From Ostreococcus lucimarinus (taxonomy: Eukaryota): a stretch of DNA of 64,000 nt. The translations under genes and the position numbers were made by a program. The notes beneath the pieces are model-generated. The model was not told the origin of the DNA, searched no databases, and saw only the letters and a program-made list of their open reading frames with translations. The first letter of the stretch is position 1. Each line of letters begins with the position of its first letter. The stretch lies in assembly GCA_000092065.1 (NCBI GenBank), contig CP000593.1; one strand, written 5' to 3'. This document shows positions 1-64,000 of the stretch, in pieces.

Positions 1-1145
1 GTCGGTGGTGGTGCCGCGCGCGGGACGTCGGTGACGCGGACGGAGAGCTCGTATTTGGGCTCTCTAGCGCGATCGATCGCGGGAAGGCGGTCGAGCAAAG
101 ACCGCGAAGGGACGTACAGGACCTGGCCGGGGTCAATCTTGAGGAAGTGGCTCTCTGGATGCGGACGCAAGTTGTTGTAGCGCGCGAGATCCATGACGCT
201 GATGCCAGCGATGCTGGCGATGTCGAACAGATTGTCCTCCGGCTGCACGACGACGCGCAGCGGCTTGGCGAGCAACTCGCCATCCGCCTCGCGAGAAAGC
301 TTCGCCGCGCGCTCCACTTGTTTACTCAGCTCGTGGTGCCGCTCAATCTGTGCAGCGCTGTACTCGTCATCTCTCATAATCGCACGTCCGCTCGAACCAG
401 GGTTTAAAAACGTCTTCAGTCGACTTTTTTGCGTCGCGCTCCTGTCGTGACGGAGGAGCGGAGATACGAGTCTACTCGTGCTCGCGATTCCACCAGCCAA
501 AATACCGCGCGCGCCGGTGACACCATCCTCGACGCGTGTTTTTAAGCCCTTAGCGTGATGGACCAAGCTCGCACGCGCACCGCGTATGGTGTCGACGCCG
601 CCTTCGGTGGACGAGTGCAGCTTGGCGACGACGACGCGTTGACGCTCCGCGAACGCTTCAACGAAGCCATCCACGCGTGGCTTCACCGCTTGCACCATTG
701 GCCAACTTCCAACGGCATCCTCAAACCCTTTTAACTTTTCTTTAACCTTTTTAGACGTTTCTTCGCTCACGAGGCTTCGCAAAGGATCGACGCGCCTTTT
801 CAGTTTCCCATCCTCCGTCGCGACCGACTTCTTCCGCCGCGGCTTCGCGTCGCCATTGGTCTTCGTCACATCGACCGACTTCTTCTTCGCGTTTTTCGAC
901 TTCGACCCGGACGCTTCGCCACTCTTTTTCGACTTCGTCCCGTCCCCGCCTGGTTTATTTCGGTCATCGAAGAAAGATTTCACGCTCGCCAGCGCGGCCA
1001 GCTTGGCGTCGTCGAGCCCTCGCAACGCCTCTTTCGTCTTCTCCTTCGCCAACGAGGCCACCGACGACGGTTCAGACGCCTTCGACGCCTCCCCACGCGC
1101 TTCTTTGCGGTCGTTCCCGCCCTTGGCGATCGTCATCGTCTTCAT
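1..1145 (-). CDS. LysM domain-containing protein with Lys-rich N-terminal region (partial; 3' end runs off the window start)
   Basis: Minus-strand open frame from ATG (complement of 1143-1145) to position 1 with no stop. Translation ...KSKKSGEASGSKSKNAKKKSVDV...VVVQPEDNLFDIASIAGISVMDLARYNNLRPHPESHFLKIDPGQVLYVP... The C-terminal block fits the LysM consensus. The AAG/AAA-rich codon run is unusual for this GC-rich DNA, which argues for real coding. Alternative in-frame upstream ATGs at 1193 and 1271. Missing from the ORF track because the stop lies outside the window. Confidence 0.45.
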   Translation of the reverse strand, partial: MKTMTIAKGGNDRKEARGEASKASEPSSVASLAKEKTKEALRGLDDAKLAALASVKSFFDDRNKPGGDGTKSKKSGEASGSKSKNAKKKSVDVTKTNGDAKPRRKKSVATEDGKLKRRVDPLRSLVSEETSKKVKEKLKGFEDAVGSWPMVQAVKPRVDGFVEAFAERQRVVVAKLHSSTEGGVDTIRGARASLVHHAKGLKTRVEDGVTGARGILAGGIASTSRLVSPLLRHDRSATQKSRLKTFLNPGSSGRAIMRDDEYSAAQIERHHELSKQVERAAKLSREADGELLAKPLRVVVQPEDNLFDIASIAGISVMDLARYNNLRPHPESHFLKIDPGQVLYVPSRSLLDRLPAIDRAREPKYELSVRVTDVPRAAPPP

Positions 1146-2125
1146 CTTGACCTCGCGCGCGATTCTCGCGCTCGCCTCCCCCGCCGTCGACATCGTCCGT
1201 TCGCCCGCGCGTCGCGCCGCCCCCGCCCCCGCCCCCACCACGCGCACCGTCAGCGCGCACGACGCGAACATCGTCGCAAAGAATACATCCGCGAACGTCC
1301 GCACCTCGCACCTCGCGCCCTTCACCACCGATCGCACTCCCGGCGGCAGCTTATTCTCCACGCTCCGCACGTACACGTTTCCGCACACCGCCAACCCCGC
1401 CGTCGCGCTCTCCCTCGCCGCGTCCACGATCGACCCCCCCGTCGCTCCCACGCCGCCATCGCCTTCCCTCCCGCGCGTTTTCCCGCGCTCGTTCGCTTTC
1501 CTTCGCCCCTCGTCGTCGTTTTCCTTCGCCTCGTTCGTCCCGCGCGTCGCCTCGTCCCCGCGCGTCCGCGTCTTCGTCCCCTCCTCGTCCGCGCGCGTCG
1601 GCGGGAACAGTCGCGCGTCCGTTCGTTCGTCGTCACCGTCGGTCGCTCGCGCGTTCGTCGTCTCGTCGTCTGCGCCGTCGCGCGCGTCGTCGCTCGACCG
1701 TCGTCGTCGTTGATTTCGAACGCCATCGTCGTGATTGCGATGATTATTCGTCCCTCTCGCGTCCGCGCGCGCGCGCGACGCGCCCGCGCGCCGCGCGTCG
1801 TCGCCGTCGTCGCCGTCGTCGCGCCCTCGGCCGTCGTCGCCGTCGTCGCCGTCGCTCGACATCGCGCGCGGCGCTGTGGCGACGCGCGCGTCGACCGACC
1901 GCGAACGAACGGTCGGGCGTCACGTCGACGCGCGCCATGGCGCCCGCGCGCTCGAACGCGCGCGACGTCGAGTCGCAGGAATCGTGCGCGGCGACGCACT
2001 GCGCCGGGAACGGGCACCCCGCGGTCGCGGCGCTCGTCGCGCCGTTCGTCCTCGCGTGGAACGCGATCGATGCGTATCTGACGCCGTGCCTCGGCGCGTA
2101 CGCGCGGCTGGGCGCGCGCGGCGCG

Positions 2126-3361
2126 ATGGGATCGCTGTGCTGTTGCCTGCTGGAATGCTTTCGGTACGAGGATAAGGTCTGGGCGGGCGACGCGGCGCTC
2201 GGGGTGGATTGCGAATTTCGCGGGTGCGATTGGGCGCGCGTCGACGACCTGAGCGCGGGGAGCGAGGACAAGCCGATGGTGCTGTATCAGGGAATCATCG
2301 AACCTCGGGACTGCGTGCAGGGCCAGCTCGGGGATTGTTGGTTGGTGAGCGCGCTGGCGTGCCTGGCGGAACACCCGGGAGCGATCAAACGGTTGATATT
2401 GAACGGGGAAAAGTCGCTTCGCGGCAAGTATCGCGTGCGGTTTTACGACGGCAAGGAGAAGAGGTGGGTCACCGTGACGGTGGACGATCTCATTCCTTGT
2501 TACAAGGGGACGAAGAATCCGATATTTATGCAACCGCACAACAACGAGTTTTGGCCTTTGATCGTGGAGAAGGCGATGGCTAAGTTTATGGGGAGCTACG
2601 CCGCGCTGGACGGCGGGTTCGGCACGTGGGCCACGCACGCGCTCACGGGCGATAACGTCTTCTTGCTCAAGAAGCGCATGGACGTCGAACGCACGTGGCG
2701 GCGACACAACATGAAGTTTATCGGTAAGCCCGGTGACGGCGGTAAGAAGGATCGCATCTATCACGAAGAAGTCGAGGAAAACATCGTGCGCGATAAATTG
2801 TTCAACATCCTGACCCAGTACGACAGCATCAAGTCCCTGATCGCCGTGTCGAGGATGACTAAAAATGGCGAGAGCAAAGACGAAACCACCGGCTTGGTGT
2901 CCGGTCACTTGTTCTCCGTCATCTCCGTGCGTTGGGCTGGACGCTCTTGGGGCGTCGGTGGAAAGCGTTTCATCAAGCTTCGCAATCCGTGGTCGACGTT
3001 TGAATGGAAGGGCGCTTGGGCTGATGGATCGAAAGAATGGGACAAACACCCGGCCATCGCGAAGGAGCTCGCGTACGTGAACGATCATCACGACGGCGTG
3101 TTTTGGATGGAGTTTGACGATTTTTGCGAGTACTTCAACCAAATCGCGGTGTGTGACCGAACGACAAAGCGCGACTTTTCGCTCCGGTACGATCACGACA
3201 ATAAATATTGTGGTCCATTGATGGGCTGCGTGAGCGGTTGTGCGTGCTTCTGGTGCGGATGCCAAGGTCCGTACAAACTTTATTGCGGACACCAATCGAC
3301 GACCGAAACGCGTCAGGCGACCAAGTGCTGCGGCACGATGAAAGTCGCGAACGACGCGTGA
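2126..3361 (+). CDS. Calpain-type (C2 family) cysteine protease, CysPc domain only, Cys-rich C-terminal tail
   Basis: QGQLGDCWLVSALACLA catalytic Cys motif, SGHLFSV His motif, RNPWSTFEWKGAWADGSKEW calpain signature. ATG verified at 2126 (MGSLCCC...). Alternative upstream ATG at 1937 in the same frame. Confidence 0.8.
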   Translation: MGSLCCCLLECFRYEDKVWAGDAALGVDCEFRGCDWARVDDLSAGSEDKPMVLYQGIIEPRDCVQGQLGDCWLVSALACLAEHPGAIKRLILNGEKSLRGKYRVRFYDGKEKRWVTVTVDDLIPCYKGTKNPIFMQPHNNEFWPLIVEKAMAKFMGSYAALDGGFGTWATHALTGDNVFLLKKRMDVERTWRRHNMKFIGKPGDGGKKDRIYHEEVEENIVRDKLFNILTQYDSIKSLIAVSRMTKNGESKDETTGLVSGHLFSVISVRWAGRSWGVGGKRFIKLRNPWSTFEWKGAWADGSKEWDKHPAIAKELAYVNDHHDGVFWMEFDDFCEYFNQIAVCDRTTKRDFSLRYDHDNKYCGPLMGCVSGCACFWCGCQGPYKLYCGHQSTTETRQATKCCGTMKVANDA

Positions 3362-3691
3362 ATAAATTAACGACTACTTTACGCGAGTCGGCTTGTAATG
3401 AATTTGAGAGCTCTGTCTCCGCGTTTCGCGACACTCCGTGCGTTATTTAAGCCACTATCGACAGAAGGTCGCCGGAAACGGGGCACATGACCATTTTGAA
3501 AATGTCCCACCTCACTTCGACGATGCCGCGCACGCCTCGAAGGCGATGGCCCAGCGCTGTCTCCCGCGAGCAACTGTAATAAAGTAATCACGTGCGTCCA
3601 CAAAGTATTCATTCGTGTTGTTATTTCAATTCAAATGGCGTGTTTTTGCGTCGCTGGTGGTTTTTACTAGGACGAGGGAGAAGAGAAACGC

Positions 3692-5581
3692 TTACGGGAG
3701 CGTGTACTTGCCAGGCTTGTCGAAGACGTACTCGGCCGTTTCGTTTTTCTTCACGACGAATCCCGCGAGCGCGTCGACTTCGGGCGCACCTTTGCCGGTC
3801 GGCTTCCACTGCCAACCCTTGTTCGTCACTTTCAAACCATCGACGATGACTTCCGCGCCCTCGCACGCCTTGATGACGAGCGCACCATCCACTTCGACGT
3901 TTTTCAAATTGACGCCAGAGCCTTCGACGACGAGCGCGCTCTTCGCGCCCAACTTGACGGCGCCGACTTTCGACTTGAGTTCATCAAAAGATGTGGCGAC
4001 ATCCGGACCGAGCACAACACGTGGACCCATGGGAAGCTTCATACCGTTGAATTCAGCGTCGACGGCGGCGGCGGGGACGTCGGCACCGGCCAAACGCAAC
4101 AAGTTTGCGCACGATTCGTAAAACTCAAACTCGCCGCTCGTCGCCGTGTGCGTCGGGCCGTTAGATTTGAACTTGGCCAAACCGTCCGCCGGAGAGTTCT
4201 TCACCGGGCTGTAGCCAATCCAGTTCGCAAAGACGGTGAAACCAACCTTAGCCTTCGATCCGAGGCTCTTGGGATAGTCTTGCATCATGCACTCCAATCG
4301 CGTCGGCGATTTGAAAGCCGTCTTTGTCTCATCCTTGTACTTGGGATTGACGAATTCTTCGATCGCGCCGCCAGTCTTCTTGAGTTGTTTTGCGTACTCT
4401 GGAAGACTCACGATGAGCTGATTGATGTTACCCGGGAATGGGGAGAAGCCCGTGGCATCGTTGACGTCGCCTTCGGGATTCGTAGTGGCTCGCAAAAGCG
4501 GATCGAGCTGGTTGTATTCGACGTTGATGGTCATCTTGCGTCCATCCTCGTGAGTTAGCAACGAAATCGCACCGACCGCTTCCTTGGCTTTTCGCGGAAC
4601 GCACAAAGAATTGAACTCAAGATTCATCGTCTTCGACACCCCGAGCGCACCAGGGATGACGCGGAACACGAGCGAGTTCGTGTCTTGAAAGAAGACGACC
4701 CACTTCTTGCCTTGGCTCATCCACTTTGATAACAACCCGCTCGTGTGCAGGAGAGAGTGCACGTCACCGTGGCCGTGCGGCTTGAGCGCGAGCTTGTAAG
4801 GATCGTCGTCTTTCACCGCCAAACGTGCATCGTTATCCATCAAGCACGGCACCTTTTCTTGCTTCATGAGCGTGATTTGATCGCGAGACGCGCCAAAGTA
4901 ATCGTTGCGTTCGAGCAAATCGAGCGTCAGCGCGTGCGTGTCCTCCGACGTCATGATCGCCAACGGAATCTTCGTGGACGATTTCGCCTTCGCGCCGCCA
5001 CCGCCGAAGCACCCGCACCCACCCGCGTTCGTCGCACCCTCCGCACCCTCCGCGCGTTTCTCCATCGCCAAGATATTCTTCACGTACAACTCCAAATAGC
5101 ACGCGTTCGTCGCCCGCTCCACCGGCAGCGCGACCTTGATCCCCGAGTACCCCAATCGCTCTCCCAACCCCCCCGCGACGAGCACGAAGCACGTCTCCGC
5201 CGTCTCCCGCATCCCAATCTTCTCCAGAATCTCGTGCGCCGCCGATCCGTACTCCACCGTCTTCCCCGTGGGCACGCTCGGCGTCCATCCCTCGAACGGA
5301 TTCTTCCCCTCCTTCGACGCCCTCAGCAGCTCGCGCGCGTTCGACACGTACTTCGCCACCCCCCCCGGGTACCCCCGATCCGCCCGTCGCACTTCCTCGA
5401 CGAACGCGCGCTTCCTCTCGTCGTCCACGCCCGGCGCCGGCCAATCCGCGATCAGATGCGCTTGTCCCAGCGCGATCGTTTCGCGCAGCGTCCGCGCGTC
5501 GTCCGTCGTCAGCGCGCCGCGCGCGACGTGCGCGTCGACGACGGCCGTCGCGCTCGCGCGCGCGTCGTCCATCGCGGCCAT
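3692..5581 (-). CDS. USP: UDP-sugar pyrophosphorylase
   Basis: FVLVAGGLGERLGYSGIKVALP nucleotide-binding motif and length about 630 aa match plant USP. ATG verified (complement of 5579-5581). The ORF-track start at 5719 is upstream in the same frame and less likely. Confidence 0.8.
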   Translation of the reverse strand: MAAMDDARASATAVVDAHVARGALTTDDARTLRETIALGQAHLIADWPAPGVDDERKRAFVEEVRRADRGYPGGVAKYVSNARELLRASKEGKNPFEGWTPSVPTGKTVEYGSAAHEILEKIGMRETAETCFVLVAGGLGERLGYSGIKVALPVERATNACYLELYVKNILAMEKRAEGAEGATNAGGCGCFGGGGAKAKSSTKIPLAIMTSEDTHALTLDLLERNDYFGASRDQITLMKQEKVPCLMDNDARLAVKDDDPYKLALKPHGHGDVHSLLHTSGLLSKWMSQGKKWVVFFQDTNSLVFRVIPGALGVSKTMNLEFNSLCVPRKAKEAVGAISLLTHEDGRKMTINVEYNQLDPLLRATTNPEGDVNDATGFSPFPGNINQLIVSLPEYAKQLKKTGGAIEEFVNPKYKDETKTAFKSPTRLECMMQDYPKSLGSKAKVGFTVFANWIGYSPVKNSPADGLAKFKSNGPTHTATSGEFEFYESCANLLRLAGADVPAAAVDAEFNGMKLPMGPRVVLGPDVATSFDELKSKVGAVKLGAKSALVVEGSGVNLKNVEVDGALVIKACEGAEVIVDGLKVTNKGWQWKPTGKGAPEVDALAGFVVKKNETAEYVFDKPGKYTLP

Positions 5582-5634
5582 CGCGCGCGTCGTCGTCCGT
5601 CGTCGCGCGGCGTCGGCGCGCGCGCGCGCGTTCA

Positions 5635-5691
5635 TTTCCGACACGTATGGGTAAACAGTCACAAGATTTCCGACACGTATGGGTAAACAGT
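5635..5691 (+). promoter_or_regulatory. Tandem duplicated 25-mer TTTCCGACACGTATGGGTAAACAGT (2 copies, period 32) holding the recurring CGTATGGGTAAACAGTG element
   Basis: Identical 25-mers at 5635-5659 and 5667-5691 between the divergent USP (ATG 5581, minus) and primase (ATG 5944, plus) genes. The same 17-mer recurs at 34991-35007 and reverse-complemented at 45624-45640. Confidence 0.4.
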
Positions 5692-5943
5692 GCGAAGACA
5701 CACACGGGAGGATTTTCAAACGCCGCGACAGGTGGCGCGAAAAATTTAAAATTCCAGCGACGACCGCGCGACTGCGCGACGCGCGGCGCGACGCGACGCG
5801 ACGCGGGAGACGCGCGCGCGCGGCGAAGCTTTCGAGGCGTCGGACGCGCGAACGAACGCGAGAACAAACGCGAGACGACGCGAGAGACGACGCGGGAGAC
5901 GCGCCGACGCGGTGACGATCGACGCGGTGACGATCGACAAAGG

Positions 5944-7248
5944 ATGGCGACGGTCGAACCGGAGACGAAGCGATTGAAGACGGAGGATGGGGAGAAGGAA
6001 AACGTCGCGCTCAACACGGGGAACGTGGGGAAGGCGCGGGTGAAGAGCTTGATGTATAGGTATTATAAACAATTTTACCCGGCGGATCTGTTGTTCAAGT
6101 GGTTGGCGCACGGAAACGACGAACGACACGCGAGGGCGGAGAAGACGTACCCGAGCCGGCGGGAGTTTTGTTTCGTGCTGGATAAGGAACAAGAAGAGGG
6201 CGGGGGAGAGATTTTTGCGCGGTATCAGAGTTTCGTGGACGCGAAGGATTTTAAGACAAACGTGGAGCGGAAAAAGCCGGCGCGCATCGAATTCGGGCCG
6301 ATTTGTAACCGCAGACCGTCCGACAGGCACACGGTGGAGTTAAAACCGGAGGAGCGGGAGTTGGTTTTTGATATCGATATGACGGATTACGACGACGTGC
6401 GGACGTGCTGCAAGGAGGCTGGGATCTGTGGAAAGTGCTGGCCGTTGATGACGGTGGCGCTCAAGGTGCTCGACGTCGGCTTGCGCGAGGATTTCGGTTT
6501 CAAGCACTTGTTGTGGGTCTATTCCGGTCGTCGCGGTATTCACTGCTGGATCAGCGATGAGCGCGCGAGAAAGTTGAGCGACGAAGCTCGCTCTGCGGTT
6601 GCCGAGTATTTCGCCGTCGTCAAGGGCGAGGGTCAGGGGCGCCGCGTGTTGTCGTCGACGCCGATGCACCCTTCGGTGAAGCGCGCGTACGACGGCGTCT
6701 TGAAACAATATTGGATCGAGTCGTACTTGCCCACGCAGCGAATTCTCGAGGACAAAACCAAGCTCGAGCAACTCCTCAATCTGATTCCCGACGAAAACAT
6801 TAGAGAGGATCTCGCGTCGGAGTTTGCGACGAGTTCGCTCAACTCGGTCGACCGCTGGGGTGTCATCGAGCGCCGCGTGCAAGACTCTTTGAAGAAAAAT
6901 AATTACAAGCTTACCGGTGCGCTCGAAAAGATAATCCTCTGGCACATCTACCCTCGAGTCGATATCGAGGTGTCTAGACACATGAATCACTTGTTGAAGG
7001 GTCCGTTTTGCGTTCACCCAAAAACTGGGCGTGTGTGCGTGCCCATGGATCCCGCCACCGCGGATTCCTTCAATCCGGAACTCGTGCCCACCGTCGTCGA
7101 TCTGGATTCCGGTGCGCAAACCTTAGACGGGGCGATCAAAACTTTTAACGACACGTTCTGGAACGCGTGCGCGAGGGAAAACATCGAGCGGCTCACCGCA
7201 AAGACGCGTCAAGCCAAGGCGGAGCAACAGTCTGGGATGGAATTCTAA
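5944..7248 (+). CDS. PRI1: DNA primase small (catalytic) subunit
   Basis: LVFDIDMTDYDDVRTCC...GICGKCW primase small-subunit signature, about 435 aa. ATG verified at 5944 (MATVEPETKRLK). The ORF-track start at 5647 lies inside the promoter motif and is R/D-rich filler. Confidence 0.85.
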   Translation: MATVEPETKRLKTEDGEKENVALNTGNVGKARVKSLMYRYYKQFYPADLLFKWLAHGNDERHARAEKTYPSRREFCFVLDKEQEEGGGEIFARYQSFVDAKDFKTNVERKKPARIEFGPICNRRPSDRHTVELKPEERELVFDIDMTDYDDVRTCCKEAGICGKCWPLMTVALKVLDVGLREDFGFKHLLWVYSGRRGIHCWISDERARKLSDEARSAVAEYFAVVKGEGQGRRVLSSTPMHPSVKRAYDGVLKQYWIESYLPTQRILEDKTKLEQLLNLIPDENIREDLASEFATSSLNSVDRWGVIERRVQDSLKKNNYKLTGALEKIILWHIYPRVDIEVSRHMNHLLKGPFCVHPKTGRVCVPMDPATADSFNPELVPTVVDLDSGAQTLDGAIKTFNDTFWNACARENIERLTAKTRQAKAEQQSGMEF

Positions 7249-7308
7249 ATGATGAACTTGTGTAATTGAAAGAGAAAGATTTCGTTAAATTAATTGAATA
7301 GTACTTAA

Positions 7309-8445
7309 TTATGGCGCGTTTCTCGCGAGCGACCACTTATCGTCGTCGTCGTCGTCGTCTTGGCTCACAGGCGTCAATTCTATCGACATTAAGCGTTCGC
7401 TCGAACTCAACACCTCTTGCCACGTCGGCGGCTTGCTCTTGTCAAAGTACACGTTCTCGACCACGGTTGTGTCCCAACTCTCCCCCGTAGTGCTGTTCCC
7501 AAACTTTCGCACGCTACCATCGGGGGATAACACTTCTCCCCACGTCCGGCTGAACCGTTCGCCATCTTCACCGACGCGCCACGTCTCCCCGCTCTTGCGT
7601 CCGCTGCCAATCTTGCTTCGGCGCTCTTCCCATTTATCGCCCCATCGCATCCCCATGCCGTTCTCCGCCCACTTATCCGTCCACTTCAGCGTCGCGCCCT
7701 CGCCATCGTACTGCTCTCCCCACTTCTCCCACCACGCCTGTCGAACCTCTCGCCCGCTCTTTTCCACCCCTCGCTCGACGGCGCCGTTGGCGTAGTACCG
7801 CTCCCACCACTTCTCCTGCCACTCCTTACTCTGCGCGTCTCGCGCCCACTTATCGGCGCTCCTCTCGATGTGTTCGACGCCCGTAAAATCATCCCGGCAA
7901 TAGATCTCTCGCCACGTCTCCCACCACGTCTCACCCGTGTCGTTAAATCCGCTCTTCTCGAACCCGAGCTCCTTGTAACCGCTAAAATCGCACTTCGCCC
8001 ACCGCGTCTCGCTCGATCCGCTTCGCCCATCCGGGCAATCTCTCTTCGTCGTCCACCACCTCGACTGATACCCACCTTCTCCACGATCGAATCCTCGCTT
8101 TCGCGTCGTCTTCATTCCTCCCTTCTCCTCCACGGACGTCGACGTTTCCCGGTTTCCGCCTCGCGCGCCGTCCTCGCTCGCGCCCGCCGCGCCGTCGTCC
8201 TCGTCGTCCGCGTCCTCGAACGCCTCGTCCTCTTTCGCGATCCCCGTGTCGCGCTGCGGCGGTTTCGCGCGCGTTCGCACGTCTCCTCGCGGTGCGTCGC
8301 CGCCGCAGACGCGTCCGCGGCGCGCGCGCGCGTCGATCGCGCGCGTCGATCGCGCGCCGCGCGATCGCGTCGTCGTCGTCGTCGCGCGTTCACGGCGCGT
8401 CGCCGCGGCGCGCGGAGACGCGCGGCGGAGCGACGCGATCGTCAT
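7309..8445 (-). CDS. Tryptophan-rich repeat protein (about five ~30-aa units W(W)EKWxExY); family unknown
   Basis: Repeats WWETWREIY, WQEKWWERYY, WWEKWGEQY, WTDKWAENG, WGDKWEERR. Acidic stretch EDEAFEDADDEDDG upstream. The ORF-track start at 9168 overlaps the downstream helicase gene and is rejected. Candidate ATGs at 8445 and 8115, both verified; which is used is uncertain. Confidence 0.45.
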   Translation of the reverse strand: MTIASLRRASPRAAATRRERATTTTTRSRGARSTRAIDARARRGRVCGGDAPRGDVRTRAKPPQRDTGIAKEDEAFEDADDEDDGAAGASEDGARGGNRETSTSVEEKGGMKTTRKRGFDRGEGGYQSRWWTTKRDCPDGRSGSSETRWAKCDFSGYKELGFEKSGFNDTGETWWETWREIYCRDDFTGVEHIERSADKWARDAQSKEWQEKWWERYYANGAVERGVEKSGREVRQAWWEKWGEQYDGEGATLKWTDKWAENGMGMRWGDKWEERRSKIGSGRKSGETWRVGEDGERFSRTWGEVLSPDGSVRKFGNSTTGESWDTTVVENVYFDKSKPPTWQEVLSSSERLMSIELTPVSQDDDDDDDKWSLARNAP

Positions 8446-8639
8446 CTCGTCGCGCGACCGGGTCGCGCGATCGCGGCGCGCCGGGCTGTGCGGACGCGCG
8501 ATCGCGTCATCGTGTCGGTTGGGCGCGCGCGGGCGCCGGCGCGAGACGGATTCGCGGCGCGCCGACGAGGGGACGAAGCGACGAGACGAAGGCGCGGATG
8601 CGGACGAAATCGACGGAATGAGGGAGATGCGCGACAAAA

Positions 8640-11129
8640 CTACTTTCTGCGGTACTTGCTGGCGCTCTTGAACTTGCCGCGGGCGGTCTTGAAGGGCTTG
8701 GCGGGGGCGCCCGGGCTCGCGCCGCGAAATCCTCCGCGGAAATCGGCGCCGCGGCCGGAGGATTGGACGCGCGCGTCGTCGTCGTCGTGGACGTCGGCGC
8801 GCGCGGCGCGCTTGGCCTTGGCCTTGGGATCGCGCGCGTTTTTGACCATGCGGACGACTTTGGTGGCGACGCCGCCGGTCAAGCGGGCCTCGCGTTCGAT
8901 GGCTTTGACGGATTTGACGCCCTTGGTCACGCGAAAGCCGCCTCGAGGGGTGTCGTCGTCGCCGCGCTCCTTTTTGTATAGCGCCTGTTGCGCGAGTTTG
9001 CGTCGCGCGCGCTTGCTGTCGGGTAAACGATCGGGACCGGCCGCTTCCTGTCGGCGCTTGGCGCCCTTGCGGTGAGACTTTCGATCCATCAAGTCCATTT
9101 CGGCTGTTTCCATCGCCTTGAGCGCGTCTTTTTGCGCGTTGCGTTTGTCGCGTTCGCTCTGGAACCATGTCTTCGCCGGTCGCGATTTGATCTCAGCCGC
9201 GTGCTCGAGAATGTTCGAAGCCTTATTTGCCTCCATTTCGGCCTTTTGAAGCTGACGTTCGGTGCGCTCTTCGTAGTTGATTTGCACAATTTGCTCCTCC
9301 ATATCCTCGATTTTCTTGTGCCACTCGGCGACGATGTTCCCGGGCACGATTCGCGCTTTGAGGTTCGCCCCTCGTTTTGCTATGGTTTTGACTAGTTTAC
9401 GATCGGATTCTTCCATGAAGGTCAACGCCGTGCCTTTCTTCCCCGCGCGCGCTGTGCGCCCGACTCGGTGTAAATAGCTCGCCAAAGTCTTCGGCGCGTC
9501 GAACGAAATCACCGCGTCGACGGATGGAATATCCAAGCCTCTGGCGGCGACGTCTGTGGCGATCAAATGCGTGACTGTGCCCGTCCTAAATTCATCGAGC
9601 GCTGCTAAGCGCTGCGTCTGCGTCATGTCCCCGTGTAACTCACCCGCTTTGATGTCGCTTAAACCCATGATGATCTTCAAACGATGCGCCTCTTGCTTGG
9701 TTTGGGAAAATATAATGGTCGACTTGTCGTAAGAACGACTCACAATGGCCATCAAGAACGCCTCTTTCTGAGCACTTTGGTTAGGTTTGAGCTTTAACAC
9801 TTCCTCCACCAACCGCTTGGGCGTCGTGCCGAGCGTGTCCGCGGAAAGCCTCGCCGGATTCTTCATCGAAAGACTCGCCAGCGCCTCGACGCCGGCGGTG
9901 AGCGTGGCGCTGAATAATAACGTTTGGCGCTTCTTCGGGCATTGTCGAACAATTTCTTTGATCTCTTCCAAGAATCCCATCTCCAGCAAACGATCGGCTT
10001 CGTCTAAAATCAACGTCGCGAGATCTTCTAGCCCAAACGAGTGCGTGTTTCGCACGTGGTCGATGACGCGACCGGGCGTCGCCACGACAATTTCGGGTCG
10101 AGTGCGCAGCGCAGCTGCTTGCACGTTCGCCGACAATCCACCGACGACGAGCACGGCTCGAATTGTTGTAAACTGCGCGAGACTTTCCGTCATTTGATGC
10201 ACCTGAACCGCAAGTTCGCGCGTCGGCACCAAGACCAACACGTGCGTCGCCGCCGCCGGCCTCGGTCCTCGATGTAACATCCGCTCCAACTGCGGCAGCA
10301 TAAACGCCGCCGTCTTCCCGCTCCCCGTTACCGCTCGCCCGCAGACGTCGCGACCAGTCATCGCGATCGGAATCACCGCCGCCTGAATCGGTGTCGGTTT
10401 CTTATACCCGAGCGCCTCGCACGCTCGCGTCAGCGGCCGCGACAGGTGCAACTCGTCGAACGCCTTCGCGTCGAACGTCGTGTCCCCTTTCGCCCCCTTG
10501 ACGACCGCGCGCTCTTGAAACCCATCCTCCGACTCGGAATCACTCTCCGACGACGTCGCCGTCGCCGTGGGCGTCTTTGCTTTCTCGTCCTTCGCCGCGT
10601 CTTCCTCGCGCGCCTCGCGCTCTTCCTCGCCTTCGCTCGTCCCATCCTCCTCTTCCTCCTCGCGCTCGCGCTCGCGCTCGCGCTCGCTCTCGCTCTCGTC
10701 GTCGTCATCATCACCGCTCTCGCTCTCCTCACCACTCTCGCTGTCTCCACTGACGCTCGCGTCGTCATCCGTCTCGCCGTCGTCCTCGCCCGGCAGCGGC
10801 GCGTCCTCCGAGTCGCTCCCGTACTCGTCCTCCGACCCACCCGCGCTCGCGCTCCCTCGCCTCCCGCGCCCTCTCGCCCGCGCGATCTTCTCGTCCACGC
10901 TCGTCATCTTGTTCGCTCGCAGCTCGCGCGCGCGCGCCTCGCGCGCGTCGCCAAAGTTCCACGCCTCGGTCGCCGCGCGTCCGCCGCCGCCGCCGCCGCG
11001 TCCCTTCGTCGCTCGTCCCGCGCGCGTCCCGCGCCCGTCGTCGTCGTCCGACGCGTCGAACGTGAACGAGGGGTTAAACTCGACGTCGCTCCCGTCCGCG
11101 TCCGCGTCGGCGGTCGACGCGCGCGGCAT
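8640..11129 (-). CDS. DEAD-box ATP-dependent RNA helicase, DDX27/Drs1-like, acidic N-terminus and basic C-terminal tail
   Basis: Q-motif plus VTGSGKTAAFMLP (motif I), DEADRLLEMGF (motif II), SAT, HRVGRTARAGKKG (motif VI). ATG verified at 11129; alternative ATG at 11192. Confidence 0.85.
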   Translation of the reverse strand: MPRASTADADADGSDVEFNPSFTFDASDDDDGRGTRAGRATKGRGGGGGGRAATEAWNFGDAREARARELRANKMTSVDEKIARARGRGRRGSASAGGSEDEYGSDSEDAPLPGEDDGETDDDASVSGDSESGEESESGDDDDDESESEREREREREEEEEDGTSEGEEEREAREEDAAKDEKAKTPTATATSSESDSESEDGFQERAVVKGAKGDTTFDAKAFDELHLSRPLTRACEALGYKKPTPIQAAVIPIAMTGRDVCGRAVTGSGKTAAFMLPQLERMLHRGPRPAAATHVLVLVPTRELAVQVHQMTESLAQFTTIRAVLVVGGLSANVQAAALRTRPEIVVATPGRVIDHVRNTHSFGLEDLATLILDEADRLLEMGFLEEIKEIVRQCPKKRQTLLFSATLTAGVEALASLSMKNPARLSADTLGTTPKRLVEEVLKLKPNQSAQKEAFLMAIVSRSYDKSTIIFSQTKQEAHRLKIIMGLSDIKAGELHGDMTQTQRLAALDEFRTGTVTHLIATDVAARGLDIPSVDAVISFDAPKTLASYLHRVGRTARAGKKGTALTFMEESDRKLVKTIAKRGANLKARIVPGNIVAEWHKKIEDMEEQIVQINYEERTERQLQKAEMEANKASNILEHAAEIKSRPAKTWFQSERDKRNAQKDALKAMETAEMDLMDRKSHRKGAKRRQEAAGPDRLPDSKRARRKLAQQALYKKERGDDDTPRGGFRVTKGVKSVKAIEREARLTGGVATKVVRMVKNARDPKAKAKRAARADVHDDDDARVQSSGRGADFRGGFRGASPGAPAKPFKTARGKFKSASKYRRK

Positions 11130-11209
11130 TTCGAGTTTTCGTCGCGTCGCCAAGTGTCGCGAGGGGGCGGCGCTCGCGGCGCGTCGCGACACTTCGCGAC
11201 GCGGCCGCG

Positions 11210-12331
11210 ATGGCGCGCGACGCGCCGAAGAGCGCGATCCCGGCGATGTGCGCGCACGTCGCGTTCGGCGTGTGTTACTTTCTCACGGCGCAGCGCGTGT
11301 TGGACGCGCGATTGGTGTCGCCGGAGGCGCAGCCGTTGACGGGCATGATTTACGCGAGCGACGCCGCGAGCGCGAGCGCGGGCGTCCTGATGGCGCGATT
11401 ACGCGCGAGAAGAGACGGGCGAGTGACGGCGACGGCGAGGCGCGCGGGAAAGTTCCCGCGCGCGGCGCTGTTGCTGCCGGTGTTTGATTTGTTTGGGCTG
11501 ACGTGCGCGTTCGAGGCGATGCGAGCGCTCGGGGGACCGCTGTACCAAACCATCTCTGGGTTGCTCATTCCGCTCTCGGCGTTGCTGTCGAAGGTGGTGC
11601 TGAAACGCACGTTCACTAAGGGGCAGATTGGGGCGATCGCGGTGGTGATTTGTGGGCTGGCGGTGAAGGCGAAGGACGTGGCGGACGAGGCGGCGAGGCG
11701 CGGGACGGCGATCGACGCGAGGGGGATCTTGATCGCGAACGCGGCGACGGTGAGTTATGGGTTTCGGGGATTGGTCATGGAATACCTGAGCGCGTCGAAA
11801 TCGAGTCTGAGCGGGAACGCGCAGACGATGCTGATGGGAACGTGCGGGTTGGCGGCGTTTGCGATTTACACGCTCGCGAGGACGGCGCGCGATATGGACG
11901 GGATGGTATGGGCGTATTACAACGCCTCGCCGCGAGATGTGTCATCGATTTTAAAGGTGCACCTAGGAAACATGCTCAGTCGGGCGTTCATGGTGAAGAT
12001 GATGATGGCTGTCGTCGCCAGAGCGGGCGCCACGCAGTTGGCGCTCTCGAACGCGATTCGCAGCGTCGGCGTCATCGCGTTTTCGCACGTCTTATTTTGC
12101 TCGGACGACGCGAGACAGTGTTTGAGTTACAATGGCGCCATCAGCGCCGTCATGGTTGTCACCGGCGGTCTCGCGTACGCGATGAGTGGGAAGCCGAAAA
12201 CCGCCGCCGCCGCCGCGCCCAAAACGGCTCGCGCGAGAAAAACCACAGTCGCCGTCGCGCGCGCCGACGCAAAACCGACAGCGTCACCCTCTTCGACCGT
12301 CCGTCGCCGCTCCGCGCGTCGAGGATCGTGA
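11210..12331 (+). CDS. Multi-pass membrane protein, DMT-superfamily / SLC35-like transporter (tentative)
   Basis: About ten hydrophobic helices (e.g. GLLIPLSALLSKVVLKRTFTKGQIGAIAVVICGLAV, CGLAAFAIYTLA). Ala/Gly-rich hydrophobic composition typical of nucleotide-sugar/DMT transporters. ATG verified at 11210. Confidence 0.5.
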   Translation: MARDAPKSAIPAMCAHVAFGVCYFLTAQRVLDARLVSPEAQPLTGMIYASDAASASAGVLMARLRARRDGRVTATARRAGKFPRAALLLPVFDLFGLTCAFEAMRALGGPLYQTISGLLIPLSALLSKVVLKRTFTKGQIGAIAVVICGLAVKAKDVADEAARRGTAIDARGILIANAATVSYGFRGLVMEYLSASKSSLSGNAQTMLMGTCGLAAFAIYTLARTARDMDGMVWAYYNASPRDVSSILKVHLGNMLSRAFMVKMMMAVVARAGATQLALSNAIRSVGVIAFSHVLFCSDDARQCLSYNGAISAVMVVTGGLAYAMSGKPKTAAAAAPKTARARKTTVAVARADAKPTASPSSTVRRRSARRGS

Positions 12332-12508
12332 AATCTCGCTCGAAACATTCAATGCCACTAATCACGCACATTTCCTAACAATGTTCGTCGCGTCGCCCGA
12401 TCTCGCCGATGTCGTCGTTCTCGGTCTCGAACGAGCCTGGCACCAGCCTCACACCGCGCCGCACGTTCACGCCCGACTCGAAACGACCGCCGAGCGAAAC
12501 GAAACGAC

Positions 12509-13290
12509 ATGCCTCCCAATCGCGATTTCGCCACTCGCACCGCCCGTCGCGCGCCGCGCGCGTCCCGAACCACGCATCTTCTGGCGTTCGCGTTTGCGCT
12601 CGCCTCGTCGCGGCGCGGCGCCGCGCGCGCGGAAGACGGACTCGGTTGGCGCGAAGGCGGGACGGCCACGTGGTACGGCGGACCGAATGGTCCAGGCCCC
12701 GACGGCATGTCGATTTATACCGGGAGCTGTAAATACGGCTCGAACATTCCGAGTCACTACGTGGCCGCGTTGAATACCGACGGTACGTTGAACACCGACG
12801 CTGCTGCGTGGAATTTCAACTCTGAAAACATAAACTGCGCAGGTGGATACGATCACGGGCTCACGGACGAGTGCGGCGCGTGTTATGAAGTGATGTGCGT
12901 CGCGGGTCGGCAGCGAGGACTGGCCGACAGCGCGCTCGGCCCGTGGGCGGGCTGCGCGAACGGCGACGGCGAGAAATCGATCACAGTGCTAATCACAGAC
13001 AGTTGCCCGTGTGGCCATCCAAATCCGAGGTGAGGAAATTCGTCGGTGTCGCAATTTCTCGATCGATAAAAATTCGATCAATCTTTTGCGGCGCGCGCTC
13101 GAGACTGACGAACACGTGTTCACGCGTCAGTAATCAACGATGGTGCTGCGGTGGCGAACAAAACGCGCGCCACTTTGATTTGAGCTACGCGGCGTTCGAT
13201 TCCATCGCGATCAGGCACCGCGGCATCGTCGACGTCAAATATCGTAAAGTGAGTTGCGATGGGCTAGGACAAGAAAAGTATTATGCGTGA
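12509..13290 (+). CDS. Expansin / EG45-like (DPBB) secreted protein; 2 exons 12509..13029 and 13131..13290
   Basis: Signal-peptide-like N-terminus. GTATWYGG...GSCKYG, CGACYEVMC, then after splicing ...CPCGHPNPSNQRWCCGGEQNARHFDLSYAAFDSIA...VKYRKVSC. Intron GTGAGG...CGAGACTGACGAAC...CAG restores the frame and the HFDLS expansin block. Confidence 0.65.
13030..13130 (+). other. Spliceosomal intron (101 nt) in expansin-like gene
   Basis: Donor AG|GTGAGG at 13030, branch-like GAGACTGACGAAC, acceptor CAG| at 13128-13130. The splice joins phase-2 codon ag+t (Ser) and keeps the frame into the HFDLS domain. Confidence 0.6.
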
Positions 13291-13588
13291 CGTCGAGGAA
13301 TGCCCCGCGCGCCCTTTTGTATACTACGCCGCGCGCAAACGACGCGAGCAGCGTCCCGCTCAACGATACGCGTGAAATGATTTAGAGTGAAACGGCGCTG
13401 GGTTGCTTGCTCGCTCGCTTGTTTGATTTGTGTTGTTTCTTCTGTTTGTGATGATGATTTTGATTTTCGATGTAGATGCGCGTTGATTATTGGGCTTGGA
13501 ACGTTTCGCAGTCTCGCCGATTCGACGGTTGGGCTCGCGCGCCGCGTGATGGGCGTCAGAGTCCCGCGCGTGCGCGTCGGCGTGCGTC

Positions 13589-15151
13589 ATGTCGCGACTC
13601 GCGCGACGTCTCGCGACGTTCGCACGCGATGCACACGCGTCGTGCGCGCGCGTAGATCTTCCGCACGCGCTCGCGCTTCGCGCATCCTCATCCGCCGCCG
13701 GGCCGAGTCCGCGGCGATTCGCCGTCGTCGGCAGCGGTCCCGCGGGCATGTACGCCGTCTTGGCGCTCACGAAGACGTTCGATGGCGCAAAAGTAGACGT
13801 GTTCGAACGCTACCCCGCGCCATTCGGTTTGGTGCGCTACGGTGTCGCGCCCGACCACGCGGAGACGAAGCTCGTGACGAACAAGTTTCATGAAACGCTC
13901 ACGACGCGAGACGACGTCGCGTTTTACGGCAACGTCCAACTCGGGCGAGACGTGAGTTTAGGAGAACTTTATGATAGCTACCACGGCGTCGTGCTCGCGT
14001 GCGGGACGAGCGGAGACAGACGTTTGGAGGTACCGGGAGAGGGCGAACACCGAGGCGTGCTCGGAGCGAGAGAGTTCGTCGCGTGGTTCAACGGCGATCC
14101 CGAACACGGGCCGCAGAGCGCGACGCACGCGGCGGTAGTGGAGGCTTTGCGTAGTCGTGATGGTGATGCACACGTGGCGGTGATCGGGGTCGGGAACGTC
14201 GCCATCGATTGCGCGCGGGTGTTGTTACGAGACGCGGATGCGCTCGCGGGGACGGATATTTGCGAGCACGCGCTGGAGGTGCTGCGCGCCCATCCCGTGC
14301 GCGCCGTGTCCGTGATCGGGCGACGCGGGGTAGCGCAAGCTTCATTTTCACCGAAGGAGTTGCGCGAGCTGTTGAATTTGCGGAACGTAAGAGTGGTGAT
14401 TTCGGACGAGAACCTCACGCTGGAGCCCGAAGACGAAGCCGAGTTGGCGGAGAACAGACCGCGGCGGCGAGCGCACGAGGCGTTCGTCAAGAGAAAGACC
14501 GCAGGGGAGTGTGCGAGCGAGGATGGATGCACAAAAATACTCAATGTGCGATTTCTCGCAAGTCCACTAGCGTTCGGGGGTGAAAATGGTGTGTTGAGTT
14601 GGATGAAGCTCGGTAGGAACGAACTCGTCGGCGCCGCCGGCGCGCGAAAATCCATCGCATCTGGCGAAACGGAGATGGTTCCCACCGCCTTAGCGCTGCG
14701 TTCAGTGGGATATCGTGCAGAACCGATTCAAATGACCGTCAAAGACGAATCCTTGACTCAATTGCGACTGCCATTCGACGAAAAGAATCGCGTTGTGCCA
14801 AACGCGTACGGCGCCGTCGCCGTCTCGGCGGATTCCGCCGATACCATTCCTCGTCTCTACGTCACCGGCTGGCTCAAACGCGGACCAACAGGAATCATCG
14901 GCACCAATCTCACGTGTGCCGACGAAACTATCGCAAAAATGGCTGCCGATTTCGCCGTCGCCCCACCTCCCGATCCTGTCGAGGACGGCGTCGACCGCCT
15001 CCTCGAGAAGCGCGGCGTCCGCGTCGTGCGCGCCGCCGACTGGATTCAAATCGATCGCCTCGAGCGCGAGCGCGGCGCTGCGCGCGGAAAACCACGAGAA
15101 AAGTTTGTCTCCACAGCCGACGCTCTCAAGGCGATCGACCGTAGCTTGTAA
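13589..15151 (+). CDS. NADPH:adrenodoxin (ferredoxin) oxidoreductase, mitochondrial-type (Arh1/FDXR-like)
   Basis: FAVVGSGPAGMY FAD-binding Rossmann motif after a transit-peptide-like N-terminus, length about 520 aa. ATG verified at 13589. Confidence 0.8.
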   Translation: MSRLARRLATFARDAHASCARVDLPHALALRASSSAAGPSPRRFAVVGSGPAGMYAVLALTKTFDGAKVDVFERYPAPFGLVRYGVAPDHAETKLVTNKFHETLTTRDDVAFYGNVQLGRDVSLGELYDSYHGVVLACGTSGDRRLEVPGEGEHRGVLGAREFVAWFNGDPEHGPQSATHAAVVEALRSRDGDAHVAVIGVGNVAIDCARVLLRDADALAGTDICEHALEVLRAHPVRAVSVIGRRGVAQASFSPKELRELLNLRNVRVVISDENLTLEPEDEAELAENRPRRRAHEAFVKRKTAGECASEDGCTKILNVRFLASPLAFGGENGVLSWMKLGRNELVGAAGARKSIASGETEMVPTALALRSVGYRAEPIQMTVKDESLTQLRLPFDEKNRVVPNAYGAVAVSADSADTIPRLYVTGWLKRGPTGIIGTNLTCADETIAKMAADFAVAPPPDPVEDGVDRLLEKRGVRVVRAADWIQIDRLERERGAARGKPREKFVSTADALKAIDRSL

Positions 15152-15235
15152 CGCATTGATTGTTTAGTCTCGCGAGTCGTCGCGTCCCCGCGGCTGGTGA
15201 CGCCACAATCGCGCGACCTTCACGCCTCGGTGCGC

Positions 15236-16147
15236 ATGCGTCTCGCGTCGAGCGCTTCGTTCGCTTCGCGTCCGAGCGTTCGCGCGCGCTCGACGCGCAA
15301 CGCGAACGTTCGACGCGCAACGCGCCACAGCGCGCGCGCGAACGCCGCCGGCCGCTGGGCGCCGCCGTCGCGGTCGACGACGCAAACGTCGACGGCGTCG
15401 TCGCGTGCGGCGCCGAAACCGCCGCTCGTCGCCGTCGCCGGGCGCGACGTCACGTCGTTCGCATTTGCCGCCGCCGGCGCGGCGCTGCTGACGACGGTGG
15501 GCGCGGTGGCGCCGCTCGTGCGGTCGCTGCGGGAGCTGAGCGCGAGCGTCGACGCGGCGGCGACGGCGGCGGAAAGCGCGGCGAATGAAGTGGAGGCGTT
15601 AGCGAAAAACACTGCGAAGGAGCTACCGGAGACGCTGCAAGCGATGGAAGAGAGCGCGCGAGAGGTGGAGGCGTTGGCGGCGGAAACGCGGGAGGCGTTG
15701 TCGAAATTGGATGCGACGGAGTACGTCGAGTCGCTCGTAAACGATTTCACGGCAAAGATGAAAGATCCGACGAAGGATTTTCGGGATTTGGGAGACGATG
15801 CGACTGAGTACGTCAGGCGTTTGTCGCTTGAGCTCGGGCTAGTCATGCAGAGCGTGGGCATTTATTTAGACGATGGTGCGTTTGACGAAGACGCGAAGAA
15901 TTTGAGCGCGGCGGAAAAGGCGCGGCGGAAGAACGCCCTCACAGAGGCAATCTCAGCGGCGAAGGAAACGACGGAGAGCGCGGCAAAACTGTCGACGCAA
16001 CTGCAAGGCGCGGCCAACGGTGAATCTAAAGGACGAGATCTAGCAGAAATCGTGGGAAAGATTGCGCTCGCGAGCAAGCAGGTATCGACGGCGATGACAA
16101 GAGTCGTCGAGAGCACGTCGGAGAGTTTCCGTTCGACGGATGAATGA
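15236..16147 (+). CDS. Hypothetical Ala/Glu/Lys-rich coiled-coil protein with organellar-presequence-like N-terminus
   Basis: ORF-track start 15197 is GTG; the first ATG is at 15236 (MRLASSASFASRP...). K/E-rich helical C-terminal half looks like coding rather than a GC artefact. Confidence 0.4.
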   Translation: MRLASSASFASRPSVRARSTRNANVRRATRHSARANAAGRWAPPSRSTTQTSTASSRAAPKPPLVAVAGRDVTSFAFAAAGAALLTTVGAVAPLVRSLRELSASVDAAATAAESAANEVEALAKNTAKELPETLQAMEESAREVEALAAETREALSKLDATEYVESLVNDFTAKMKDPTKDFRDLGDDATEYVRRLSLELGLVMQSVGIYLDDGAFDEDAKNLSAAEKARRKNALTEAISAAKETTESAAKLSTQLQGAANGESKGRDLAEIVGKIALASKQVSTAMTRVVESTSESFRSTDE

Positions 16148-16190
16148 CGGATTCAGATTTTATGATTTTTTAACGCGCAAATATTATGTA

Positions 16191-18899
16191 CTATAAAATC
16201 CTACGCGGTTTCGGTGGACTCCAGAACACCTTTTCAGGCGTTCGCAAGGGCGTGTGGAATAGTTCCACCTCAGGATCGTCCACGCGAACTAAAGTCTGAT
16301 ACTCGTCTGTATCGTTGCCTTCGATGAGCCGTGTGAACTGCTCGCCGAACGTTTCCCAATACCAATCGAGGAACAAGTTATGAGTCACGCGCTTGCTAAC
16401 AACCATTCGTTGCATCTCTTCGCGCTGCCGAATCGCGTTCCGCCAACGTGTGAAGTAATGATTACGCGTGGCGAACTGGTGCGACGCGCGCATCTTGACG
16501 AGAGCGACCATTTGCGCCCGCCACATGCCGCGCCAAATCGCGAAACTTCGGCGCAGTCGAGACTGTCGTTGGCGGTTAAAGATGGCTAACGCGCTCACAG
16601 CGATCAACTTAGAGTGCTCTTGAGTGGCGAACTTCCATTGGTTCCACGAACTCAACAACACACGTTGACGCCATCTCGTTAGCGTCGCCGCTACGCTTCG
16701 TCTCTGCGTTCTCAACGTATGCGTGCGGTATCTCCAGCCTTGGAACGCTCTCAACAGTTCGTAACGACGTAGTTTGTTCATAAACTTTGAGACAGTGTGT
16801 TTACGGAACGCAGACTTGATCGTTTGTGATCGCCAAGCGTCGAAATTCGCTCGAATATATTTGAACCGCAACGACGCCATCGCGTGCACGACGCCTCTCT
16901 GATGTTGTTCCTCGCGCTGCCGTCGCGCACTCAGCATTTTCCAATTATGGAAGACGATTCGCGTTGTGTTATTTTTCATGCGTTCCCGCGTGACGGCATA
17001 CATCTTTTCGCGATGCACCCGTACGAATCGAGCAGTCGTTCTCCATGCGAAAAAGTGAAGCTTCGTCAGCGTCTTGCGTGAGTCCTTGTTCCAGCACAGT
17101 AACACGCCGTTGTACGTCTTCTTTGCATGACGTGAATCGTCCACGACTTCTTTCCACTTCAAAAACGCTGCGCATGCGGTGCGGTTATCCCAGCGCGCGA
17201 ACGTCCGCATCAGACGTTGAGTGAAACTTTTTCTCTCTTCCGCTCGGTTCTTCCAACACTCAAACGCGTCAAACATCAGACGCTCACGCATCTTGTGCAC
17301 CGCGAGACGCTGAATCTTTGCGACATGCTTCCCTCGTTTCGCGTACAAATACCACGATACGAACACTTTTTGCTTCAGCTCTCTGGATTTATCAGTCAAC
17401 GCACGTCTATGCGCCCTCGCGGCTATTCGACGCGTTTGATTTGATTCCGAAGCACACGACTTCCATCTATCAAAGAATTGTCGAGCAAGACTCTCGCGTC
17501 GCCTCGCGCTCAACAGCGCGTCCCTCTCGCGCTTCAACTTTCGAGTGTTCGCGTAATTCTTCCAAGCATCAAACGCCGCGCCGAGACCTCGTCTATCAGC
17601 CCGTAATAAGAACCGAACGACGCCGACGCGCTTTCGACGTTCCTTATCCGCAAACGCTCTCCACCTTTTAAAAGTTTCATCCCTGAACGCGCGTGCAGAC
17701 GTCCGCGTCATGCGCTCTATCGCTTTCACCTGAACCGCTTGAACGCGCTTTCGCATCTTTTGCTGCATCGTCTTGCGCATTGTCTTCAAAGCTTCATTGT
17801 TGATAGACTCAAACTCTAACTGTACCGTTTGTACCGAGTTCATCCAGCTCTTCTCCACTATTTTCAGCTCTTCTCGCAAACCTTCCAGCTCCCGCTCCAC
17901 ACCGCGACGGATTTCAATTTCGTCTTTGAATATGCGCGTCCACTTTTCTACTATGGCGGCGGAAAGCCAACTTGGTGCAGACTCGGCCGGTTTCGGTGGC
18001 TCGATCAACACGGGTTGCTGTTCGACTCGCTTCTGTTTCGATTTTGGCTTCGACGGCGACGCGTTTGCTGCGGCGCTCGGACTCGGTGGCGCCGCCAAAG
18101 GTTTTAGATTGAGCACCGACGATTCGGATTCCGTGTCACTGCCGTAGTACGACGTCCCATATTCCACGTACGCCAAATCATCGTCGTAGAGACTCATATC
18201 ATCCAACGCATACTTTGGCAAAAACTCCTTCGGCACCTCCACCACCGCGGCGTTGATCGTCACGTGCTCGAAGCGTCTATTCCTAAACAGCATCGCCCGT
18301 CCGTACGTCGCACGCTCGTGATCGACGCTCACCAGTTCCCATTGTTCGCACACTCCAAAGTTGTAGTTGTAAAAGCACAGCTCGCTCGCAGCCTTGCGTC
18401 TCGCTTGCAAAAGCTTCCCCCCCGCCGCGTGCGAACGAAACCCGTAGAATTCGCCAAATCTCAGCACCACCAACTGCGTCGACGCGTCTCTCGCCGTGAG
18501 CATCAACGAATCGATGTCCGCGCCACCCCCACTCGCCGACGTCGACGTTGAAACTCCGTCTCGCCGAAGCGTCGCGCACGAAAACTCCAGCGCGCGCTTC
18601 CCCTCCGTCGCCGCCGGCGCGTCGTTCGCGCGCGTCGACCGACCGCCGCCGTCCCGCGCCGCGTACATCCCTCGTCCTTCCCTCGCCCCGAGCGCGTACA
18701 TCGCCACGCAGCTTCCCGCGCGCAGCGGCGCGTTCGAGTCCTCTCGCGAAGCGTCGTCATCGTCCGCGGAAACGACGGCGGCGCCGACGACGTCCCAAAA
18801 ACTTCGCTCCGCGGTGGTGGCTCCAGAGCTCAACAATCCAATCTCTTTCGCGGCGACGTCGCGCGTCGTTCGCGCGACGTCTCTCGCGCGCGACGGCAT
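16191..18899 (-). CDS. Large protein with Sfi1-like (centrin-binding) Trp-containing repeats in the C-terminal half (tentative)
   Basis: Recurring ~33-aa units with F/L...W(K/R): FFAWRTT, VFHNWKML, FDAWRSQ, FQGWRYRT, LTRWRQRV, FAIWRGMWRAQ, YFTRWRNAI. The ORF-track start 19337 overlaps the upstream gene. First plausible ATG verified at 18899. Start uncertain. Confidence 0.45.
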   Translation of the reverse strand: MPSRARDVARTTRDVAAKEIGLLSSGATTAERSFWDVVGAAVVSADDDDASREDSNAPLRAGSCVAMYALGAREGRGMYAARDGGGRSTRANDAPAATEGKRALEFSCATLRRDGVSTSTSASGGGADIDSLMLTARDASTQLVVLRFGEFYGFRSHAAGGKLLQARRKAASELCFYNYNFGVCEQWELVSVDHERATYGRAMLFRNRRFEHVTINAAVVEVPKEFLPKYALDDMSLYDDDLAYVEYGTSYYGSDTESESSVLNLKPLAAPPSPSAAANASPSKPKSKQKRVEQQPVLIEPPKPAESAPSWLSAAIVEKWTRIFKDEIEIRRGVERELEGLREELKIVEKSWMNSVQTVQLEFESINNEALKTMRKTMQQKMRKRVQAVQVKAIERMTRTSARAFRDETFKRWRAFADKERRKRVGVVRFLLRADRRGLGAAFDAWKNYANTRKLKRERDALLSARRRESLARQFFDRWKSCASESNQTRRIAARAHRRALTDKSRELKQKVFVSWYLYAKRGKHVAKIQRLAVHKMRERLMFDAFECWKNRAEERKSFTQRLMRTFARWDNRTACAAFLKWKEVVDDSRHAKKTYNGVLLCWNKDSRKTLTKLHFFAWRTTARFVRVHREKMYAVTRERMKNNTTRIVFHNWKMLSARRQREEQHQRGVVHAMASLRFKYIRANFDAWRSQTIKSAFRKHTVSKFMNKLRRYELLRAFQGWRYRTHTLRTQRRSVAATLTRWRQRVLLSSWNQWKFATQEHSKLIAVSALAIFNRQRQSRLRRSFAIWRGMWRAQMVALVKMRASHQFATRNHYFTRWRNAIRQREEMQRMVVSKRVTHNLFLDWYWETFGEQFTRLIEGNDTDEYQTLVRVDDPEVELFHTPLRTPEKVFWSPPKPRRIL

Positions 18900-19113
18900 G
18901 TGACGACGCCACGATGCGCTTTCTTTCGTTCGACGCGAGCCGCGTCGCGGACGCGCCGCGCGCGCGTCGGCGTCTGGCGATGTCCCGCGCACTGACCGTT
19001 GCCCAGAGCGCGAGACGGAACCGCGACGGTTCGCGCGTCGGTCGGGCGGTTCGCGCGGTCGGGCGGGAACGCGCGCGTCGAATGGAAACGTTTCAAATAC
19101 AGTCGATCGATCG

Positions 19114-21333
19114 TTATTTCGCGAGTCGTGAGCTTCGACGCCGAGGAGAGTCGGAGGGATCGCCGCGTTCGTCGCGCGTCGATGCACGCGCGGCGCGCTT
19201 GGGCGCGGGCGAGAGGAAGGATGGGAAGTCTCCGCCGGGAAGCGGCGTCGGACGCGCGCCGAACAGCAAAGACGCGGTGTGATCCTTCGGCGGCGGTGCG
19301 ACGGTGGGCTCGTCCAGTGATGGTCGACGACGCGCACCGAACGGTGAGGCGTACATGGTCGGTTCGGGAACCGTGTAGCTCGAAGTTCGCGCGCCCGACG
19401 GAGTCATCAGAGATTTGATGCCAGCGGGTGAGGACGACGGACCGCGTTCGAGCGCGCTGCGACGATCGGCCTTCGCGTCGTGCGGTCGAACGAACGTCAA
19501 AGGTTTGCCCGGGCTTACCAACATCGTCGTGGCCAACGCCGCCGTCGCGCTGTCGATCGACGGCTCTCGCCGCTCGCGCGCAAGTTCGATGGGTGGTTTG
19601 AGAAACGGCAAGATGCCGACGGCGGCGTCTTCGCTCTTCAACACGGCCTCGAATTCCTTGACTTCATCGATCAACAGTGCGCTCGCGGTGGTGGCCAAAG
19701 CGTCCTCCGATGCGTCCCGCACGACGAGCGAGCGAGCCAACAAGGCGTCGTCGTCGCCTCTTTGCCTCGCGGCTTCCGCCACGAGTACTTTTTGCGGCAC
19801 CGGCAAGCGTGACAAACTCTCCTGCATTCGCTTCACGAGTTTCGCGGCGTGCTCGTCTTCTAAACGCCCTTCACTTCTGGCTTTGGAGAACAACTCGGAC
19901 GCCTCGAGCGCGCGTCCTCGGTTGAGCAAGTACAAAATTCCAGTCTCCACGGGAACTTCCGAGCGTCGCGCCCACAAGAGGTCGAGCAGTAACTTCTCCA
20001 TCTCGCCGTAAAACGGAAGCTCGAGGACCTTGTCCAGGCAAAGCTTCTCGACGCCGTGATCTAACAACAGACTCACGAGGTATGCGCCTGATTTTGAATC
20101 GCCGCGCAATTCGGGAAACGTCTTGAACGCGTCTCTGACGGCGATAAACGCCTCGGCGATGAGACCGCACGCGAGACGGATTGAAACATCTAAACCTATG
20201 GCCTCGGTGTCCGAGGACGAAGGCGCGCGCGCGCGCGCCACCATTAACGCCGTCGTCGCGCGACCGCGTCGAGCTAAACTCGCGATAAACTTCACCGGCA
20301 ACAACGGATGCGCGACGCGAGGTAAGAGCGCGCACGCCTCGTCGAGCGACGCCTCGTTCTCTGAGTCATCGAGCAATACCGCTGCGCGCGTTTCTTGAAA
20401 CAACCTCGGATGAATACGCGCTTGTCGCGCGTACTCCATCGGCGACCCGTCGTGCGGCAAGCCGGAATCGAGCAAAAAGTACAGAAACAAACACTTCTTC
20501 GCCACGAGCGCCGCCGGCGACGCGCTCCCGTCCACGAACACGCACTTCGCCGCATCCGTCACCGTCTTGAACGGATACGCTGGCTGATGCTCGCCCACCC
20601 CCGCGAGTAAATCATCTAAAAACGTCGTCGCGTTTGCGCCTCCGAATCGCGCGTCCCCGTTCGCCGCCGCGCTCCTTCGCCGTTGCACCGCCCCCGCCCA
20701 CGCCGCCGGTCCACCGTATCGCGCCCCCACCGCATCACTCAATCCCTCTCTCGCCGCCCACAGCAGCGCCTCCGCCTGCAGCTGTCTCGTCACCACTTCA
20801 TCCGCCGTCGCTCGCAGCGCCTCTCGCTCCGCGTTCGCCTCGTCCCCGTCCTCTCTCCATCCTCCCAGCGCCTCCACCGTCCTTCGCGCCGCCTCCAGCG
20901 TTCGCATCGCGTCCTCCACCGCCGCCACTCTCGCCTCTCGCGGTCTTCCCGCGCTCGCGTGCACTCTTTCGCTCGCTCGTCTCGTCGCTCTTCGCGCCCA
21001 CGCGCTCGCGCACGCCCCGTCCCGCGCGTACGCCTCCGCGCCGTCGTCGCTCGAGAACCTTCCATCGTCGCTCAGGCACACTTCGTCGACGTAGTGCGCG
21101 ATCACCGACGCGCACCCCGCGCGCGCGCACGCGTCGAAGACGTCGTGGAGGCGGTCGACGTCGAGCTGTTCGGGCGCGTCGGCGACGTCGCGCGCGGGCG
21201 CGGCGGCGACGCCGGGACACTGGGACGACCGGAGCGCGGCGTGCGCGGCGCGCAGGGTGGGAACGTGCGCGAGCGACGCGGGAGGTAAGATGGCGAGCTC
21301 GTCCAGCGCGATCGCGAGCTCGGGGGCGTCCAT
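19114..21333 (-). CDS. Hypothetical ~740-aa protein, alpha-helical, Ser/Pro-rich C-terminus; no family recognised
   Basis: Single long ORF, ATG verified at 21333 (MDAPELAIALDEL...). Contains KCLFLYFLLDSGLP, LLDLLWARRSEVPVETGILYLLNRG helical blocks. C-terminal SPxx-rich tail. Confidence 0.5.
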   Translation of the reverse strand: MDAPELAIALDELAILPPASLAHVPTLRAAHAALRSSQCPGVAAAPARDVADAPEQLDVDRLHDVFDACARAGCASVIAHYVDEVCLSDDGRFSSDDGAEAYARDGACASAWARRATRRASERVHASAGRPREARVAAVEDAMRTLEAARRTVEALGGWREDGDEANAEREALRATADEVVTRQLQAEALLWAAREGLSDAVGARYGGPAAWAGAVQRRRSAAANGDARFGGANATTFLDDLLAGVGEHQPAYPFKTVTDAAKCVFVDGSASPAALVAKKCLFLYFLLDSGLPHDGSPMEYARQARIHPRLFQETRAAVLLDDSENEASLDEACALLPRVAHPLLPVKFIASLARRGRATTALMVARARAPSSSDTEAIGLDVSIRLACGLIAEAFIAVRDAFKTFPELRGDSKSGAYLVSLLLDHGVEKLCLDKVLELPFYGEMEKLLLDLLWARRSEVPVETGILYLLNRGRALEASELFSKARSEGRLEDEHAAKLVKRMQESLSRLPVPQKVLVAEAARQRGDDDALLARSLVVRDASEDALATTASALLIDEVKEFEAVLKSEDAAVGILPFLKPPIELARERREPSIDSATAALATTMLVSPGKPLTFVRPHDAKADRRSALERGPSSSPAGIKSLMTPSGARTSSYTVPEPTMYASPFGARRRPSLDEPTVAPPPKDHTASLLFGARPTPLPGGDFPSFLSPAPKRAARASTRDERGDPSDSPRRRSSRLAK

Positions 21334-21436
21334 GACGGACGACCGGGCGCGATGTGACGCACATCCAGCGCGCGGGTTTGAACGGTCGTTCGCGACGCGG
21401 CGGGACGCGCGAGGCGCGTTTGGTTTTAATTACACC

Positions 21437-22948
21437 TCACAGATGGTCGATGACGTCCTTGAGAGACTTGCCGTCGATTTTGGTGGTTTCGAGCAAAAAG
21501 GTCTTCTTCTTAGCCTCCATGAGCTGGGCCTCGACGGCGCGAGATTGCTCCGTGTCGGGCGCGCGCGTCTTGGCGCGCTCGAGCTCGACGCGGTCGGTGT
21601 ACTTGAGCTGAGCGCCGAGGACGTGGTTGGTGATGCCGGGAAGATCGCCCTCCGACGCGGGTTCGATCGTGGGCTCGAAATCGTCGGGAGTATACCTGTG
21701 CTCCTCGTGCATGTACTCGCCCTCGGGGGTGAGACGATGGCCGTGGGGCTCGCTCGACGACGGGTGCCGCGAGACGAAGAGCGCGGCGTCGGCGGAGTAG
21801 CCGAAGAGTTCCAACGTCTTCTCGGCGATGCGGGTTTGGACTTCGATGATGGGGGAGTCGGTGCGGTAGACGAACTTTTCGCGGTGGATCGTGAACCGTC
21901 GGAGGTTTTGCTTCATGTGTTCGTGGCTTCCCAGCGTGTTGGAAAGTTTCGCCGGGAGCTTGAGGAGCGTCGTGAGCTCTTGCATGACTTTTTGCGCGGC
22001 TTGGTACTTTTCCGGTTTTTTCCCGGTGGCGTCGCGTCGGAAGTGATCCATGTCCGGTTGCACCAAATCCTCCGCCCGGAGCACCGTGGCGTAGTTCTTG
22101 AGCGGGCCCTTGATGAGCGCCCCGAGCTCAAAGTTGATGGACGTCCAGTACGCCGTCGTGCGCAATAAATCAATCACGTCGTCCTTCTTCACGCTCGTCA
22201 TCGACTGGTGCTGGGAGAGATGCGCCCACTCGGATTCAAATTTTGCCGTCAACTGCTCCCATCGCTCTTGACCAAAGTACGCCTTTTGTAAATCCCGCTC
22301 CTTGTCGTGCAAATTCCCGAGCGGCAGCGTCCGCGGATCCCGCACCAAGTGCACGTACGTCACCGACGGCCCGTACACGTCTCTCCAAATCGGCACCAAA
22401 TACATCGCCAACGGATCCTTCCATCCCCACCGCCCGACCTCTTGATCGTGTTGTATCCCATTCATCGTCAATCCCGGGTGCAACCACTTCTCCTGTCTCG
22501 CAAACATATCGCACAAATGTTTCGCTAAATCCGCTTGCAAATCCATCGGCAAATCATCCGGTTCGTACAGCAACCGCTTCGAAAACGCCATGACGTCCAC
22601 CACCATGTCATCCAACCCGCTCAACCGCTCCGCGTCGCTGTTCCCATCCTTATCCGTCGGTCCGAACGTCACCGCGTTCGAATCCCTCAGGAATTCCATC
22701 AGCGGCTTTCCCGCGCCGCCGCCGTCGCCGCCGACGATCACCGGCTTGCTCGGAATCTGCGTGCATCGCATCTCCGGGTGATCGCGCAGCAGGTGCGTCA
22801 TCCATCGCCGCGCCGGCCGCGACGCCGTCCCTCCCGCGCTTCCCGCGCCCGCGTCCATCGCCTGTAGCGGCGCGCGCCGCGCGCTCGCGCCGCGAAACGC
22901 GCCCGCGCGTCCCAACACCAAAAACGTCCCGAGCGTCACCGCCGCCAT
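21437..22948 (-). CDS. Type II membrane protein, sulfotransferase-like (tentative)
   Basis: N-terminal signal-anchor MAAVTLGTFLVLG (ATG verified at 22948), G-rich loop VIVGGDGGGAGKP, YVHLVRDPR resembling the sulfotransferase 3'-PB RDP motif. Function is low confidence. Confidence 0.45.
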   Translation of the reverse strand: MAAVTLGTFLVLGRAGAFRGASARRAPLQAMDAGAGSAGGTASRPARRWMTHLLRDHPEMRCTQIPSKPVIVGGDGGGAGKPLMEFLRDSNAVTFGPTDKDGNSDAERLSGLDDMVVDVMAFSKRLLYEPDDLPMDLQADLAKHLCDMFARQEKWLHPGLTMNGIQHDQEVGRWGWKDPLAMYLVPIWRDVYGPSVTYVHLVRDPRTLPLGNLHDKERDLQKAYFGQERWEQLTAKFESEWAHLSQHQSMTSVKKDDVIDLLRTTAYWTSINFELGALIKGPLKNYATVLRAEDLVQPDMDHFRRDATGKKPEKYQAAQKVMQELTTLLKLPAKLSNTLGSHEHMKQNLRRFTIHREKFVYRTDSPIIEVQTRIAEKTLELFGYSADAALFVSRHPSSSEPHGHRLTPEGEYMHEEHRYTPDDFEPTIEPASEGDLPGITNHVLGAQLKYTDRVELERAKTRAPDTEQSRAVEAQLMEAKKKTFLLETTKIDGKSLKDVIDHL

Positions 22949-23106
22949 CGTCTCGCGCGCGCGCGCGCCCCGCGACCGCGCGGCGCGCGCGCGACGTTCG
23001 CGCGTCATCGCGCGCGCGTCGCGAGGACGCGACGCCGTTCGAGCGCGACGCGATTCGAATCGCCGCGCGACGCGATGTCGACACTTCGCGTCGCGCGGCG
23101 ATTCGA

Positions 23107-24333
23107 ATGGCGTCGACGCGCGCGATCGCGGGCGCGGGATCGCGAATCGACGCGAATCGACGCGACGCTCGCGAGCGCGCCGCGCGCGTCGCTCGACCGG
23201 CGACGCGACGCGCGCGCGACGACGACGCGGCGGAATCGGAATCGGTGTCGGAACCGGGGTCGCGCGCGCACGCCGGCCCGCACGACGTCGTCGTGAAGCG
23301 CACGACGCCGCGACCGACGCGCGCGGTGGCGCGCACGGGCGCGGTGGCGACGAAGAGCGCGAAGGCGCACCGAAGGCAGCGCGCGTGGGCGCCGGACGCG
23401 CTGGAGTTTCACGGGCTGGTGCGGGCGCGGCGGGAAGATTTGGGGACGCGCGCGAACGAGGACGAGAGGGAAAGATTCCCGTACGGCGATGGATTCGCGT
23501 TCGCGAGGGCGACGTGCGAGACGGAGACGATGGTGGCGCTCGCGACGGCGATGGTCGGGGAAGAGCGACGCATGCGGCTGGAAAACGTTTTGGAGCATAG
23601 AAGTTTTTCGTTGCTGCCGATTCTAGAGGGCGTCTACGACGTCGGCAATATCTTGGCGGTGTGTCGGACGACGGAGGCGCTGGGGATCGGGTGCGCGTCG
23701 ATCGTGAGCTCGAAGGGGCTGTCGTTCAAGGCGAGCGGGAGGACGTCGGGAGGGGCGCTGAAGTGGCAACACGTGGAGCAGTTTGAGACGTCGGAACGCG
23801 CGCTCAGAGTCGCGAAGGCGAAAGGATACCGCGTTCTTACGACTGAGTTTGACGGCGCGCAGCCGCTGTCGCATTACGATTGGACCGTGCCCACGGCGGT
23901 GGTGTTTGGGAACGAGCGCGAGGGGGTTTCGGACGAGGCGCGAGCGCTGCGGGATGGCGCCGTGTACATTCCGATGTTTGGCTTCACCGAGTCTTTGAAC
24001 ATTTCCGTCGCCGCCGCGCTCGTGATGTCGCACGCCGTGACGGACCGGATCAACCGCCGAGGGTTTCACGGCGATTTGACTGAGGAAGAAAAACGTATTT
24101 TGCGCGGCGTGTACATGTCTAGGTTGATACCGAACTACGCAAAGCAAGGATATCTCGAAGAACTCGTCGAGCGTCATAGAAAGGGTCAAAAGCTCGCGGT
24201 GACGGACGACATCGATGTGAGCGAGGAAACACTCGACGAAATTGAATTGTTGACCGAACTGGACGCGGCCAAGTTGGTCGGTAGGCGCAAGCCGAAACGA
24301 GACCTGGGATGGGACGAGCACCTGGACGGTTGA
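23107..24333 (+). CDS. SpoU/TrmH-family RNA 2'-O-methyltransferase
   Basis: VVFGNEREGVS and ESLNISVAAALVM SPOUT motifs. ATG verified at 23107. TGTAA 3'-end signal shortly after the stop. Confidence 0.75.
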   Translation: MASTRAIAGAGSRIDANRRDARERAARVARPATRRARDDDAAESESVSEPGSRAHAGPHDVVVKRTTPRPTRAVARTGAVATKSAKAHRRQRAWAPDALEFHGLVRARREDLGTRANEDERERFPYGDGFAFARATCETETMVALATAMVGEERRMRLENVLEHRSFSLLPILEGVYDVGNILAVCRTTEALGIGCASIVSSKGLSFKASGRTSGGALKWQHVEQFETSERALRVAKAKGYRVLTTEFDGAQPLSHYDWTVPTAVVFGNEREGVSDEARALRDGAVYIPMFGFTESLNISVAAALVMSHAVTDRINRRGFHGDLTEEEKRILRGVYMSRLIPNYAKQGYLEELVERHRKGQKLAVTDDIDVSEETLDEIELLTELDAAKLVGRRKPKRDLGWDEHLDG

Positions 24334-24381
24334 ATTATTGAAGTTGTTGTTTATTGTGTCAAATGTTGTAAATCTAGAGAA

Positions 24382-27300
24382 CTACTTTCGTCTTCTGCTG
24401 CGACTAGAGGTACTTTTATTAGCAGGCGGAGTCGGCTCCACCGTTTTTCGTTTCTTCTTGTTGTCCGCGACTTCCGGTTCTGGTTTAGCGGGCGGCTTCG
24501 CTTCTTCTTCCGTCTTTGGCGGCTCCGGAGCTTCTTCAGCCGGCGGAGGCGCGGCTCGCTCCGGCGCTTTGTCCGTGTCCTTCGGCGCTGGACGGAACGG
24601 AACGTACGGAATACCTTGCGCCGCGCAGCACTCTGGGCAGGCAAACTTGACGTTTTCGGCGTTTTCGTCTTCCTCGCCCGGCGCCGGCGACTGCATGCCG
24701 ATGCACTCGTAATGAAACCAACCATCGCATCGATCGCAGCAAATCATCGGCCTGAGAGCGTCGTACGCGCTTCGGCAAACGCAATACAGTTCGCATCGCT
24801 CTCCCAACTCCTCGAGCTCCTCCTTCAAGTATAAAGGCAAAGATCGACCCTCTTGAAGCAGCAACTGCGCCGCCTCGATAGGAATCGTTTTGTCTTGCAC
24901 GACGGCGGCGGCGCGTTCGAGCCAGATTTGTCCAGCAACCTCCAACGCGTGCGCGCGATCGGCCAAAGGATCAATGCCGGCACCAGGGCAAAGACCAGCA
25001 GCCATGGCAGATTCCTTGAGCTCGTGAAGCTTGATCAACCTCGGGAACGGCGCACCAGTCATGAGCCGCGTGGCTTGTTCTCTCCACGCCGGACCGCACA
25101 CTTCGCGCATCAACGCGAGCGTCTCCTCAACAGGTTCCAGCTCCATCGCCAGAGCACCCTTCATGCCCGCGTACACTTGCAGCGCTGGATCGACATTATC
25201 TTTTCGAGGAATGTCATACGTGTAATCCATCTCTTGCTTGGGCATTCCAGACGCGTCGCCGACAAGCGATGGCATGGCCGGTTGCAACATGAACTGCTGC
25301 GGAACCATCATCGGTTCGTTCGTCTTCAACTGAGCAGACATATCGCTTGGACTACCATGACCCGTGGATGTTGAAGGTTCTTTGCCGGTGTCTTGCGCCG
25401 TCGGCGGCGGCATCATGCCAGACATTCCAGATAGTTGCAGAGTCGCTTCCATGAGCCAGTTGCTAGCGCCAACATTTGCCAGCTCTTCCTCGTGCTCGTT
25501 TGTCATCTTTAGATGCTGTTGCTGCATCATCAAGACGTGGAGGATGTGGGGCCTAGACCGAACTGGAGCCATGTGAATTTGAGCTTGGCACATCGCGAGT
25601 TGCATGGCGAGCTGTTGAAGTTGCCCGAGCTGCTTTGTGACGACATCTGAAATCTCCTGCGAACACGGCGAAATGTTCAACGCGTGCGTGCGCTGCGTTG
25701 CGGCGAACGTGACAGCTTGACCCATCAGCATGACTTGCTGTAATGGCGTGAGAGAAGCTGGAGGATTGGGGTTCTCTGCAGTCGCCGCGAGCGACGCTTC
25801 GGCGATTCGTCGTGTGCGTTCCTCAGATTCTCTCATCGCTGCTTCTTGGGCAATCTTCGAAGCTTGACTGATGGCGTTGTCGTGTGCTTCCTTCATACTC
25901 TTTCTATGCAAAGTCTTTCGTACTTCCAATCGCCACGCGTCGTGAGTATTGATGACTTGATTCAACACGGCTTCTTCTGGCACTTCTCCAGGAAATCGCT
26001 GCGCTTCACCGAGGAGTTCTCGCAAAAGCATGACGTTTGGGCGATTGGTGCGATGCACCGAGCGATACGTATCCAACGAGAGTGCGCTCGCCTTGCCACT
26101 CTTCGCGATGCATGGCGGACAGATGTAATTGTGCATCGTCTTTGCCATAGTAGGCGTCACATTGATACATTTTAAGTGATACCAGTCACCGCAATCATCA
26201 CATCCAACCATTTGAATTCCTCCAGCTTGTCGACAAAGGCAGAACTAACCCTCCTCCGTCTCCGGCGGTTCGCCAGTCCCGGTGATGTCTTCCACACCAG
26301 CTTTGATGGAATCAAGAACATTGCTCAACATTTCGATAAGCGTTTTTTCTTGTTTGACTTCACCCTGATCGTTTGCCCAGAGCAACGCGTTGAGCCTCTC
26401 CGTCCACGCCGTGGCGGCGTTGCACGCATTTGTGAGCGCTTGTCTCTCTGAGCACTTGAAGGTCAAATCTTCCACCTCCGCTAGAAGATCGTATAATTCG
26501 TCAATCGAAGGGCGAGATCGACCTTCAGCGACACTGTTCAAGCACTTACGAACGGTGTCGACCCACTGTGCGTGATCCGCCAACGACGCCTCGAGGTCTT
26601 CTACCTTCGAGACGTCAGCGGGAAGTGCCTTGCCTTCGGCGATGAGGGCGTCTATTTCCTCCGGTGATGCACTCGGAGCCAATCGACCGTCTTCAAGGAG
26701 AGGAGGATCGAGCAAACGATCCGCTTTCTTGCGCCATTCGTCCACAATCGTGTACCGTTTCATGATTTCAGCGACAAGATCCTCTTTCAAGTCTTGAAGC
26801 ACGTCGATTTCTTCCCTGAGCTCGTCCAAAACGGTGTCCTCGACGAGCTTCGCCTTGGGTGCAATGATCTTAGCGACGCGTTCTTCCCACTTGAGCGACT
26901 TTAAACGAATGCGAACTGTCTCCATGGCTGGTAATTCTAATCCAAAGTCTTCGTGCGAAAGTTCAAGCTCGGTCAACGTCACCTCGGCGCCGTCTTCTCG
27001 CCAGCGCTCGATGGCGTCCTTCGCGTCCACGTCCCACTCTTCTGCGGCTTCGACGCGTTCTTCCAAAGCTTCAACTTCCTTGACAAACAATTTCAAGTTC
27101 GAAGACTCTTTCATGAGCTCTTGCGCCTCGGAAAGCGGCGGAATCGGATTTGACACACCGCGACGAGTGAGCTGCTTTCCCTTCAAACAAGGTTGTGCAC
27201 GATCCAACCAAGACTTGGCTACATTGACCGCTTCTGAAAGCACGTCGAATCCATTCAGAAAGATTGGAATCGAGCTTCCTTCGCGGATGAGCGACGCGGC

Positions 27301-30300
27301 GTCTTCGAGTGACGGTCGGTCCTTACTATCGAGAGATTTGAGCATCACCGCCGCGCGCTCGTTCCACTTCTTCGCCGCGTTGATGTGGCTCTCGCACTGC
27401 GCCAGCAGCGCTTCTTCATCTGGGGCAACCTCTTTATCTTCGGAGTCGAGGAACTCGTTACCCGCCCGCACGGCCGCTTCGACTTCGGCGAGCGGATATT
27501 TCTTCGATGAAACCATGTCCTTCAATTTCTCTGCCAGCTCCCGGACGACGATACGGTTTCGCAACCACTCGACTTCGTCCACTCGCACGCTAAACTTTTC
27601 ACCCTCGACGAGAAGCATGTGCAAATCCGTCACTCTTGCTCCCGGATAATCACTCGCTCGAGCATGATCGGCCCACACTTTGACAGCTTTGATTTGATCG
27701 GCTAGTCTGTCGACCTCGTCGAGTTTTGTTGACAACGCCATGCCCTCCTTGAGAAGCGCCTCGGCTTCTTCCACGTCAACCTTGGCGACGAACAGCGACT
27801 CAGACTTTGCGCGCCAAAAATTCAACTCTTCTAAAGATTTGCGCAAAGTCAAGAGTTCGCTCTGCTGAACGGGTAATCCATGCGCCTCTTCGTATAACGC
27901 CTCGATCTCTCGAGCATTCGCTAGTTCCTCGCGCGGCGGGAGTTGTCGTCGTCCTGGAAGCGCGCCGCGCACCTTCGTGGACCACGCGCCTGCTCTAACG
28001 ATGACGTCCTTCAGCTTTTTATATGAAGGGACTTCCACACCAAACTTATTCGCTTCAGTTTGAAGCGTCGTACAAGCGCGAGGAGATGGATTCGGTACCT
28101 CGGCGAGAGCCGCCTTGATGCGTTCCTCCAATTTCAAGCCCGCCGCGAGCAAATCGCGGAAAGGTTGAGTATCAGCCTTAGGCATCGGTACCGGTGGGTT
28201 GTCAAGGAGCTCTTTTAGTCTGTTCAATCTCAATCGCGCTTCACCAGCGTCATCGTGCGCGGCCTCGGCACCAGCACTGGATCCAAGCCTTTGCTTCAGC
28301 GCCACAAGACTCGTCTGCCACGCGACGGCGTTCGTCACGCGAGTGTACGCTTCTCGAGCCGCCTTCATATCAGCACCACCCCAAATAAACTCTTCACCCG
28401 CAGCGAGTAAATTTCTCATCTTGTCCAGCGGCGGCAAAGGTGGTTTGACGAGCTCTTCGCCCACTCGTTTCACCCAAGCCTGAGCCTTCTTGACGAGATT
28501 CTTGTTCACTGTGACTGAGTCCAAGTCGCTGTGCTTGGATTTTAAGCTGGCTAGTTCCTTCTGAGAAAGCGCCTTCTCCGTCTTCTTCACCAGACTTTCT
28601 AAATCAGCCACTGTTTCTCTGTAAAACATCGTCTTCTTCGACATCGCACATTTGCACAAGTCGTTGACGTGTCGCAAGCACGCCTTGCGCGTCTCGTCGC
28701 ACGAGCACCCGACGCCAGACGAGTACAAAATGTGTCGACAAACAACGCACTCATCGGATCCAGAGTTCGATGCATCGTCAAACCTAGATCGTACTTTACG
28801 AGGCTTTTCGCAGCCATCGTCGTCGTCGTCGTCGTCTGCTGACGTCATTTGCGCGCTGCGCGTCACGCCAGACGCGAAAAGCTCGGCGCGACCGTTTGCC
28901 TCTTCAGCGTACAAGCGCGCAATCTCGGGCCACAAGTGCGGCGCTATGCTCGAACTAGGATTGTTTGCTACTCTGCAAACCAACTCGTCGTGACTAAACA
29001 ATGAACGCTTGGCGTACGATCGGTTTCTCTCCACGCTCGCCGAGCCCTCTGGGAGCCAGTCAGCGGGCACAAAGTTGACGCTCTCCGTGCAGTTCAATCC
29101 ACAGTTGAACGACGCGTAGTACGCCCCGGGATACGTCACCACGTATTCTCCTGGGAATTGCTCCAACGTGTGCACGGGCACTCCCGCGCTCATCAAGAAG
29201 CTCGGCGAGAGCATCGTAAAGACGCTTCCCAAATCGTTGACGTGCGCCTCGTAGACGTCGGGCATCACCTTCTGGAAGCATTCTTCCAACTTGTCCGCTG
29301 CACTCGCCGGCACGCAGTACCACAGTTTCGCGGCACCCCAGTGATTGTAAGTGATACTGTACATGTTATGCTCTTCTCGACGCCAAGTCGTGGAACTAAA
29401 CGTGCTTCCGACTTCTAAGAATGGCGTCGTCACGCCCGCCACGTCATCCTTCAACGCGCCCAGTAGCGACGACTTTTCCCCACTCGCGCGCGCGACGTTG
29501 TTGAGATTCCATTTCGACTCTGACCAGCGCTTGATAGATTCCGGGCTCACGCCGTCAATCTTTACCTGAAGCGCTTCGCCGTGTCTCGGGAACCCGCTTC
29601 CGTACTTTGTCGTGTCAATCGCCGTGCCGCATTTGACCTCGCAAACATCATCCACCGAGCTCGCATCTTCAACCATTCGCCAGAAACACTCCTCAATCAC
29701 CTGCATATCGATCCCAGTTCGCTTGGCGTCCTCGCCAAAGAACGCCGTATCAAATTCTATGCACGCCTCGTTGAAATCGCCGAGCGTAAACTGCGTCCCT
29801 TCATCCGCGCTCAATCGCTCCACCTCCGCGTCAATCTCTTCGCATCGTCCACAAAACCACTCTCCACTCGGCACTTCAGTCATCTTCGGCGTTAAGCAGT
29901 ACATATGTGACCTACGCGCGCATCATTCGTCAGTCTCGTCGCTCCTTCGCGGCTCCTTCTCCCCCGCGCGCCTCTAAACCCCACGTCTAACCGTCGCCCA
30001 CGCGCGCGTTCGCCGCGCCCTCGCGCGCCGCGCGAGCGCTCTCTCTCCCCGAACGCGCGTCCGAACGATCGAGATAATTTTCACGCGCGCGTTCTCGCGT
30101 GGCATTGTCGTATACGCACCCTCGATCGCACCCATCGCACAGGATCATCGCGTCTTCGTTCCCGCTCGCGCCGCACACGTCGCAGTCGGCGTCGCCCTCG
30201 GGCGCGTCCGCGAGCTGCGAGGCGACGAGATCGAGGCCCTGCGTCGCGAAAACACGCGCCGTAAAAGTCAGTCGCACGTCATCGCGACGCCCATCATCGC

Positions 30301-30820
30301 GCGCGCGCGTCGCACGCGCCGCGAACGCGTGCGATTCGCCGTCATCCCGGTCCCGCGCGAAGAAGATATGGCACGAATTACGCACATTTTCCACCTTGAC
30401 TCGCCGTTCGGGCGCGCCCGACGCCCCAAATTCGAGCCCACACAGCGCATCGATCGCCAGCGCGTCATCTTGTTCGATCTCTCCCTTCACCGCGTCGAAC
30501 TGCGCGCTCTTCACCGCGTCTTCTCTTCGCTTGGCGTCGCGCGCGAACGCCTCCAGCCACGCCCCGTGCAGCGCTCTCGCCGCGTGTCCCGCCGCGCATC
30601 CGCGTCCGTGCGCCCCGATCGCCTCCGCGACCTCGCGCCAGCCTTGATTTCCATCGATCGCGTCCGCGCCACCGCGTCTTTTCACCTCCTCGTACAGCGC
30701 GCGCAGGTCGAAGCGCCATCCTCGCACTCGATGGATGCGCCAACTCGCCCCTCGCGGCGCGCGTTCGTCCGGTCGCGACGCCCTGTGTCGCTCGTATTCG
30801 TCCCTGAACGGCACGCGCAT
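24382..30820 (-). CDS. KDM5/JARID1-type JmjC histone lysine demethylase (ARID, PHD, JmjC, C5HC2 zinc finger, PLU-1, PHD, PHD); at least 2 introns or interruptions
   Basis: ARID block DLRALYEEVKRRGGADAI..GWREVAEAIG; PHD1 split by an intron (CDVCGASGNEDAMILCDGCDRG | GSHMYCLTPKMTEVPSGEWFCGRC); JmjC GSTFSSTTWRREEHNMYSITYNHWGAAKLWYCVP; C5HC2 finger; two C-terminal PHDs with CxC spacing. Exon 30820..30120, intron 30119..29912, exon 29911..26248, in-frame TAG at 26245-26247, then 26244..24382. 5' start (ATG 30820) uncertain. Confidence 0.7.
29912..30119 (-). other. Spliceosomal intron (208 nt) inside PHD finger 1 of the KDM5-like gene
   Basis: Donor CGAGG|GTGCGT, branch CGAGACTGACGAAT, acceptor GCGTAG|. 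Splicing gives CDGCDRGGSHMYC, a canonical C-x2-C-x5-H-x2-C PHD core. Confidence 0.65.
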
Positions 30821-31360
30821 GTCGACGGACGCGTCTCGCGCGCACGCCCCGAGCGCGCGGACCGGCTGCGTGCGCGCGGTGAACGACCACGCGCGCAAAT
30901 CGAGGGCGAACGCGCCGCGGTCGCGATGGCGGAGACCTCGCGCGTCGTCGTCGTCGTCGTCGTGCGCGATCGTGAGCTTGCCGATGCCGCACGCGCGGGC
31001 GTCGACGGCGGCGAGATCATCGAGGGCGTCGACGACGCCGGCCTCCGGGCGCGCGGACGCGCACGGCGCGCGCGACGGGGCCCGCATCGACCGCCGTCGC
31101 GAAATGCGGTGCGCGCGCGACGCCCGCGCGAGACGCGCTCGCACGACACGGCGTTCGCGCGCGTCGCAATGCGCGTTCGGTCGCGGCGATGATTATTTAT
31201 GCGCGCGTCATCGCGATCGCACATGGATCGAGACGGCGCCCGAACGCGCGTTTGACCGTCGTCGATCGGCGATAAACCGATGCGCGCGCGGGCGACGACG
31301 ACGTCGTCGCGGTGACGGTCGGGACGCGCGCGCGGTGCGCGCGCGAGACGCGCGCGCGCG

Positions 31361-32491
31361 ATGGCGCATCGAGACCTCGGTCGCGACGTGCGAGGGGCCG
31401 GAGGCGCGGCGTTCGGCGACGGCGTCAGCGCGGTGCGGTTCTGCGCGGTCAGCGCGGGAGAGGGTCGCGACGACGACGACGATGGGATGGCGCGACGGTT
31501 GACGCTCCTGGTGACGTCCTGGGACGGGACCGCGCGGCGGTACGCGTGCCGCGCGCGCGAGATCGGGGACGTGAAATCGTTGAACTCGATCGATTTGGGC
31601 GCGCCCGCGCTGTGCGGGACGTTCGTCGGGACGGATGAGGACGCGGCGTGCGTGGGATGCCTCGACGGGTCGGTGCGCCTCGTCGATTTTAAAACTGGCG
31701 CGTTTCGCGTCGTCGGCGCGCACGACGACGGCGCGGTGTCGGCGGTGGAGTACGATGATGCGACGAAGAAATTGTTTACGTTTGGCTGGGATCGAACGAT
31801 TAGGGCGTGGGATTTGACGAAGGACGAGCGAGGGCGCGCGGTGTCGACGACGAAGACGGCTGGGAAGTGCTACGCGGCGGATTTGAGAGACGGTAAGATT
31901 TTCGTGGCGACGAGCGATGGGCAAGTTTTGGCGTACGAGACGCGAGATTTAGTGCGCGGTGTGGATGGTGATGACGGACGACGCGCGTCGGAAGCGCCGC
32001 CGCGTCCGTTGATAAATAGACGTTCGAGCATGCGGTTTCAAACGCGCGCCATCGCAGCAAATATCCGAGGCGATGGATTCGTGGCCGCGAGCGTCGAGGG
32101 ACGCGTAGCGGTGGAGTTCATACGCGATGAAGAGAACGACAAGCGAAAATATGCGTTCAAGTGTCATCGCAAAACCGATGACGCGAGCGTGGGTGAGATT
32201 GTTTATCCCGTCCACGCGGTGGCGTTTCATCCCGTCCACGGCACATTCGCCACGGGCGGCGGCGACGGTTACGTCAATTTTTGGGATGGCGACGCTAAAA
32301 AGCGACTTTTTCAGTCGCCCCGCTACCCCACCTCCATCTCAGCGCTCGCTTTCAGTCCTTGTGGGTCCTTGCTCGCCATCGCGTCTTCGTACGCGCACGA
32401 AGAGCGAGAGAACAACAAGCCCGAAGACCGCGTCTTCCTTCGCGAGACGCGCGCCGAGGAAGTCACCCCGAAATCGGCCAAGACATCCTAG
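31361..32491 (+). CDS. BUB3: Mitotic checkpoint protein BUB3 (WD40)
   Basis: YAFKCHR...VYPVHAVAFHPVHGTFATGGGDGYVNFWDGDAKKRLFQSPRYPTSISALAFSPCGSLLAIASSYAHE is near-identical in pattern to the BUB3 C-terminus. ATG verified at 31361. Confidence 0.85.
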   Translation: MAHRDLGRDVRGAGGAAFGDGVSAVRFCAVSAGEGRDDDDDGMARRLTLLVTSWDGTARRYACRAREIGDVKSLNSIDLGAPALCGTFVGTDEDAACVGCLDGSVRLVDFKTGAFRVVGAHDDGAVSAVEYDDATKKLFTFGWDRTIRAWDLTKDERGRAVSTTKTAGKCYAADLRDGKIFVATSDGQVLAYETRDLVRGVDGDDGRRASEAPPRPLINRRSSMRFQTRAIAANIRGDGFVAASVEGRVAVEFIRDEENDKRKYAFKCHRKTDDASVGEIVYPVHAVAFHPVHGTFATGGGDGYVNFWDGDAKKRLFQSPRYPTSISALAFSPCGSLLAIASSYAHEERENNKPEDRVFLRETRAEEVTPKSAKTS

Positions 32492-32668
32492 ACAAACGAC
32501 CGACCGAACGAACGCGCGCGCGTGTCAACGCTCATCGCCAGATATTCATTCGCGCGCCGAACCTTTCGCCGAGACGCTTCGCGTCCCGCTCGCGCCGCGT
32601 CCTCACTTTCCCTCGCGCGCGTCCGCCCGCGGCGCGCCCGCGGCCCGCCCGCGCCCGCGCTCGGCGTC

Positions 32669-34702
32669 ATGTACCGCGCGTCACGCATCCCCGCGCGCGC
32701 GCGTTGGCGCATCGCGTCGCTCGCGTCGCCGCGGCGCGCGCCGTCGCCGCGTCACCGCCGCTCGCTCGTCGTCGTTCGCGCCGCGCGCGCGACGCCCGCG
32801 ACGTTCGATTACACCGCCCTCGTCGCGAGCGTGCGGGAGATAAACGCGCTGTCGACGCCGGTGAAGATCGACGCGTGCGCGCAGGTGGACGCGCACTCGA
32901 TGACGCTGGACGCGCGCGCGGCGGATGGACGGCGGAGCGTGCGAGTGAGTTGGCACCCGGTGACCGCGCACGTCGCGATGAGCGCGCGCGGGGCCAAGGT
33001 GGAGAAGGGGATGAATCTTAGTTTTGGCGAGAGCGCGAACGCGCTGCTCAAGGGGAAGGTGCTGCTGGATGCGCGCGTGGGGACGGCGTGGGAACGCGCG
33101 TGTCGGTTGCGATTCGGCGATAGGCCGGGAGGTGAGGCAGAGTACGAGCTGTTGTGTGAGGTCATGGGGCGGTACAGCAACGCGTTCTTGCTTGATAGTA
33201 AAAATAATGATGAAGTTTTAGCGTGTGGGTATCAGGTTGGGGAGAAACAGACGAGTGTGCGGCGATTGGCGATCGGGTACGCGTACGAGCCGCCGCCCTC
33301 GGCGCCCGGGATCGATCCCACGACCGGGGTTGAAGGGGGCGTGGACGGATGGACCGCGGTGTTGCGCGACGTCGCACGCGGTCGCAGTGGTGATATGGGC
33401 GAAGCGCGTTTGGATGAGTGCATGGTGCGCGCGTTTCGAGGGGTGTCACCGGCTTTGGCCAAGGCGTTGATTCGCGGCGCGGGCGTCGCCGATGGCGAGC
33501 GCGTCGAAACCGCGAGTGCGAGCGATTGGGTCGCCGTGTACGATGAGTTCATGCGATGGATTGCGAGCGTTTCAAGTGATGCCGACAGTGCGGGTACGCT
33601 CGCAAACGCCACGTGGTGCGAAGAGTTCGGGCAGTTGTTATTGCACCCGTCGTCCGCGGGCGTCGTCTTGCCGCCCGCCGCCGACGATTTGAGCGTTGCC
33701 GGCGGGCCGATCGGCGCTCTTTTCGGCGCTGTGTACGGCGAAGCGGGCGAAACCGACGTGTTCGAGCGCGAACGCTCGCGCATTTTACAAGCCGTGCGCG
33801 CGCGTCTGAAAAAGTTGGCGAGCAAAGACGTTGGGTTCCGCAAGCAATTAGAGGCGGCGAGCGGGCACGAAGAAATTCAACTGCTCGCCGACGCGTTGAT
33901 GGCGTACAGTTACAACTATAAGCCTGGTTCGAGCGAGCTTGAGGGTCAAGACTTCACCACGGGCGAGACAGTGATGTTTAAAGTAGATCCCGAGAAAGGT
34001 CCTGTGGGCACCGCCGAGGCGCTGTACAAAAAGACGAGAAAGCTGCGTCGCACCGCCGACGCCGTCGAGCCGCTCATCGAACAAAATGCGAGCGAGATTG
34101 AGTATTTAGAGGGCGTCGAATTTAGTATTCTCGAAGTCAGCGAGTTCAAATCGCGCGACGATTTATTGTTCATCGAGGAAATTGGCGCCGAACTCGTGGA
34201 CGGTGGATTCTTAAAGCCCACGGGCAAGGGCGCCGACGCGAAGACGCGCGCGATGGCGGCGGCGAAGAAGGGCGGCGGCGCGAAGCCGAAAACCGGTAAG
34301 CAAGCGCGTAAGCAAGAGATGATGAACGCCATTCGCATCTATACCGCGCCGAGTGGAAAGGAGGTGTACTGCGGAAGAAATAGCCGCGGAAACGAAGCGG
34401 TTTCGCTTTTCTTCGGACAAGACCAAGACGTGTGGTTTCACGTTCGCGGCGCCCCGGGCGCGCACGTCATCCTTCGCCAACAACCAGGCGAAACCGCCTC
34501 AGACGACGACATCCAATTCGCCGCCAACGTCGCGAGCTTTCATTCGAAAGTGAGAACGGGCGGCAAAGTCAACGTTTCGTACACGTCTCCTAAGTACGTG
34601 AAAAAGCCCAAGGGCGCCAGGCTCGGCATGGTCACCATCGACCGCGAAGACGTCATCGTCGGACGACCGGACGACGTCGCGGACGTCTGCGACGGGCGAT
34701 GA
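32669..34702 (+). CDS. NFACT-family protein (RqcH/FbpA/Tae2-like ribosome quality-control factor), probably plastid-targeted
   Basis: NFACT-N region FDYTALVASVREINALS..., coiled-coil middle, C-terminal NFACT-R/DUF814 IYTAPSGKEVYCGRNSRGNEAVSLFFGQDQDVWFHVRGAPGAHVIL. ORF-track start 32522 is GTG. First ATG verified at 32669, followed by a transit-peptide-like stretch. Confidence 0.7.
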   Translation: MYRASRIPARARWRIASLASPRRAPSPRHRRSLVVVRAARATPATFDYTALVASVREINALSTPVKIDACAQVDAHSMTLDARAADGRRSVRVSWHPVTAHVAMSARGAKVEKGMNLSFGESANALLKGKVLLDARVGTAWERACRLRFGDRPGGEAEYELLCEVMGRYSNAFLLDSKNNDEVLACGYQVGEKQTSVRRLAIGYAYEPPPSAPGIDPTTGVEGGVDGWTAVLRDVARGRSGDMGEARLDECMVRAFRGVSPALAKALIRGAGVADGERVETASASDWVAVYDEFMRWIASVSSDADSAGTLANATWCEEFGQLLLHPSSAGVVLPPAADDLSVAGGPIGALFGAVYGEAGETDVFERERSRILQAVRARLKKLASKDVGFRKQLEAASGHEEIQLLADALMAYSYNYKPGSSELEGQDFTTGETVMFKVDPEKGPVGTAEALYKKTRKLRRTADAVEPLIEQNASEIEYLEGVEFSILEVSEFKSRDDLLFIEEIGAELVDGGFLKPTGKGADAKTRAMAAAKKGGGAKPKTGKQARKQEMMNAIRIYTAPSGKEVYCGRNSRGNEAVSLFFGQDQDVWFHVRGAPGAHVILRQQPGETASDDDIQFAANVASFHSKVRTGGKVNVSYTSPKYVKKPKGARLGMVTIDREDVIVGRPDDVADVCDGR

Positions 34703-34990
34703 ATCGCGCGCATCGCTCAAACTTGTAACATTCGCCCCCTCGTCCCGAGGACCCATAAAGTCATAAAGCGTCCATCGCGTCGTCGCGCGCACCGTCGCGT
34801 CTCGCCGCGCCCTTCGCCGCGCGCCCCGCGGGCTTCGCGCGTCGCGCGCGACGCCGACGCCGACGCCTCGCCTCCGACCGCGCGCGCGTCGACCGCGTCG
34901 ACCGCGGCGACCGCGCGTTTCGTCGCGCGGTCGCGTGACGTCACGCGCGAACCGTCGACGTCGACGATTCGTGTCGCGCGACCGACCGCT

Positions 34991-35007
34991 CGTATGCGTA
35001 AACAGTG
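34991..35007 (+). promoter_or_regulatory. CGTATGCGTAAACAGTG promoter element, sense orientation, 79 nt upstream of the ELIP-like ATG
   Basis: 16/17 match to the tandem element at 5643-5659 and 5675-5691 and to the inverted copy at 45624-45640. Confidence 0.4.
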
Positions 35008-35085
35008 ACGCGCGAAAATGACAAAATTCGACGTCACCGTCGACGGCGCGCCGCATCGCGTCACTCTCGCACACGCACGCACGAC

Positions 35086-35742
35086 ATGTTCGCCGTCACG
35101 ACTCGCCCCCAACTCGCCGCCCGCGCCGTCGTCAAGACGCAGCGCGCGCACCGCCGCGCCTCCGTCGCGGTCCGCGCCGAAAACGACGTCTCCAAGGCGG
35201 TCGAAGAGGCGAACTCCGAGTGGAAGGATGCCGACGCGGCGTCCAAGCAGCCGACGATGCGCGTCGACGCGATCGACCCGGCCGACGGCTCCATCGCCGA
35301 AGCGGCGCCGCTCGGGAACGATAACTCCATGCTCGACTCCGTCATGCTCGCGTTCAAGGACTCGCGCGCGGTGGAGACGATCAACGGTCGCGCGGCGATG
35401 ATTGGGTGGACGGCGGCGCTCTACGTGGAGCTGACGTCGAACACGAGCTTCATGCACCAATTGTTCAACGAACGCACGTTCACGCTCGCGGACGGCATCA
35501 CGCGCACGTCCACGTACCCGGCGGCCGGGTTCTTCCTCGTGCCGGCCTGCGTGATCTTGACCTTGGCGTCCTCTTTGGCGCCGGCGCTCAAGAAGTCGTC
35601 GCCGAACGGCTTGGACGAGGCGCCCGAGGCGTTCGGGCCGTTCCGCGCGGAGGCGGAGATGACGAACGGTCGCGGTGCGATGATCGGTCTCGTCGCGTTG
35701 CCGATCGTCGAAAAGATCATGGGCGGCTCCGCGCTGTTCTAA
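35086..35742 (+). CDS. ELIP / LHC-like chlorophyll a/b-binding family protein (three-helix, chloroplast-targeted)
   Basis: Two LHC motifs ETINGRAAMIGW and EMTNGRGAMIGL separated by a hydrophobic helix. Transit-peptide-like N-terminus MFAVTTRPQLAARAVVKTQRAHRRASVAVRA. ATG verified at 35086. Confidence 0.7.
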   Translation: MFAVTTRPQLAARAVVKTQRAHRRASVAVRAENDVSKAVEEANSEWKDADAASKQPTMRVDAIDPADGSIAEAAPLGNDNSMLDSVMLAFKDSRAVETINGRAAMIGWTAALYVELTSNTSFMHQLFNERTFTLADGITRTSTYPAAGFFLVPACVILTLASSLAPALKKSSPNGLDEAPEAFGPFRAEAEMTNGRGAMIGLVALPIVEKIMGGSALF

Positions 35743-35963
35743 TCGAACGATATCGGACAAAGATAAACAAACAACATTTTTTCAAGCAAGGATGGGCAGC
35801 GCTAACGATGTGCGCTCCGCCGCGCCAATTTTCACGACGATGATCGAAGACTTCTTACTTAGTCAGTTAGTGTAACAACACGAAAACATTTGCGCATCAA
35901 TCATTAAAACAATTGCGTCTAACTATGGCTTCGCGAAAGCCCGCGTCCGCCACGTCGAACGCT

Positions 35964-36608
35964 TCACGCGAACTCGTACGCGCGGCGCGCGAGTCGGGCG
36001 ATTTCCGCGTCGTCCGCGCCGCGAGCCACCGCCGCGTACATCGCATCCTCGCGTTCAGACCACACCATTTTCTTTGCAGAGATGTGAATCGGCGGTAAAA
36101 TCACTTTTTCGTCCGTCACGGCTAAGATGTCCTCCACGGACCAAAATTTTTGATCTAAATATTCGTCGGCGCACATCGTCTTGCGCGCGATTTCCTCCTC
36201 CGTCAGCGTCGCCGCGAGGACCACGTTAATATCGCACGTCCCGTTCCCCGCCGGCTCCTGCACTCGAAATTCCCAATTCATCGTGCTCGTGGTCACGAAT
36301 CGAAACCGCTCCGTGTCGATCTCGATCCCGATGTCTCGCTTCGCGTGCCGTCTCGCCGTCTCCTCCACCGTCTCCCCCGTGCGCATCCGTCCACCGATGT
36401 ACCACCACGTCCCTTTCGCCGGTTCGTGCTTGCGCAGCCCGAGCAAAACCTCTCCCTTTTCGTTCGTCAGCAAGCAATCGACGCAGCCCTTCACCAGCGC
36501 GTCCAAAGCGCGTCCGTACTCGTCGTCCGGCAGGAACAGCCCGCTCGGTTTGTACGTCCCAGTCTCGAAGTGGTGGTGTCGCGTCGGCGGTCGCGTCGGC
36601 GCCGGCAT
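35964..36608 (-). CDS. Nudix hydrolase family protein
   Basis: Nudix-box-like GGRMRTGETVEETARRHAKRDIGIEI, about 214 aa. ATG verified at 36608. Confidence 0.6.
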   Translation of the reverse strand: MPAPTRPPTRHHHFETGTYKPSGLFLPDDEYGRALDALVKGCVDCLLTNEKGEVLLGLRKHEPAKGTWWYIGGRMRTGETVEETARRHAKRDIGIEIDTERFRFVTTSTMNWEFRVQEPAGNGTCDINVVLAATLTEEEIARKTMCADEYLDQKFWSVEDILAVTDEKVILPPIHISAKKMVWSEREDAMYAAVARGADDAEIARLARRAYEFA

Positions 36609-36817
36609 CGTCTCGACGATCGCCCGCGTCTATCGTCGCTCGTCCGCGCGCGCGCGACCGGTCGAAGCGCGTCGGCGCGTCGCGACGTGCGCGTCGCGCC
36701 TCGGAGTCGCGCCGAAAAGTGTCCCGAGCGAAGTGGATAAAGTCGTCACTCCGCCGCGACGTCGCGTCGCGCGCGCGATCGCGCCCGACCGTCGTCGACG
36801 TCGTCCAACGAAGCGCC

Positions 36818-37810
36818 ATGGGCATTCGCGCCGCGTGCGCGGTGGACATGCGCGGTAAGATCGCCGTGGTCACCGGCGCGAACACCGGGATCGGGTTGCA
36901 GACGGCCAGGTTGCTCGCGGACGCCGGCGCGCGCGTCGTCATGGCGTGTCGCTCGATCGACAGAGCGAGGGCGGCGCTCGAGTACGCGTCAAACGGGGGC
37001 GCGAACGACGTGGCGGTGATGGCGCTCGATCTGAGCGACGCCGCGAGCGTCAGGGCGTTCGCGGAAAAGTTTGGGAAGGAGTATGAAAAATTGGACGTCT
37101 TGGTGAATAACGCGGGATTGAACGGGGCGAGCGGATACAGTGGACCGAAGACGACGAAACAAGGGTACGACATATGCATGGGGGTGAATTATCTCGGACA
37201 CTTCATGCTCACGTCGTTGTTGTTGCCGCAGTTGATGAAGAGCGACGGCGCGAGGGTGGTGGCGTTGAGTTCGGTGACGACGTGGTTCGGGTCAAACAAG
37301 TATCAGTACTACTACAAGGGTGCGAGTAAGACGAAGGGGAACTACGGGTCGAGCAAGTTGGCGTGTTTGGCGATGACGGTGGAGCTGCAGCGACGATTGG
37401 ATGCGGCGTATCCGGATAACAAGATCGTCTGCGCCGCCGCAGATCCGGGCTTCGTGGCGAGCAACATTTGGAGAGATTACAACCCGGTTTTGCGAAAGAT
37501 CATGAGCATCTTGGCCTTGACGCCCGCGCAAGGAGCGATGACGAGCGTGAACGCGGCGTCGCTGCCGTCCATAACAAAGGCGACGCTTTACATGCCGTTC
37601 AAGATTAAAATGTCCAAGCTGTTCAAGATGCACAAGAGCGCGACGTACATGTTCGGCATGCCTCTCTTATCCAAAGCGTTCGCCGGTTTCGGCGCCGATG
37701 CCATGGCGCCGCGCGCGAAAAACGCCGAGTCTAACGCGAAGCTTTGGGATTTGAGCATCGAGTTTTGCAAGGAGAACGGCGTCAAGAGCTGCGAGGCGTA
37801 CAATTTGTAA
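36818..37810 (+). CDS. Short-chain dehydrogenase/reductase (retinol dehydrogenase / WWOX-like SDR)
   Basis: TGANTGIG cofactor motif, NNAG, YGSSK active site. First ATG verified at 36818. The ORF-track start 36719 lies upstream in the same frame; not checked for ATG. Confidence 0.7.
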   Translation: MGIRAACAVDMRGKIAVVTGANTGIGLQTARLLADAGARVVMACRSIDRARAALEYASNGGANDVAVMALDLSDAASVRAFAEKFGKEYEKLDVLVNNAGLNGASGYSGPKTTKQGYDICMGVNYLGHFMLTSLLLPQLMKSDGARVVALSSVTTWFGSNKYQYYYKGASKTKGNYGSSKLACLAMTVELQRRLDAAYPDNKIVCAAADPGFVASNIWRDYNPVLRKIMSILALTPAQGAMTSVNAASLPSITKATLYMPFKIKMSKLFKMHKSATYMFGMPLLSKAFAGFGADAMAPRAKNAESNAKLWDLSIEFCKENGVKSCEAYNL

Positions 37811-37858
37811 TGGCTGATTATCTTCGCCGCGTCTCCTACAATTTGTTGTCGATTTTAA

Positions 37859-39007
37859 TTACACCACGCTCCACGGAATTTCCTCACCCGCGTAAAATGG
37901 CACCACCGTAGTGTCACCAAACTTGTACTCATCCGGCACTTTCCAAGCCTTCTTCTCCAACGTCACCGTCTCGGTGTTACGCGGGACGCGGTAAAAGTCG
38001 GCTCCGTTGTGCGACGCAAACGCCTCGAGCTTGTCGAGCGCGTCGACGGATTCGAAAGCCATGGCGTAGAGTGGCAACGCGGCATGCGCAGAGAAGATAC
38101 CCGCGCACCCGCACGCGGCCTCCTTTGCGCCTTTGGGGTGCGGCGCGCTGTCGGTGCCGAGGAAAAACTTGCCGCTCCCGCTCGTCGCCGCCGCGAGCAC
38201 GGCTTCGCGATGCTCCTCACGCTTTAAGATGGGCAAGCAATAGAAATGTGGTCTTAAACCACCCTTGAAAAGGGCGTTACGATTGAACAGCACGTGTTGC
38301 GGCGTCACTGACGCTGCGACGTTCGGCCCCGCCGCGGCGACAAACTCGGCGGCGTCGCGCGTCGTGATGTGTTCCATCACCACCCTCAAATCCGGAGATC
38401 TATCCAACAGCGGCATCAAAACGTCCTGAATGAATCTCGCCTCTCGATCGAACACGTCCACGCTCGCGTGCGTCACTTCTCCGTGCACTTGCAACGTCAG
38501 CCCCAGTTCCGCCATGCGTTTCGTCGCCTTCGCCACGTTCGCCACATCCGTCACCCCAAATTCACTGTTCGTCGTCGCCCCTGCCGGGTACAGCTTATAC
38601 CCTCGCACGAATCCACACGCGTGCGCTTCCTCGACTTGCTCTACCGTGGTGTTATCCGTGAGATACAGCGTCATGTGCGGTTCGAATCCGTCGCTCGCCG
38701 GCGCCGCCTTCGCGATGAGTTCCCGGTACTTTTCAGCCTCGCTCGCCGTGCGCACGGGCGGCGTCAGGTTCGGCATCACCAGCGCGCGCTTGAACGTCTT
38801 CGACGTGAACGGGACGACGTCGGCGAGCTTTGAGGCGTCGCGGACGTGCAGGTGCCAGTCGTCCGGTCGAGCGATGGTCAGCGAGGACGCCCGCGCGACG
38901 GCGACGCGCGCGCGCGGCGAGGCGCGCGCGCGACGACCCGGAAGCACCGTCGCTTCGAGGGAGAGTCGCGACGACGCGAGGGCGCGTGGAGAGAGGAGTC
39001 GCGGCAT
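37859..39007 (-). CDS. Dihydroorotase (homodimeric E. coli PyrC type), organellar presequence
   Basis: DDWHLHVRD metal-binding motif, HITT, FLGTDSAPH. ATG verified at 39007 (MPRLLSPRALASSRLS...). TGTAA immediately after the stop on the sense strand. Confidence 0.8.
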   Translation of the reverse strand: MPRLLSPRALASSRLSLEATVLPGRRARASPRARVAVARASSLTIARPDDWHLHVRDASKLADVVPFTSKTFKRALVMPNLTPPVRTASEAEKYRELIAKAAPASDGFEPHMTLYLTDNTTVEQVEEAHACGFVRGYKLYPAGATTNSEFGVTDVANVAKATKRMAELGLTLQVHGEVTHASVDVFDREARFIQDVLMPLLDRSPDLRVVMEHITTRDAAEFVAAAGPNVAASVTPQHVLFNRNALFKGGLRPHFYCLPILKREEHREAVLAAATSGSGKFFLGTDSAPHPKGAKEAACGCAGIFSAHAALPLYAMAFESVDALDKLEAFASHNGADFYRVPRNTETVTLEKKAWKVPDEYKFGDTTVVPFYAGEEIPWSVV

Positions 39008-39166
39008 GGCGGGCGGGCTCGAAGTGACGCGCGAGGGCGGCGGCGGCGCCGAGAGACGCTCGTCTCGATTCGAGCGCGCGCGTCGCGTCGAATCGCGTCG
39101 CGCTGCGCTGTTTAGTTTTACACGCACCCACCGTAGCTAGTGGTGGTTGTCATCTCGCGCGCGGCG

Positions 39167-40102
39167 TCACTTGCGCAGGGCGCAACAACCGCCGCACACG
39201 CTATTGAACATTCGCACAAGCGGACTGAGCTCGGCGCCGTCGCCGCCCCGACCGCCTTTGCCTTCGCCCATGAACTGCGAACTCGATCGACTGAGCGAGT
39301 TCACGCCTCTCGCGGCTAAATCGATGACGACCTGACCGGTCTTCGTGTTCCCGACCACGGGCATGTCGTCCTTGTACTGCTCGAAATCCATCTCGGCGCC
39401 GTTTTCAGTCAACCCGGCTTCGAGCTCCAAGCTCGCGATGCTCTCGTGCAATCGCGACTTGCTCGTCGTTAAACTATCGCTCACCGCGTTTATCCGCCCA
39501 CTCACGCTCCCGAGCTCGCTCTTTTTATCGTTCCTCGCCGTCGCACCCCCAGCCACGCGTTCGCTCGGCAGCGAAAAATCAACCGAAAACTCGCTCGCGA
39601 GCTCATCCGCGTCCGCCGCGCTCCCATCGTCGTCCACCGTGCTCCCGTACATCATCGAGTACCCGACCAACGAATTTTCATCGTTCATCGATCGTCCATC
39701 GCCGCTATCTCCGCTCTTCACGCTCCATTTATCCCCTCCTCGTTCCCGTTCTCGTTCCCGTTCGCCGCGCGTCGTCCCGCTCGTCCCGTTCGCCCCTCGC
39801 GGCGCCTGTCCCGTCCCCGTTCGTTTCTCCGCGAACGACTCCAGCTGCCGCACCAGCGCCGTGAGTTCGTTATCTCCGCCCTCCTCGTCCTCCTCGCCGT
39901 CGTACGGCGAGACGAGCGTCGATCGCGGTTTCGATGCGTCGCGCGCGTCCGCGTCTCTGAATTCCCTCAGCGCGCGCTCCGTGAGCTCCACCGCCTGCAC
40001 CGTGCGCGCGCGCGTGTCCGACAGGCGATGCGAGACGTCGTCCGCGCTCGCGCGCGCGCGCGCGAGGTCCACCGACGCGTCCGCGCGAGGGCGCGGCGGC
40101 AT
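39167..40102 (-). CDS. Hypothetical acidic/Ser-rich protein ending ...CGGCCALRK
   Basis: ATG verified at 40102, only 27 bp from the divergent fibrillin ATG, so one of the two starts may be wrong. The C-terminal half has ordinary coding composition. Confidence 0.35.
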   Translation of the reverse strand: MPPRPRADASVDLARARASADDVSHRLSDTRARTVQAVELTERALREFRDADARDASKPRSTLVSPYDGEEDEEGGDNELTALVRQLESFAEKRTGTGQAPRGANGTSGTTRGERERERERGGDKWSVKSGDSGDGRSMNDENSLVGYSMMYGSTVDDDGSAADADELASEFSVDFSLPSERVAGGATARNDKKSELGSVSGRINAVSDSLTTSKSRLHESIASLELEAGLTENGAEMDFEQYKDDMPVVGNTKTGQVVIDLAARGVNSLSRSSSQFMGEGKGGRGGDGAELSPLVRMFNSVCGGCCALRK

Positions 40103-40128
40103 TCGCGTCGAGAATACGATCGCGCGCG

Positions 40129-41088
40129 ATGTGGCGCGTCACAATCGCGCGACGCGCGCGCGACGCGAGTTCGCGGCGCTCGGGCGAACGGGACGCGATC
40201 GCGACGATGCGCGTCGCCGTCGCGCGCGCGGACGCGACGCGCGCGCGCGCGCGCGCGGCGGCGTCGCCGCGAAGGACGACGTCGACGGGGGTCGGTTCGA
40301 GGTTCGAGCGGGCGCGCGCGACGACGACGCGCGCGATCGACGACGCGCGCGCGCGAGGAAAGGGTGGTGACGTCGACGCGGAGGCGCGCGCGGACGAGGC
40401 GCGCGCGCGCGCGAGGGCGCGGCTGCGGGAGGCGTGCGCGGGGACGTATCGCGGGGCGCTGGCGACGCGCGACGACGCGGCGGAGATCATGGCGGCGGCG
40501 GGCGCGCTCGAGCGGCTGACGACGAGCGAGACGATCGAGTGGGATGCGCTGGATGGGAAGTGGCGGTTGGCGTACACGAACGCGGCGGACGTGCTGGGGC
40601 TGTTGATGGCGTCGCAGAGGTTGGGGGTGCCCGAGGTGGGGGATATTTTTCAGAGCTTCGGGTGCGCGAACGGGACGAATACGGGGATCACGAACGAGAT
40701 ACGCCTGAGCGTGCCGTTTTTGTTGAGCGAGGCGAAGGTTGGCGCGCCGGGAGGCGTCGGATTGCGCGTGCAGGCGAGTTTTAAGGATGTCGGGCGGCGG
40801 CGCATCGCGTTGACGTTTCAAGAGGCGCAGGTGAGCGAGATTAGTATTTCGCCGCTCGCCGAGACGTTGTTGGCGCCGGCGATTTTGCCTCGGTCGTCGC
40901 TGAATCATCAAGTGCTGATGTTTATCAAAGAGCTCGAGCTGAAGTTTCCGCTTCGGGGCGCTCTGACGTCCATGGGCGGCGGAGAAGCTGGCGCCGCCGT
41001 GGGCACGTATCATCTCACGTTTTGCGACGAGGACATGTTGATCGGACGCGCCGCCGCGGGCGGAATATACATTTTCACGCGCGCTTAA
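40129..41088 (+). CDS. Fibrillin / plastid-lipid-associated protein (PAP) family
   Basis: LDGKWRLAYTN...IFQSF...LTFQEAQVS...TYHLTFCDEDMLIGRAAAGGIYIFTRA fits the PAP_fibrillin domain layout. ATG verified at 40129. The Arg/Ala-rich N-terminus may be a transit peptide, or the true start is further downstream. Confidence 0.6.
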   Translation: MWRVTIARRARDASSRRSGERDAIATMRVAVARADATRARARAAASPRRTTSTGVGSRFERARATTTRAIDDARARGKGGDVDAEARADEARARARARLREACAGTYRGALATRDDAAEIMAAAGALERLTTSETIEWDALDGKWRLAYTNAADVLGLLMASQRLGVPEVGDIFQSFGCANGTNTGITNEIRLSVPFLLSEAKVGAPGGVGLRVQASFKDVGRRRIALTFQEAQVSEISISPLAETLLAPAILPRSSLNHQVLMFIKELELKFPLRGALTSMGGGEAGAAVGTYHLTFCDEDMLIGRAAAGGIYIFTRA

Positions 41089-41182
41089 TTAGCAATTCTT
41101 TCCTTGTAGATTCACACACGCTGCTACTACGTACGTGCGTACGCACCACCACTAAATTCTATAAGTTTCTGACTCGCGTCGA

Positions 41183-42950
41183 TCATCGCTTGCGCATGTT
41201 CACGCCCGCTCTGAGAACCTCATCCGTGCAGAGTAACTGCGTGGCGATGATGGGCGCAGAGTGCAGAATTTGCTGTTTGACGAGAAAGTTGTCGTAGATA
41301 CCACTCATGGTGGGGTCGAAGGGCTCGCCGATGCTGATATCGAAACCGACGACGTTGCCTCTGTCGTGCTCCTCTTGCATGTCGATGATGGCGTCTTGCG
41401 GATCGTAACCGCTGTTCTCCGCGAGTGTCTTCGGGACCACGAGCATGGCTTCCGCAAACGCCTCGACGCCGCGTTTCGCGCGACCTTCGACCATCTTGGT
41501 GACGTTCTCCTTCAAGTGCTTGTTCAAGGCCATCTCAAACGCACCCGCGCCCGGAACCACGGCCTTGTCGGTCAACACATTCTTCACCGCCCGCAAGCCA
41601 TCTCGCACCGCATCCTTGAGCTGTGCGATGGTGTGATCGTTCGAGCCTTTTAAAAGTACCGTGCACGACGTCGGGTTGACGACTTTTTCCACAAAAGTGT
41701 ACTTTTCCTCGCCCAAGACGTACTCGTACACTTCGCCGGCGTGGCCCAAAATTTCCGGCGAGAGTTCCTCAACAGAGTTGATGCATTGACCACCACATGC
41801 GAGGACGAGACGCTCCATGTTTCGGCGCTTGGCGCGACGAAGTCCCATAATGCCTTCCTTACAGAGCATGTCCAGAGAGATTGGGTCGATCCCCTTTTGT
41901 GTGATGACGACGAAACCCTTGTCGTTGCCGTCGCACACCTGCTTCTTGAGCGCGATCACCTTGCGCACGGTTTCATCGGTGTACGCGCGCTCGGCGGCGA
42001 CCATCTTCTCGCGCTGTTCCGCATCGGTGTACATGAACGTCGAGTTCACCTCCGATCGTTCGTATTCCAGGCTGATGTTACACGTCAACACGAACGCGTC
42101 CTCCACGTATCTCTTCATATCCGGATGTCTCGCCCCGTGGTCGAGGACCAAACCCTGAATCAATTTGGTTTCGTCATCCGTCTGATGCTTCATGGTCATG
42201 ATCTCCACCATGTGCAAATCGATCGACTCTTCCGGTTTGGCGATGCACAACACAGCGTCGACGACGATCGTCGTCAACTTATCAGCCAACTCTTCCCGCA
42301 ACTTTGTTCGCAACGCCGTGCGCGCCACGCACAACAACATTTCTCGATCCGGCGCTTCCACACCCGGCGCCGCGCGCTTGAACGTTTCCAAAAACTTCAG
42401 CGACTCGCGTTTCGCCACATCGAATCCCTCCACGATCACTCTCGGATGCAAACCCTCATTCAAATACCGCTCCGCTTGCTTCAACAACTCTCCGATGACG
42501 AGCACCGTCGTCGTCGTCCCGTCCCCGGTGATATCATCCTGCGCCACCGCCGTCCTCGCGATCATGATCGCCGTCGGGTTTTGAATCTGCATCTCTCTCA
42601 GCAGCACGTTCCCATCCTTCGTGAGCTTCAAACCTACGCACATCGATTTCAACATCGCCGTCAGTCGTTCGGTCAACAGAGTCAACGCCGCGCCGCGTTC
42701 GCGCGAAATCCAACAGATCACCGTCACCGCGCATCTCTCACGCGCCGCCGTGACGCGCGAAACCGCGATGTATCGACGAAACGATCGTACACGCACCTCC
42801 AGCACCGTCGACGAGCATCTTGATCGTCCCTTTCGGGCCTAAATTCGTCTTCATCACGTCTTGGAGACCCTTGGCGGCGTTGATGTTCATGAACAGCGCG
42901 GCATCGGCGTTCATGAGCTCGGCGTTGGGGTTGATGGACTTGAGCGACAT
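41183..42950 (-). CDS. CCT6: T-complex protein 1 subunit zeta (CCT6); 2 exons 42950..42797 and 42633..41183
   Basis: Exon 1 [51 protein letters not shown], exon 2 [27 protein letters not shown]...: collinear with CCT zeta across the splice. GDGTTT and GPN-type chaperonin blocks. Confidence 0.85.
42634..42796 (-). other. Spliceosomal intron (163 nt) in CCT6
   Basis: Donor GGAG|GTGCGTGT, branch ACGACTGACGGCG, acceptor GTGCGTAG|. Phase 1. The ORF-track 'start' of the long CCT6 ORF (42805) is intronic. Confidence 0.75.
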
Positions 42951-43208
42951 CGCGACGGCGTGGGATCACGTTCACGCGCGCGTGTGCGCGTCCAAAGGGA
43001 GATCGATGCGCGCGTGCGTCGTGGACGCGTCGCGATCTGATGCCGACCAAAGTCATCCATCCAAAGTCGCCATTCGCGAGTCCAGCGGCGGTTCGCGATT
43101 TTGACCGTGGCCCCGACGCCGGCGCGGTCGGTCGATTCGGCGCGCGGTGGCTAAAATTAAAAGGGCTACTTTTAGGTTTGGATAGTGCGTGGAACGAGGC
43201 GCGAGCGG

Positions 43209-44411
43209 TCACTTGATGTCGCAAAAATCGACGTCGCCGGCTTCGCCAGAGTACGATACGTGGAGCTCGAGCTCGGGATTCGCGATGTGGAGCATCATTT
43301 TGACCACGGCGCACTCGCTGGTCATGACCGGGCCAGATTTGGCCCCTACGGCTAACGCGCCGAGACCGGCGGCGTAGAGCTCCGGTCGTAATTCGCCGCT
43401 TTGACACTGCGTCGATAGGTAGATTTGCAATCCGCGCGACGCTTGGCTGGTGAGCCAAGGGACGAGGCTCTGCGGGAAGTTTCCCACGCCGAACGCTTCC
43501 AAGATGATGCCTCGCACGCCTCGACCGTACAAATCGCCGTACGCCTTTTCGATGTCTAAGCCAGGAATCACCGGGACGCGTATGACGTTCGAATTCAACT
43601 CAAATTGCGGCGCGTACTCTGGCGCCGGCCGTAACAAACGCGCGTGGTTCCAATCGACCCCCACTCCTAATCTCGCGAGCGCTGGATACGAAGGTGAACT
43701 AAACGCCGCGTACACCGTCGCGCTCGTCTTTGACGCGCGATTCCCGCGTAAAAGCTTACCGCCGAAACAAATCGCCACCTCCGCGAAATCCACGGTACCT
43801 CCGCAGCTTCGACTCGCGCAACAGCACGTCAGGGCGTCAATCAAATTTTGGCGCGCGTCCGATCGCGCGAACGACAGAGGCAACTGCGAGCCCGTCAACA
43901 CGATCGGCTTTCCGAACCCAACCAGCATCAACGACAGCGCGCTCGCCGCGTACGCCATCGTATCCGTTCCGTGCGCCACGACGAACGCCGAGTACTCCTC
44001 CCTCCTCTCGTGCAGCGCCCGCGCGAGCGTCACCCAATCCTTTCCGTCCATCTCGCTCGAGTCTTTATTCATCAACACCTCCACGTCCAGCCGCGCGAAA
44101 TCTCGCAGCTCGGGTATCACCTCCTGCACGTCCAACAGATATTTCGACGCCCCCAGCGGTCTGTACTTGCCACCCGCGCGCGGGACGACGTCCGCCTCTC
44201 GCAGCTCGAACGACTCCACCCCCATCCCGAGCGTGCCGCCGCAGTGGAGCAGCATCACGCGCGGTCGCTCGTCGTCGCCCGTCGTCGCGCTCGCGGAGGC
44301 ATCGCGCGCGCGCGCGAGCGATTTCACCGGCGACGCGCGCGAGTCGGGCACCGACGCGACGAACGCGTCGTAGCTCTCGCTTCGCGGGATCGCGCCGGGC
44401 GCGAACGGCAT
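43209..44411 (-). CDS. L-asparaginase, bacterial type I (AnsA) family
   Basis: HGTDTMAYAASALSLMLVGFGKPIVLTGSQLPL matches the AnsA active-site region. ATG verified at 44411 (alternative at 44465). Confidence 0.7.
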   Translation of the reverse strand: MPFAPGAIPRSESYDAFVASVPDSRASPVKSLARARDASASATTGDDERPRVMLLHCGGTLGMGVESFELREADVVPRAGGKYRPLGASKYLLDVQEVIPELRDFARLDVEVLMNKDSSEMDGKDWVTLARALHERREEYSAFVVAHGTDTMAYAASALSLMLVGFGKPIVLTGSQLPLSFARSDARQNLIDALTCCCASRSCGGTVDFAEVAICFGGKLLRGNRASKTSATVYAAFSSPSYPALARLGVGVDWNHARLLRPAPEYAPQFELNSNVIRVPVIPGLDIEKAYGDLYGRGVRGIILEAFGVGNFPQSLVPWLTSQASRGLQIYLSTQCQSGELRPELYAAGLGALAVGAKSGPVMTSECAVVKMMLHIANPELELHVSYSGEAGDVDFCDIK

Positions 44412-44550
44412 GGACACGCGCGACGCGTCGCGTCGCTCGCTCGCGACGTCGGGCGCGCGCGACATCGCGTCGCGAAGTGCGCGAGGCGTCGGTCGGCGAA
44501 GCCAATCGTCGTTTCGAGGCGCCCTCGCGCGAGGACGCGTTGCAAACGGC

Positions 44551-44580
44551 TACGCTACGCTACGCTACGCTACGCTACGC
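44551..44580. repeat. Pentanucleotide microsatellite (TACGC)6
   Basis: Six perfect tandem TACGC units. It overlaps the stop codon (TAG, sense strand) and the start of the 3'UTR of the mitochondrial-carrier gene and lies upstream of the asparaginase gene. Confidence 0.9.
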
Positions 44581-45567
44581 GACGGGATCGTCGTTTAATA
44601 CGCCTAAAACGCCCTCGTACGCGGCGAACGTGATGGCCGAACTCGGTAACACGCGAACGACGTTGGGGGCGAAGCCCTTGTAGAAGCCGCGAACGCCCTC
44701 GCGAGCGAAGGTGCGCGAGACGGCTTCGCCGAAGCGCGCGTACGTCGGGGCGTCCGCGGGTCTACCGACGTCCGAGCGCTGTTGAATGCGCGCGCGCACG
44801 ACTTGAATTGGATAAGTCGCGGTCACGGCGATGAATTTCGACGCCAAGCCCAGGGCGCCAGCCTCGACCGGGGCGACGTCCGCCGCGCCCCCTCGCGCGC
44901 GTCTCGCTCTGCCGCTCGCCGCGATTTCCTTCAACCACTCGTACGCCGTCAACTGTATCGAACCGTGCGAGACGAGCCATATCGACGGCACGAGTCCCTT
45001 GTATAACCCTCTCAACCCTTCCTTTCGCGCGATCGTCGCCAACGCGTCGACGAATCCCGCGTATCGCTTTTCGCCGCTCTTCGCCGCTTCGCTCGCCGCG
45101 TCCCCTAATCCTCCTCCTCTCTGCAACTGCAACCGCGTCTTCACCACCCAAATCGGGTTCGTCAGCACCGTCGTCACCACCCCCGCCTCCGTGGCCGCCA
45201 TCATGTTCGCGCCCGCCGGCAGCGCCCCGTTTCGCTCTCGTCCGAGCGCGTCCGCGTACCGCGCCCGCGCGCCGTCGTACCACGCGAAATACGCCCCCCA
45301 GCTCACCGCGCTCCCGACGATCGCCGGCGCGGCGCCCGCGTAGATCCCGCGCGCGCCTTCCTCGGCGACGATCCGTCGCGCGCCTCGCCACGCGCCCGCG
45401 TACCGCGCGCGTCGCGCGTCCGGGTCGTCCTGCACCTGCAGCCGCGTCTTCACGACGTCGAGCGGGTGCAGCGCGAGCGTGCTCGACGCGCCGCCCGCGA
45501 CGCCGGCGACGAACGCGCGCCAATCGCTCGCGCGCGCGTCGCGCGCGTCGGCGCGCGCGCGCGCCAT
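44575..45567 (-). CDS. Mitochondrial carrier family protein (folate/FAD/NAD-type transporter-like)
   Basis: Three MCF repeats with PLDVVKTRLQ, PIWVVKTRLQ, YPIQVVRARIQ signatures. ATG verified at 45567. Confidence 0.75.
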   Translation of the reverse strand: MARARADARDARASDWRAFVAGVAGGASSTLALHPLDVVKTRLQVQDDPDARRARYAGAWRGARRIVAEEGARGIYAGAAPAIVGSAVSWGAYFAWYDGARARYADALGRERNGALPAGANMMAATEAGVVTTVLTNPIWVVKTRLQLQRGGGLGDAASEAAKSGEKRYAGFVDALATIARKEGLRGLYKGLVPSIWLVSHGSIQLTAYEWLKEIAASGRARRARGGAADVAPVEAGALGLASKFIAVTATYPIQVVRARIQQRSDVGRPADAPTYARFGEAVSRTFAREGVRGFYKGFAPNVVRVLPSSAITFAAYEGVLGVLNDDPVA

Positions 45568-45623
45568 GCTGCGGCGTCCGCCGCGCGGGCCGTCGAGGCT
45601 GGGCGGCGTTCTGCTGATACTCA

Positions 45624-45640
45624 CACTGTTTACCCATACG
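45624..45640 (-). promoter_or_regulatory. CGTATGGGTAAACAGTG promoter element (reads in sense on the minus strand), 57 nt upstream of the carrier ATG
   Basis: Perfect reverse-complement copy of the 5643-5659 element. Followed, in the same relative position as copy 2 at 5675-5691, by AAGACACA. Confidence 0.4.
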
Positions 45641-46181
45641 AAGACACATACTCTTGAGTCATGAACCGTCGACGAAACGCACGCGTCGACGCATCCTCGC
45701 GAAGACCCCAGGACGGCGGCGGCGCCATTCTTCGACGGTCAAAGGTGCGCCCGCGCGCGGCGAACGACGCGCGCGCGACGGCGATCGACGGACGCGGCGG
45801 TGGGAAATATTCGCGCGCGTCGCGGCGCGCGCGCGAGGGCGCGCGACGACGCGAGGGCGAGGCGATGCGGGCGCCGCGCGATCGATCGCGGACGACGATC
45901 GATCGCGGACGGCGCGCGGACGACGATCGGACGCGGTGACGCCGCGATGCGACGCGCGAGGCGTCGGTCGCGGATGGAAACGATCGGGAGGAATACGCGC
46001 GCGATGGATCGGGCGGCGCGGGACGCGCGCGAGGGTCGCGAGCGAGGGGGGGGGGCGAGGTTGACGATCGCGATCCGATGGCGGCGCGATGGCGGGAGGT
46101 TTGGACGCGGGACGAGGCGAGACGAGAGGAAGGGGGACTGACGATGCGCGCGTGGCTCGAAACAGTTGAAATAAACGCACA

Positions 46182-47585
46182 ATGTCTGAAGGCAAGGAAC
46201 ATCTTTCCATCGTGATCTGCGGTCACGTCGATTCCGGTAAGTCGACGACGACCGGTCGCTTGTTATTCGAGCTCGGGGGTATCCCGGAGCGCGAACTCGA
46301 AAAGCTTCGCGCCGAAGCCGATGCGCTCGGTAAGTCTTCTTTCGCGTTCGCGTTCTACATGGATCGCCAAAAGGAAGAGCGTGAGCGTGGTGTGACGATT
46401 TCTTGCACGACCAAGGAATTCTTCACGGACAAGTGGCACTACACCATCATCGACGCCCCGGGTCACCGCGATTTCATCAAGAACATGATTTCCGGCGCGG
46501 CGCAAGCCGATGTGGCGCTTCTCATGGTGCCGGCGGACGGTAACTTCACGGTCGCCATCCAAAAGGGTAACCACAAGGCTGGTGAAGTCCAAGGCCAAAC
46601 GCGCCAGCACGCGCGTCTTCTCAACTTGCTCGGCGTCAAGCAGCTCATTTGCGGCATCAACAAGATGGATTGCGACATGGCTGGCTACAAGCAAGAGCGT
46701 TACGAAGAAATTCGCAACGAAATGAAGAACATGTTGATCAAGGTCGGCTGGAAGAAGGATTACGTCGAGAAGAGCGTCCCGGTCCTCCCGATCTCTGGCT
46801 GGAACGGCGACAACTTGTTGTCCAAGTCCGCGAAGATGCCGTGGTGGAACGGCGTCGACGTCGAAGACTACATGGGCGGCGGCAAGAAGTTCCACATCGA
46901 CTGCCTCCTCAACGTCCTCAACGACATGGTCGACAAGCCGGACCGCAACACGGAAGCCGCCATGCGCCTTCCGATTTCCGGTGTCTACAAGATCAAGGGT
47001 GTCGGTGATGTCCTCGCCGGTCGCGTCGAGCAAGGTCTCGTCAAGCCGGGTGAAGACGTCGTCTTCCTCCCGACCCACACCTCCTCCAACCCGTGCGGTG
47101 GTAAGGTGTTCACCGTCGAAATGCACCACAAGCGCGTCGAAGCCGCCGCGCCGGGTGACAACGTCGGTATGAACATCAAGGGTCTCGACAAGCTCAACAT
47201 GCCGCGCACCGGTGACGTGATGATCTACAAGAAGGACACCTCCCTCGCCCCGTGCAAGGAGTTCACCGCGCAAATCCAAACCTTGGACATTCCGGGTGAA
47301 CTCAAGGCGGGCTACAGCCCCATCGGTTTCGTCCGATGCGGCCGCTCCGCGTGCAAGTTGACCGCGCTCAACTTCAAGGTTGGCAAGGAAACCGGCGGTA
47401 AGAAGCTCGAGTCCCCGATGTCGTTGAAGTCCAACGAAGTCGCCGAGTGCGTCTTCGAGCCGGTCCACCCGCTCGTCGTCGACTCCTTCAAGAAGTGCGA
47501 AGGTCTTTCCCGCATCGCTTTCTTGGACGGTAACACCGCCGTCATGTTGGGTAAGATCACCAAGGTTGAGTACAAGGCCATCTAA
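46182..47585 (+). CDS. EFL: Elongation factor-like GTPase EFL (replaces EF-1alpha)
   Basis: GHVDSGKST, DAPGH, NKMD GTPase motifs with EFL-specific insertions (e.g. MPWWNGVDVEDYMGGGKKFHIDCLL). 467 aa uninterrupted. ATG verified at 46182. Confidence 0.9.
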   Translation: MSEGKEHLSIVICGHVDSGKSTTTGRLLFELGGIPERELEKLRAEADALGKSSFAFAFYMDRQKEERERGVTISCTTKEFFTDKWHYTIIDAPGHRDFIKNMISGAAQADVALLMVPADGNFTVAIQKGNHKAGEVQGQTRQHARLLNLLGVKQLICGINKMDCDMAGYKQERYEEIRNEMKNMLIKVGWKKDYVEKSVPVLPISGWNGDNLLSKSAKMPWWNGVDVEDYMGGGKKFHIDCLLNVLNDMVDKPDRNTEAAMRLPISGVYKIKGVGDVLAGRVEQGLVKPGEDVVFLPTHTSSNPCGGKVFTVEMHHKRVEAAAPGDNVGMNIKGLDKLNMPRTGDVMIYKKDTSLAPCKEFTAQIQTLDIPGELKAGYSPIGFVRCGRSACKLTALNFKVGKETGGKKLESPMSLKSNEVAECVFEPVHPLVVDSFKKCEGLSRIAFLDGNTAVMLGKITKVEYKAI

Positions 47586-47766
47586 AGCCTTTGCTTCTTG
47601 ATCTTAGCGGTATAGAGTCCCAGTGAGAAAATACGTCGTACCATACTTTTGTGTTCAACGAACGAATGTGATCCTAAAATAAAGTTGTAACGAGAGACGC
47701 ATTCAAATTTTCGCCGAAAACAACCTCGAATTCAACATCAAATTAAAACACGTAAATCTACGCCGC

Positions 47767-49880
47767 CTACTTGGAAATCTTTGCACACGCGCGTTCGAGC
47801 CACGTTTTAGTCTCCCCCGACACTCGCGGGGAAATTTGTTGCCAAACTTTTTCGTGATACGCGTTCACCCACGCGATTTCTTTTTCACTCATAATGCTCA
47901 AGTCCATGAGTTTCGTTTGAATCGGGATCAACGTCAAGACGTCAAAGCATAAAAATCCAGTGTCTCCGAAGTTGTGCGCAGTCTTCGCCTCCTTCACTTG
48001 CAGAAGCGTCTCGATGCGGATACCGAACGCACCGTCTTCGTAATACCCCGGCTCGTTGCTCAAGATCATTCCTGGCATAAGGGGCGTCATGTTTCCAAAA
48101 CGCGGAGAGATTCCTTGCGGACCTTCGTGCACGTTGAGCGCCGCGCCGACGCCGTGGCCGGTGCCGTGACGGTAATCCAAGCCGTTGGCCCACAGGTGCG
48201 ATCGCGCAAAGGCGTCGAGAACGAAACCTTTCGTGCCGACAGGGAAAACCATTTGGTCGAGTGCGATGTGACCTTGGAGCACGCGCGTGTAGCACTCCTT
48301 TTGATGAGCGGTGGGCGTTCCGAAGTGCACCGTTCGAGTGACATCCGTCGTGCCACACGCGTACTGGCCGCCGCTGTCGCAGAGTAATAAGCTGTCCTTA
48401 CCGATAGCCCTCGCGCTCTTTTTCGAAGCACGGTAGTGCACCACGGCGCCATGAGGACCTTCACCCGCGATCGTCGGGAACGATTCTTCGAAGAAACCGT
48501 TTTGCTTGGCTCGGCACGCCAAGACCCTCTCGCCAGCTTCGTACTCGTCAATGGCGCGCCCCTCGGCGACGTCTCGCTCGATCGCGCACCAGAATTCAGC
48601 CATCGCAGCGCCATCCATGAGGTGGGCTTCGACCATACCGGCCATCTCGGCCTCATTCTTCACCGCCTTTGCGATCGGGACCGGACACGTGCCCTCCTTG
48701 ATGGCGGACGGCGCGCTCTCCGTCTTCACCTTTTTCGCATCCTTGGGCGCTTCGGCGGCTCCGGCTTCAGCCTGTTCGAGCATGGCGATGGAGACCTTAT
48801 CGACGTCCATCCAGAGTCGCTCACCGCGCTGTGCCGCGGCATACACGTCTTTGGCCATGTCTTCGTACGGCTTGATCGTCACGTTTGCCTCGGCGAGATG
48901 CGCCACGACTTCAGGCGTCGCCTTGTCCGTGTCGACGTAAAACGAAGCGTCGTTTTCACCCACCAAGACGTAAGACAACGTCACCGGATTACACGGTGCA
49001 TCACCGCCTCGAACATTGCATAGCCACATGACGTCATCCAACGAGCTCACGACGAGCTTCTGCGCGTCGTTTTCCTTCATTTTTTCTCGAAGGTTTTCCA
49101 ATTTTTCCGCCACGCTCTTCCCCGCGTACTCCATCGGGTGCACTCTGAGCGGCGTCTTCGGGAACGGTGGACGATCGCTCCAAACCAAATCTACCAAGTT
49201 CTCTTCGACGCTCATCAACTCGATCCCGCACGCGCTCAACGCTTCTCTCAAACCTCGCGCCTCGCTCACCGAGTGCACGTTTGGATCGATGCCCACCTTG
49301 GCTCCGGTAAACGCCAGTCCCGCCTCCTCCGCGCACAACCACTTCTTCACGTCCGGCACATCCTTCACCCCACTTCGCATCAGAGTCCAGTCCTCGCTCA
49401 GCTCGTCTTCAGCCTGCACGAAATACCGTCCATCCGTCCACAACAACGCCGCCGCGTCCGTCACCACCACCGTCCCCGCCGACCCCGTAAAATCGCTCAA
49501 CCATCGTCGTCGCTCGAAGCACGCCGCCACGTACTCACTGCGTTCCCCACAAAAACACGCCCTCGCCCGTTCGTCAGTCTTTCCCGTCGCGCGCGTCGTC
49601 GTTCCTCGTTTCGTTCGTTCGCCTTCGCTTCGCCGACGCGCCTAAAGTGCGGATCCTGCGACGGCACGACGACCGCTCGCACCCCTCGCTTCGCCATCGC
49701 CTCTCGCACCGCCGCGAGCTTCGACGCGTTCGAGCGTTCGCCCGTCGTCATGCTCGCTCGCTCGGCGATCGCGGCGTCGCGCGCGCGGGTCGTCGTTTTG
49801 AGTTTTCGAGCGGCGAGGCGACGCGATGACGTCGGCGTTCTCGCGGCGACGCGCGCGGCGACGAGACGCGCGGCGCGCAT
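47767..49880 (-). CDS. Xaa-Pro aminopeptidase (aminopeptidase P, M24B), organellar presequence; 2 exons 49880..49642 and 49537..47767
   Basis: HGTGHGVG and SNEPGYY M24 motifs. N-terminal domain collinear with XPNPEP1 only after splicing: ...VVVPSQDPHF|SEYVAACFERRRWLSDFTGSAGT. ORF-track 'M' at 49530 is a GTG inside exon 2. Confidence 0.7.
49538..49641 (-). other. Probable GC-AG spliceosomal intron (104 nt) in the aminopeptidase P gene
   Basis: Donor AG|GCGCGT (the favoured GTGCGT with C at +2), branch AAGACTGACGAAC, acceptor AACGCAG|. Splicing gives H-F-S-E-Y, matching the conserved H-Q-S-E-Y. The alternative canonical pair CGC|GTCGGC / TGAG|TAC gives a poorer match. Confidence 0.55.
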
Positions 49881-50103
49881 GCACGATTCGAACGCGCGCG
49901 TCGGTCGCGTCGGTCGCGTCGGTCCGTCCGTCGAGCCGGTGGCGCGCGCGGGAGTGACGACCGAGGCGCGCGCGGTCGACGCGCGTCGGTTGAATCGAAC
50001 GGCTGGTTGGTTCACGATTTCAAGCTTTACGACCGGGCGACGCGCCGCGAGACGATTCGGAACGCCGACGCCGTTCGAGGGCGACGACGACGACGCGGAC
50101 CGA

Positions 50104-52402
50104 CTAACAGCGCTCGAAAATTTTGTACAACTGCTCGAGGCACGCGATCTGAATGACGGTGCCGTCGTCGGCGAAACGACGAGGCGGGGCGAGACGGCGC
50201 TTCATCGCGGGAAAGACGCAGAGGCGAGCGACGCGACGAGCGTCGGACTCGGCGTCGCCTTCTTCGGCTTTCGGATCGTGGAAAGAGCAGTCCATGGCGA
50301 AAAATGCGCCGATGACTCGAGCGCAGGTTTCGAAGCACTCTTTTTCACTCGTCCAATCGACGTCTTCGGCGAGGGCGAGGACGAACTCGGGAAGTTTGCC
50401 GATTTCCGGCGCGTACCCGGGAAGCATCGACGGCACTCCGGTGATCTGACGCCGTTCCTTGTCGATGACGACGCCGAGATACTCCTTGAGCATGTCCGCC
50501 TTTTCGACGAGCATCTCTGCGATTTTCTCTGCGACTTCCTCCTTGGAGCCATCGCTCGCGTCCCACTCTTCGTCGTCGACGAATTTATCCTCCAGCGCGC
50601 ACAGCGCGAGTTCGGCCAAAGACGCGGGATCTTGCAGCGATTGGTACCCAAAGTTGGCGAAGTTCTTCAAAGCCATTTGATGGAACATTTCCTCGGTGAG
50701 CTTTACGGCGTCCACCATGAAGAGCTTGGTTTGGTGCTGAAGTAACCACACGCCTTTGCGCGCGTCCACGGCGCCGACGAGTGTGTGATTTTTAATCACG
50801 TCGCCGAGCTCCTTGTGCGCGCGATTGGCGATTTCGGTGTTAAGCTGGCGAATAGACGTCAACTCGCACACGTACGTGTCTTCGGGTTCCGTGCGCTGTC
50901 CTCGACGCTCTCTCACCGCGCGTCGAACCTCTTCTATTTTCTCGTGTTCGCGTCCCTCGGAATTCATCGCTCGCTGCAAGTACGCGTCCAAACTCCCCGC
51001 TGCTAAATTCGCATCCGTGCGAACGAGCTTGTGATCACCACCCGCGCGTTCGCGCTGTGTCCGCATCGTCTTCGCCTGCGACGCCGGCGGTTCGTCCGCT
51101 TTTTCGCTATTTTCCTTGTCGCCGCTTCGCTCGGCGTCGTTTTCGTCATCCTTCTTTGCCAGTTTCTCCGCGCCAGGAAGCAGTGTTTGCACGGTGAATG
51201 TTCGCGACGAATTCGTCGCGAGAAGAATCTTCTCTAGTTTGGACTGAATCAACTCCACAATGGCTTCTTGGTGCAGAAAGTGCACCTCCTGTTTCGTGGG
51301 ATGCACGTTGACGTCGACGTCTTCAAACGGCAGGCGGAGGTGCATGAATACAAACGGCTTCTCAGCCTTGGGGAGTATCGCCGCGTACACCGACTCACAC
51401 GCGCGCTTGAGCGGCGCGCACTCCACTAAACGCGAATTGATGAACAAAATGAACGTCGTCTTCTTTGAATGATAATTCCCACCGCTCACTAAACCGTCCA
51501 CTTGCAGCTTGAAATCAAACTTTTTCTTGGACAGCTCGCTGTCGAAGTCGAGCTTCTTCAAATCTCTCGCCACCGTGGGACCGTAAATCGCCTGCAACCG
51601 CTCGACGCGCGATTGCGCCACGGGAGTGTGCAACGTCGCTCGCGACTCACCGTGCTTCCGACACGTGAACGCCACATCCGTTCGCAACGCCGCGTACCTC
51701 TGCAACACCTCGAGCACTTTCGAGTACTCCTCTGACGCGCTCTTCAACGCCTTCCTTCGAGTCACGACGTTATAAAACAAGTTCTCCACGCTAATCGTAG
51801 TTCCTAACACCCCCGCGATCGGTTTCGCCCCCTCCGCATCCATCTTCCCATCCGTATACGTCGCTCGAGTCGCGTGCGTCGCCCCCGCCGCCATCGTCGT
51901 CGCCGACACGTGCGCCACGTAGCTCATGCTCGCCAGCGCCTCTCCTCGAAACCCAAAGCTCTCGCATCGCGCTAAATCCTCAAACTTTTCAATCTTACTC
52001 GTCGCGTGTCGCTCGCACAGCAGCGGCAAGTCCTCTATTCGCACTCCGTGTCCGTCGTCTTGCACTCGCAACAGTTTATTCCCGCCCTCCCTCGTCGTCA
52101 CCGCGATCGACTTCGCGCCCGCGTCCAACGAGTTCTCCACCAGCTCTTTCAGCGCGTTCGACGGTCGATGGATCACCTGCGCGCGCGTTCGGTCGTCGCG
52201 TCGTCTCGCGTCGTCAGTCGCGCGTTCGCGTCGTCCGTCGTCGAGCTGACGTTCAAACATTCAATCTCTCATCGCGCGCGCCGTCGCGCGCCGGCCCTCG
52301 ACGCACCTCTCCCGCGGCGACGCGATTGACGACGTCGCTCGGCAGGCGCCCGATGGCGCGCGGCGTCGACGCGCCGTCGCGCGCGCCGTCACCGCGCGTC
52401 AT
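50104..52402 (-). CDS. MLH1: DNA mismatch repair protein MLH1; 2 exons 52402..52307 and 52176..50104
   Basis: Exon 1 MTRGDGARDGASTPRAIGRLPSDVVNRVAAGE restores the MutL N-terminal block (VVNRIAAGEVI), then VIHRPSNALKELVENSLDAGA, GFRGEALAS, C-terminal ...LEQLYKIFERC. ATG verified (complement of 52400-52402). Confidence 0.85.
52177..52306 (-). other. Spliceosomal intron (130 nt) in MLH1, holding the misleading ORF-track start at 52260
   Basis: Donor GAG|GTGCGT, branch GCGACTGACGACG, acceptor GCGCGCAG|. Phase 0. Confidence 0.75.
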
Positions 52403-52713
52403 GACGAATCCTTTCGCCGCACACCGCGTCGCGCTCTGCCGCGCGCGCGCCGTCGGGCGCGCCCGCGCGTCGACGCATGCGCGCCGCCGCCCGCGCGCGC
52501 TCGCCCGCGCGCTCGAGCGCGCCCGCGCGCGCCGTCGCGCGCCGTCGACCGGCGCCGATTCGCCGCCGCCGCGCCGCGCGCGCCGACGCGACCGCGACGC
52601 GCTCGAGCGCCGACGACCGCGACGCGCTCGACGCGTTCGCGCGCGCGACGCCGCGCGCGACGCGCGCGTTCGAGCTCCTGCGCGAAAGCCGACGCGCGAT
52701 CGACGCGGAGGCG

Positions 52714-53454
52714 ATGACGGCGATGTGCTACGTCGGCGCGATTCGGCGTCGGCGCGCGACGCGCGGCGAGACGGCGTGCGTCGCGAAGATTTGTGAACGG
52801 TGGAGCGCGCGCGTCGGCGGGCGACTGGGACGCGTGCGAGCGTCGCTGGAGGCGGAGGATGGGTCGGCGGCGGCGCGAGCGGTGGCGAGGGAGGTGGGAA
52901 AGTGCGAGGCGGAGGCGACGGCGCTCGCGCGGCGATTCGCGCACGAGGCGATCGAGGCGACGGAGGCGTTCGAGACGCGCGAGGCGGCGGACGACGCGAC
53001 GACGTCCGAGGCGCGCGGTGACGGTGACGGTGACGGTGACGGTGACGGCGTGAATGGGATACCGGAGAAGTGGCGCATGGCGTGCGGGAACGTGAACGGA
53101 TACTTGGAGTACGCGGGGGCGACGTTGACGTTTGAGGAGTGGGCGCGGGTGCGCGAGGCGTTCGACGCCGTCGTGACGGAGGTGGACGGGGACGACGCGA
53201 GCGCGCGGTACGTGCGCGACGATGGGAATTGGAACGCGATGAAGGCGATGATGGATGATTCCGTCGTGCGACCGAGAAGGCTGTCGCAGGTGGAGAATAA
53301 CGCGCGGTACGCGAACGCCAAAGCCGAGCTCGACGAGGCGAAAAAGGCGTGGAAGGAGGCGAACGAAATTTACAAGGACGCGCGAAGGAGAATTAAGCAG
53401 GCCAGGCACGAGGTGCACAAAACGCGCAAGGCGGTGAGAATAGAGTACAGATGA
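52714..53454 (+). CDS. Hypothetical protein with a (GD)n run and Lys-rich C-terminus
   Basis: ORF 52477..53454, with ATG at 52477 only 75 bp from the MLH1 ATG. Arg/Ala-rich N-terminus may be presequence or non-coding. Internal ATG verified at 52714. C-terminal ...AKAELDEAKKAWKEANEIYKDARRRIKQARHEVHKTRKAVRIEYR looks genuinely coding. Confidence 0.3.
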   Translation: MTAMCYVGAIRRRRATRGETACVAKICERWSARVGGRLGRVRASLEAEDGSAAARAVAREVGKCEAEATALARRFAHEAIEATEAFETREAADDATTSEARGDGDGDGDGDGVNGIPEKWRMACGNVNGYLEYAGATLTFEEWARVREAFDAVVTEVDGDDASARYVRDDGNWNAMKAMMDDSVVRPRRLSQVENNARYANAKAELDEAKKAWKEANEIYKDARRRIKQARHEVHKTRKAVRIEYR

Positions 53455-53510
53455 TGACGATGACAATCCGCGGTACGAGTAGTAGTTTTGTAAGGTGACG
53501 CGTACGACAT

Positions 53511-55319
53511 CTAAGGACGAGACGTCTTCAAAACCTCGACGCACCAGTTGCCGTGATCGTAATACGCCGCCGTGACCTCGCACCAAGGAAGGTTTTCAAA
53601 CAGCTTTGGAAGCTCACCCTCGGTGTACACGTGACAATATCGCTGATACACAACCGATCGTTTCTCGCGATCGGCCTCACCGTGCGTGGGCGCGCCGCTC
53701 ACGCGCGATTGGCGCTCTCGCTCGTCCTCGGGCGCGACGCCCTTGACTTTGATCTTGTTATGAAACGGCACCAAGACGTCTTGGCCTTCAAATTGGTGAC
53801 CAGAAACCCCCCCTTGCTCTTGCTCGAGCGCCCAGGCGTAGAATAATGCGACACCACCAACCTTGACGATGCGCATCGTTTCCTTTACGAGCTCCACGCG
53901 ACGTTCGGGAGACGATATGTGATGCAACACGGCGATGTTGAGCGCGTAGTCGAACACGTCGGATCGATACGGCAAAATAACGGCGTCGGCCACCATTACC
54001 TCGTATCCGCTATCGCGACAGATTTCAATCAAGCCTCTGCTAAAGTCGCTTCCGAGCGCGAAACCACCGCCCTTGACGATTTCGGGAATGTTCTTACCGT
54101 TGCCGCATCCGACGTCCGCGGCGAGCAAACCGGGCGGCTGTTTCCTAACGAAAGCCTCCACCCCGGTCCACGCGCGATACCTCGTGCCGTGCCATTGCTG
54201 CGCGACGATATCGTACACCTTCTGCACGTGCTCGCGCTCGACTTCGGGCATCGCTGTCACCTTTTCCGCGGCGTCTATGAAATTTTCTGGCACCACGGCG
54301 CACGCTCGCTTGGGCGGCTTCTTCACCAACTCTGTCGCCGTCGTCCCTGCGTTCGACACGCTCGTTTTTACGGACGGCGACGGATTCTTCCTCGTCGCCT
54401 CTTCCATTTCGAGCGCATCCGACCGCTTACCTTCCTTGCGCAACTGTTTCGCCTTCTTACGCTCCTCTCGCGCCGCCTTGATCGCCGCCCTCTCGGCGGC
54501 GATGCTCTCGCGTCGTCTCTGCTCCTCGGAAACTTCCTTGGGTTCCTTCAACGAATCGTCTCGACCGACCGCGCGCTTTTCCCTATACATCGCTCGAAAC
54601 TGCTCCGTCATCGCCATCTGCGCCGCGATCGCGTCGCCTTCGGTATTCGCCGCCATTCGTCGTCTAAACGTGAGCGAAATCCTATCCTCGCTCACGGGCG
54701 GAATCGCGTGCTCGTACTCGTCCGCCGCCCTTCCCTCCATGCGCACCGCCGATTTCGCCGGAAGCACCACCCTGAACTCCTCCCCCTCATAAACGACCCC
54801 CGGATCCGGTTTTTCGTCCCCACTCGGCCACAGCATCCCTCGCCCCATCGTCATCGTCTGCGCGCTCGCCAACGAAACCGTCACAAACGGCCGCGCGAAC
54901 GTCGGATTATCGATGTGCGGCGGTATCCACTGTCCCTTCCCGTACACGTTCACCGTGCACGAATCCATCTTTTCATCCTTCCCGATCACCCCTCTCGCCA
55001 CCAGCGCGTCCAGCACGTCTTCAAACATCGCCGGCATCGCCGCTACGCGCGTCTCCGCGTCCACTCGGTTACTGTGCGTGTACGTCCCGTACTGCAGCAT
55101 CTCCCTCGACTGATCCCTTCGCGCCCACTTCGGCGGCACCGGCGCGTGCGTCTTACCCTCAAGCTCCCCTCGCCGTCCTCGCTCGAGCTCTTCCGCGACC
55201 CACGCGCACACCGCGTCGTGCAAACCGTCGTCGACGGCGTCTCGAAAGACCTCGGCGCCGATCGTTTCGACGTCCGCGCGCGTCGCGCGCGCCGCGGCCG
55301 ACGCGCCGGACGCCGTCAT
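53511..55319 (-). CDS. ALKBH8: ALKBH8-like bifunctional tRNA modification enzyme: AlkB-type 2OG-Fe(II) oxygenase N-terminal domain fused to a Trm9-type methyltransferase
   Basis: AlkB core NVYGKGQWIPPHIDNPTFARPFVTVSL...RISLTFRR; Lys/Glu-rich linker; MTase DVGCGNGKN...LPYRSDVFDYALNIAVLHH...VGGVALFYAWALEQE. ATG verified at 55319. Confidence 0.75.
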   Translation of the reverse strand: MTASGASAAARATRADVETIGAEVFRDAVDDGLHDAVCAWVAEELERGRRGELEGKTHAPVPPKWARRDQSREMLQYGTYTHSNRVDAETRVAAMPAMFEDVLDALVARGVIGKDEKMDSCTVNVYGKGQWIPPHIDNPTFARPFVTVSLASAQTMTMGRGMLWPSGDEKPDPGVVYEGEEFRVVLPAKSAVRMEGRAADEYEHAIPPVSEDRISLTFRRRMAANTEGDAIAAQMAMTEQFRAMYREKRAVGRDDSLKEPKEVSEEQRRRESIAAERAAIKAAREERKKAKQLRKEGKRSDALEMEEATRKNPSPSVKTSVSNAGTTATELVKKPPKRACAVVPENFIDAAEKVTAMPEVEREHVQKVYDIVAQQWHGTRYRAWTGVEAFVRKQPPGLLAADVGCGNGKNIPEIVKGGGFALGSDFSRGLIEICRDSGYEVMVADAVILPYRSDVFDYALNIAVLHHISSPERRVELVKETMRIVKVGGVALFYAWALEQEQGGVSGHQFEGQDVLVPFHNKIKVKGVAPEDERERQSRVSGAPTHGEADREKRSVVYQRYCHVYTEGELPKLFENLPWCEVTAAYYDHGNWCVEVLKTSRP

Positions 55320-55696
55320 CGCGTCGACCGCGCGCGTCGTCGTCCGGTTCCTTCGCTCGCGCGCGCGCCGAGGCGTCGAGCGTCGCGCGACGCCGCGCGA
55401 AGCGACGCGGTGTGCGCGCCGCGCGCCGTCCGTCGCGCGACCTAAACCGTTTTTTTTTGCCGATTCGGCGCCGGCACGCGCGCGTCGCGACGCGACGCGC
55501 GCGACGACGGGCGACGCGACGCGCCGAAAACGATGGATCGCTTCGTTTTCGACGCCCCCGCGCGCGCGACGCGACGCGCGCGCGACGCGACGCGCGTCGA
55601 AGGCCGACGGCGGCGCGCGCGACGGACCGTTTTTATTTTACTCGAGCGCGAAACGCACGTCGACGGAAAACGCGTCACACGGCGACGCGCGCGACG

Positions 55697-56329
55697 ATGG
55701 GCGCCGGCGACGCCGACGATGGGTACGACAGCGACGGATGCGTCGCGCGCGCCGACGGCGACGCCGACTCGGCGCGCGCGCGTCGCGCGTGGTCGTCCGC
55801 GTGTCGCGGTTCTTCGAGGTGCTGGACGGAGATTGCGTTGTGGAATCAAACGACGTCGACGGTGGAGATCACCGTCGAACTGCCCGCGAACACGCGCGGG
55901 CGGGACGTGCGCGTGACGGTCGACGACGGCGCGCTGACGGTGTGGACGTCGTGGCACGGCGTCGTCGAGGGATTATCCGGCGCGCTCGCGCGGCGAGTCA
56001 AGGCGGACGAGACGGCGTGGAGCGTCGCGTCGGACGCGCTCGAAATCGTCCTCGCGAAGGACGCCGACCGCGACGGCGATCCGTGGGGATGCGTGTTCGC
56101 GGACGCTCGCCTCGGGTGCGCCAAGTCGCCGCGGGAGGTTTTGAAGGACATGGTGTTCGCAGACGAACCCTTCGATTCCGCGGACGATTTCTCGCTCGAG
56201 AGTCGAGCGCTCCTGGGCGAGATGCGTCAACGCCACGCCGCGCTCGTCCGCGGCGCGCTCGTCGATCCGGGAGACGATTTAGATTTTAAGCTCGGGTTGG
56301 CGTTGAACGCCAACGCGCGCTTCGCGTGA
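55697..56329 (+). CDS. CS (CHORD-SGT1/p23)-domain protein
   Basis: IALWNQTTSTVEITVELPANTRGRDVRVTVDDGALTV is CS-domain-like. ORF-track start 55412 is GTG in Arg-rich filler. First ATG verified at 55697 (MGAGDADDGYDSDG). Confidence 0.55.
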   Translation: MGAGDADDGYDSDGCVARADGDADSARARRAWSSACRGSSRCWTEIALWNQTTSTVEITVELPANTRGRDVRVTVDDGALTVWTSWHGVVEGLSGALARRVKADETAWSVASDALEIVLAKDADRDGDPWGCVFADARLGCAKSPREVLKDMVFADEPFDSADDFSLESRALLGEMRQRHAALVRGALVDPGDDLDFKLGLALNANARFA

Positions 56330-56429
56330 GAACTCGCGTGAGAATTCCGCGCGCTTCGCGCGTCGCCTTCGCGTTCGCCGCGCCGCCGGCGCCGCACTCG
56401 TCGTCGCGCGTGTCGCGCGCCGTCCCGTC

Positions 56430-57380
56430 ATGTCGCTCCCCGAGGACGGGCTCGATCTGTTACCCGCGGCGTCCTTCGACGTCTCGGGCGTCGCGCACGT
56501 CGTGCCGACGCGCCACGGCCCCGTCACCGTCACCGCGCAGGGCGCCGATCGCTCGAGACCCGCGCTCGTCACCTACCACGACGTCGGTTTAAACCACCGC
56601 ACGTGCTTCCAGCCGCTGTTCGTGTGCGCGGGACCGCGGAGCGACCTCGTCAGCAGGTTCTGCGCGTATCACATCGACGCCCCGGGGTGCCAGGACGGCG
56701 CGCGGGGGCGAGATCGAGGCGGGGACGGGGACGCGGCGACGACGGCGACGACGCTGGACGCGCACGCGGAGATCGTCGAGGACGTCGTGAAACACTTTGG
56801 ATTGCGCGATGTGACGTGCTTGGGGGTCGGCGCGGGAGCGACGGTGATGGCGCTGTACGCGGGACGACACTCGAGCGCGTGTCGGGCGGGAATATTCGTG
56901 TCGCCGAGTTGCGGACGAGCGAGGACGATGGAGCACGCGTTGGGGGCGGTTTGCAAGTTTAATTTGAAGCGTCACGGATGGACGCCGTGGACGTTGAAAC
57001 ACTTGCTGAAGCGAATGTTTAGTTATCGCGGACTTGGTGGGTCGAATGGGATGTACGAGAGCGATCTGGCGCAGACGGCGCGAAGGGAGATGCGAGAGAT
57101 GAACCCGGAGGCGACGTTGGCGTATTACGACGCGGCGTTGCATCGATTGGATAACGAGCACGTGTACGCGTCGTTAGACATAGACGCGATGATTTTGGCG
57201 GGAACGAGCAGCCCTTGGTACAAGGACACGATCGTGATGAATTCGTTGATGAAGGCGAGCAAGACGAGCTGGATCGAGATCGAGGGCTGCGGCACCGTGG
57301 CGACGATGGAGGATCCGCAGCAGCTCCTGTCGCCGATTAATTTGTTCATCCAGCGTTTGAAGAGCCAAGGGTTGGCGTGA
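56430..57380 (+). CDS. NDRG (N-myc downstream-regulated) family alpha/beta-hydrolase-fold protein
   Basis: LVTYHDVGLNHRTCFQPLF matches the NDRG N-terminal signature. ATG verified at 56430. Confidence 0.75.
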   Translation: MSLPEDGLDLLPAASFDVSGVAHVVPTRHGPVTVTAQGADRSRPALVTYHDVGLNHRTCFQPLFVCAGPRSDLVSRFCAYHIDAPGCQDGARGRDRGGDGDAATTATTLDAHAEIVEDVVKHFGLRDVTCLGVGAGATVMALYAGRHSSACRAGIFVSPSCGRARTMEHALGAVCKFNLKRHGWTPWTLKHLLKRMFSYRGLGGSNGMYESDLAQTARREMREMNPEATLAYYDAALHRLDNEHVYASLDIDAMILAGTSSPWYKDTIVMNSLMKASKTSWIEIEGCGTVATMEDPQQLLSPINLFIQRLKSQGLA

Positions 57381-57444
57381 GATTTCGACACGTCGGCGCT
57401 GCGATAGCCTAGTACTTCTACATCGACTACATCGACTACTGTAG

Positions 57445-59664
57445 CTAATTTCTAATAATTCTACGCACGATGTCATGCTCGGAGACGATGACGTCGCGCG
57501 CCGCGGCGTCTTCGACGAGCGAACGCAACGCGTCGACGCCGCATCGAGACAACGTATCGCGCGACCCGAGGACAATTGAGGAATATTTTGCGCGCGTCAG
57601 CGCGACGTTGAGACGACGTTTATCGGATAAAAATCCCACGTTCGCCTTTGCGTTGCTTCGCACGGCGGAACACACGACGACGTCCGCCTCGCTTCCTTGA
57701 AACGAATCGACGCTGTGCACCGCCACATCGCGAACGCCTGCTCGTTGCAAAGCTCGAGCGATGGCACGAACTTGCGCGCTGTAAAACGTAATGCACACGA
57801 CGAAAAGCGTCGGAGACTTGGTTTTCAACGCTCGAATCAGCGCACACGCGACGTCGGCCTCGCGCTGGTTCCACTTCGATTTTCCCACTCCGCCACTCTC
57901 GACGCTCGCCACGTCCACGAAGGCGTACGACGGCACGCTGGATGAAAGACCTTGCGGGAGATTTCGCGTCAACACGTGATCGGCGTTCGCGAGGCGTCCA
58001 CCGTAAAATTGCGCTGCAGGCCAACTCGCGATCGACGGATGCATTCGGTATTGCGTGTCGAGCAAACTCGCGCGCTCGGCGTTCGCGGACATCAATCGTT
58101 CCATGAGCGAAGTCGCGTGGCCGTGACGTCGAGCGATTTCCGAGATCAACGTGGCTGGCAACTGCGCAGGATCGCCCACGAGCAGTGCTTTTCTTGGATA
58201 CCGCAAAAATGGAATCGCAATCTCCGGCTCGAGCGCCTGCGCGGCTTCGTCCACGACGAGGGCGTCGGGCTGCTCGAGCGAAGACATGATCGACTGGCCT
58301 GCGCTCGCGAGCGTGCAGAACACCAAGCTCGCGCGATTCAAAGCTTCGCGCGCGAATTCATCCGAACGCTCACCGCGCCCCGAGCCCTTTTCGATTTCTC
58401 GCGCGATCTCCTCACCTCGAGCGCGCATGGACGCTTCGTCGTCCATCGCGGCGACGGCGGAGAGACCTTCGGCGACGACGCCCTTGCAAAACGAAGGCGC
58501 TATGGATTCCAGAGCTCGCCGCGCGGCTTTCGCGCTCTCGCGAATGCCGTCGCCTCCCGAAACGAAAGATCGTCGAAAAGACGACGCGATGACGTTGCAA
58601 CGTTCGAAAATGAAATAATCCATCGCCCCGCCGTCGACCGACGACGCCTCTCGCAACGTATCCTCGGCGCCCGTGAGCACGCACGGCGCGGCGTCTTCGC
58701 CGCACGTTCGCAGGTAAAGTTCCATCACGACGCACACAGCCTTGTTGCTCGGCGCGCACACGAGTACGCGCTGTTTCTTCGCCGCGAGCACCGCGAGGAG
58801 CGATACGATGAAGTGCGTCTTCCCACATCCCGGCGGTCCTTGAACCATTTGTAACTGATCGAAATGCCCGTCGCGCGCGAAGAATCGACGCAACGCCCGT
58901 CGCTGCGACGCATTCAGCGGTAAAACGTACTCGCCCTCGCGCTCGTCGCACGAGGATTCATCATCACCCTCGACACCACTTTTCCCGTCGACTCGCTCGT
59001 CGTCGTCTTCGTCGGAATCGCTAAATTTTATGTGCGTCGCGCGTTTGGCGCCGACGATTTGGTGCGCAAACGCCACGCGCGGTCGCACGAAGCACGCGTG
59101 CGCCATGCGCTGATACGAGACGAGCGACGCCAGCGCGACGGCTTTAAACTCGACGCCCTCGACGTCGTCGAAAATGCGCGAACGTTTCGCCAACAGCGGC
59201 ACGACGTCCGCGCCCCGCGCGTCGCCGCGTCCCCGCACGAGCGCGAGCGCCGAGCGCGTCTCGTCGTCGGCGCGACGCAACAGCACCACCGTCGCCGGTC
59301 GACGCCAATCCGCGTCGTCGCCTCCGCGCCTCGCCGTCTTCTCGCCACCGACGCGTCGCGCGCTCAGCTCCACGAATCCATCGCTCGCGCGCGTCTCCAC
59401 CACCTCCGCGTCGAACGCTTCGCCTCGTCCTCGCGACGTCGCCGCCGCCGTCGTCGCCCGCGCCTCCTCGTACGCCAACGCCTCGCACGTCGCGTACCAC
59501 GCGTCCGCGCTCGCGTACGTCGCGCGCGCCGCCACCATCCGCCCGCCCTCGCCCTCCCGCGCGTTCGCCGTCAGGTCTTTCGCCGTCCACGCCGCGACGG
59601 TTCGCTCGAACGCCGTCGCCGCCGTCGTCGCCCGTCGTCCCGTCGCGCGTCGTCGCCGTCGCCG

Positions 59665-59695
<31 letters not shown>

Positions 59696-59823
59696 AACGC
59701 GTCGCGCGACCTCGCGAGCGCGGACGATTCTTCTTCTTCTTCTTCGTCGTCGTCGCCGTCGTCGATCGCGCGCGCGTCGTCTCGGTCGTCGACCGCGCCG
59801 TCCCAGCCGAAATCGCTCTCCAT
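57445..59823 (-). CDS. Superfamily-1 helicase, Upf1-like (AAA_11/AAA_12; IGHMBP2/Sen1-type)
   Basis: GPPGCGKT (Walker A), DEAAQ, TQYRMHP, GFLSDKRRLNVALTRAK motifs. Acidic N-terminus. ATG verified at 59823. Confidence 0.75.
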
Positions 59824-59981
59824 CGCGCGCGTCGCGTCGCTCGCGCCTACGCCGTCGCCGACGCGCGTCGCGCGCGACGCGCGTCGCGCTCGAGCATCCC
59901 GCGCGCGCGCGCGCGCTCGCGGGGCCGCGCGACGACGCGCGGCGTCAGATTGTGACGCGGCATCGCGTCGGCGCTTCGCGA

Positions 59982-61910
59982 ATGTCGCGCGCGACCGACG
60001 CGGCGACCGGCGCCGCGTTCGTCGCGATCGACGACGACGACGGGACTCCGACGGTGGTGTTCGCGACGCTCGCGGGCGACGACGGCGCGCTCGCCGCGGA
60101 GCTGCGCGCGATGTGCGCGAACGTCGTCGACGGGAGATTCGCGTTTCCCGAGCGTCGCGCCGCGGCGCGCGCGCGGACGACGGACGGCGCGACGACGACG
60201 ACGCGATTCACGTTTTGCCTGACGCGCGCGGACGGCGCGCGGACGATCGGGGCGGTGCGACGCGTCGGCGCGAGGCGGGCGGCGGCGGCGCTGACGCGGA
60301 CGGCGCGGTTCGAGTACCACGACGACGTCCTGCGACACGCGATGACGCGCGCGATGGAGGCGCTGGACGCGACGGCGCGCGGGACGACGCGGGAACTCGC
60401 GCGGGGGGACGCGCTGTGGGAGTACCTGGATCGAACGATCGGGACGCGGGCGCCGACGGCGGGGACGACGGCGGACGTCGGGCTGCCGTGGACCGAGTTC
60501 GCGGGCGTCGCGACGCAGAGCGTGCGGCTGCGAGCGCCGGATCTGAGGAAGGAGTTTAACGGGGGGATAAAATTTACGGCGCTGTTGGACTGCGGGCACG
60601 TGGAGGCGGTGCTGGCGCTGTTCGCGGCGTTGGTGACGGAGCGACGGGTGGTGCTGACGAGCGGGCGGTTGGAGGCGGTGAGCGCGGCGGTGCACGCGGC
60701 GAACGCGGCGCTGTATCCGCTGAGTTGGCAGCACATATTTTTACCCGTCGTTCCGGAGGCGTTTTTGGATTATTTGACGGCGCCGATGCCGTTTTTGGTC
60801 GGTTTGCATTCGAGTCTGTCGGAGGACGCGAAGCGACTTCCGTGCGACGACGTCTTTACGTTGAATCTCGACGACGGATCGTTCACGTACTTTGAGGAAG
60901 ATTTCGAGGCGATTCCGTCCGGTCCGTTCACGCTCCTTCGCGTCGGGTTGCTCAGGGAGATCGAGCGCACGCGAGGTGAAGACTCGCAAGCGGTGGCGCG
61001 CGTGTTTCGAACGTTTTTCTCGAGCGTGCTCGGGCCGTACAAGCAGCACATCAAGGGCGTCGTCGCGCATCCGCCGCCTCGAGACGCCATCATCGCCGAT
61101 AGTTTATGGCTCGACCAACGAGGACTCGAGCTCGGAAACTTGAAGCACGCCGGCATTCTCGCCGCGATGCGAGGGACGCAAATGTACGAAGTCTTCGTGC
61201 GACAGCGATTGCGCATGTGCGCCCAGGTGGCGAGGAAAACCGGCTTCGTGCCCATGGGGGACGAAATCGTCGATTTCGATCTCGAAGAGGGCGAGTTGAC
61301 GCTTTCTGATTTAATGATGCGAGGTCAAGCGTTGTCCGAGCAGTTCGCCTCCGCTTCGTCGCACGCGTTCTCCGTGGGAAGCTCCGCGCTTCGCGAGACG
61401 ATGCGAAAGGCGAAGAAGGCGTACTCGACGTCAAAGACGATTCAGGGCATGCGCGAGGCGTTCGCATCGAAACGTTCGCAGCTCGCACACTCAATAGGAA
61501 AACTCAGAGAAAAGAGTTCGGAGGATTTGCAGGCGAAATGGGCGGAGTGGACGGACGAGGGAACGGCGAAGAATTTGAGTTTCGCCGAGGCGTCGACCGC
61601 AGAGGCGCCGGTTCCCGCGCCGCCGCAGACGCAATCACCGGTGGTCGAGCGCGAAGCCGTCGAAGTGAACGAACCAGTGGCGATGAGCGAGCCCATCGTC
61701 GACTCGCTCGCATCGGCACCGACGCCGGCTCCGACGCTCGCGTCGGCACCGCCGCCACGCGTCGAATCAGTCTCGGGCGCGGCAAACATGATGGCGAACT
61801 TGATGTCTTTCGACGACGCCGGAGACACGCTCGCCCCCGTGACGCCGTCTAAGCGCACGGGCGCGACGATGGCAGACGTTGACGAGCTCCCAAACTTAAT
61901 CGACATGTAG
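59982..61910 (+). CDS. DENN-domain protein (uDENN-cDENN-dDENN; putative Rab GEF)
   Basis: ALYPLSWQHIFLPVVPEAFLDYLTAPMPFLVGLH core DENN signature. ORF-track start 59952 is GTG. ATG verified at 59982. TGTAA about 20 nt after the stop. Confidence 0.7.
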   Translation: MSRATDAATGAAFVAIDDDDGTPTVVFATLAGDDGALAAELRAMCANVVDGRFAFPERRAAARARTTDGATTTTRFTFCLTRADGARTIGAVRRVGARRAAAALTRTARFEYHDDVLRHAMTRAMEALDATARGTTRELARGDALWEYLDRTIGTRAPTAGTTADVGLPWTEFAGVATQSVRLRAPDLRKEFNGGIKFTALLDCGHVEAVLALFAALVTERRVVLTSGRLEAVSAAVHAANAALYPLSWQHIFLPVVPEAFLDYLTAPMPFLVGLHSSLSEDAKRLPCDDVFTLNLDDGSFTYFEEDFEAIPSGPFTLLRVGLLREIERTRGEDSQAVARVFRTFFSSVLGPYKQHIKGVVAHPPPRDAIIADSLWLDQRGLELGNLKHAGILAAMRGTQMYEVFVRQRLRMCAQVARKTGFVPMGDEIVDFDLEEGELTLSDLMMRGQALSEQFASASSHAFSVGSSALRETMRKAKKAYSTSKTIQGMREAFASKRSQLAHSIGKLREKSSEDLQAKWAEWTDEGTAKNLSFAEASTAEAPVPAPPQTQSPVVEREAVEVNEPVAMSEPIVDSLASAPTPAPTLASAPPPRVESVSGAANMMANLMSFDDAGDTLAPVTPSKRTGATMADVDELPNLIDM

Positions 61911-62013
61911 AAACGTAGGAATAGCGCGCGCACTGTAAATAGCTTCAGCTTAGACGCTCGACGAAACGCGACGACTACTGTACGATTATCAAATCTCTAA
62001 ACTCTTGATCGAA

Positions 62014-62631
62014 TCAAGGCATCCCCGGCGTCCGCGGCGCCGCCCTCGCGCGTTGTCCGTCTCCACCTACATTCAAATATTCGACCGGAAACGTCGCATT
62101 CGACGTCGACGTTTCGCCTCGCCAAATCCGTCCCGCGCGCGGCGTCACCGCCCACCGTAATTTCACCTCCATCCCTCGTCCGGACAACCGCTCGTCCACG
62201 CTCCGTAGCTTATACTTCGCCCGTATCACGCCCTGTTTCCTCAATTTCTTCGCCTTACTCTCCGCGCTTTCCCATCTATCAAACTTTACCGCGTCGTCCC
62301 AAATCGTCGCCTCGTTGACGCCGCGCGTCTCCGTCTCCCACGACACCGTCACGTGCGCGAACACCATCTTCGTGTTCCAGCTCGCGCACGACGACAGATC
62401 GTAGTCTACTTCCAGCCTCACCACTGCCTCGTCTCGGCTGTCGGCGACGCGCGCGAAGCGTTCGTAGTCGACGACTCGAACGATCGGGCTTCGGGACATG
62501 AACGGCATCGAAGACGTCGGCGCGCAGGCGTGAAAGACATCGGTGACGGACGCGCACGCGACGAGGACGGCGAAAATGGCGACGGCGAGCGTGAGCGTGG
62601 CGTTGAGGCGGTGCCACGGGGAGTGGGACAT
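62014..62631 (-). CDS. SPCS3: Signal peptidase complex subunit 3 (SPC22/23)
   Basis: N-terminal TM helix then VDYDLSSCASWNTKMVFAHVTVSWETETRGVNEATIWDDAV (SPC22 ...WNTKQLF...WD block). ORF-track start 62694 is TTG. ATG verified at 62631. Confidence 0.65.
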   Translation of the reverse strand: MSHSPWHRLNATLTLAVAIFAVLVACASVTDVFHACAPTSSMPFMSRSPIVRVVDYERFARVADSRDEAVVRLEVDYDLSSCASWNTKMVFAHVTVSWETETRGVNEATIWDDAVKFDRWESAESKAKKLRKQGVIRAKYKLRSVDERLSGRGMEVKLRWAVTPRAGRIWRGETSTSNATFPVEYLNVGGDGQRARAAPRTPGMP

Positions 62632-62690
62632 GGCGGCGAGGCGCGCTCTGCGGCTGACCCGGGACGCGCGCGGACGGTTACAATACGAGG

Positions 62691-63548
62691 TCAAGCGGAC
62701 GCGTCGCCGCGCTCGCGCCTATTTTGGGCTTCTAAATCTTTCAACGCGGTCTCCACGCGACGCATGATCTGCGCGTGCAGATGGTCGCGCGCCTTGGCGT
62801 TCTTCTCGCAGCGCGCGCACTTGGCCGTCAAGTCGGTCAAATCGAGCGGTTCGCCGACGGTAACGTGCACGCGCTTACCCACGCCAATCTCCCATCGCCC
62901 GTACGGTTTTACGTCGGACATGCCGGAGTGCCAAAACGGTAGCACCATCGGCGGCGTTCCGCCCGCGATCTCGACGTCGCACAGCAATTTCGCCACGCCT
63001 CTTCGCATCGTTCCCAACTCTCCGTCGCGACTGACGCGACCCTCGGGAAACAAGTGCACCCAATCCCCTCTCAGTAACAGATTCGCCGCCGTTCGCATCG
63101 CCGGCTGCTCCACCCCACCGCCTCGCTTGATCGCCAGCGCCTTACCGCACAAGAAAAAGCTCTCTCGCAGCTTGGTTTTCGCGCAAATCTCATCCGTGCA
63201 CAGCGTCCACCGCACGCCCCCGCGCCGCGGCTCGCCGACGAAGACCGACCACGGGATCAGCGCGCTCAGCATTCCCGGGTCGTCGAACGTGCTCACGTGA
63301 TTGCACACCGTGAGTAATCCCTGCGCGTTCGCTCGATCGCGATTCGCGATGGCGCGCTCGAACGTCGCGAGATTCGTCGTCGTCGTGACGTTGGCGACGT
63401 CCAGGACGCACTTGCTGAACGCCGCCACCGCGGCGAGCACCGCCTGACGCCCGACGACGCCCCAGGGCGAGGCCGTGGGCAGGACGTCGTCGTAGACCGC
63501 GCGTCCGCTCGTCGAGGGCGCGGCGTCGCCGGACGACGGCGCGGACAT
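62691..63548 (-). CDS. TAZ: Tafazzin-family lysophospholipid acyltransferase
   Basis: TVCNHVSTFDDP (HxxxxD acyltransferase motif), DWVHLFPEGRVS, LPFWHSGMSDV collinear with tafazzin. ATG verified at 63548. Confidence 0.7.
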   Translation of the reverse strand: MSAPSSGDAAPSTSGRAVYDDVLPTASPWGVVGRQAVLAAVAAFSKCVLDVANVTTTTNLATFERAIANRDRANAQGLLTVCNHVSTFDDPGMLSALIPWSVFVGEPRRGGVRWTLCTDEICAKTKLRESFFLCGKALAIKRGGGVEQPAMRTAANLLLRGDWVHLFPEGRVSRDGELGTMRRGVAKLLCDVEIAGGTPPMVLPFWHSGMSDVKPYGRWEIGVGKRVHVTVGEPLDLTDLTAKCARCEKNAKARDHLHAQIMRRVETALKDLEAQNRRERGDASA

Positions 63549-63837
63549 CGGAGGCGAGGCGAGGCGCGCGCGCGCGGCGGCTTCGGGACGCCGCGCGGCG
63601 GCTTCGGGACGCGCGGACGCGCGCGCGGACGGCGAGGCGAGGGCGACGCGCGCGGGATGGGCGGCGAACGGTGCGCCGACGCGCGCGCTGGTGGACGGTC
63701 GACGCGGCGCGGAAGGGCGGCGCGGTGTGCGGGCGACGGGACGAACGCGTCGAGTGGTACGAGTTACAACGGCGACGAATGAATGAAAAAAGTTTGCGGT
63801 ACAGACGGATTCGTATCGAAAGAAAGAATGCGGTGAA

Positions 63838-64000
63838 TCACCGAATGCTCGTGCGCGCGAGCGTGCTGACGGTGTTGTCGCCGGCGCCCGAGACGGGGGA
63901 CTTCATGCCGGGGAAGACGTTCCAAAAGCGCAACGTCTCGTCGCCGGCGCCGGTGACGATGGTTTGGCCGTCGGGAGAAATGGCGAGAAAGAGCACGCGG
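63838..64000 (-). CDS. FZR: FZR/Cdh1-type APC/C activator, C-terminal fragment (5' part beyond window end)
   Basis: ...[32 protein letters not shown]...TSIR* : the last WD repeat and terminal IR dipeptide of Cdh1/CCS52. Stop TGA at complement of 63838-63840. Confidence 0.6.

What the first reader, a model, noticed from the sequence alone, without database searches (positions are those of the whole stretch)
53511..55319. Single-polypeptide AlkB-type dioxygenase plus Trm9-type methyltransferase (ALKBH8-like) in a green-algal context
One uninterrupted 602-aa ORF carries an N-terminal AlkB/2OG-Fe(II) oxygenase core (H-x-D...H with NVYGKGQWIPPHIDNPTFARPFVTVSL), a Lys/Glu-rich linker, and a C-terminal Trm9/ALKBH8 methyltransferase (DVGCGNGKN...AVLHH). 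In animals this fusion (plus an RRM) makes mcm5U and its hydroxylated derivatives at tRNA wobble positions. Land plants generally encode the two activities separately. The domain order here (AlkB N-terminal, MTase C-terminal, no RRM) may be a distinct fusion.
Basis: partly seen in the sequence, partly recalled or inferred. Interest (0 to 1): 0.5.

Follow-up and report, generated by a model that had tools for sequence, protein, structure and literature searches.

The report
Trm9 methyltransferase fused to ALKBH5-type oxygenase
This is a real single gene in a marine picoplankton genome that joins a tRNA wobble-uridine methyltransferase (Trm9) to an iron/2-oxoglutarate oxygenase, but the oxygenase is related to ALKBH5/ALKBH9B RNA demethylases and not to ALKBH8, so it looks like an independent, uncharacterised counterpart of the animal ALKBH8 fusion.

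Summary
The 602-aa ORF at 53511..55319 (-) is real. Both halves score above Pfam thresholds. The fusion recurs in more than 150 homologues, including single MMETSP transcripts, so it is not a gene-model artefact.

The C-terminal half is a Trm9-type methyltransferase. Its family profile hits Yarrowia Trm9 at E = 3.6e-46, and six of eight experimentally essential Trm9 residues are invariant.

The N-terminal half is a catalytically intact AlkB-superfamily oxygenase, but it is not ALKBH8-type.
- The nearest non-fused relatives are plant ALKBH9B/ALKBH5-like demethylases.
- Diagnostic loop lengths match the ALKBH5/9/10 group.
- There is no RRM and no Cys-rich zinc finger.

Ostreococcus and Micromonas reference genomes carry a separate canonical ALKBH8 without a methyltransferase domain.

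The same oxygenase subclade is also embedded in tRNA 2-selenouridine(34) synthase (SelU) in other protists. That is a second, independent link to the tRNA wobble uridine.

Best reading: a bifunctional wobble-U34 tRNA enzyme. Its methyltransferase makes mcm5U. Its oxygenase chemistry is unknown.

The parts
53511..55319 (-). Complete CDS, 602 aa plus stop codon (stop at 53511-53513), of the fused oxygenase-methyltransferase
   Evidence: ORF listing. Pfam hits to both halves. 173 homologues. Copies differing at one residue (M98I) on many marine metagenome contigs.
54624..55286 (-). N-terminal Fe(II)/2-oxoglutarate oxygenase domain (aa 12-232), ALKBH5/ALKBH9B-like
54663..54950 (-). Catalytic core: N124 and Y126 (2OG binding), H135-x-D137 and H204 (Fe ligands), R213-x-S-x-T-x-R219 (2OG binding)
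   Evidence: All seven residues are invariant in 35/35 non-redundant fused proteins. The spacing between the second His and the first Arg is 8 residues, as in ALKBH9B/10, against 19-22 in ALKBH8.
54255..54623 (-). Basic Lys/Arg/Glu-rich linker (aa 233-355). It contains no zinc-finger motif.
   Evidence: K+R fraction is 0.24, against 0.12 in the two domains. A comparable linker is present across the fused proteins analysed (155; median 128 aa, K+R 0.23). The C-x-C-x(4-8)-C motif is found in 0/155 fused proteins.
53514..54254 (-). C-terminal Trm9-type SAM-dependent methyltransferase domain (aa 356-602)
54093..54116 (-). SAM-binding motif I, DVGCGNGK (aa 402-409)
   Evidence: Read directly from the sequence. 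It aligns to DIGCGNGK of Yarrowia Trm9 and is invariant in alignment A2.
53547..54182 (-). Span holding the Trm9 active-site residues: R380, D425, H466/H467, W496, F519, R560, C562, N591
   Evidence: These were mapped onto the residues shown to be essential in ScTrm9 (PMC4678810). R29, D72, H116, W145, R241 and N271 are invariant in 47/47 non-redundant family members. W168 is F or W. Y243 is Cys in 47/47.

Best explanation
The gene encodes a bifunctional tRNA anticodon-loop enzyme that arose by a fusion independent of animal ALKBH8.

Shown: the C-terminal half is a Trm9-family methyltransferase with an essentially intact Trm9 active site. The N-terminal half is a complete Fe(II)/2OG oxygenase with all metal and 2OG ligands conserved. 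Its closest relatives are ALKBH5 and plant ALKBH9B/10, not ALKBH8.

Inferred, high confidence: together with a Trm112 partner, the methyltransferase esterifies cm5U34 or cm5s2U34 to mcm5U34 or mcm5s2U34.

Inferred, moderate confidence: the oxygenase works on the same tRNAs at or next to wobble U34. It would be held there by the Trm9 module and the basic linker, which take the place of the RRM that ALKBH8 needs.

Inferred, low confidence: the reaction is oxidation of the xm5 side chain. This could give a hydroxylated mcm5(s2)U distinct in tRNA set or stereochemistry from the (S)-mchm5U made by canonical ALKBH8. Alternatively the oxygenase could remove an alkyl group oxidatively.
For: Methyltransferase:
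- 5cm2_Z (Trm9) is by far the best solved relative: E = 7e-29 for the single sequence and 3.6e-46 for the profile, with the next hit at 49 bits.
- Six of the eight residues whose Ala mutants abolish Trm9 function are invariant in 47/47 members, and W168 stays aromatic.

Oxygenase:
- Pfam E = 3.9e-14.
- N124, Y126, H135, D137, H204, R213 and R219 are invariant in 35/35.
- Scores against the fused-family HMM: plant ALKBH9B-like about 160 bits, ALKBH10 87-99, animal ALKBH5 48-61, ALKBH8 39-60, ALKBH6 24-28.
- The nearest non-fused proteins are named ALKBH9B/ALKBH5-like in dozens of plants.
- Indel signatures are shared with ALKBH5/9/10 and not with ALKBH8.

The fusion is real and old:
- More than 150 fused homologues down to about 37% identity, including Cymbomonas, Aureococcus, Chrysophaeum and complete MMETSP transcripts.

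Link to U34:
- The same oxygenase subclade (199-207 bits against the fused-only HMM, 135-152 against the ALKBH9B-like HMM) is embedded in tRNA 2-selenouridine(34) synthase MnmH/SelU in P0306. That protein scores 285.7 bits on TIGR03167, above the cut-off of 219.75. P0302 shows the same fusion.
- Two independent fusions to enzymes that modify the same nucleotide argue that this nucleotide is the oxygenase's target.

A separate canonical ALKBH8 lacking an MTase domain exists in O. tauri, O. lucimarinus, M. pusilla and M. commoda.
Against: - There is no biochemical data for any member of the family.
- The oxygenase's nearest characterised relatives (ALKBH5, ALKBH9B) are m6A demethylases, not uridine hydroxylases.
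- Deleting the RRM inactivates human ALKBH8 hydroxylase (PMC4051686), so RNA binding without an RRM is an assumption here.
- One essential Trm9 residue (ScTrm9 Y243) is Cys in the whole family.
- The deep branching of AlkB subfamilies is unresolved in my NJ tree: bootstrap is below 10% for 'fused + 9B + 10 + ALKBH5'. Only ALKBH8+ALKBH6 (87%) and fused+relatives (55%) get support.
- The loop after the Q-Y-G motif is short (17 residues), as in ALKBH8, and not long as in ALKBH5 (28).
- The same oxygenase is also fused to a Methyltransf_16 (protein-lysine-MTase-like) domain in P0292, so not all of its partners are tRNA enzymes.
- Coexistence of this gene with a canonical ALKBH8 in the same genome is inferred from related named genomes. 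It was not shown for the window's organism.
Confidence: 0.6

Rival explanations
1. It is a true ALKBH8 orthologue that lost its RRM and zinc finger. The oxygenase half then hydroxylates mcm5U to (S)-mchm5U exactly as in animals.
For: The order AlkB then Trm9-MTase is the same as in animal ALKBH8. JGI names many members 'alkB family protein 8'. ALKBH8 (3thp) is a significant hit to the family profile, E = 1.8e-14. The loop after the Q-Y-G motif has ALKBH8-like length. Tetrahymena ALKBH8 works without an RRM (PMC4051686).
Confidence: 0.08
2. The oxygenase keeps the activity of its nearest characterised relatives and is an N-methyl (m6A-type) RNA demethylase. Fusion to Trm9 merely targets it to tRNA, for example to m6A, m1A or m6t6A near the anticodon, or co-regulates two unrelated RNA activities.
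For: Nearest fold is ALKBH5. Nearest sequences are plant ALKBH9B/ALKBH5-like demethylases. The N-terminal lid region is shared: RGRRG.L..TY..P.KW aligns with the ALKBH9B-like proteins.
Against: ALKBH5's K132 is not conserved, and the loop that follows is 8-11 residues shorter than in ALKBH5 and many ALKBH9B-like proteins. The family forms its own subclade. Both of its informative fusion partners, Trm9 and SelU, act on U34 and not on an adenosine.
Confidence: 0.22
3. It is an artefact: two adjacent genes, or a mis-assembly, read as one ORF, or a long chance ORF in GC-rich DNA.
For: High-GC DNA in this window throws up many long spurious ORFs. Some database entries carry only one half (P0066, P0239).
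Against: There is no stop codon or frame change between the halves. The same architecture appears in more than 150 homologues from independent assemblies and lineages. Complete fused ORFs occur on MMETSP transcripts. Gene order is identical on independent Tara and JGI contigs of up to 531 kb. Both halves fold with high confidence. P0239, which carries one half only, matches the N-terminal part of the fused P0077 almost residue for residue and then diverges, which looks like a truncated gene model.
Confidence: 0.02
4. The oxygenase acts on a non-RNA substrate. It could be a DNA-repair enzyme or a protein hydroxylase or demethylase of the translation apparatus.
For: AlkB-family members include DNA-repair enzymes, and some ALKBH8-like proteins repair DNA (PMC4051686). 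One relative is fused to a Methyltransf_16 domain typical of protein-lysine methyltransferases (P0292).
Against: The fusions to Trm9 and SelU are both to tRNA enzymes. The closest characterised relatives act on RNA.
Confidence: 0.06

Closest known systems
Animal ALKBH8 (RRM - AlkB - Zn finger - Trm9-like MTase)
   Same: One polypeptide joins an AlkB-superfamily Fe(II)/2OG oxygenase (N-terminal) to a Trm9-type methyltransferase (C-terminal). The MTase is expected to make mcm5U34 with Trm112. The logic of channelling a wobble-uridine substrate between two active sites is probably the same.
Yeast and plant Trm9-Trm112 (ScTrm9, YlTrm9 in PDB 5cm2, AtTRM9)
   Same: The C-terminal half is a member of this family. 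It is 39% identical to YlTrm9 over the fold. The active-site residues R29, D72, H115/H116, W145, R241 and N271 and the motif WALEQ are conserved.
   Different: It carries an N-terminal oxygenase and a linker. ScTrm9 Y243 is Cys and D270 is Gly in all 47 non-redundant members. W168 is mostly Phe. Dependence on Trm112 was not tested.
ALKBH5 (animals) and ALKBH9B/ALKBH10B (plants), m6A RNA demethylases
   Same: They are the closest fold and sequence relatives of the N-terminal half. They share the lid segment after helix 1 and the short spacing between the second His and the first Arg. The Fe and 2OG ligands are identical.
   Different: The fused family forms its own subclade. It lacks ALKBH5 K132 and has a shorter loop after the G-x-Y-T motif. 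It keeps the canonical R-I-S-L-T-F-R motif. It is fused to tRNA U34 enzymes, whereas plant ALKBH9B-like proteins showed only the oxygenase domain in Pfam and ALKBH5 is stand-alone.
Canonical plant and Mamiellales ALKBH8 (RRM/AlkB/ZnF without MTase; AtALKBH8, O. tauri XP_003081872, O. lucimarinus XP_001420257)
   Same: It is an AlkB-superfamily oxygenase in the same lineages and makes (S)-mchm5U in Arabidopsis. It would act downstream of the Trm9 activity encoded here.
   Different: It is a separate gene and a different AlkB clade, and it has the zinc finger. It scores only 39-54 bits on the fused-family HMM.

Membership tests
Trm9 / ALKBH8-MTase family (tRNA cm5U34 methyl esterase-forming MTase) | Class I SAM-MTase fold with motif I (D-x-G-C-G-x-G-K) | tested here: met
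   Methyltransf_11 E = 1.4e-12. DVGCGNGK at aa 402-409 aligns to the YlTrm9 motif. AF2 model pLDDT 86.9.
Trm9 / ALKBH8-MTase family (tRNA cm5U34 methyl esterase-forming MTase) | Trm9 is the closest solved relative by a clear margin | tested here: met
Trm9 / ALKBH8-MTase family (tRNA cm5U34 methyl esterase-forming MTase) | Essential residues ScTrm9 R29, D72, H116, W145, W168, R241, N271 (PMC4678810) | tested here: met
   R380, D425, H467, W496, R560 and N591 are invariant in 47/47. W168 is F (40) or W (7).
Trm9 / ALKBH8-MTase family (tRNA cm5U34 methyl esterase-forming MTase) | Essential residue ScTrm9 Y243 (the Ala mutant keeps about 10% activity) | tested here: not met
   It is Cys (C562) in the query and in 47/47 family members. 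This is a family-wide substitution of unknown consequence.
Trm9 / ALKBH8-MTase family (tRNA cm5U34 methyl esterase-forming MTase) | Obligate Trm112 partner; conversion of cm5U to mcm5U | not testable with these tools
   This needs biochemistry or yeast trm9-delta complementation. No Trm112 gene was looked for outside the 64-kb window.
ALKBH8 (oxygenase module) | RRM immediately N-terminal to the AlkB domain | tested here: not met
   Only 11 residues precede the oxygenase domain. There is no RRM_1 hit in the query or in any of the 120 listed homologues.
ALKBH8 (oxygenase module) | Cys-rich zinc finger (C-x-C-x6-C) after the AlkB domain | tested here: not met
   The motif is in 0/155 fused proteins and in 8/8 eukaryotic RRM-type ALKBH8 references.
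ALKBH8 (oxygenase module) | AlkB domain closest to ALKBH8 in sequence and in fold | tested here: not met
ALKBH8 (oxygenase module) | Long (19-22 residue) segment between the second Fe-binding His and R-x-S-x-T-F-R | tested here: not met
   8 residues in the query and in 31/35 fused proteins.
ALKBH8 (oxygenase module) | C-terminal fusion to a Trm9-like MTase (animal form) | tested here: met
   This is a resemblance in architecture only.
ALKBH8 (oxygenase module) | Hydroxylation of mcm5U34 to (S)-mchm5U | not testable with these tools
   This requires an enzyme assay or LC-MS of tRNA nucleosides.
AlkB superfamily (Fe(II)/2OG nucleic-acid oxygenases) | H-x-D...H iron triad and the N-x-Y and R-x5-R 2OG-binding residues on a jelly-roll fold | tested here: met
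ALKBH5 / ALKBH9B clade | ALKBH5 as the nearest solved structure; clade-specific loop lengths | tested here: met
ALKBH5 / ALKBH9B clade | Monophyly with ALKBH5/9B/10 in a phylogeny | tested here: inconclusive
   NJ with 200 bootstraps gives 7.5-8% for the inclusive clade. Deep nodes are unresolved. No ML software was available.
ALKBH5 / ALKBH9B clade | ALKBH5 substrate and catalytic residues R130, K132, Y139 | tested here: inconclusive
   An invariant Arg (R72) and a mostly conserved Tyr (Y80) align near R130 and Y139. K132 is not conserved, and it is also absent from the plant ALKBH9B-like proteins. The alignment register is uncertain by one residue.
ALKBH5 / ALKBH9B clade | m6A demethylase activity | not testable with these tools
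   This requires an enzyme assay.

The most novel reading that the evidence does not exclude
The N-terminal domain would be the founding member of a wobble-uridine-directed branch of the ALKBH5 clade. In that case it makes or removes a tRNA modification not yet described. Candidates are a hydroxylated mcm5s2U or mcm5se2U, an (R)-type mchm5U distinct from the ALKBH8 product, or an oxidative 'eraser' of the mcm5 methyl ester or of an S/Se-alkyl intermediate. Marine picoalgae would then run two parallel oxygenase pathways on U34. The independent fusions of this subclade to Trm9 and to SelU are what point to this reading.
Probability: 0.35. Interest if true: 0.8.

Novelty: new variant of a known kind. 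Interest (0 to 1): 0.58.

Why it matters
The literature treats ALKBH8-type fusions as an animal innovation and sees plants as splitting the two activities (PMC3177185, PMC4051686). Here a second, convergent oxygenase-Trm9 fusion is built from a different AlkB clade. It is widespread in some of the ocean's most abundant picoeukaryotes, and related reference genomes also carry a canonical ALKBH8.

If the oxygenase acts on U34, it extends ALKBH5-clade chemistry from adenine N-demethylation to wobble-uridine modification. It also predicts unknown tRNA nucleosides in phytoplankton. These lineages are selenoprotein-rich (my own background knowledge, not tested here), and in mammals decoding of UGA as selenocysteine depends on Trm9/ALKBH8 chemistry.

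There is a practical point too. Automated 'ALKBH8' labels (JGI names) for these proteins give a misleading functional assignment for the oxygenase half. I found no paper describing this family in the searchable library. The 1,943-sequence AlkB census of Mielecki et al. 2012 does not contain it.

Tried and rejected
- Exact look-up of the window protein: not on record, because it differs from the common metagenome allele by M98I.
- Naming the organism through cluster members and encoding contigs: only Tara, ENA and JGI metagenome records came back, with no species name. 'Mamiellales/Ostreococcus-like' therefore stays an inference.
- Foldseek against AFDB50: the library was unavailable.
- Rfam and tRNA scans of the window: nothing found.
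- NCBIfam on the whole protein: only weak sub-threshold hits, which is uninformative for a eukaryote.
- NJ phylogeny: it separates ALKBH8+ALKBH6 from the fused family but does not resolve the deep order, so I do not rest clade membership on it.
- Labelling the plant neighbours as ALKBH9 from the Mielecki supplements: this failed because the held 'ALKBH9' file appears to duplicate the ALKBH10 file. It was solved through NCBI and UniRef names.
- The Micromonas tRNA-enzyme catalogue (PMC10735309): the relevant tables are in supplements that are not held.
- An ALKBH8-like zinc finger in the linker: none found.
- TrhO-type rhodanese as the partner in P0302 and P0306: rejected in favour of SelU/MnmH, which scores above its curated cut-off.
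- The geranyl-RNA preprint: not relevant.
Full report
**1.
Window 53511..55319 (-) is an uninterrupted ATG-initiated ORF of 602 aa. The surrounding DNA is about 66% GC. The long antisense ORFs over it, such as 53919..55445 (+), are the usual by-product of high GC. Pfam places 2OG-FeII_Oxy_2 at aa 71-219 (E = 3.9e-14, 53.8 bits against a cut-off of 31.2). It places Methyltransf_11/25 at aa 401-493 (E = 1.4e-12).

A search of 5.8 billion proteins returns 173 relatives. Every near-full-length one carries both Pfam domains, and none carries an RRM. Copies that differ from the window protein at a single residue (M98I) sit on more than 100 Tara Oceans and JGI marine metagenome contigs of up to 531 kb, with the same neighbouring genes as the window. 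The neighbours include MLH1 at 50104..52260 (-), an unknown 325-aa gene at 52477..53454 (+), and CS-domain, Ndr/hydrolase and Upf1-like helicase genes on the other side.

**2. It is one gene.**
No stop codon or frame shift separates the halves. Relatives with the same architecture come from independent assemblies and lineages, down to about 37% identity. They include Cymbomonas tetramitiformis (green alga) and the pelagophytes Chrysophaeum taylorii and Aureococcus anophagefferens. Complete fused ORFs occur on MMETSP transcripts: P0109, and P0137 and P0138 in the cluster that is 75% identical to the query. It was not tested for the window's own organism. Some database entries carry the oxygenase half alone. 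At least one of them (P0239) looks like a truncated model of a fused gene, because it matches the N-terminal part of the fused P0077 almost residue for residue and then diverges.

**3. The C-terminal half is a Trm9.**

Létoquart et al. (PMC4678810) identified eight ScTrm9 residues whose Ala mutants abolish function. I mapped them onto 47 non-redundant family members.
- R29, D72, H116, W145, R241 and N271 are invariant. In the query these are R380, D425, H467, W496, R560 and N591.
- W168 is Phe (40 members) or Trp (7).
- Y243 is Cys in all 47.

The non-essential H115, R122 and Q149 are also invariant. The active site for orienting the cm5U carboxylate (the R29/H116 dyad) and for recognising the uracil (N271, H115) is therefore intact. 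The Y243C change is a family signature of unknown effect.

**4. The N-terminal half is an intact AlkB-superfamily oxygenase, but it is not ALKBH8-type.**
The AF2 model of aa 12-232 is very confident (pLDDT 95.1). Several independent lines agree.

- *Profile against PDB.* The family profile gives ALKBH5 63.6 bits, aligned over the whole domain, and ALKBH8 56.8 bits.
- *Nearest non-fused relatives.* Profile searches of the large databases next reach land-plant proteins at E about 1e-41. One of these, P0268, hits only ALKBH5 in the PDB. Its relatives at 57-73% identity are named 'RNA demethylase ALKBH9B(-like)' or 'ALKBH5(-like)' in dozens of plants.
- *Labelled references scored on the fused-family HMM* (sequences from the supplements of Mielecki et al. 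2012). ALKBH9B-like proteins score about 160 bits, ALKBH10 87-99, animal ALKBH5 48-61, ALKBH8 39-60, ALKBH6 24-28 and AlkB 15. The ALKBH8 set includes O. tauri at 43.7 and O. lucimarinus at 39.2.
- *Pairwise BLASTP.* E = 3e-22 to the plant protein and E = 2e-07 to O. lucimarinus ALKBH8.
- *Indels*. The number of residues between the second iron-binding His and the first Arg of R-x-S-x-T-x-R is 8 in the fused family (31/35). It is 8 in ALKBH9B-like proteins (53/53), 8 in ALKBH10 and 10 in ALKBH5, but 19-22 in ALKBH8 and 22 in ALKBH6. The segment after helix 1 is 25 residues in the fused family, 23-24 in ALKBH9B/10 and 17 in ALKBH5, but only 9 in ALKBH8.
- *Accessory elements.* The ALKBH8 zinc finger C-x-C-x6-C is present in 8/8 eukaryotic RRM-type ALKBH8 references and in 0/155 fused proteins. 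Only 11 residues precede the oxygenase domain, so there is no room for an RRM.
- *Catalytic residues.* N124, Y126, H135, D137, H204, R213 and R219 are invariant in 35/35 fused proteins, so the domain should be active.

Caveats. My NJ tree (135 taxa, 218 columns, 200 bootstraps) supports ALKBH8+ALKBH6 to the exclusion of the fused family (87%). It supports a clade of fused proteins plus their closest MTase-less relatives at 55%. It does not resolve the deeper order. The loop after the Q-Y-G motif is short, as in ALKBH8, and ALKBH5's K132 is not conserved. I therefore file the domain as a distinct subclade next to ALKBH9B/ALKBH5. I do not file it as an ALKBH5 orthologue.

**5. Context in related genomes.**
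The ALKBH8 subfamily file of the Mielecki census contains canonical ALKBH8 proteins from O. tauri, O. lucimarinus, M. pusilla CCMP1545 and Micromonas RCC299. They are 232-418 aa long. They carry the RRVKHFGY motif and the zinc finger, and they are too short to hold a methyltransferase domain. Pfam detects their RRM only weakly: M. commoda scores 18.3 bits, below the cut-off. The fused family's signature motifs are absent from all 20 subfamily FASTA files of that census, none of which was truncated when stored.

If the window comes from a member of Mamiellales, these algae have the plant-like split (ALKBH8 without an MTase) and also this second oxygenase welded to their Trm9. That origin fits the homologue pattern: several clusters at 68-76% identity, AT-rich Bathycoccus-like clusters at about 48%, and GC-rich Micromonas-like clusters at 45-50%. 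It is not proven, and I could not show coexistence in one genome.

**6. A second, independent pointer to the wobble uridine.**
Among the 150 best library representatives of the oxygenase profile, two carry a rhodanese domain. P0306 (901 aa) scores 285.7 bits on TIGR03167, tRNA 2-selenouridine(34) synthase MnmH/SelU, above the curated cut-off of 219.75. The match is in three stretches. The rhodanese domain is at aa 21-145 (PDB 3g5j, E = 9.5e-18), the oxygenase at aa 259-456, and the Walker A motif GRTGVGKT at aa 542. The oxygenase is therefore inserted inside SelU. P0302 is a partial copy of the same arrangement and carries the family motif QSREMLQFGAYTHSNRV. Their oxygenase domains score 199-207 bits on an HMM built from Trm9-fused members only, and 135-152 on the ALKBH9B-like HMM. 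They belong to the window's subclade.

Trm9 modifies the C5 side chain of U34, and SelU exchanges sulfur for selenium at position 2 of the same nucleotide. Two independent fusions to U34 enzymes are the best available evidence that this oxygenase works on hypermodified U34 and not on adenine. One further relative (P0292) is fused to a Methyltransf_16 domain, so the association is not exclusive.

**7. How it most likely works.**
- *Shown:* a Trm9 active site, an intact Fe/2OG site, and a basic linker between them. In the query the linker is 123 aa with a K+R fraction of 0.24, against 0.12 in the two domains, and a comparable linker runs across the family.
- *Inferred from the established Trm9/ALKBH8 pathway (PMC3177185, PMC4051686, PMC4678810):* Elongator makes cm5U34. 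The MTase half, with Trm112, forms mcm5U34 or mcm5s2U34. The tethered oxygenase then acts on the same anticodon loop. The Trm9 module and the basic linker would supply the tRNA affinity that ALKBH8 gets from its RRM.
- *Open:* the chemistry.

My probabilities:
| Claim | Probability |
|---|---|
| The MTase is a Trm9 | 0.9 |
| The oxygenase is active | 0.85 |
| It is not an ALKBH8 orthologue | 0.85-0.9 |
| Its substrate is tRNA at or near U34 | about 0.6 |
| It specifically hydroxylates mcm5U | about 0.3 |

**8. Novelty and verdict.**
The gene is present in public data and is auto-named 'alkB family protein 8' or 'SAM-dependent methyltransferase/AlkB'. I found no paper describing this family or its distinct oxygenase. 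A 2023 study of Micromonas notes that little is known about tRNA-modifying enzymes in marine algae (PMC10735309).

It is a new variant of a known kind: an oxygenase-Trm9 enzyme that resembles ALKBH8 in architecture but was built convergently from an ALKBH5/9B-clade domain. It is ecologically widespread and experimentally tractable.

Noticed in passing
P0306 (901 aa) and P0302 (420 aa), hits of the representative-library search; not in the window: The same oxygenase subclade is inserted inside tRNA 2-selenouridine(34) synthase MnmH/SelU. TIGR03167 scores 285.7 bits, above its cut-off of 219.75. The layout is rhodanese, then oxygenase, then the P-loop domain. I found no paper describing a eukaryote-type SelU-AlkB fusion.
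   Followed up: partly
P0292 (592 aa), representative-library hit: The same oxygenase subclade is fused C-terminally to a Methyltransf_16 domain (7-beta-strand, protein-lysine-MTase-like; E = 9.5e-17). This is a third partner, and it is not obviously a tRNA enzyme.
   Followed up: no
window 53547-54182 (-), residue C562; alignment of 47 family members: ScTrm9 Y243 (essential; the Ala mutant keeps about 10% activity) is Cys, and D270 is Gly, in every member of the fused family. This could be a synapomorphy indicating a single origin of the fused MTase, or it could reflect a slightly altered substrate pocket.
   Followed up: partly
P0262 (Aureococcus), P0111, P0112, P0115, P0117, P0118 (pelagophyte-like members): These members start with a hydrophobic stretch followed by basic residues, for example AAAAAVVAVALLRRRRRKK and VVVWWRSQRW. 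It looks like a membrane anchor or targeting signal. It is absent from the window protein.
   Followed up: no
window 52356-52668 and 53016-53048: Extremely GC-rich low-complexity repeats (periods of 12-14 nt) lie here, together with a perfect (CGGTGA)x5.5 microsatellite that encodes GDGDGD inside the 325-aa ORF 52477..53454 (+). That ORF has no Pfam hit but is called as a gene on independent contigs. Many short-read metagenome contigs end in this repeat region, which suggests an assembly breakpoint.
   Followed up: partly
window 23107-24333 (+): Another RNA methyltransferase gene lies in the window: a SpoU/TrmH-family 2'-O-methylase (PF00588, E = 2.3e-27). It is unrelated to the finding but is also RNA-modification machinery.
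   Followed up: no
window 24382-29904 (-): Two adjacent same-strand ORFs look like one KDM5-type histone demethylase gene split by an intron or a short gap. ORF 26245-29904 carries JmjC, zf-C5HC2 and PLU-1. ORF 24382-26211 carries two PHD fingers.
   Followed up: no
window 53511-55319, residue 98: The window protein has Met at position 98, where the near-identical metagenome copies examined have Ile (P0001, P0003, P0007, P0013). This is why the exact-sequence look-up failed. It is a strain-level polymorphism.
   Followed up: yes
PMC3265494 supplementary files 14 and 15 as held in the library: The file labelled ALKBH9 returned the same passages as the ALKBH10 file in my searches, so it appears to be a duplicate. 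The ALKBH9 reference set could therefore not be used. ALKBH9B labelling was taken from NCBI and UniRef names.
   Followed up: yes
Homologue distribution: Named members come from prasinophyte-type green algae and from pelagophytes. From my own background knowledge, these lineages have unusually large selenoproteomes. Together with the SelU fusion, this hints at a link between this oxygenase and selenium-related decoding. The idea is purely speculative.
   Followed up: no
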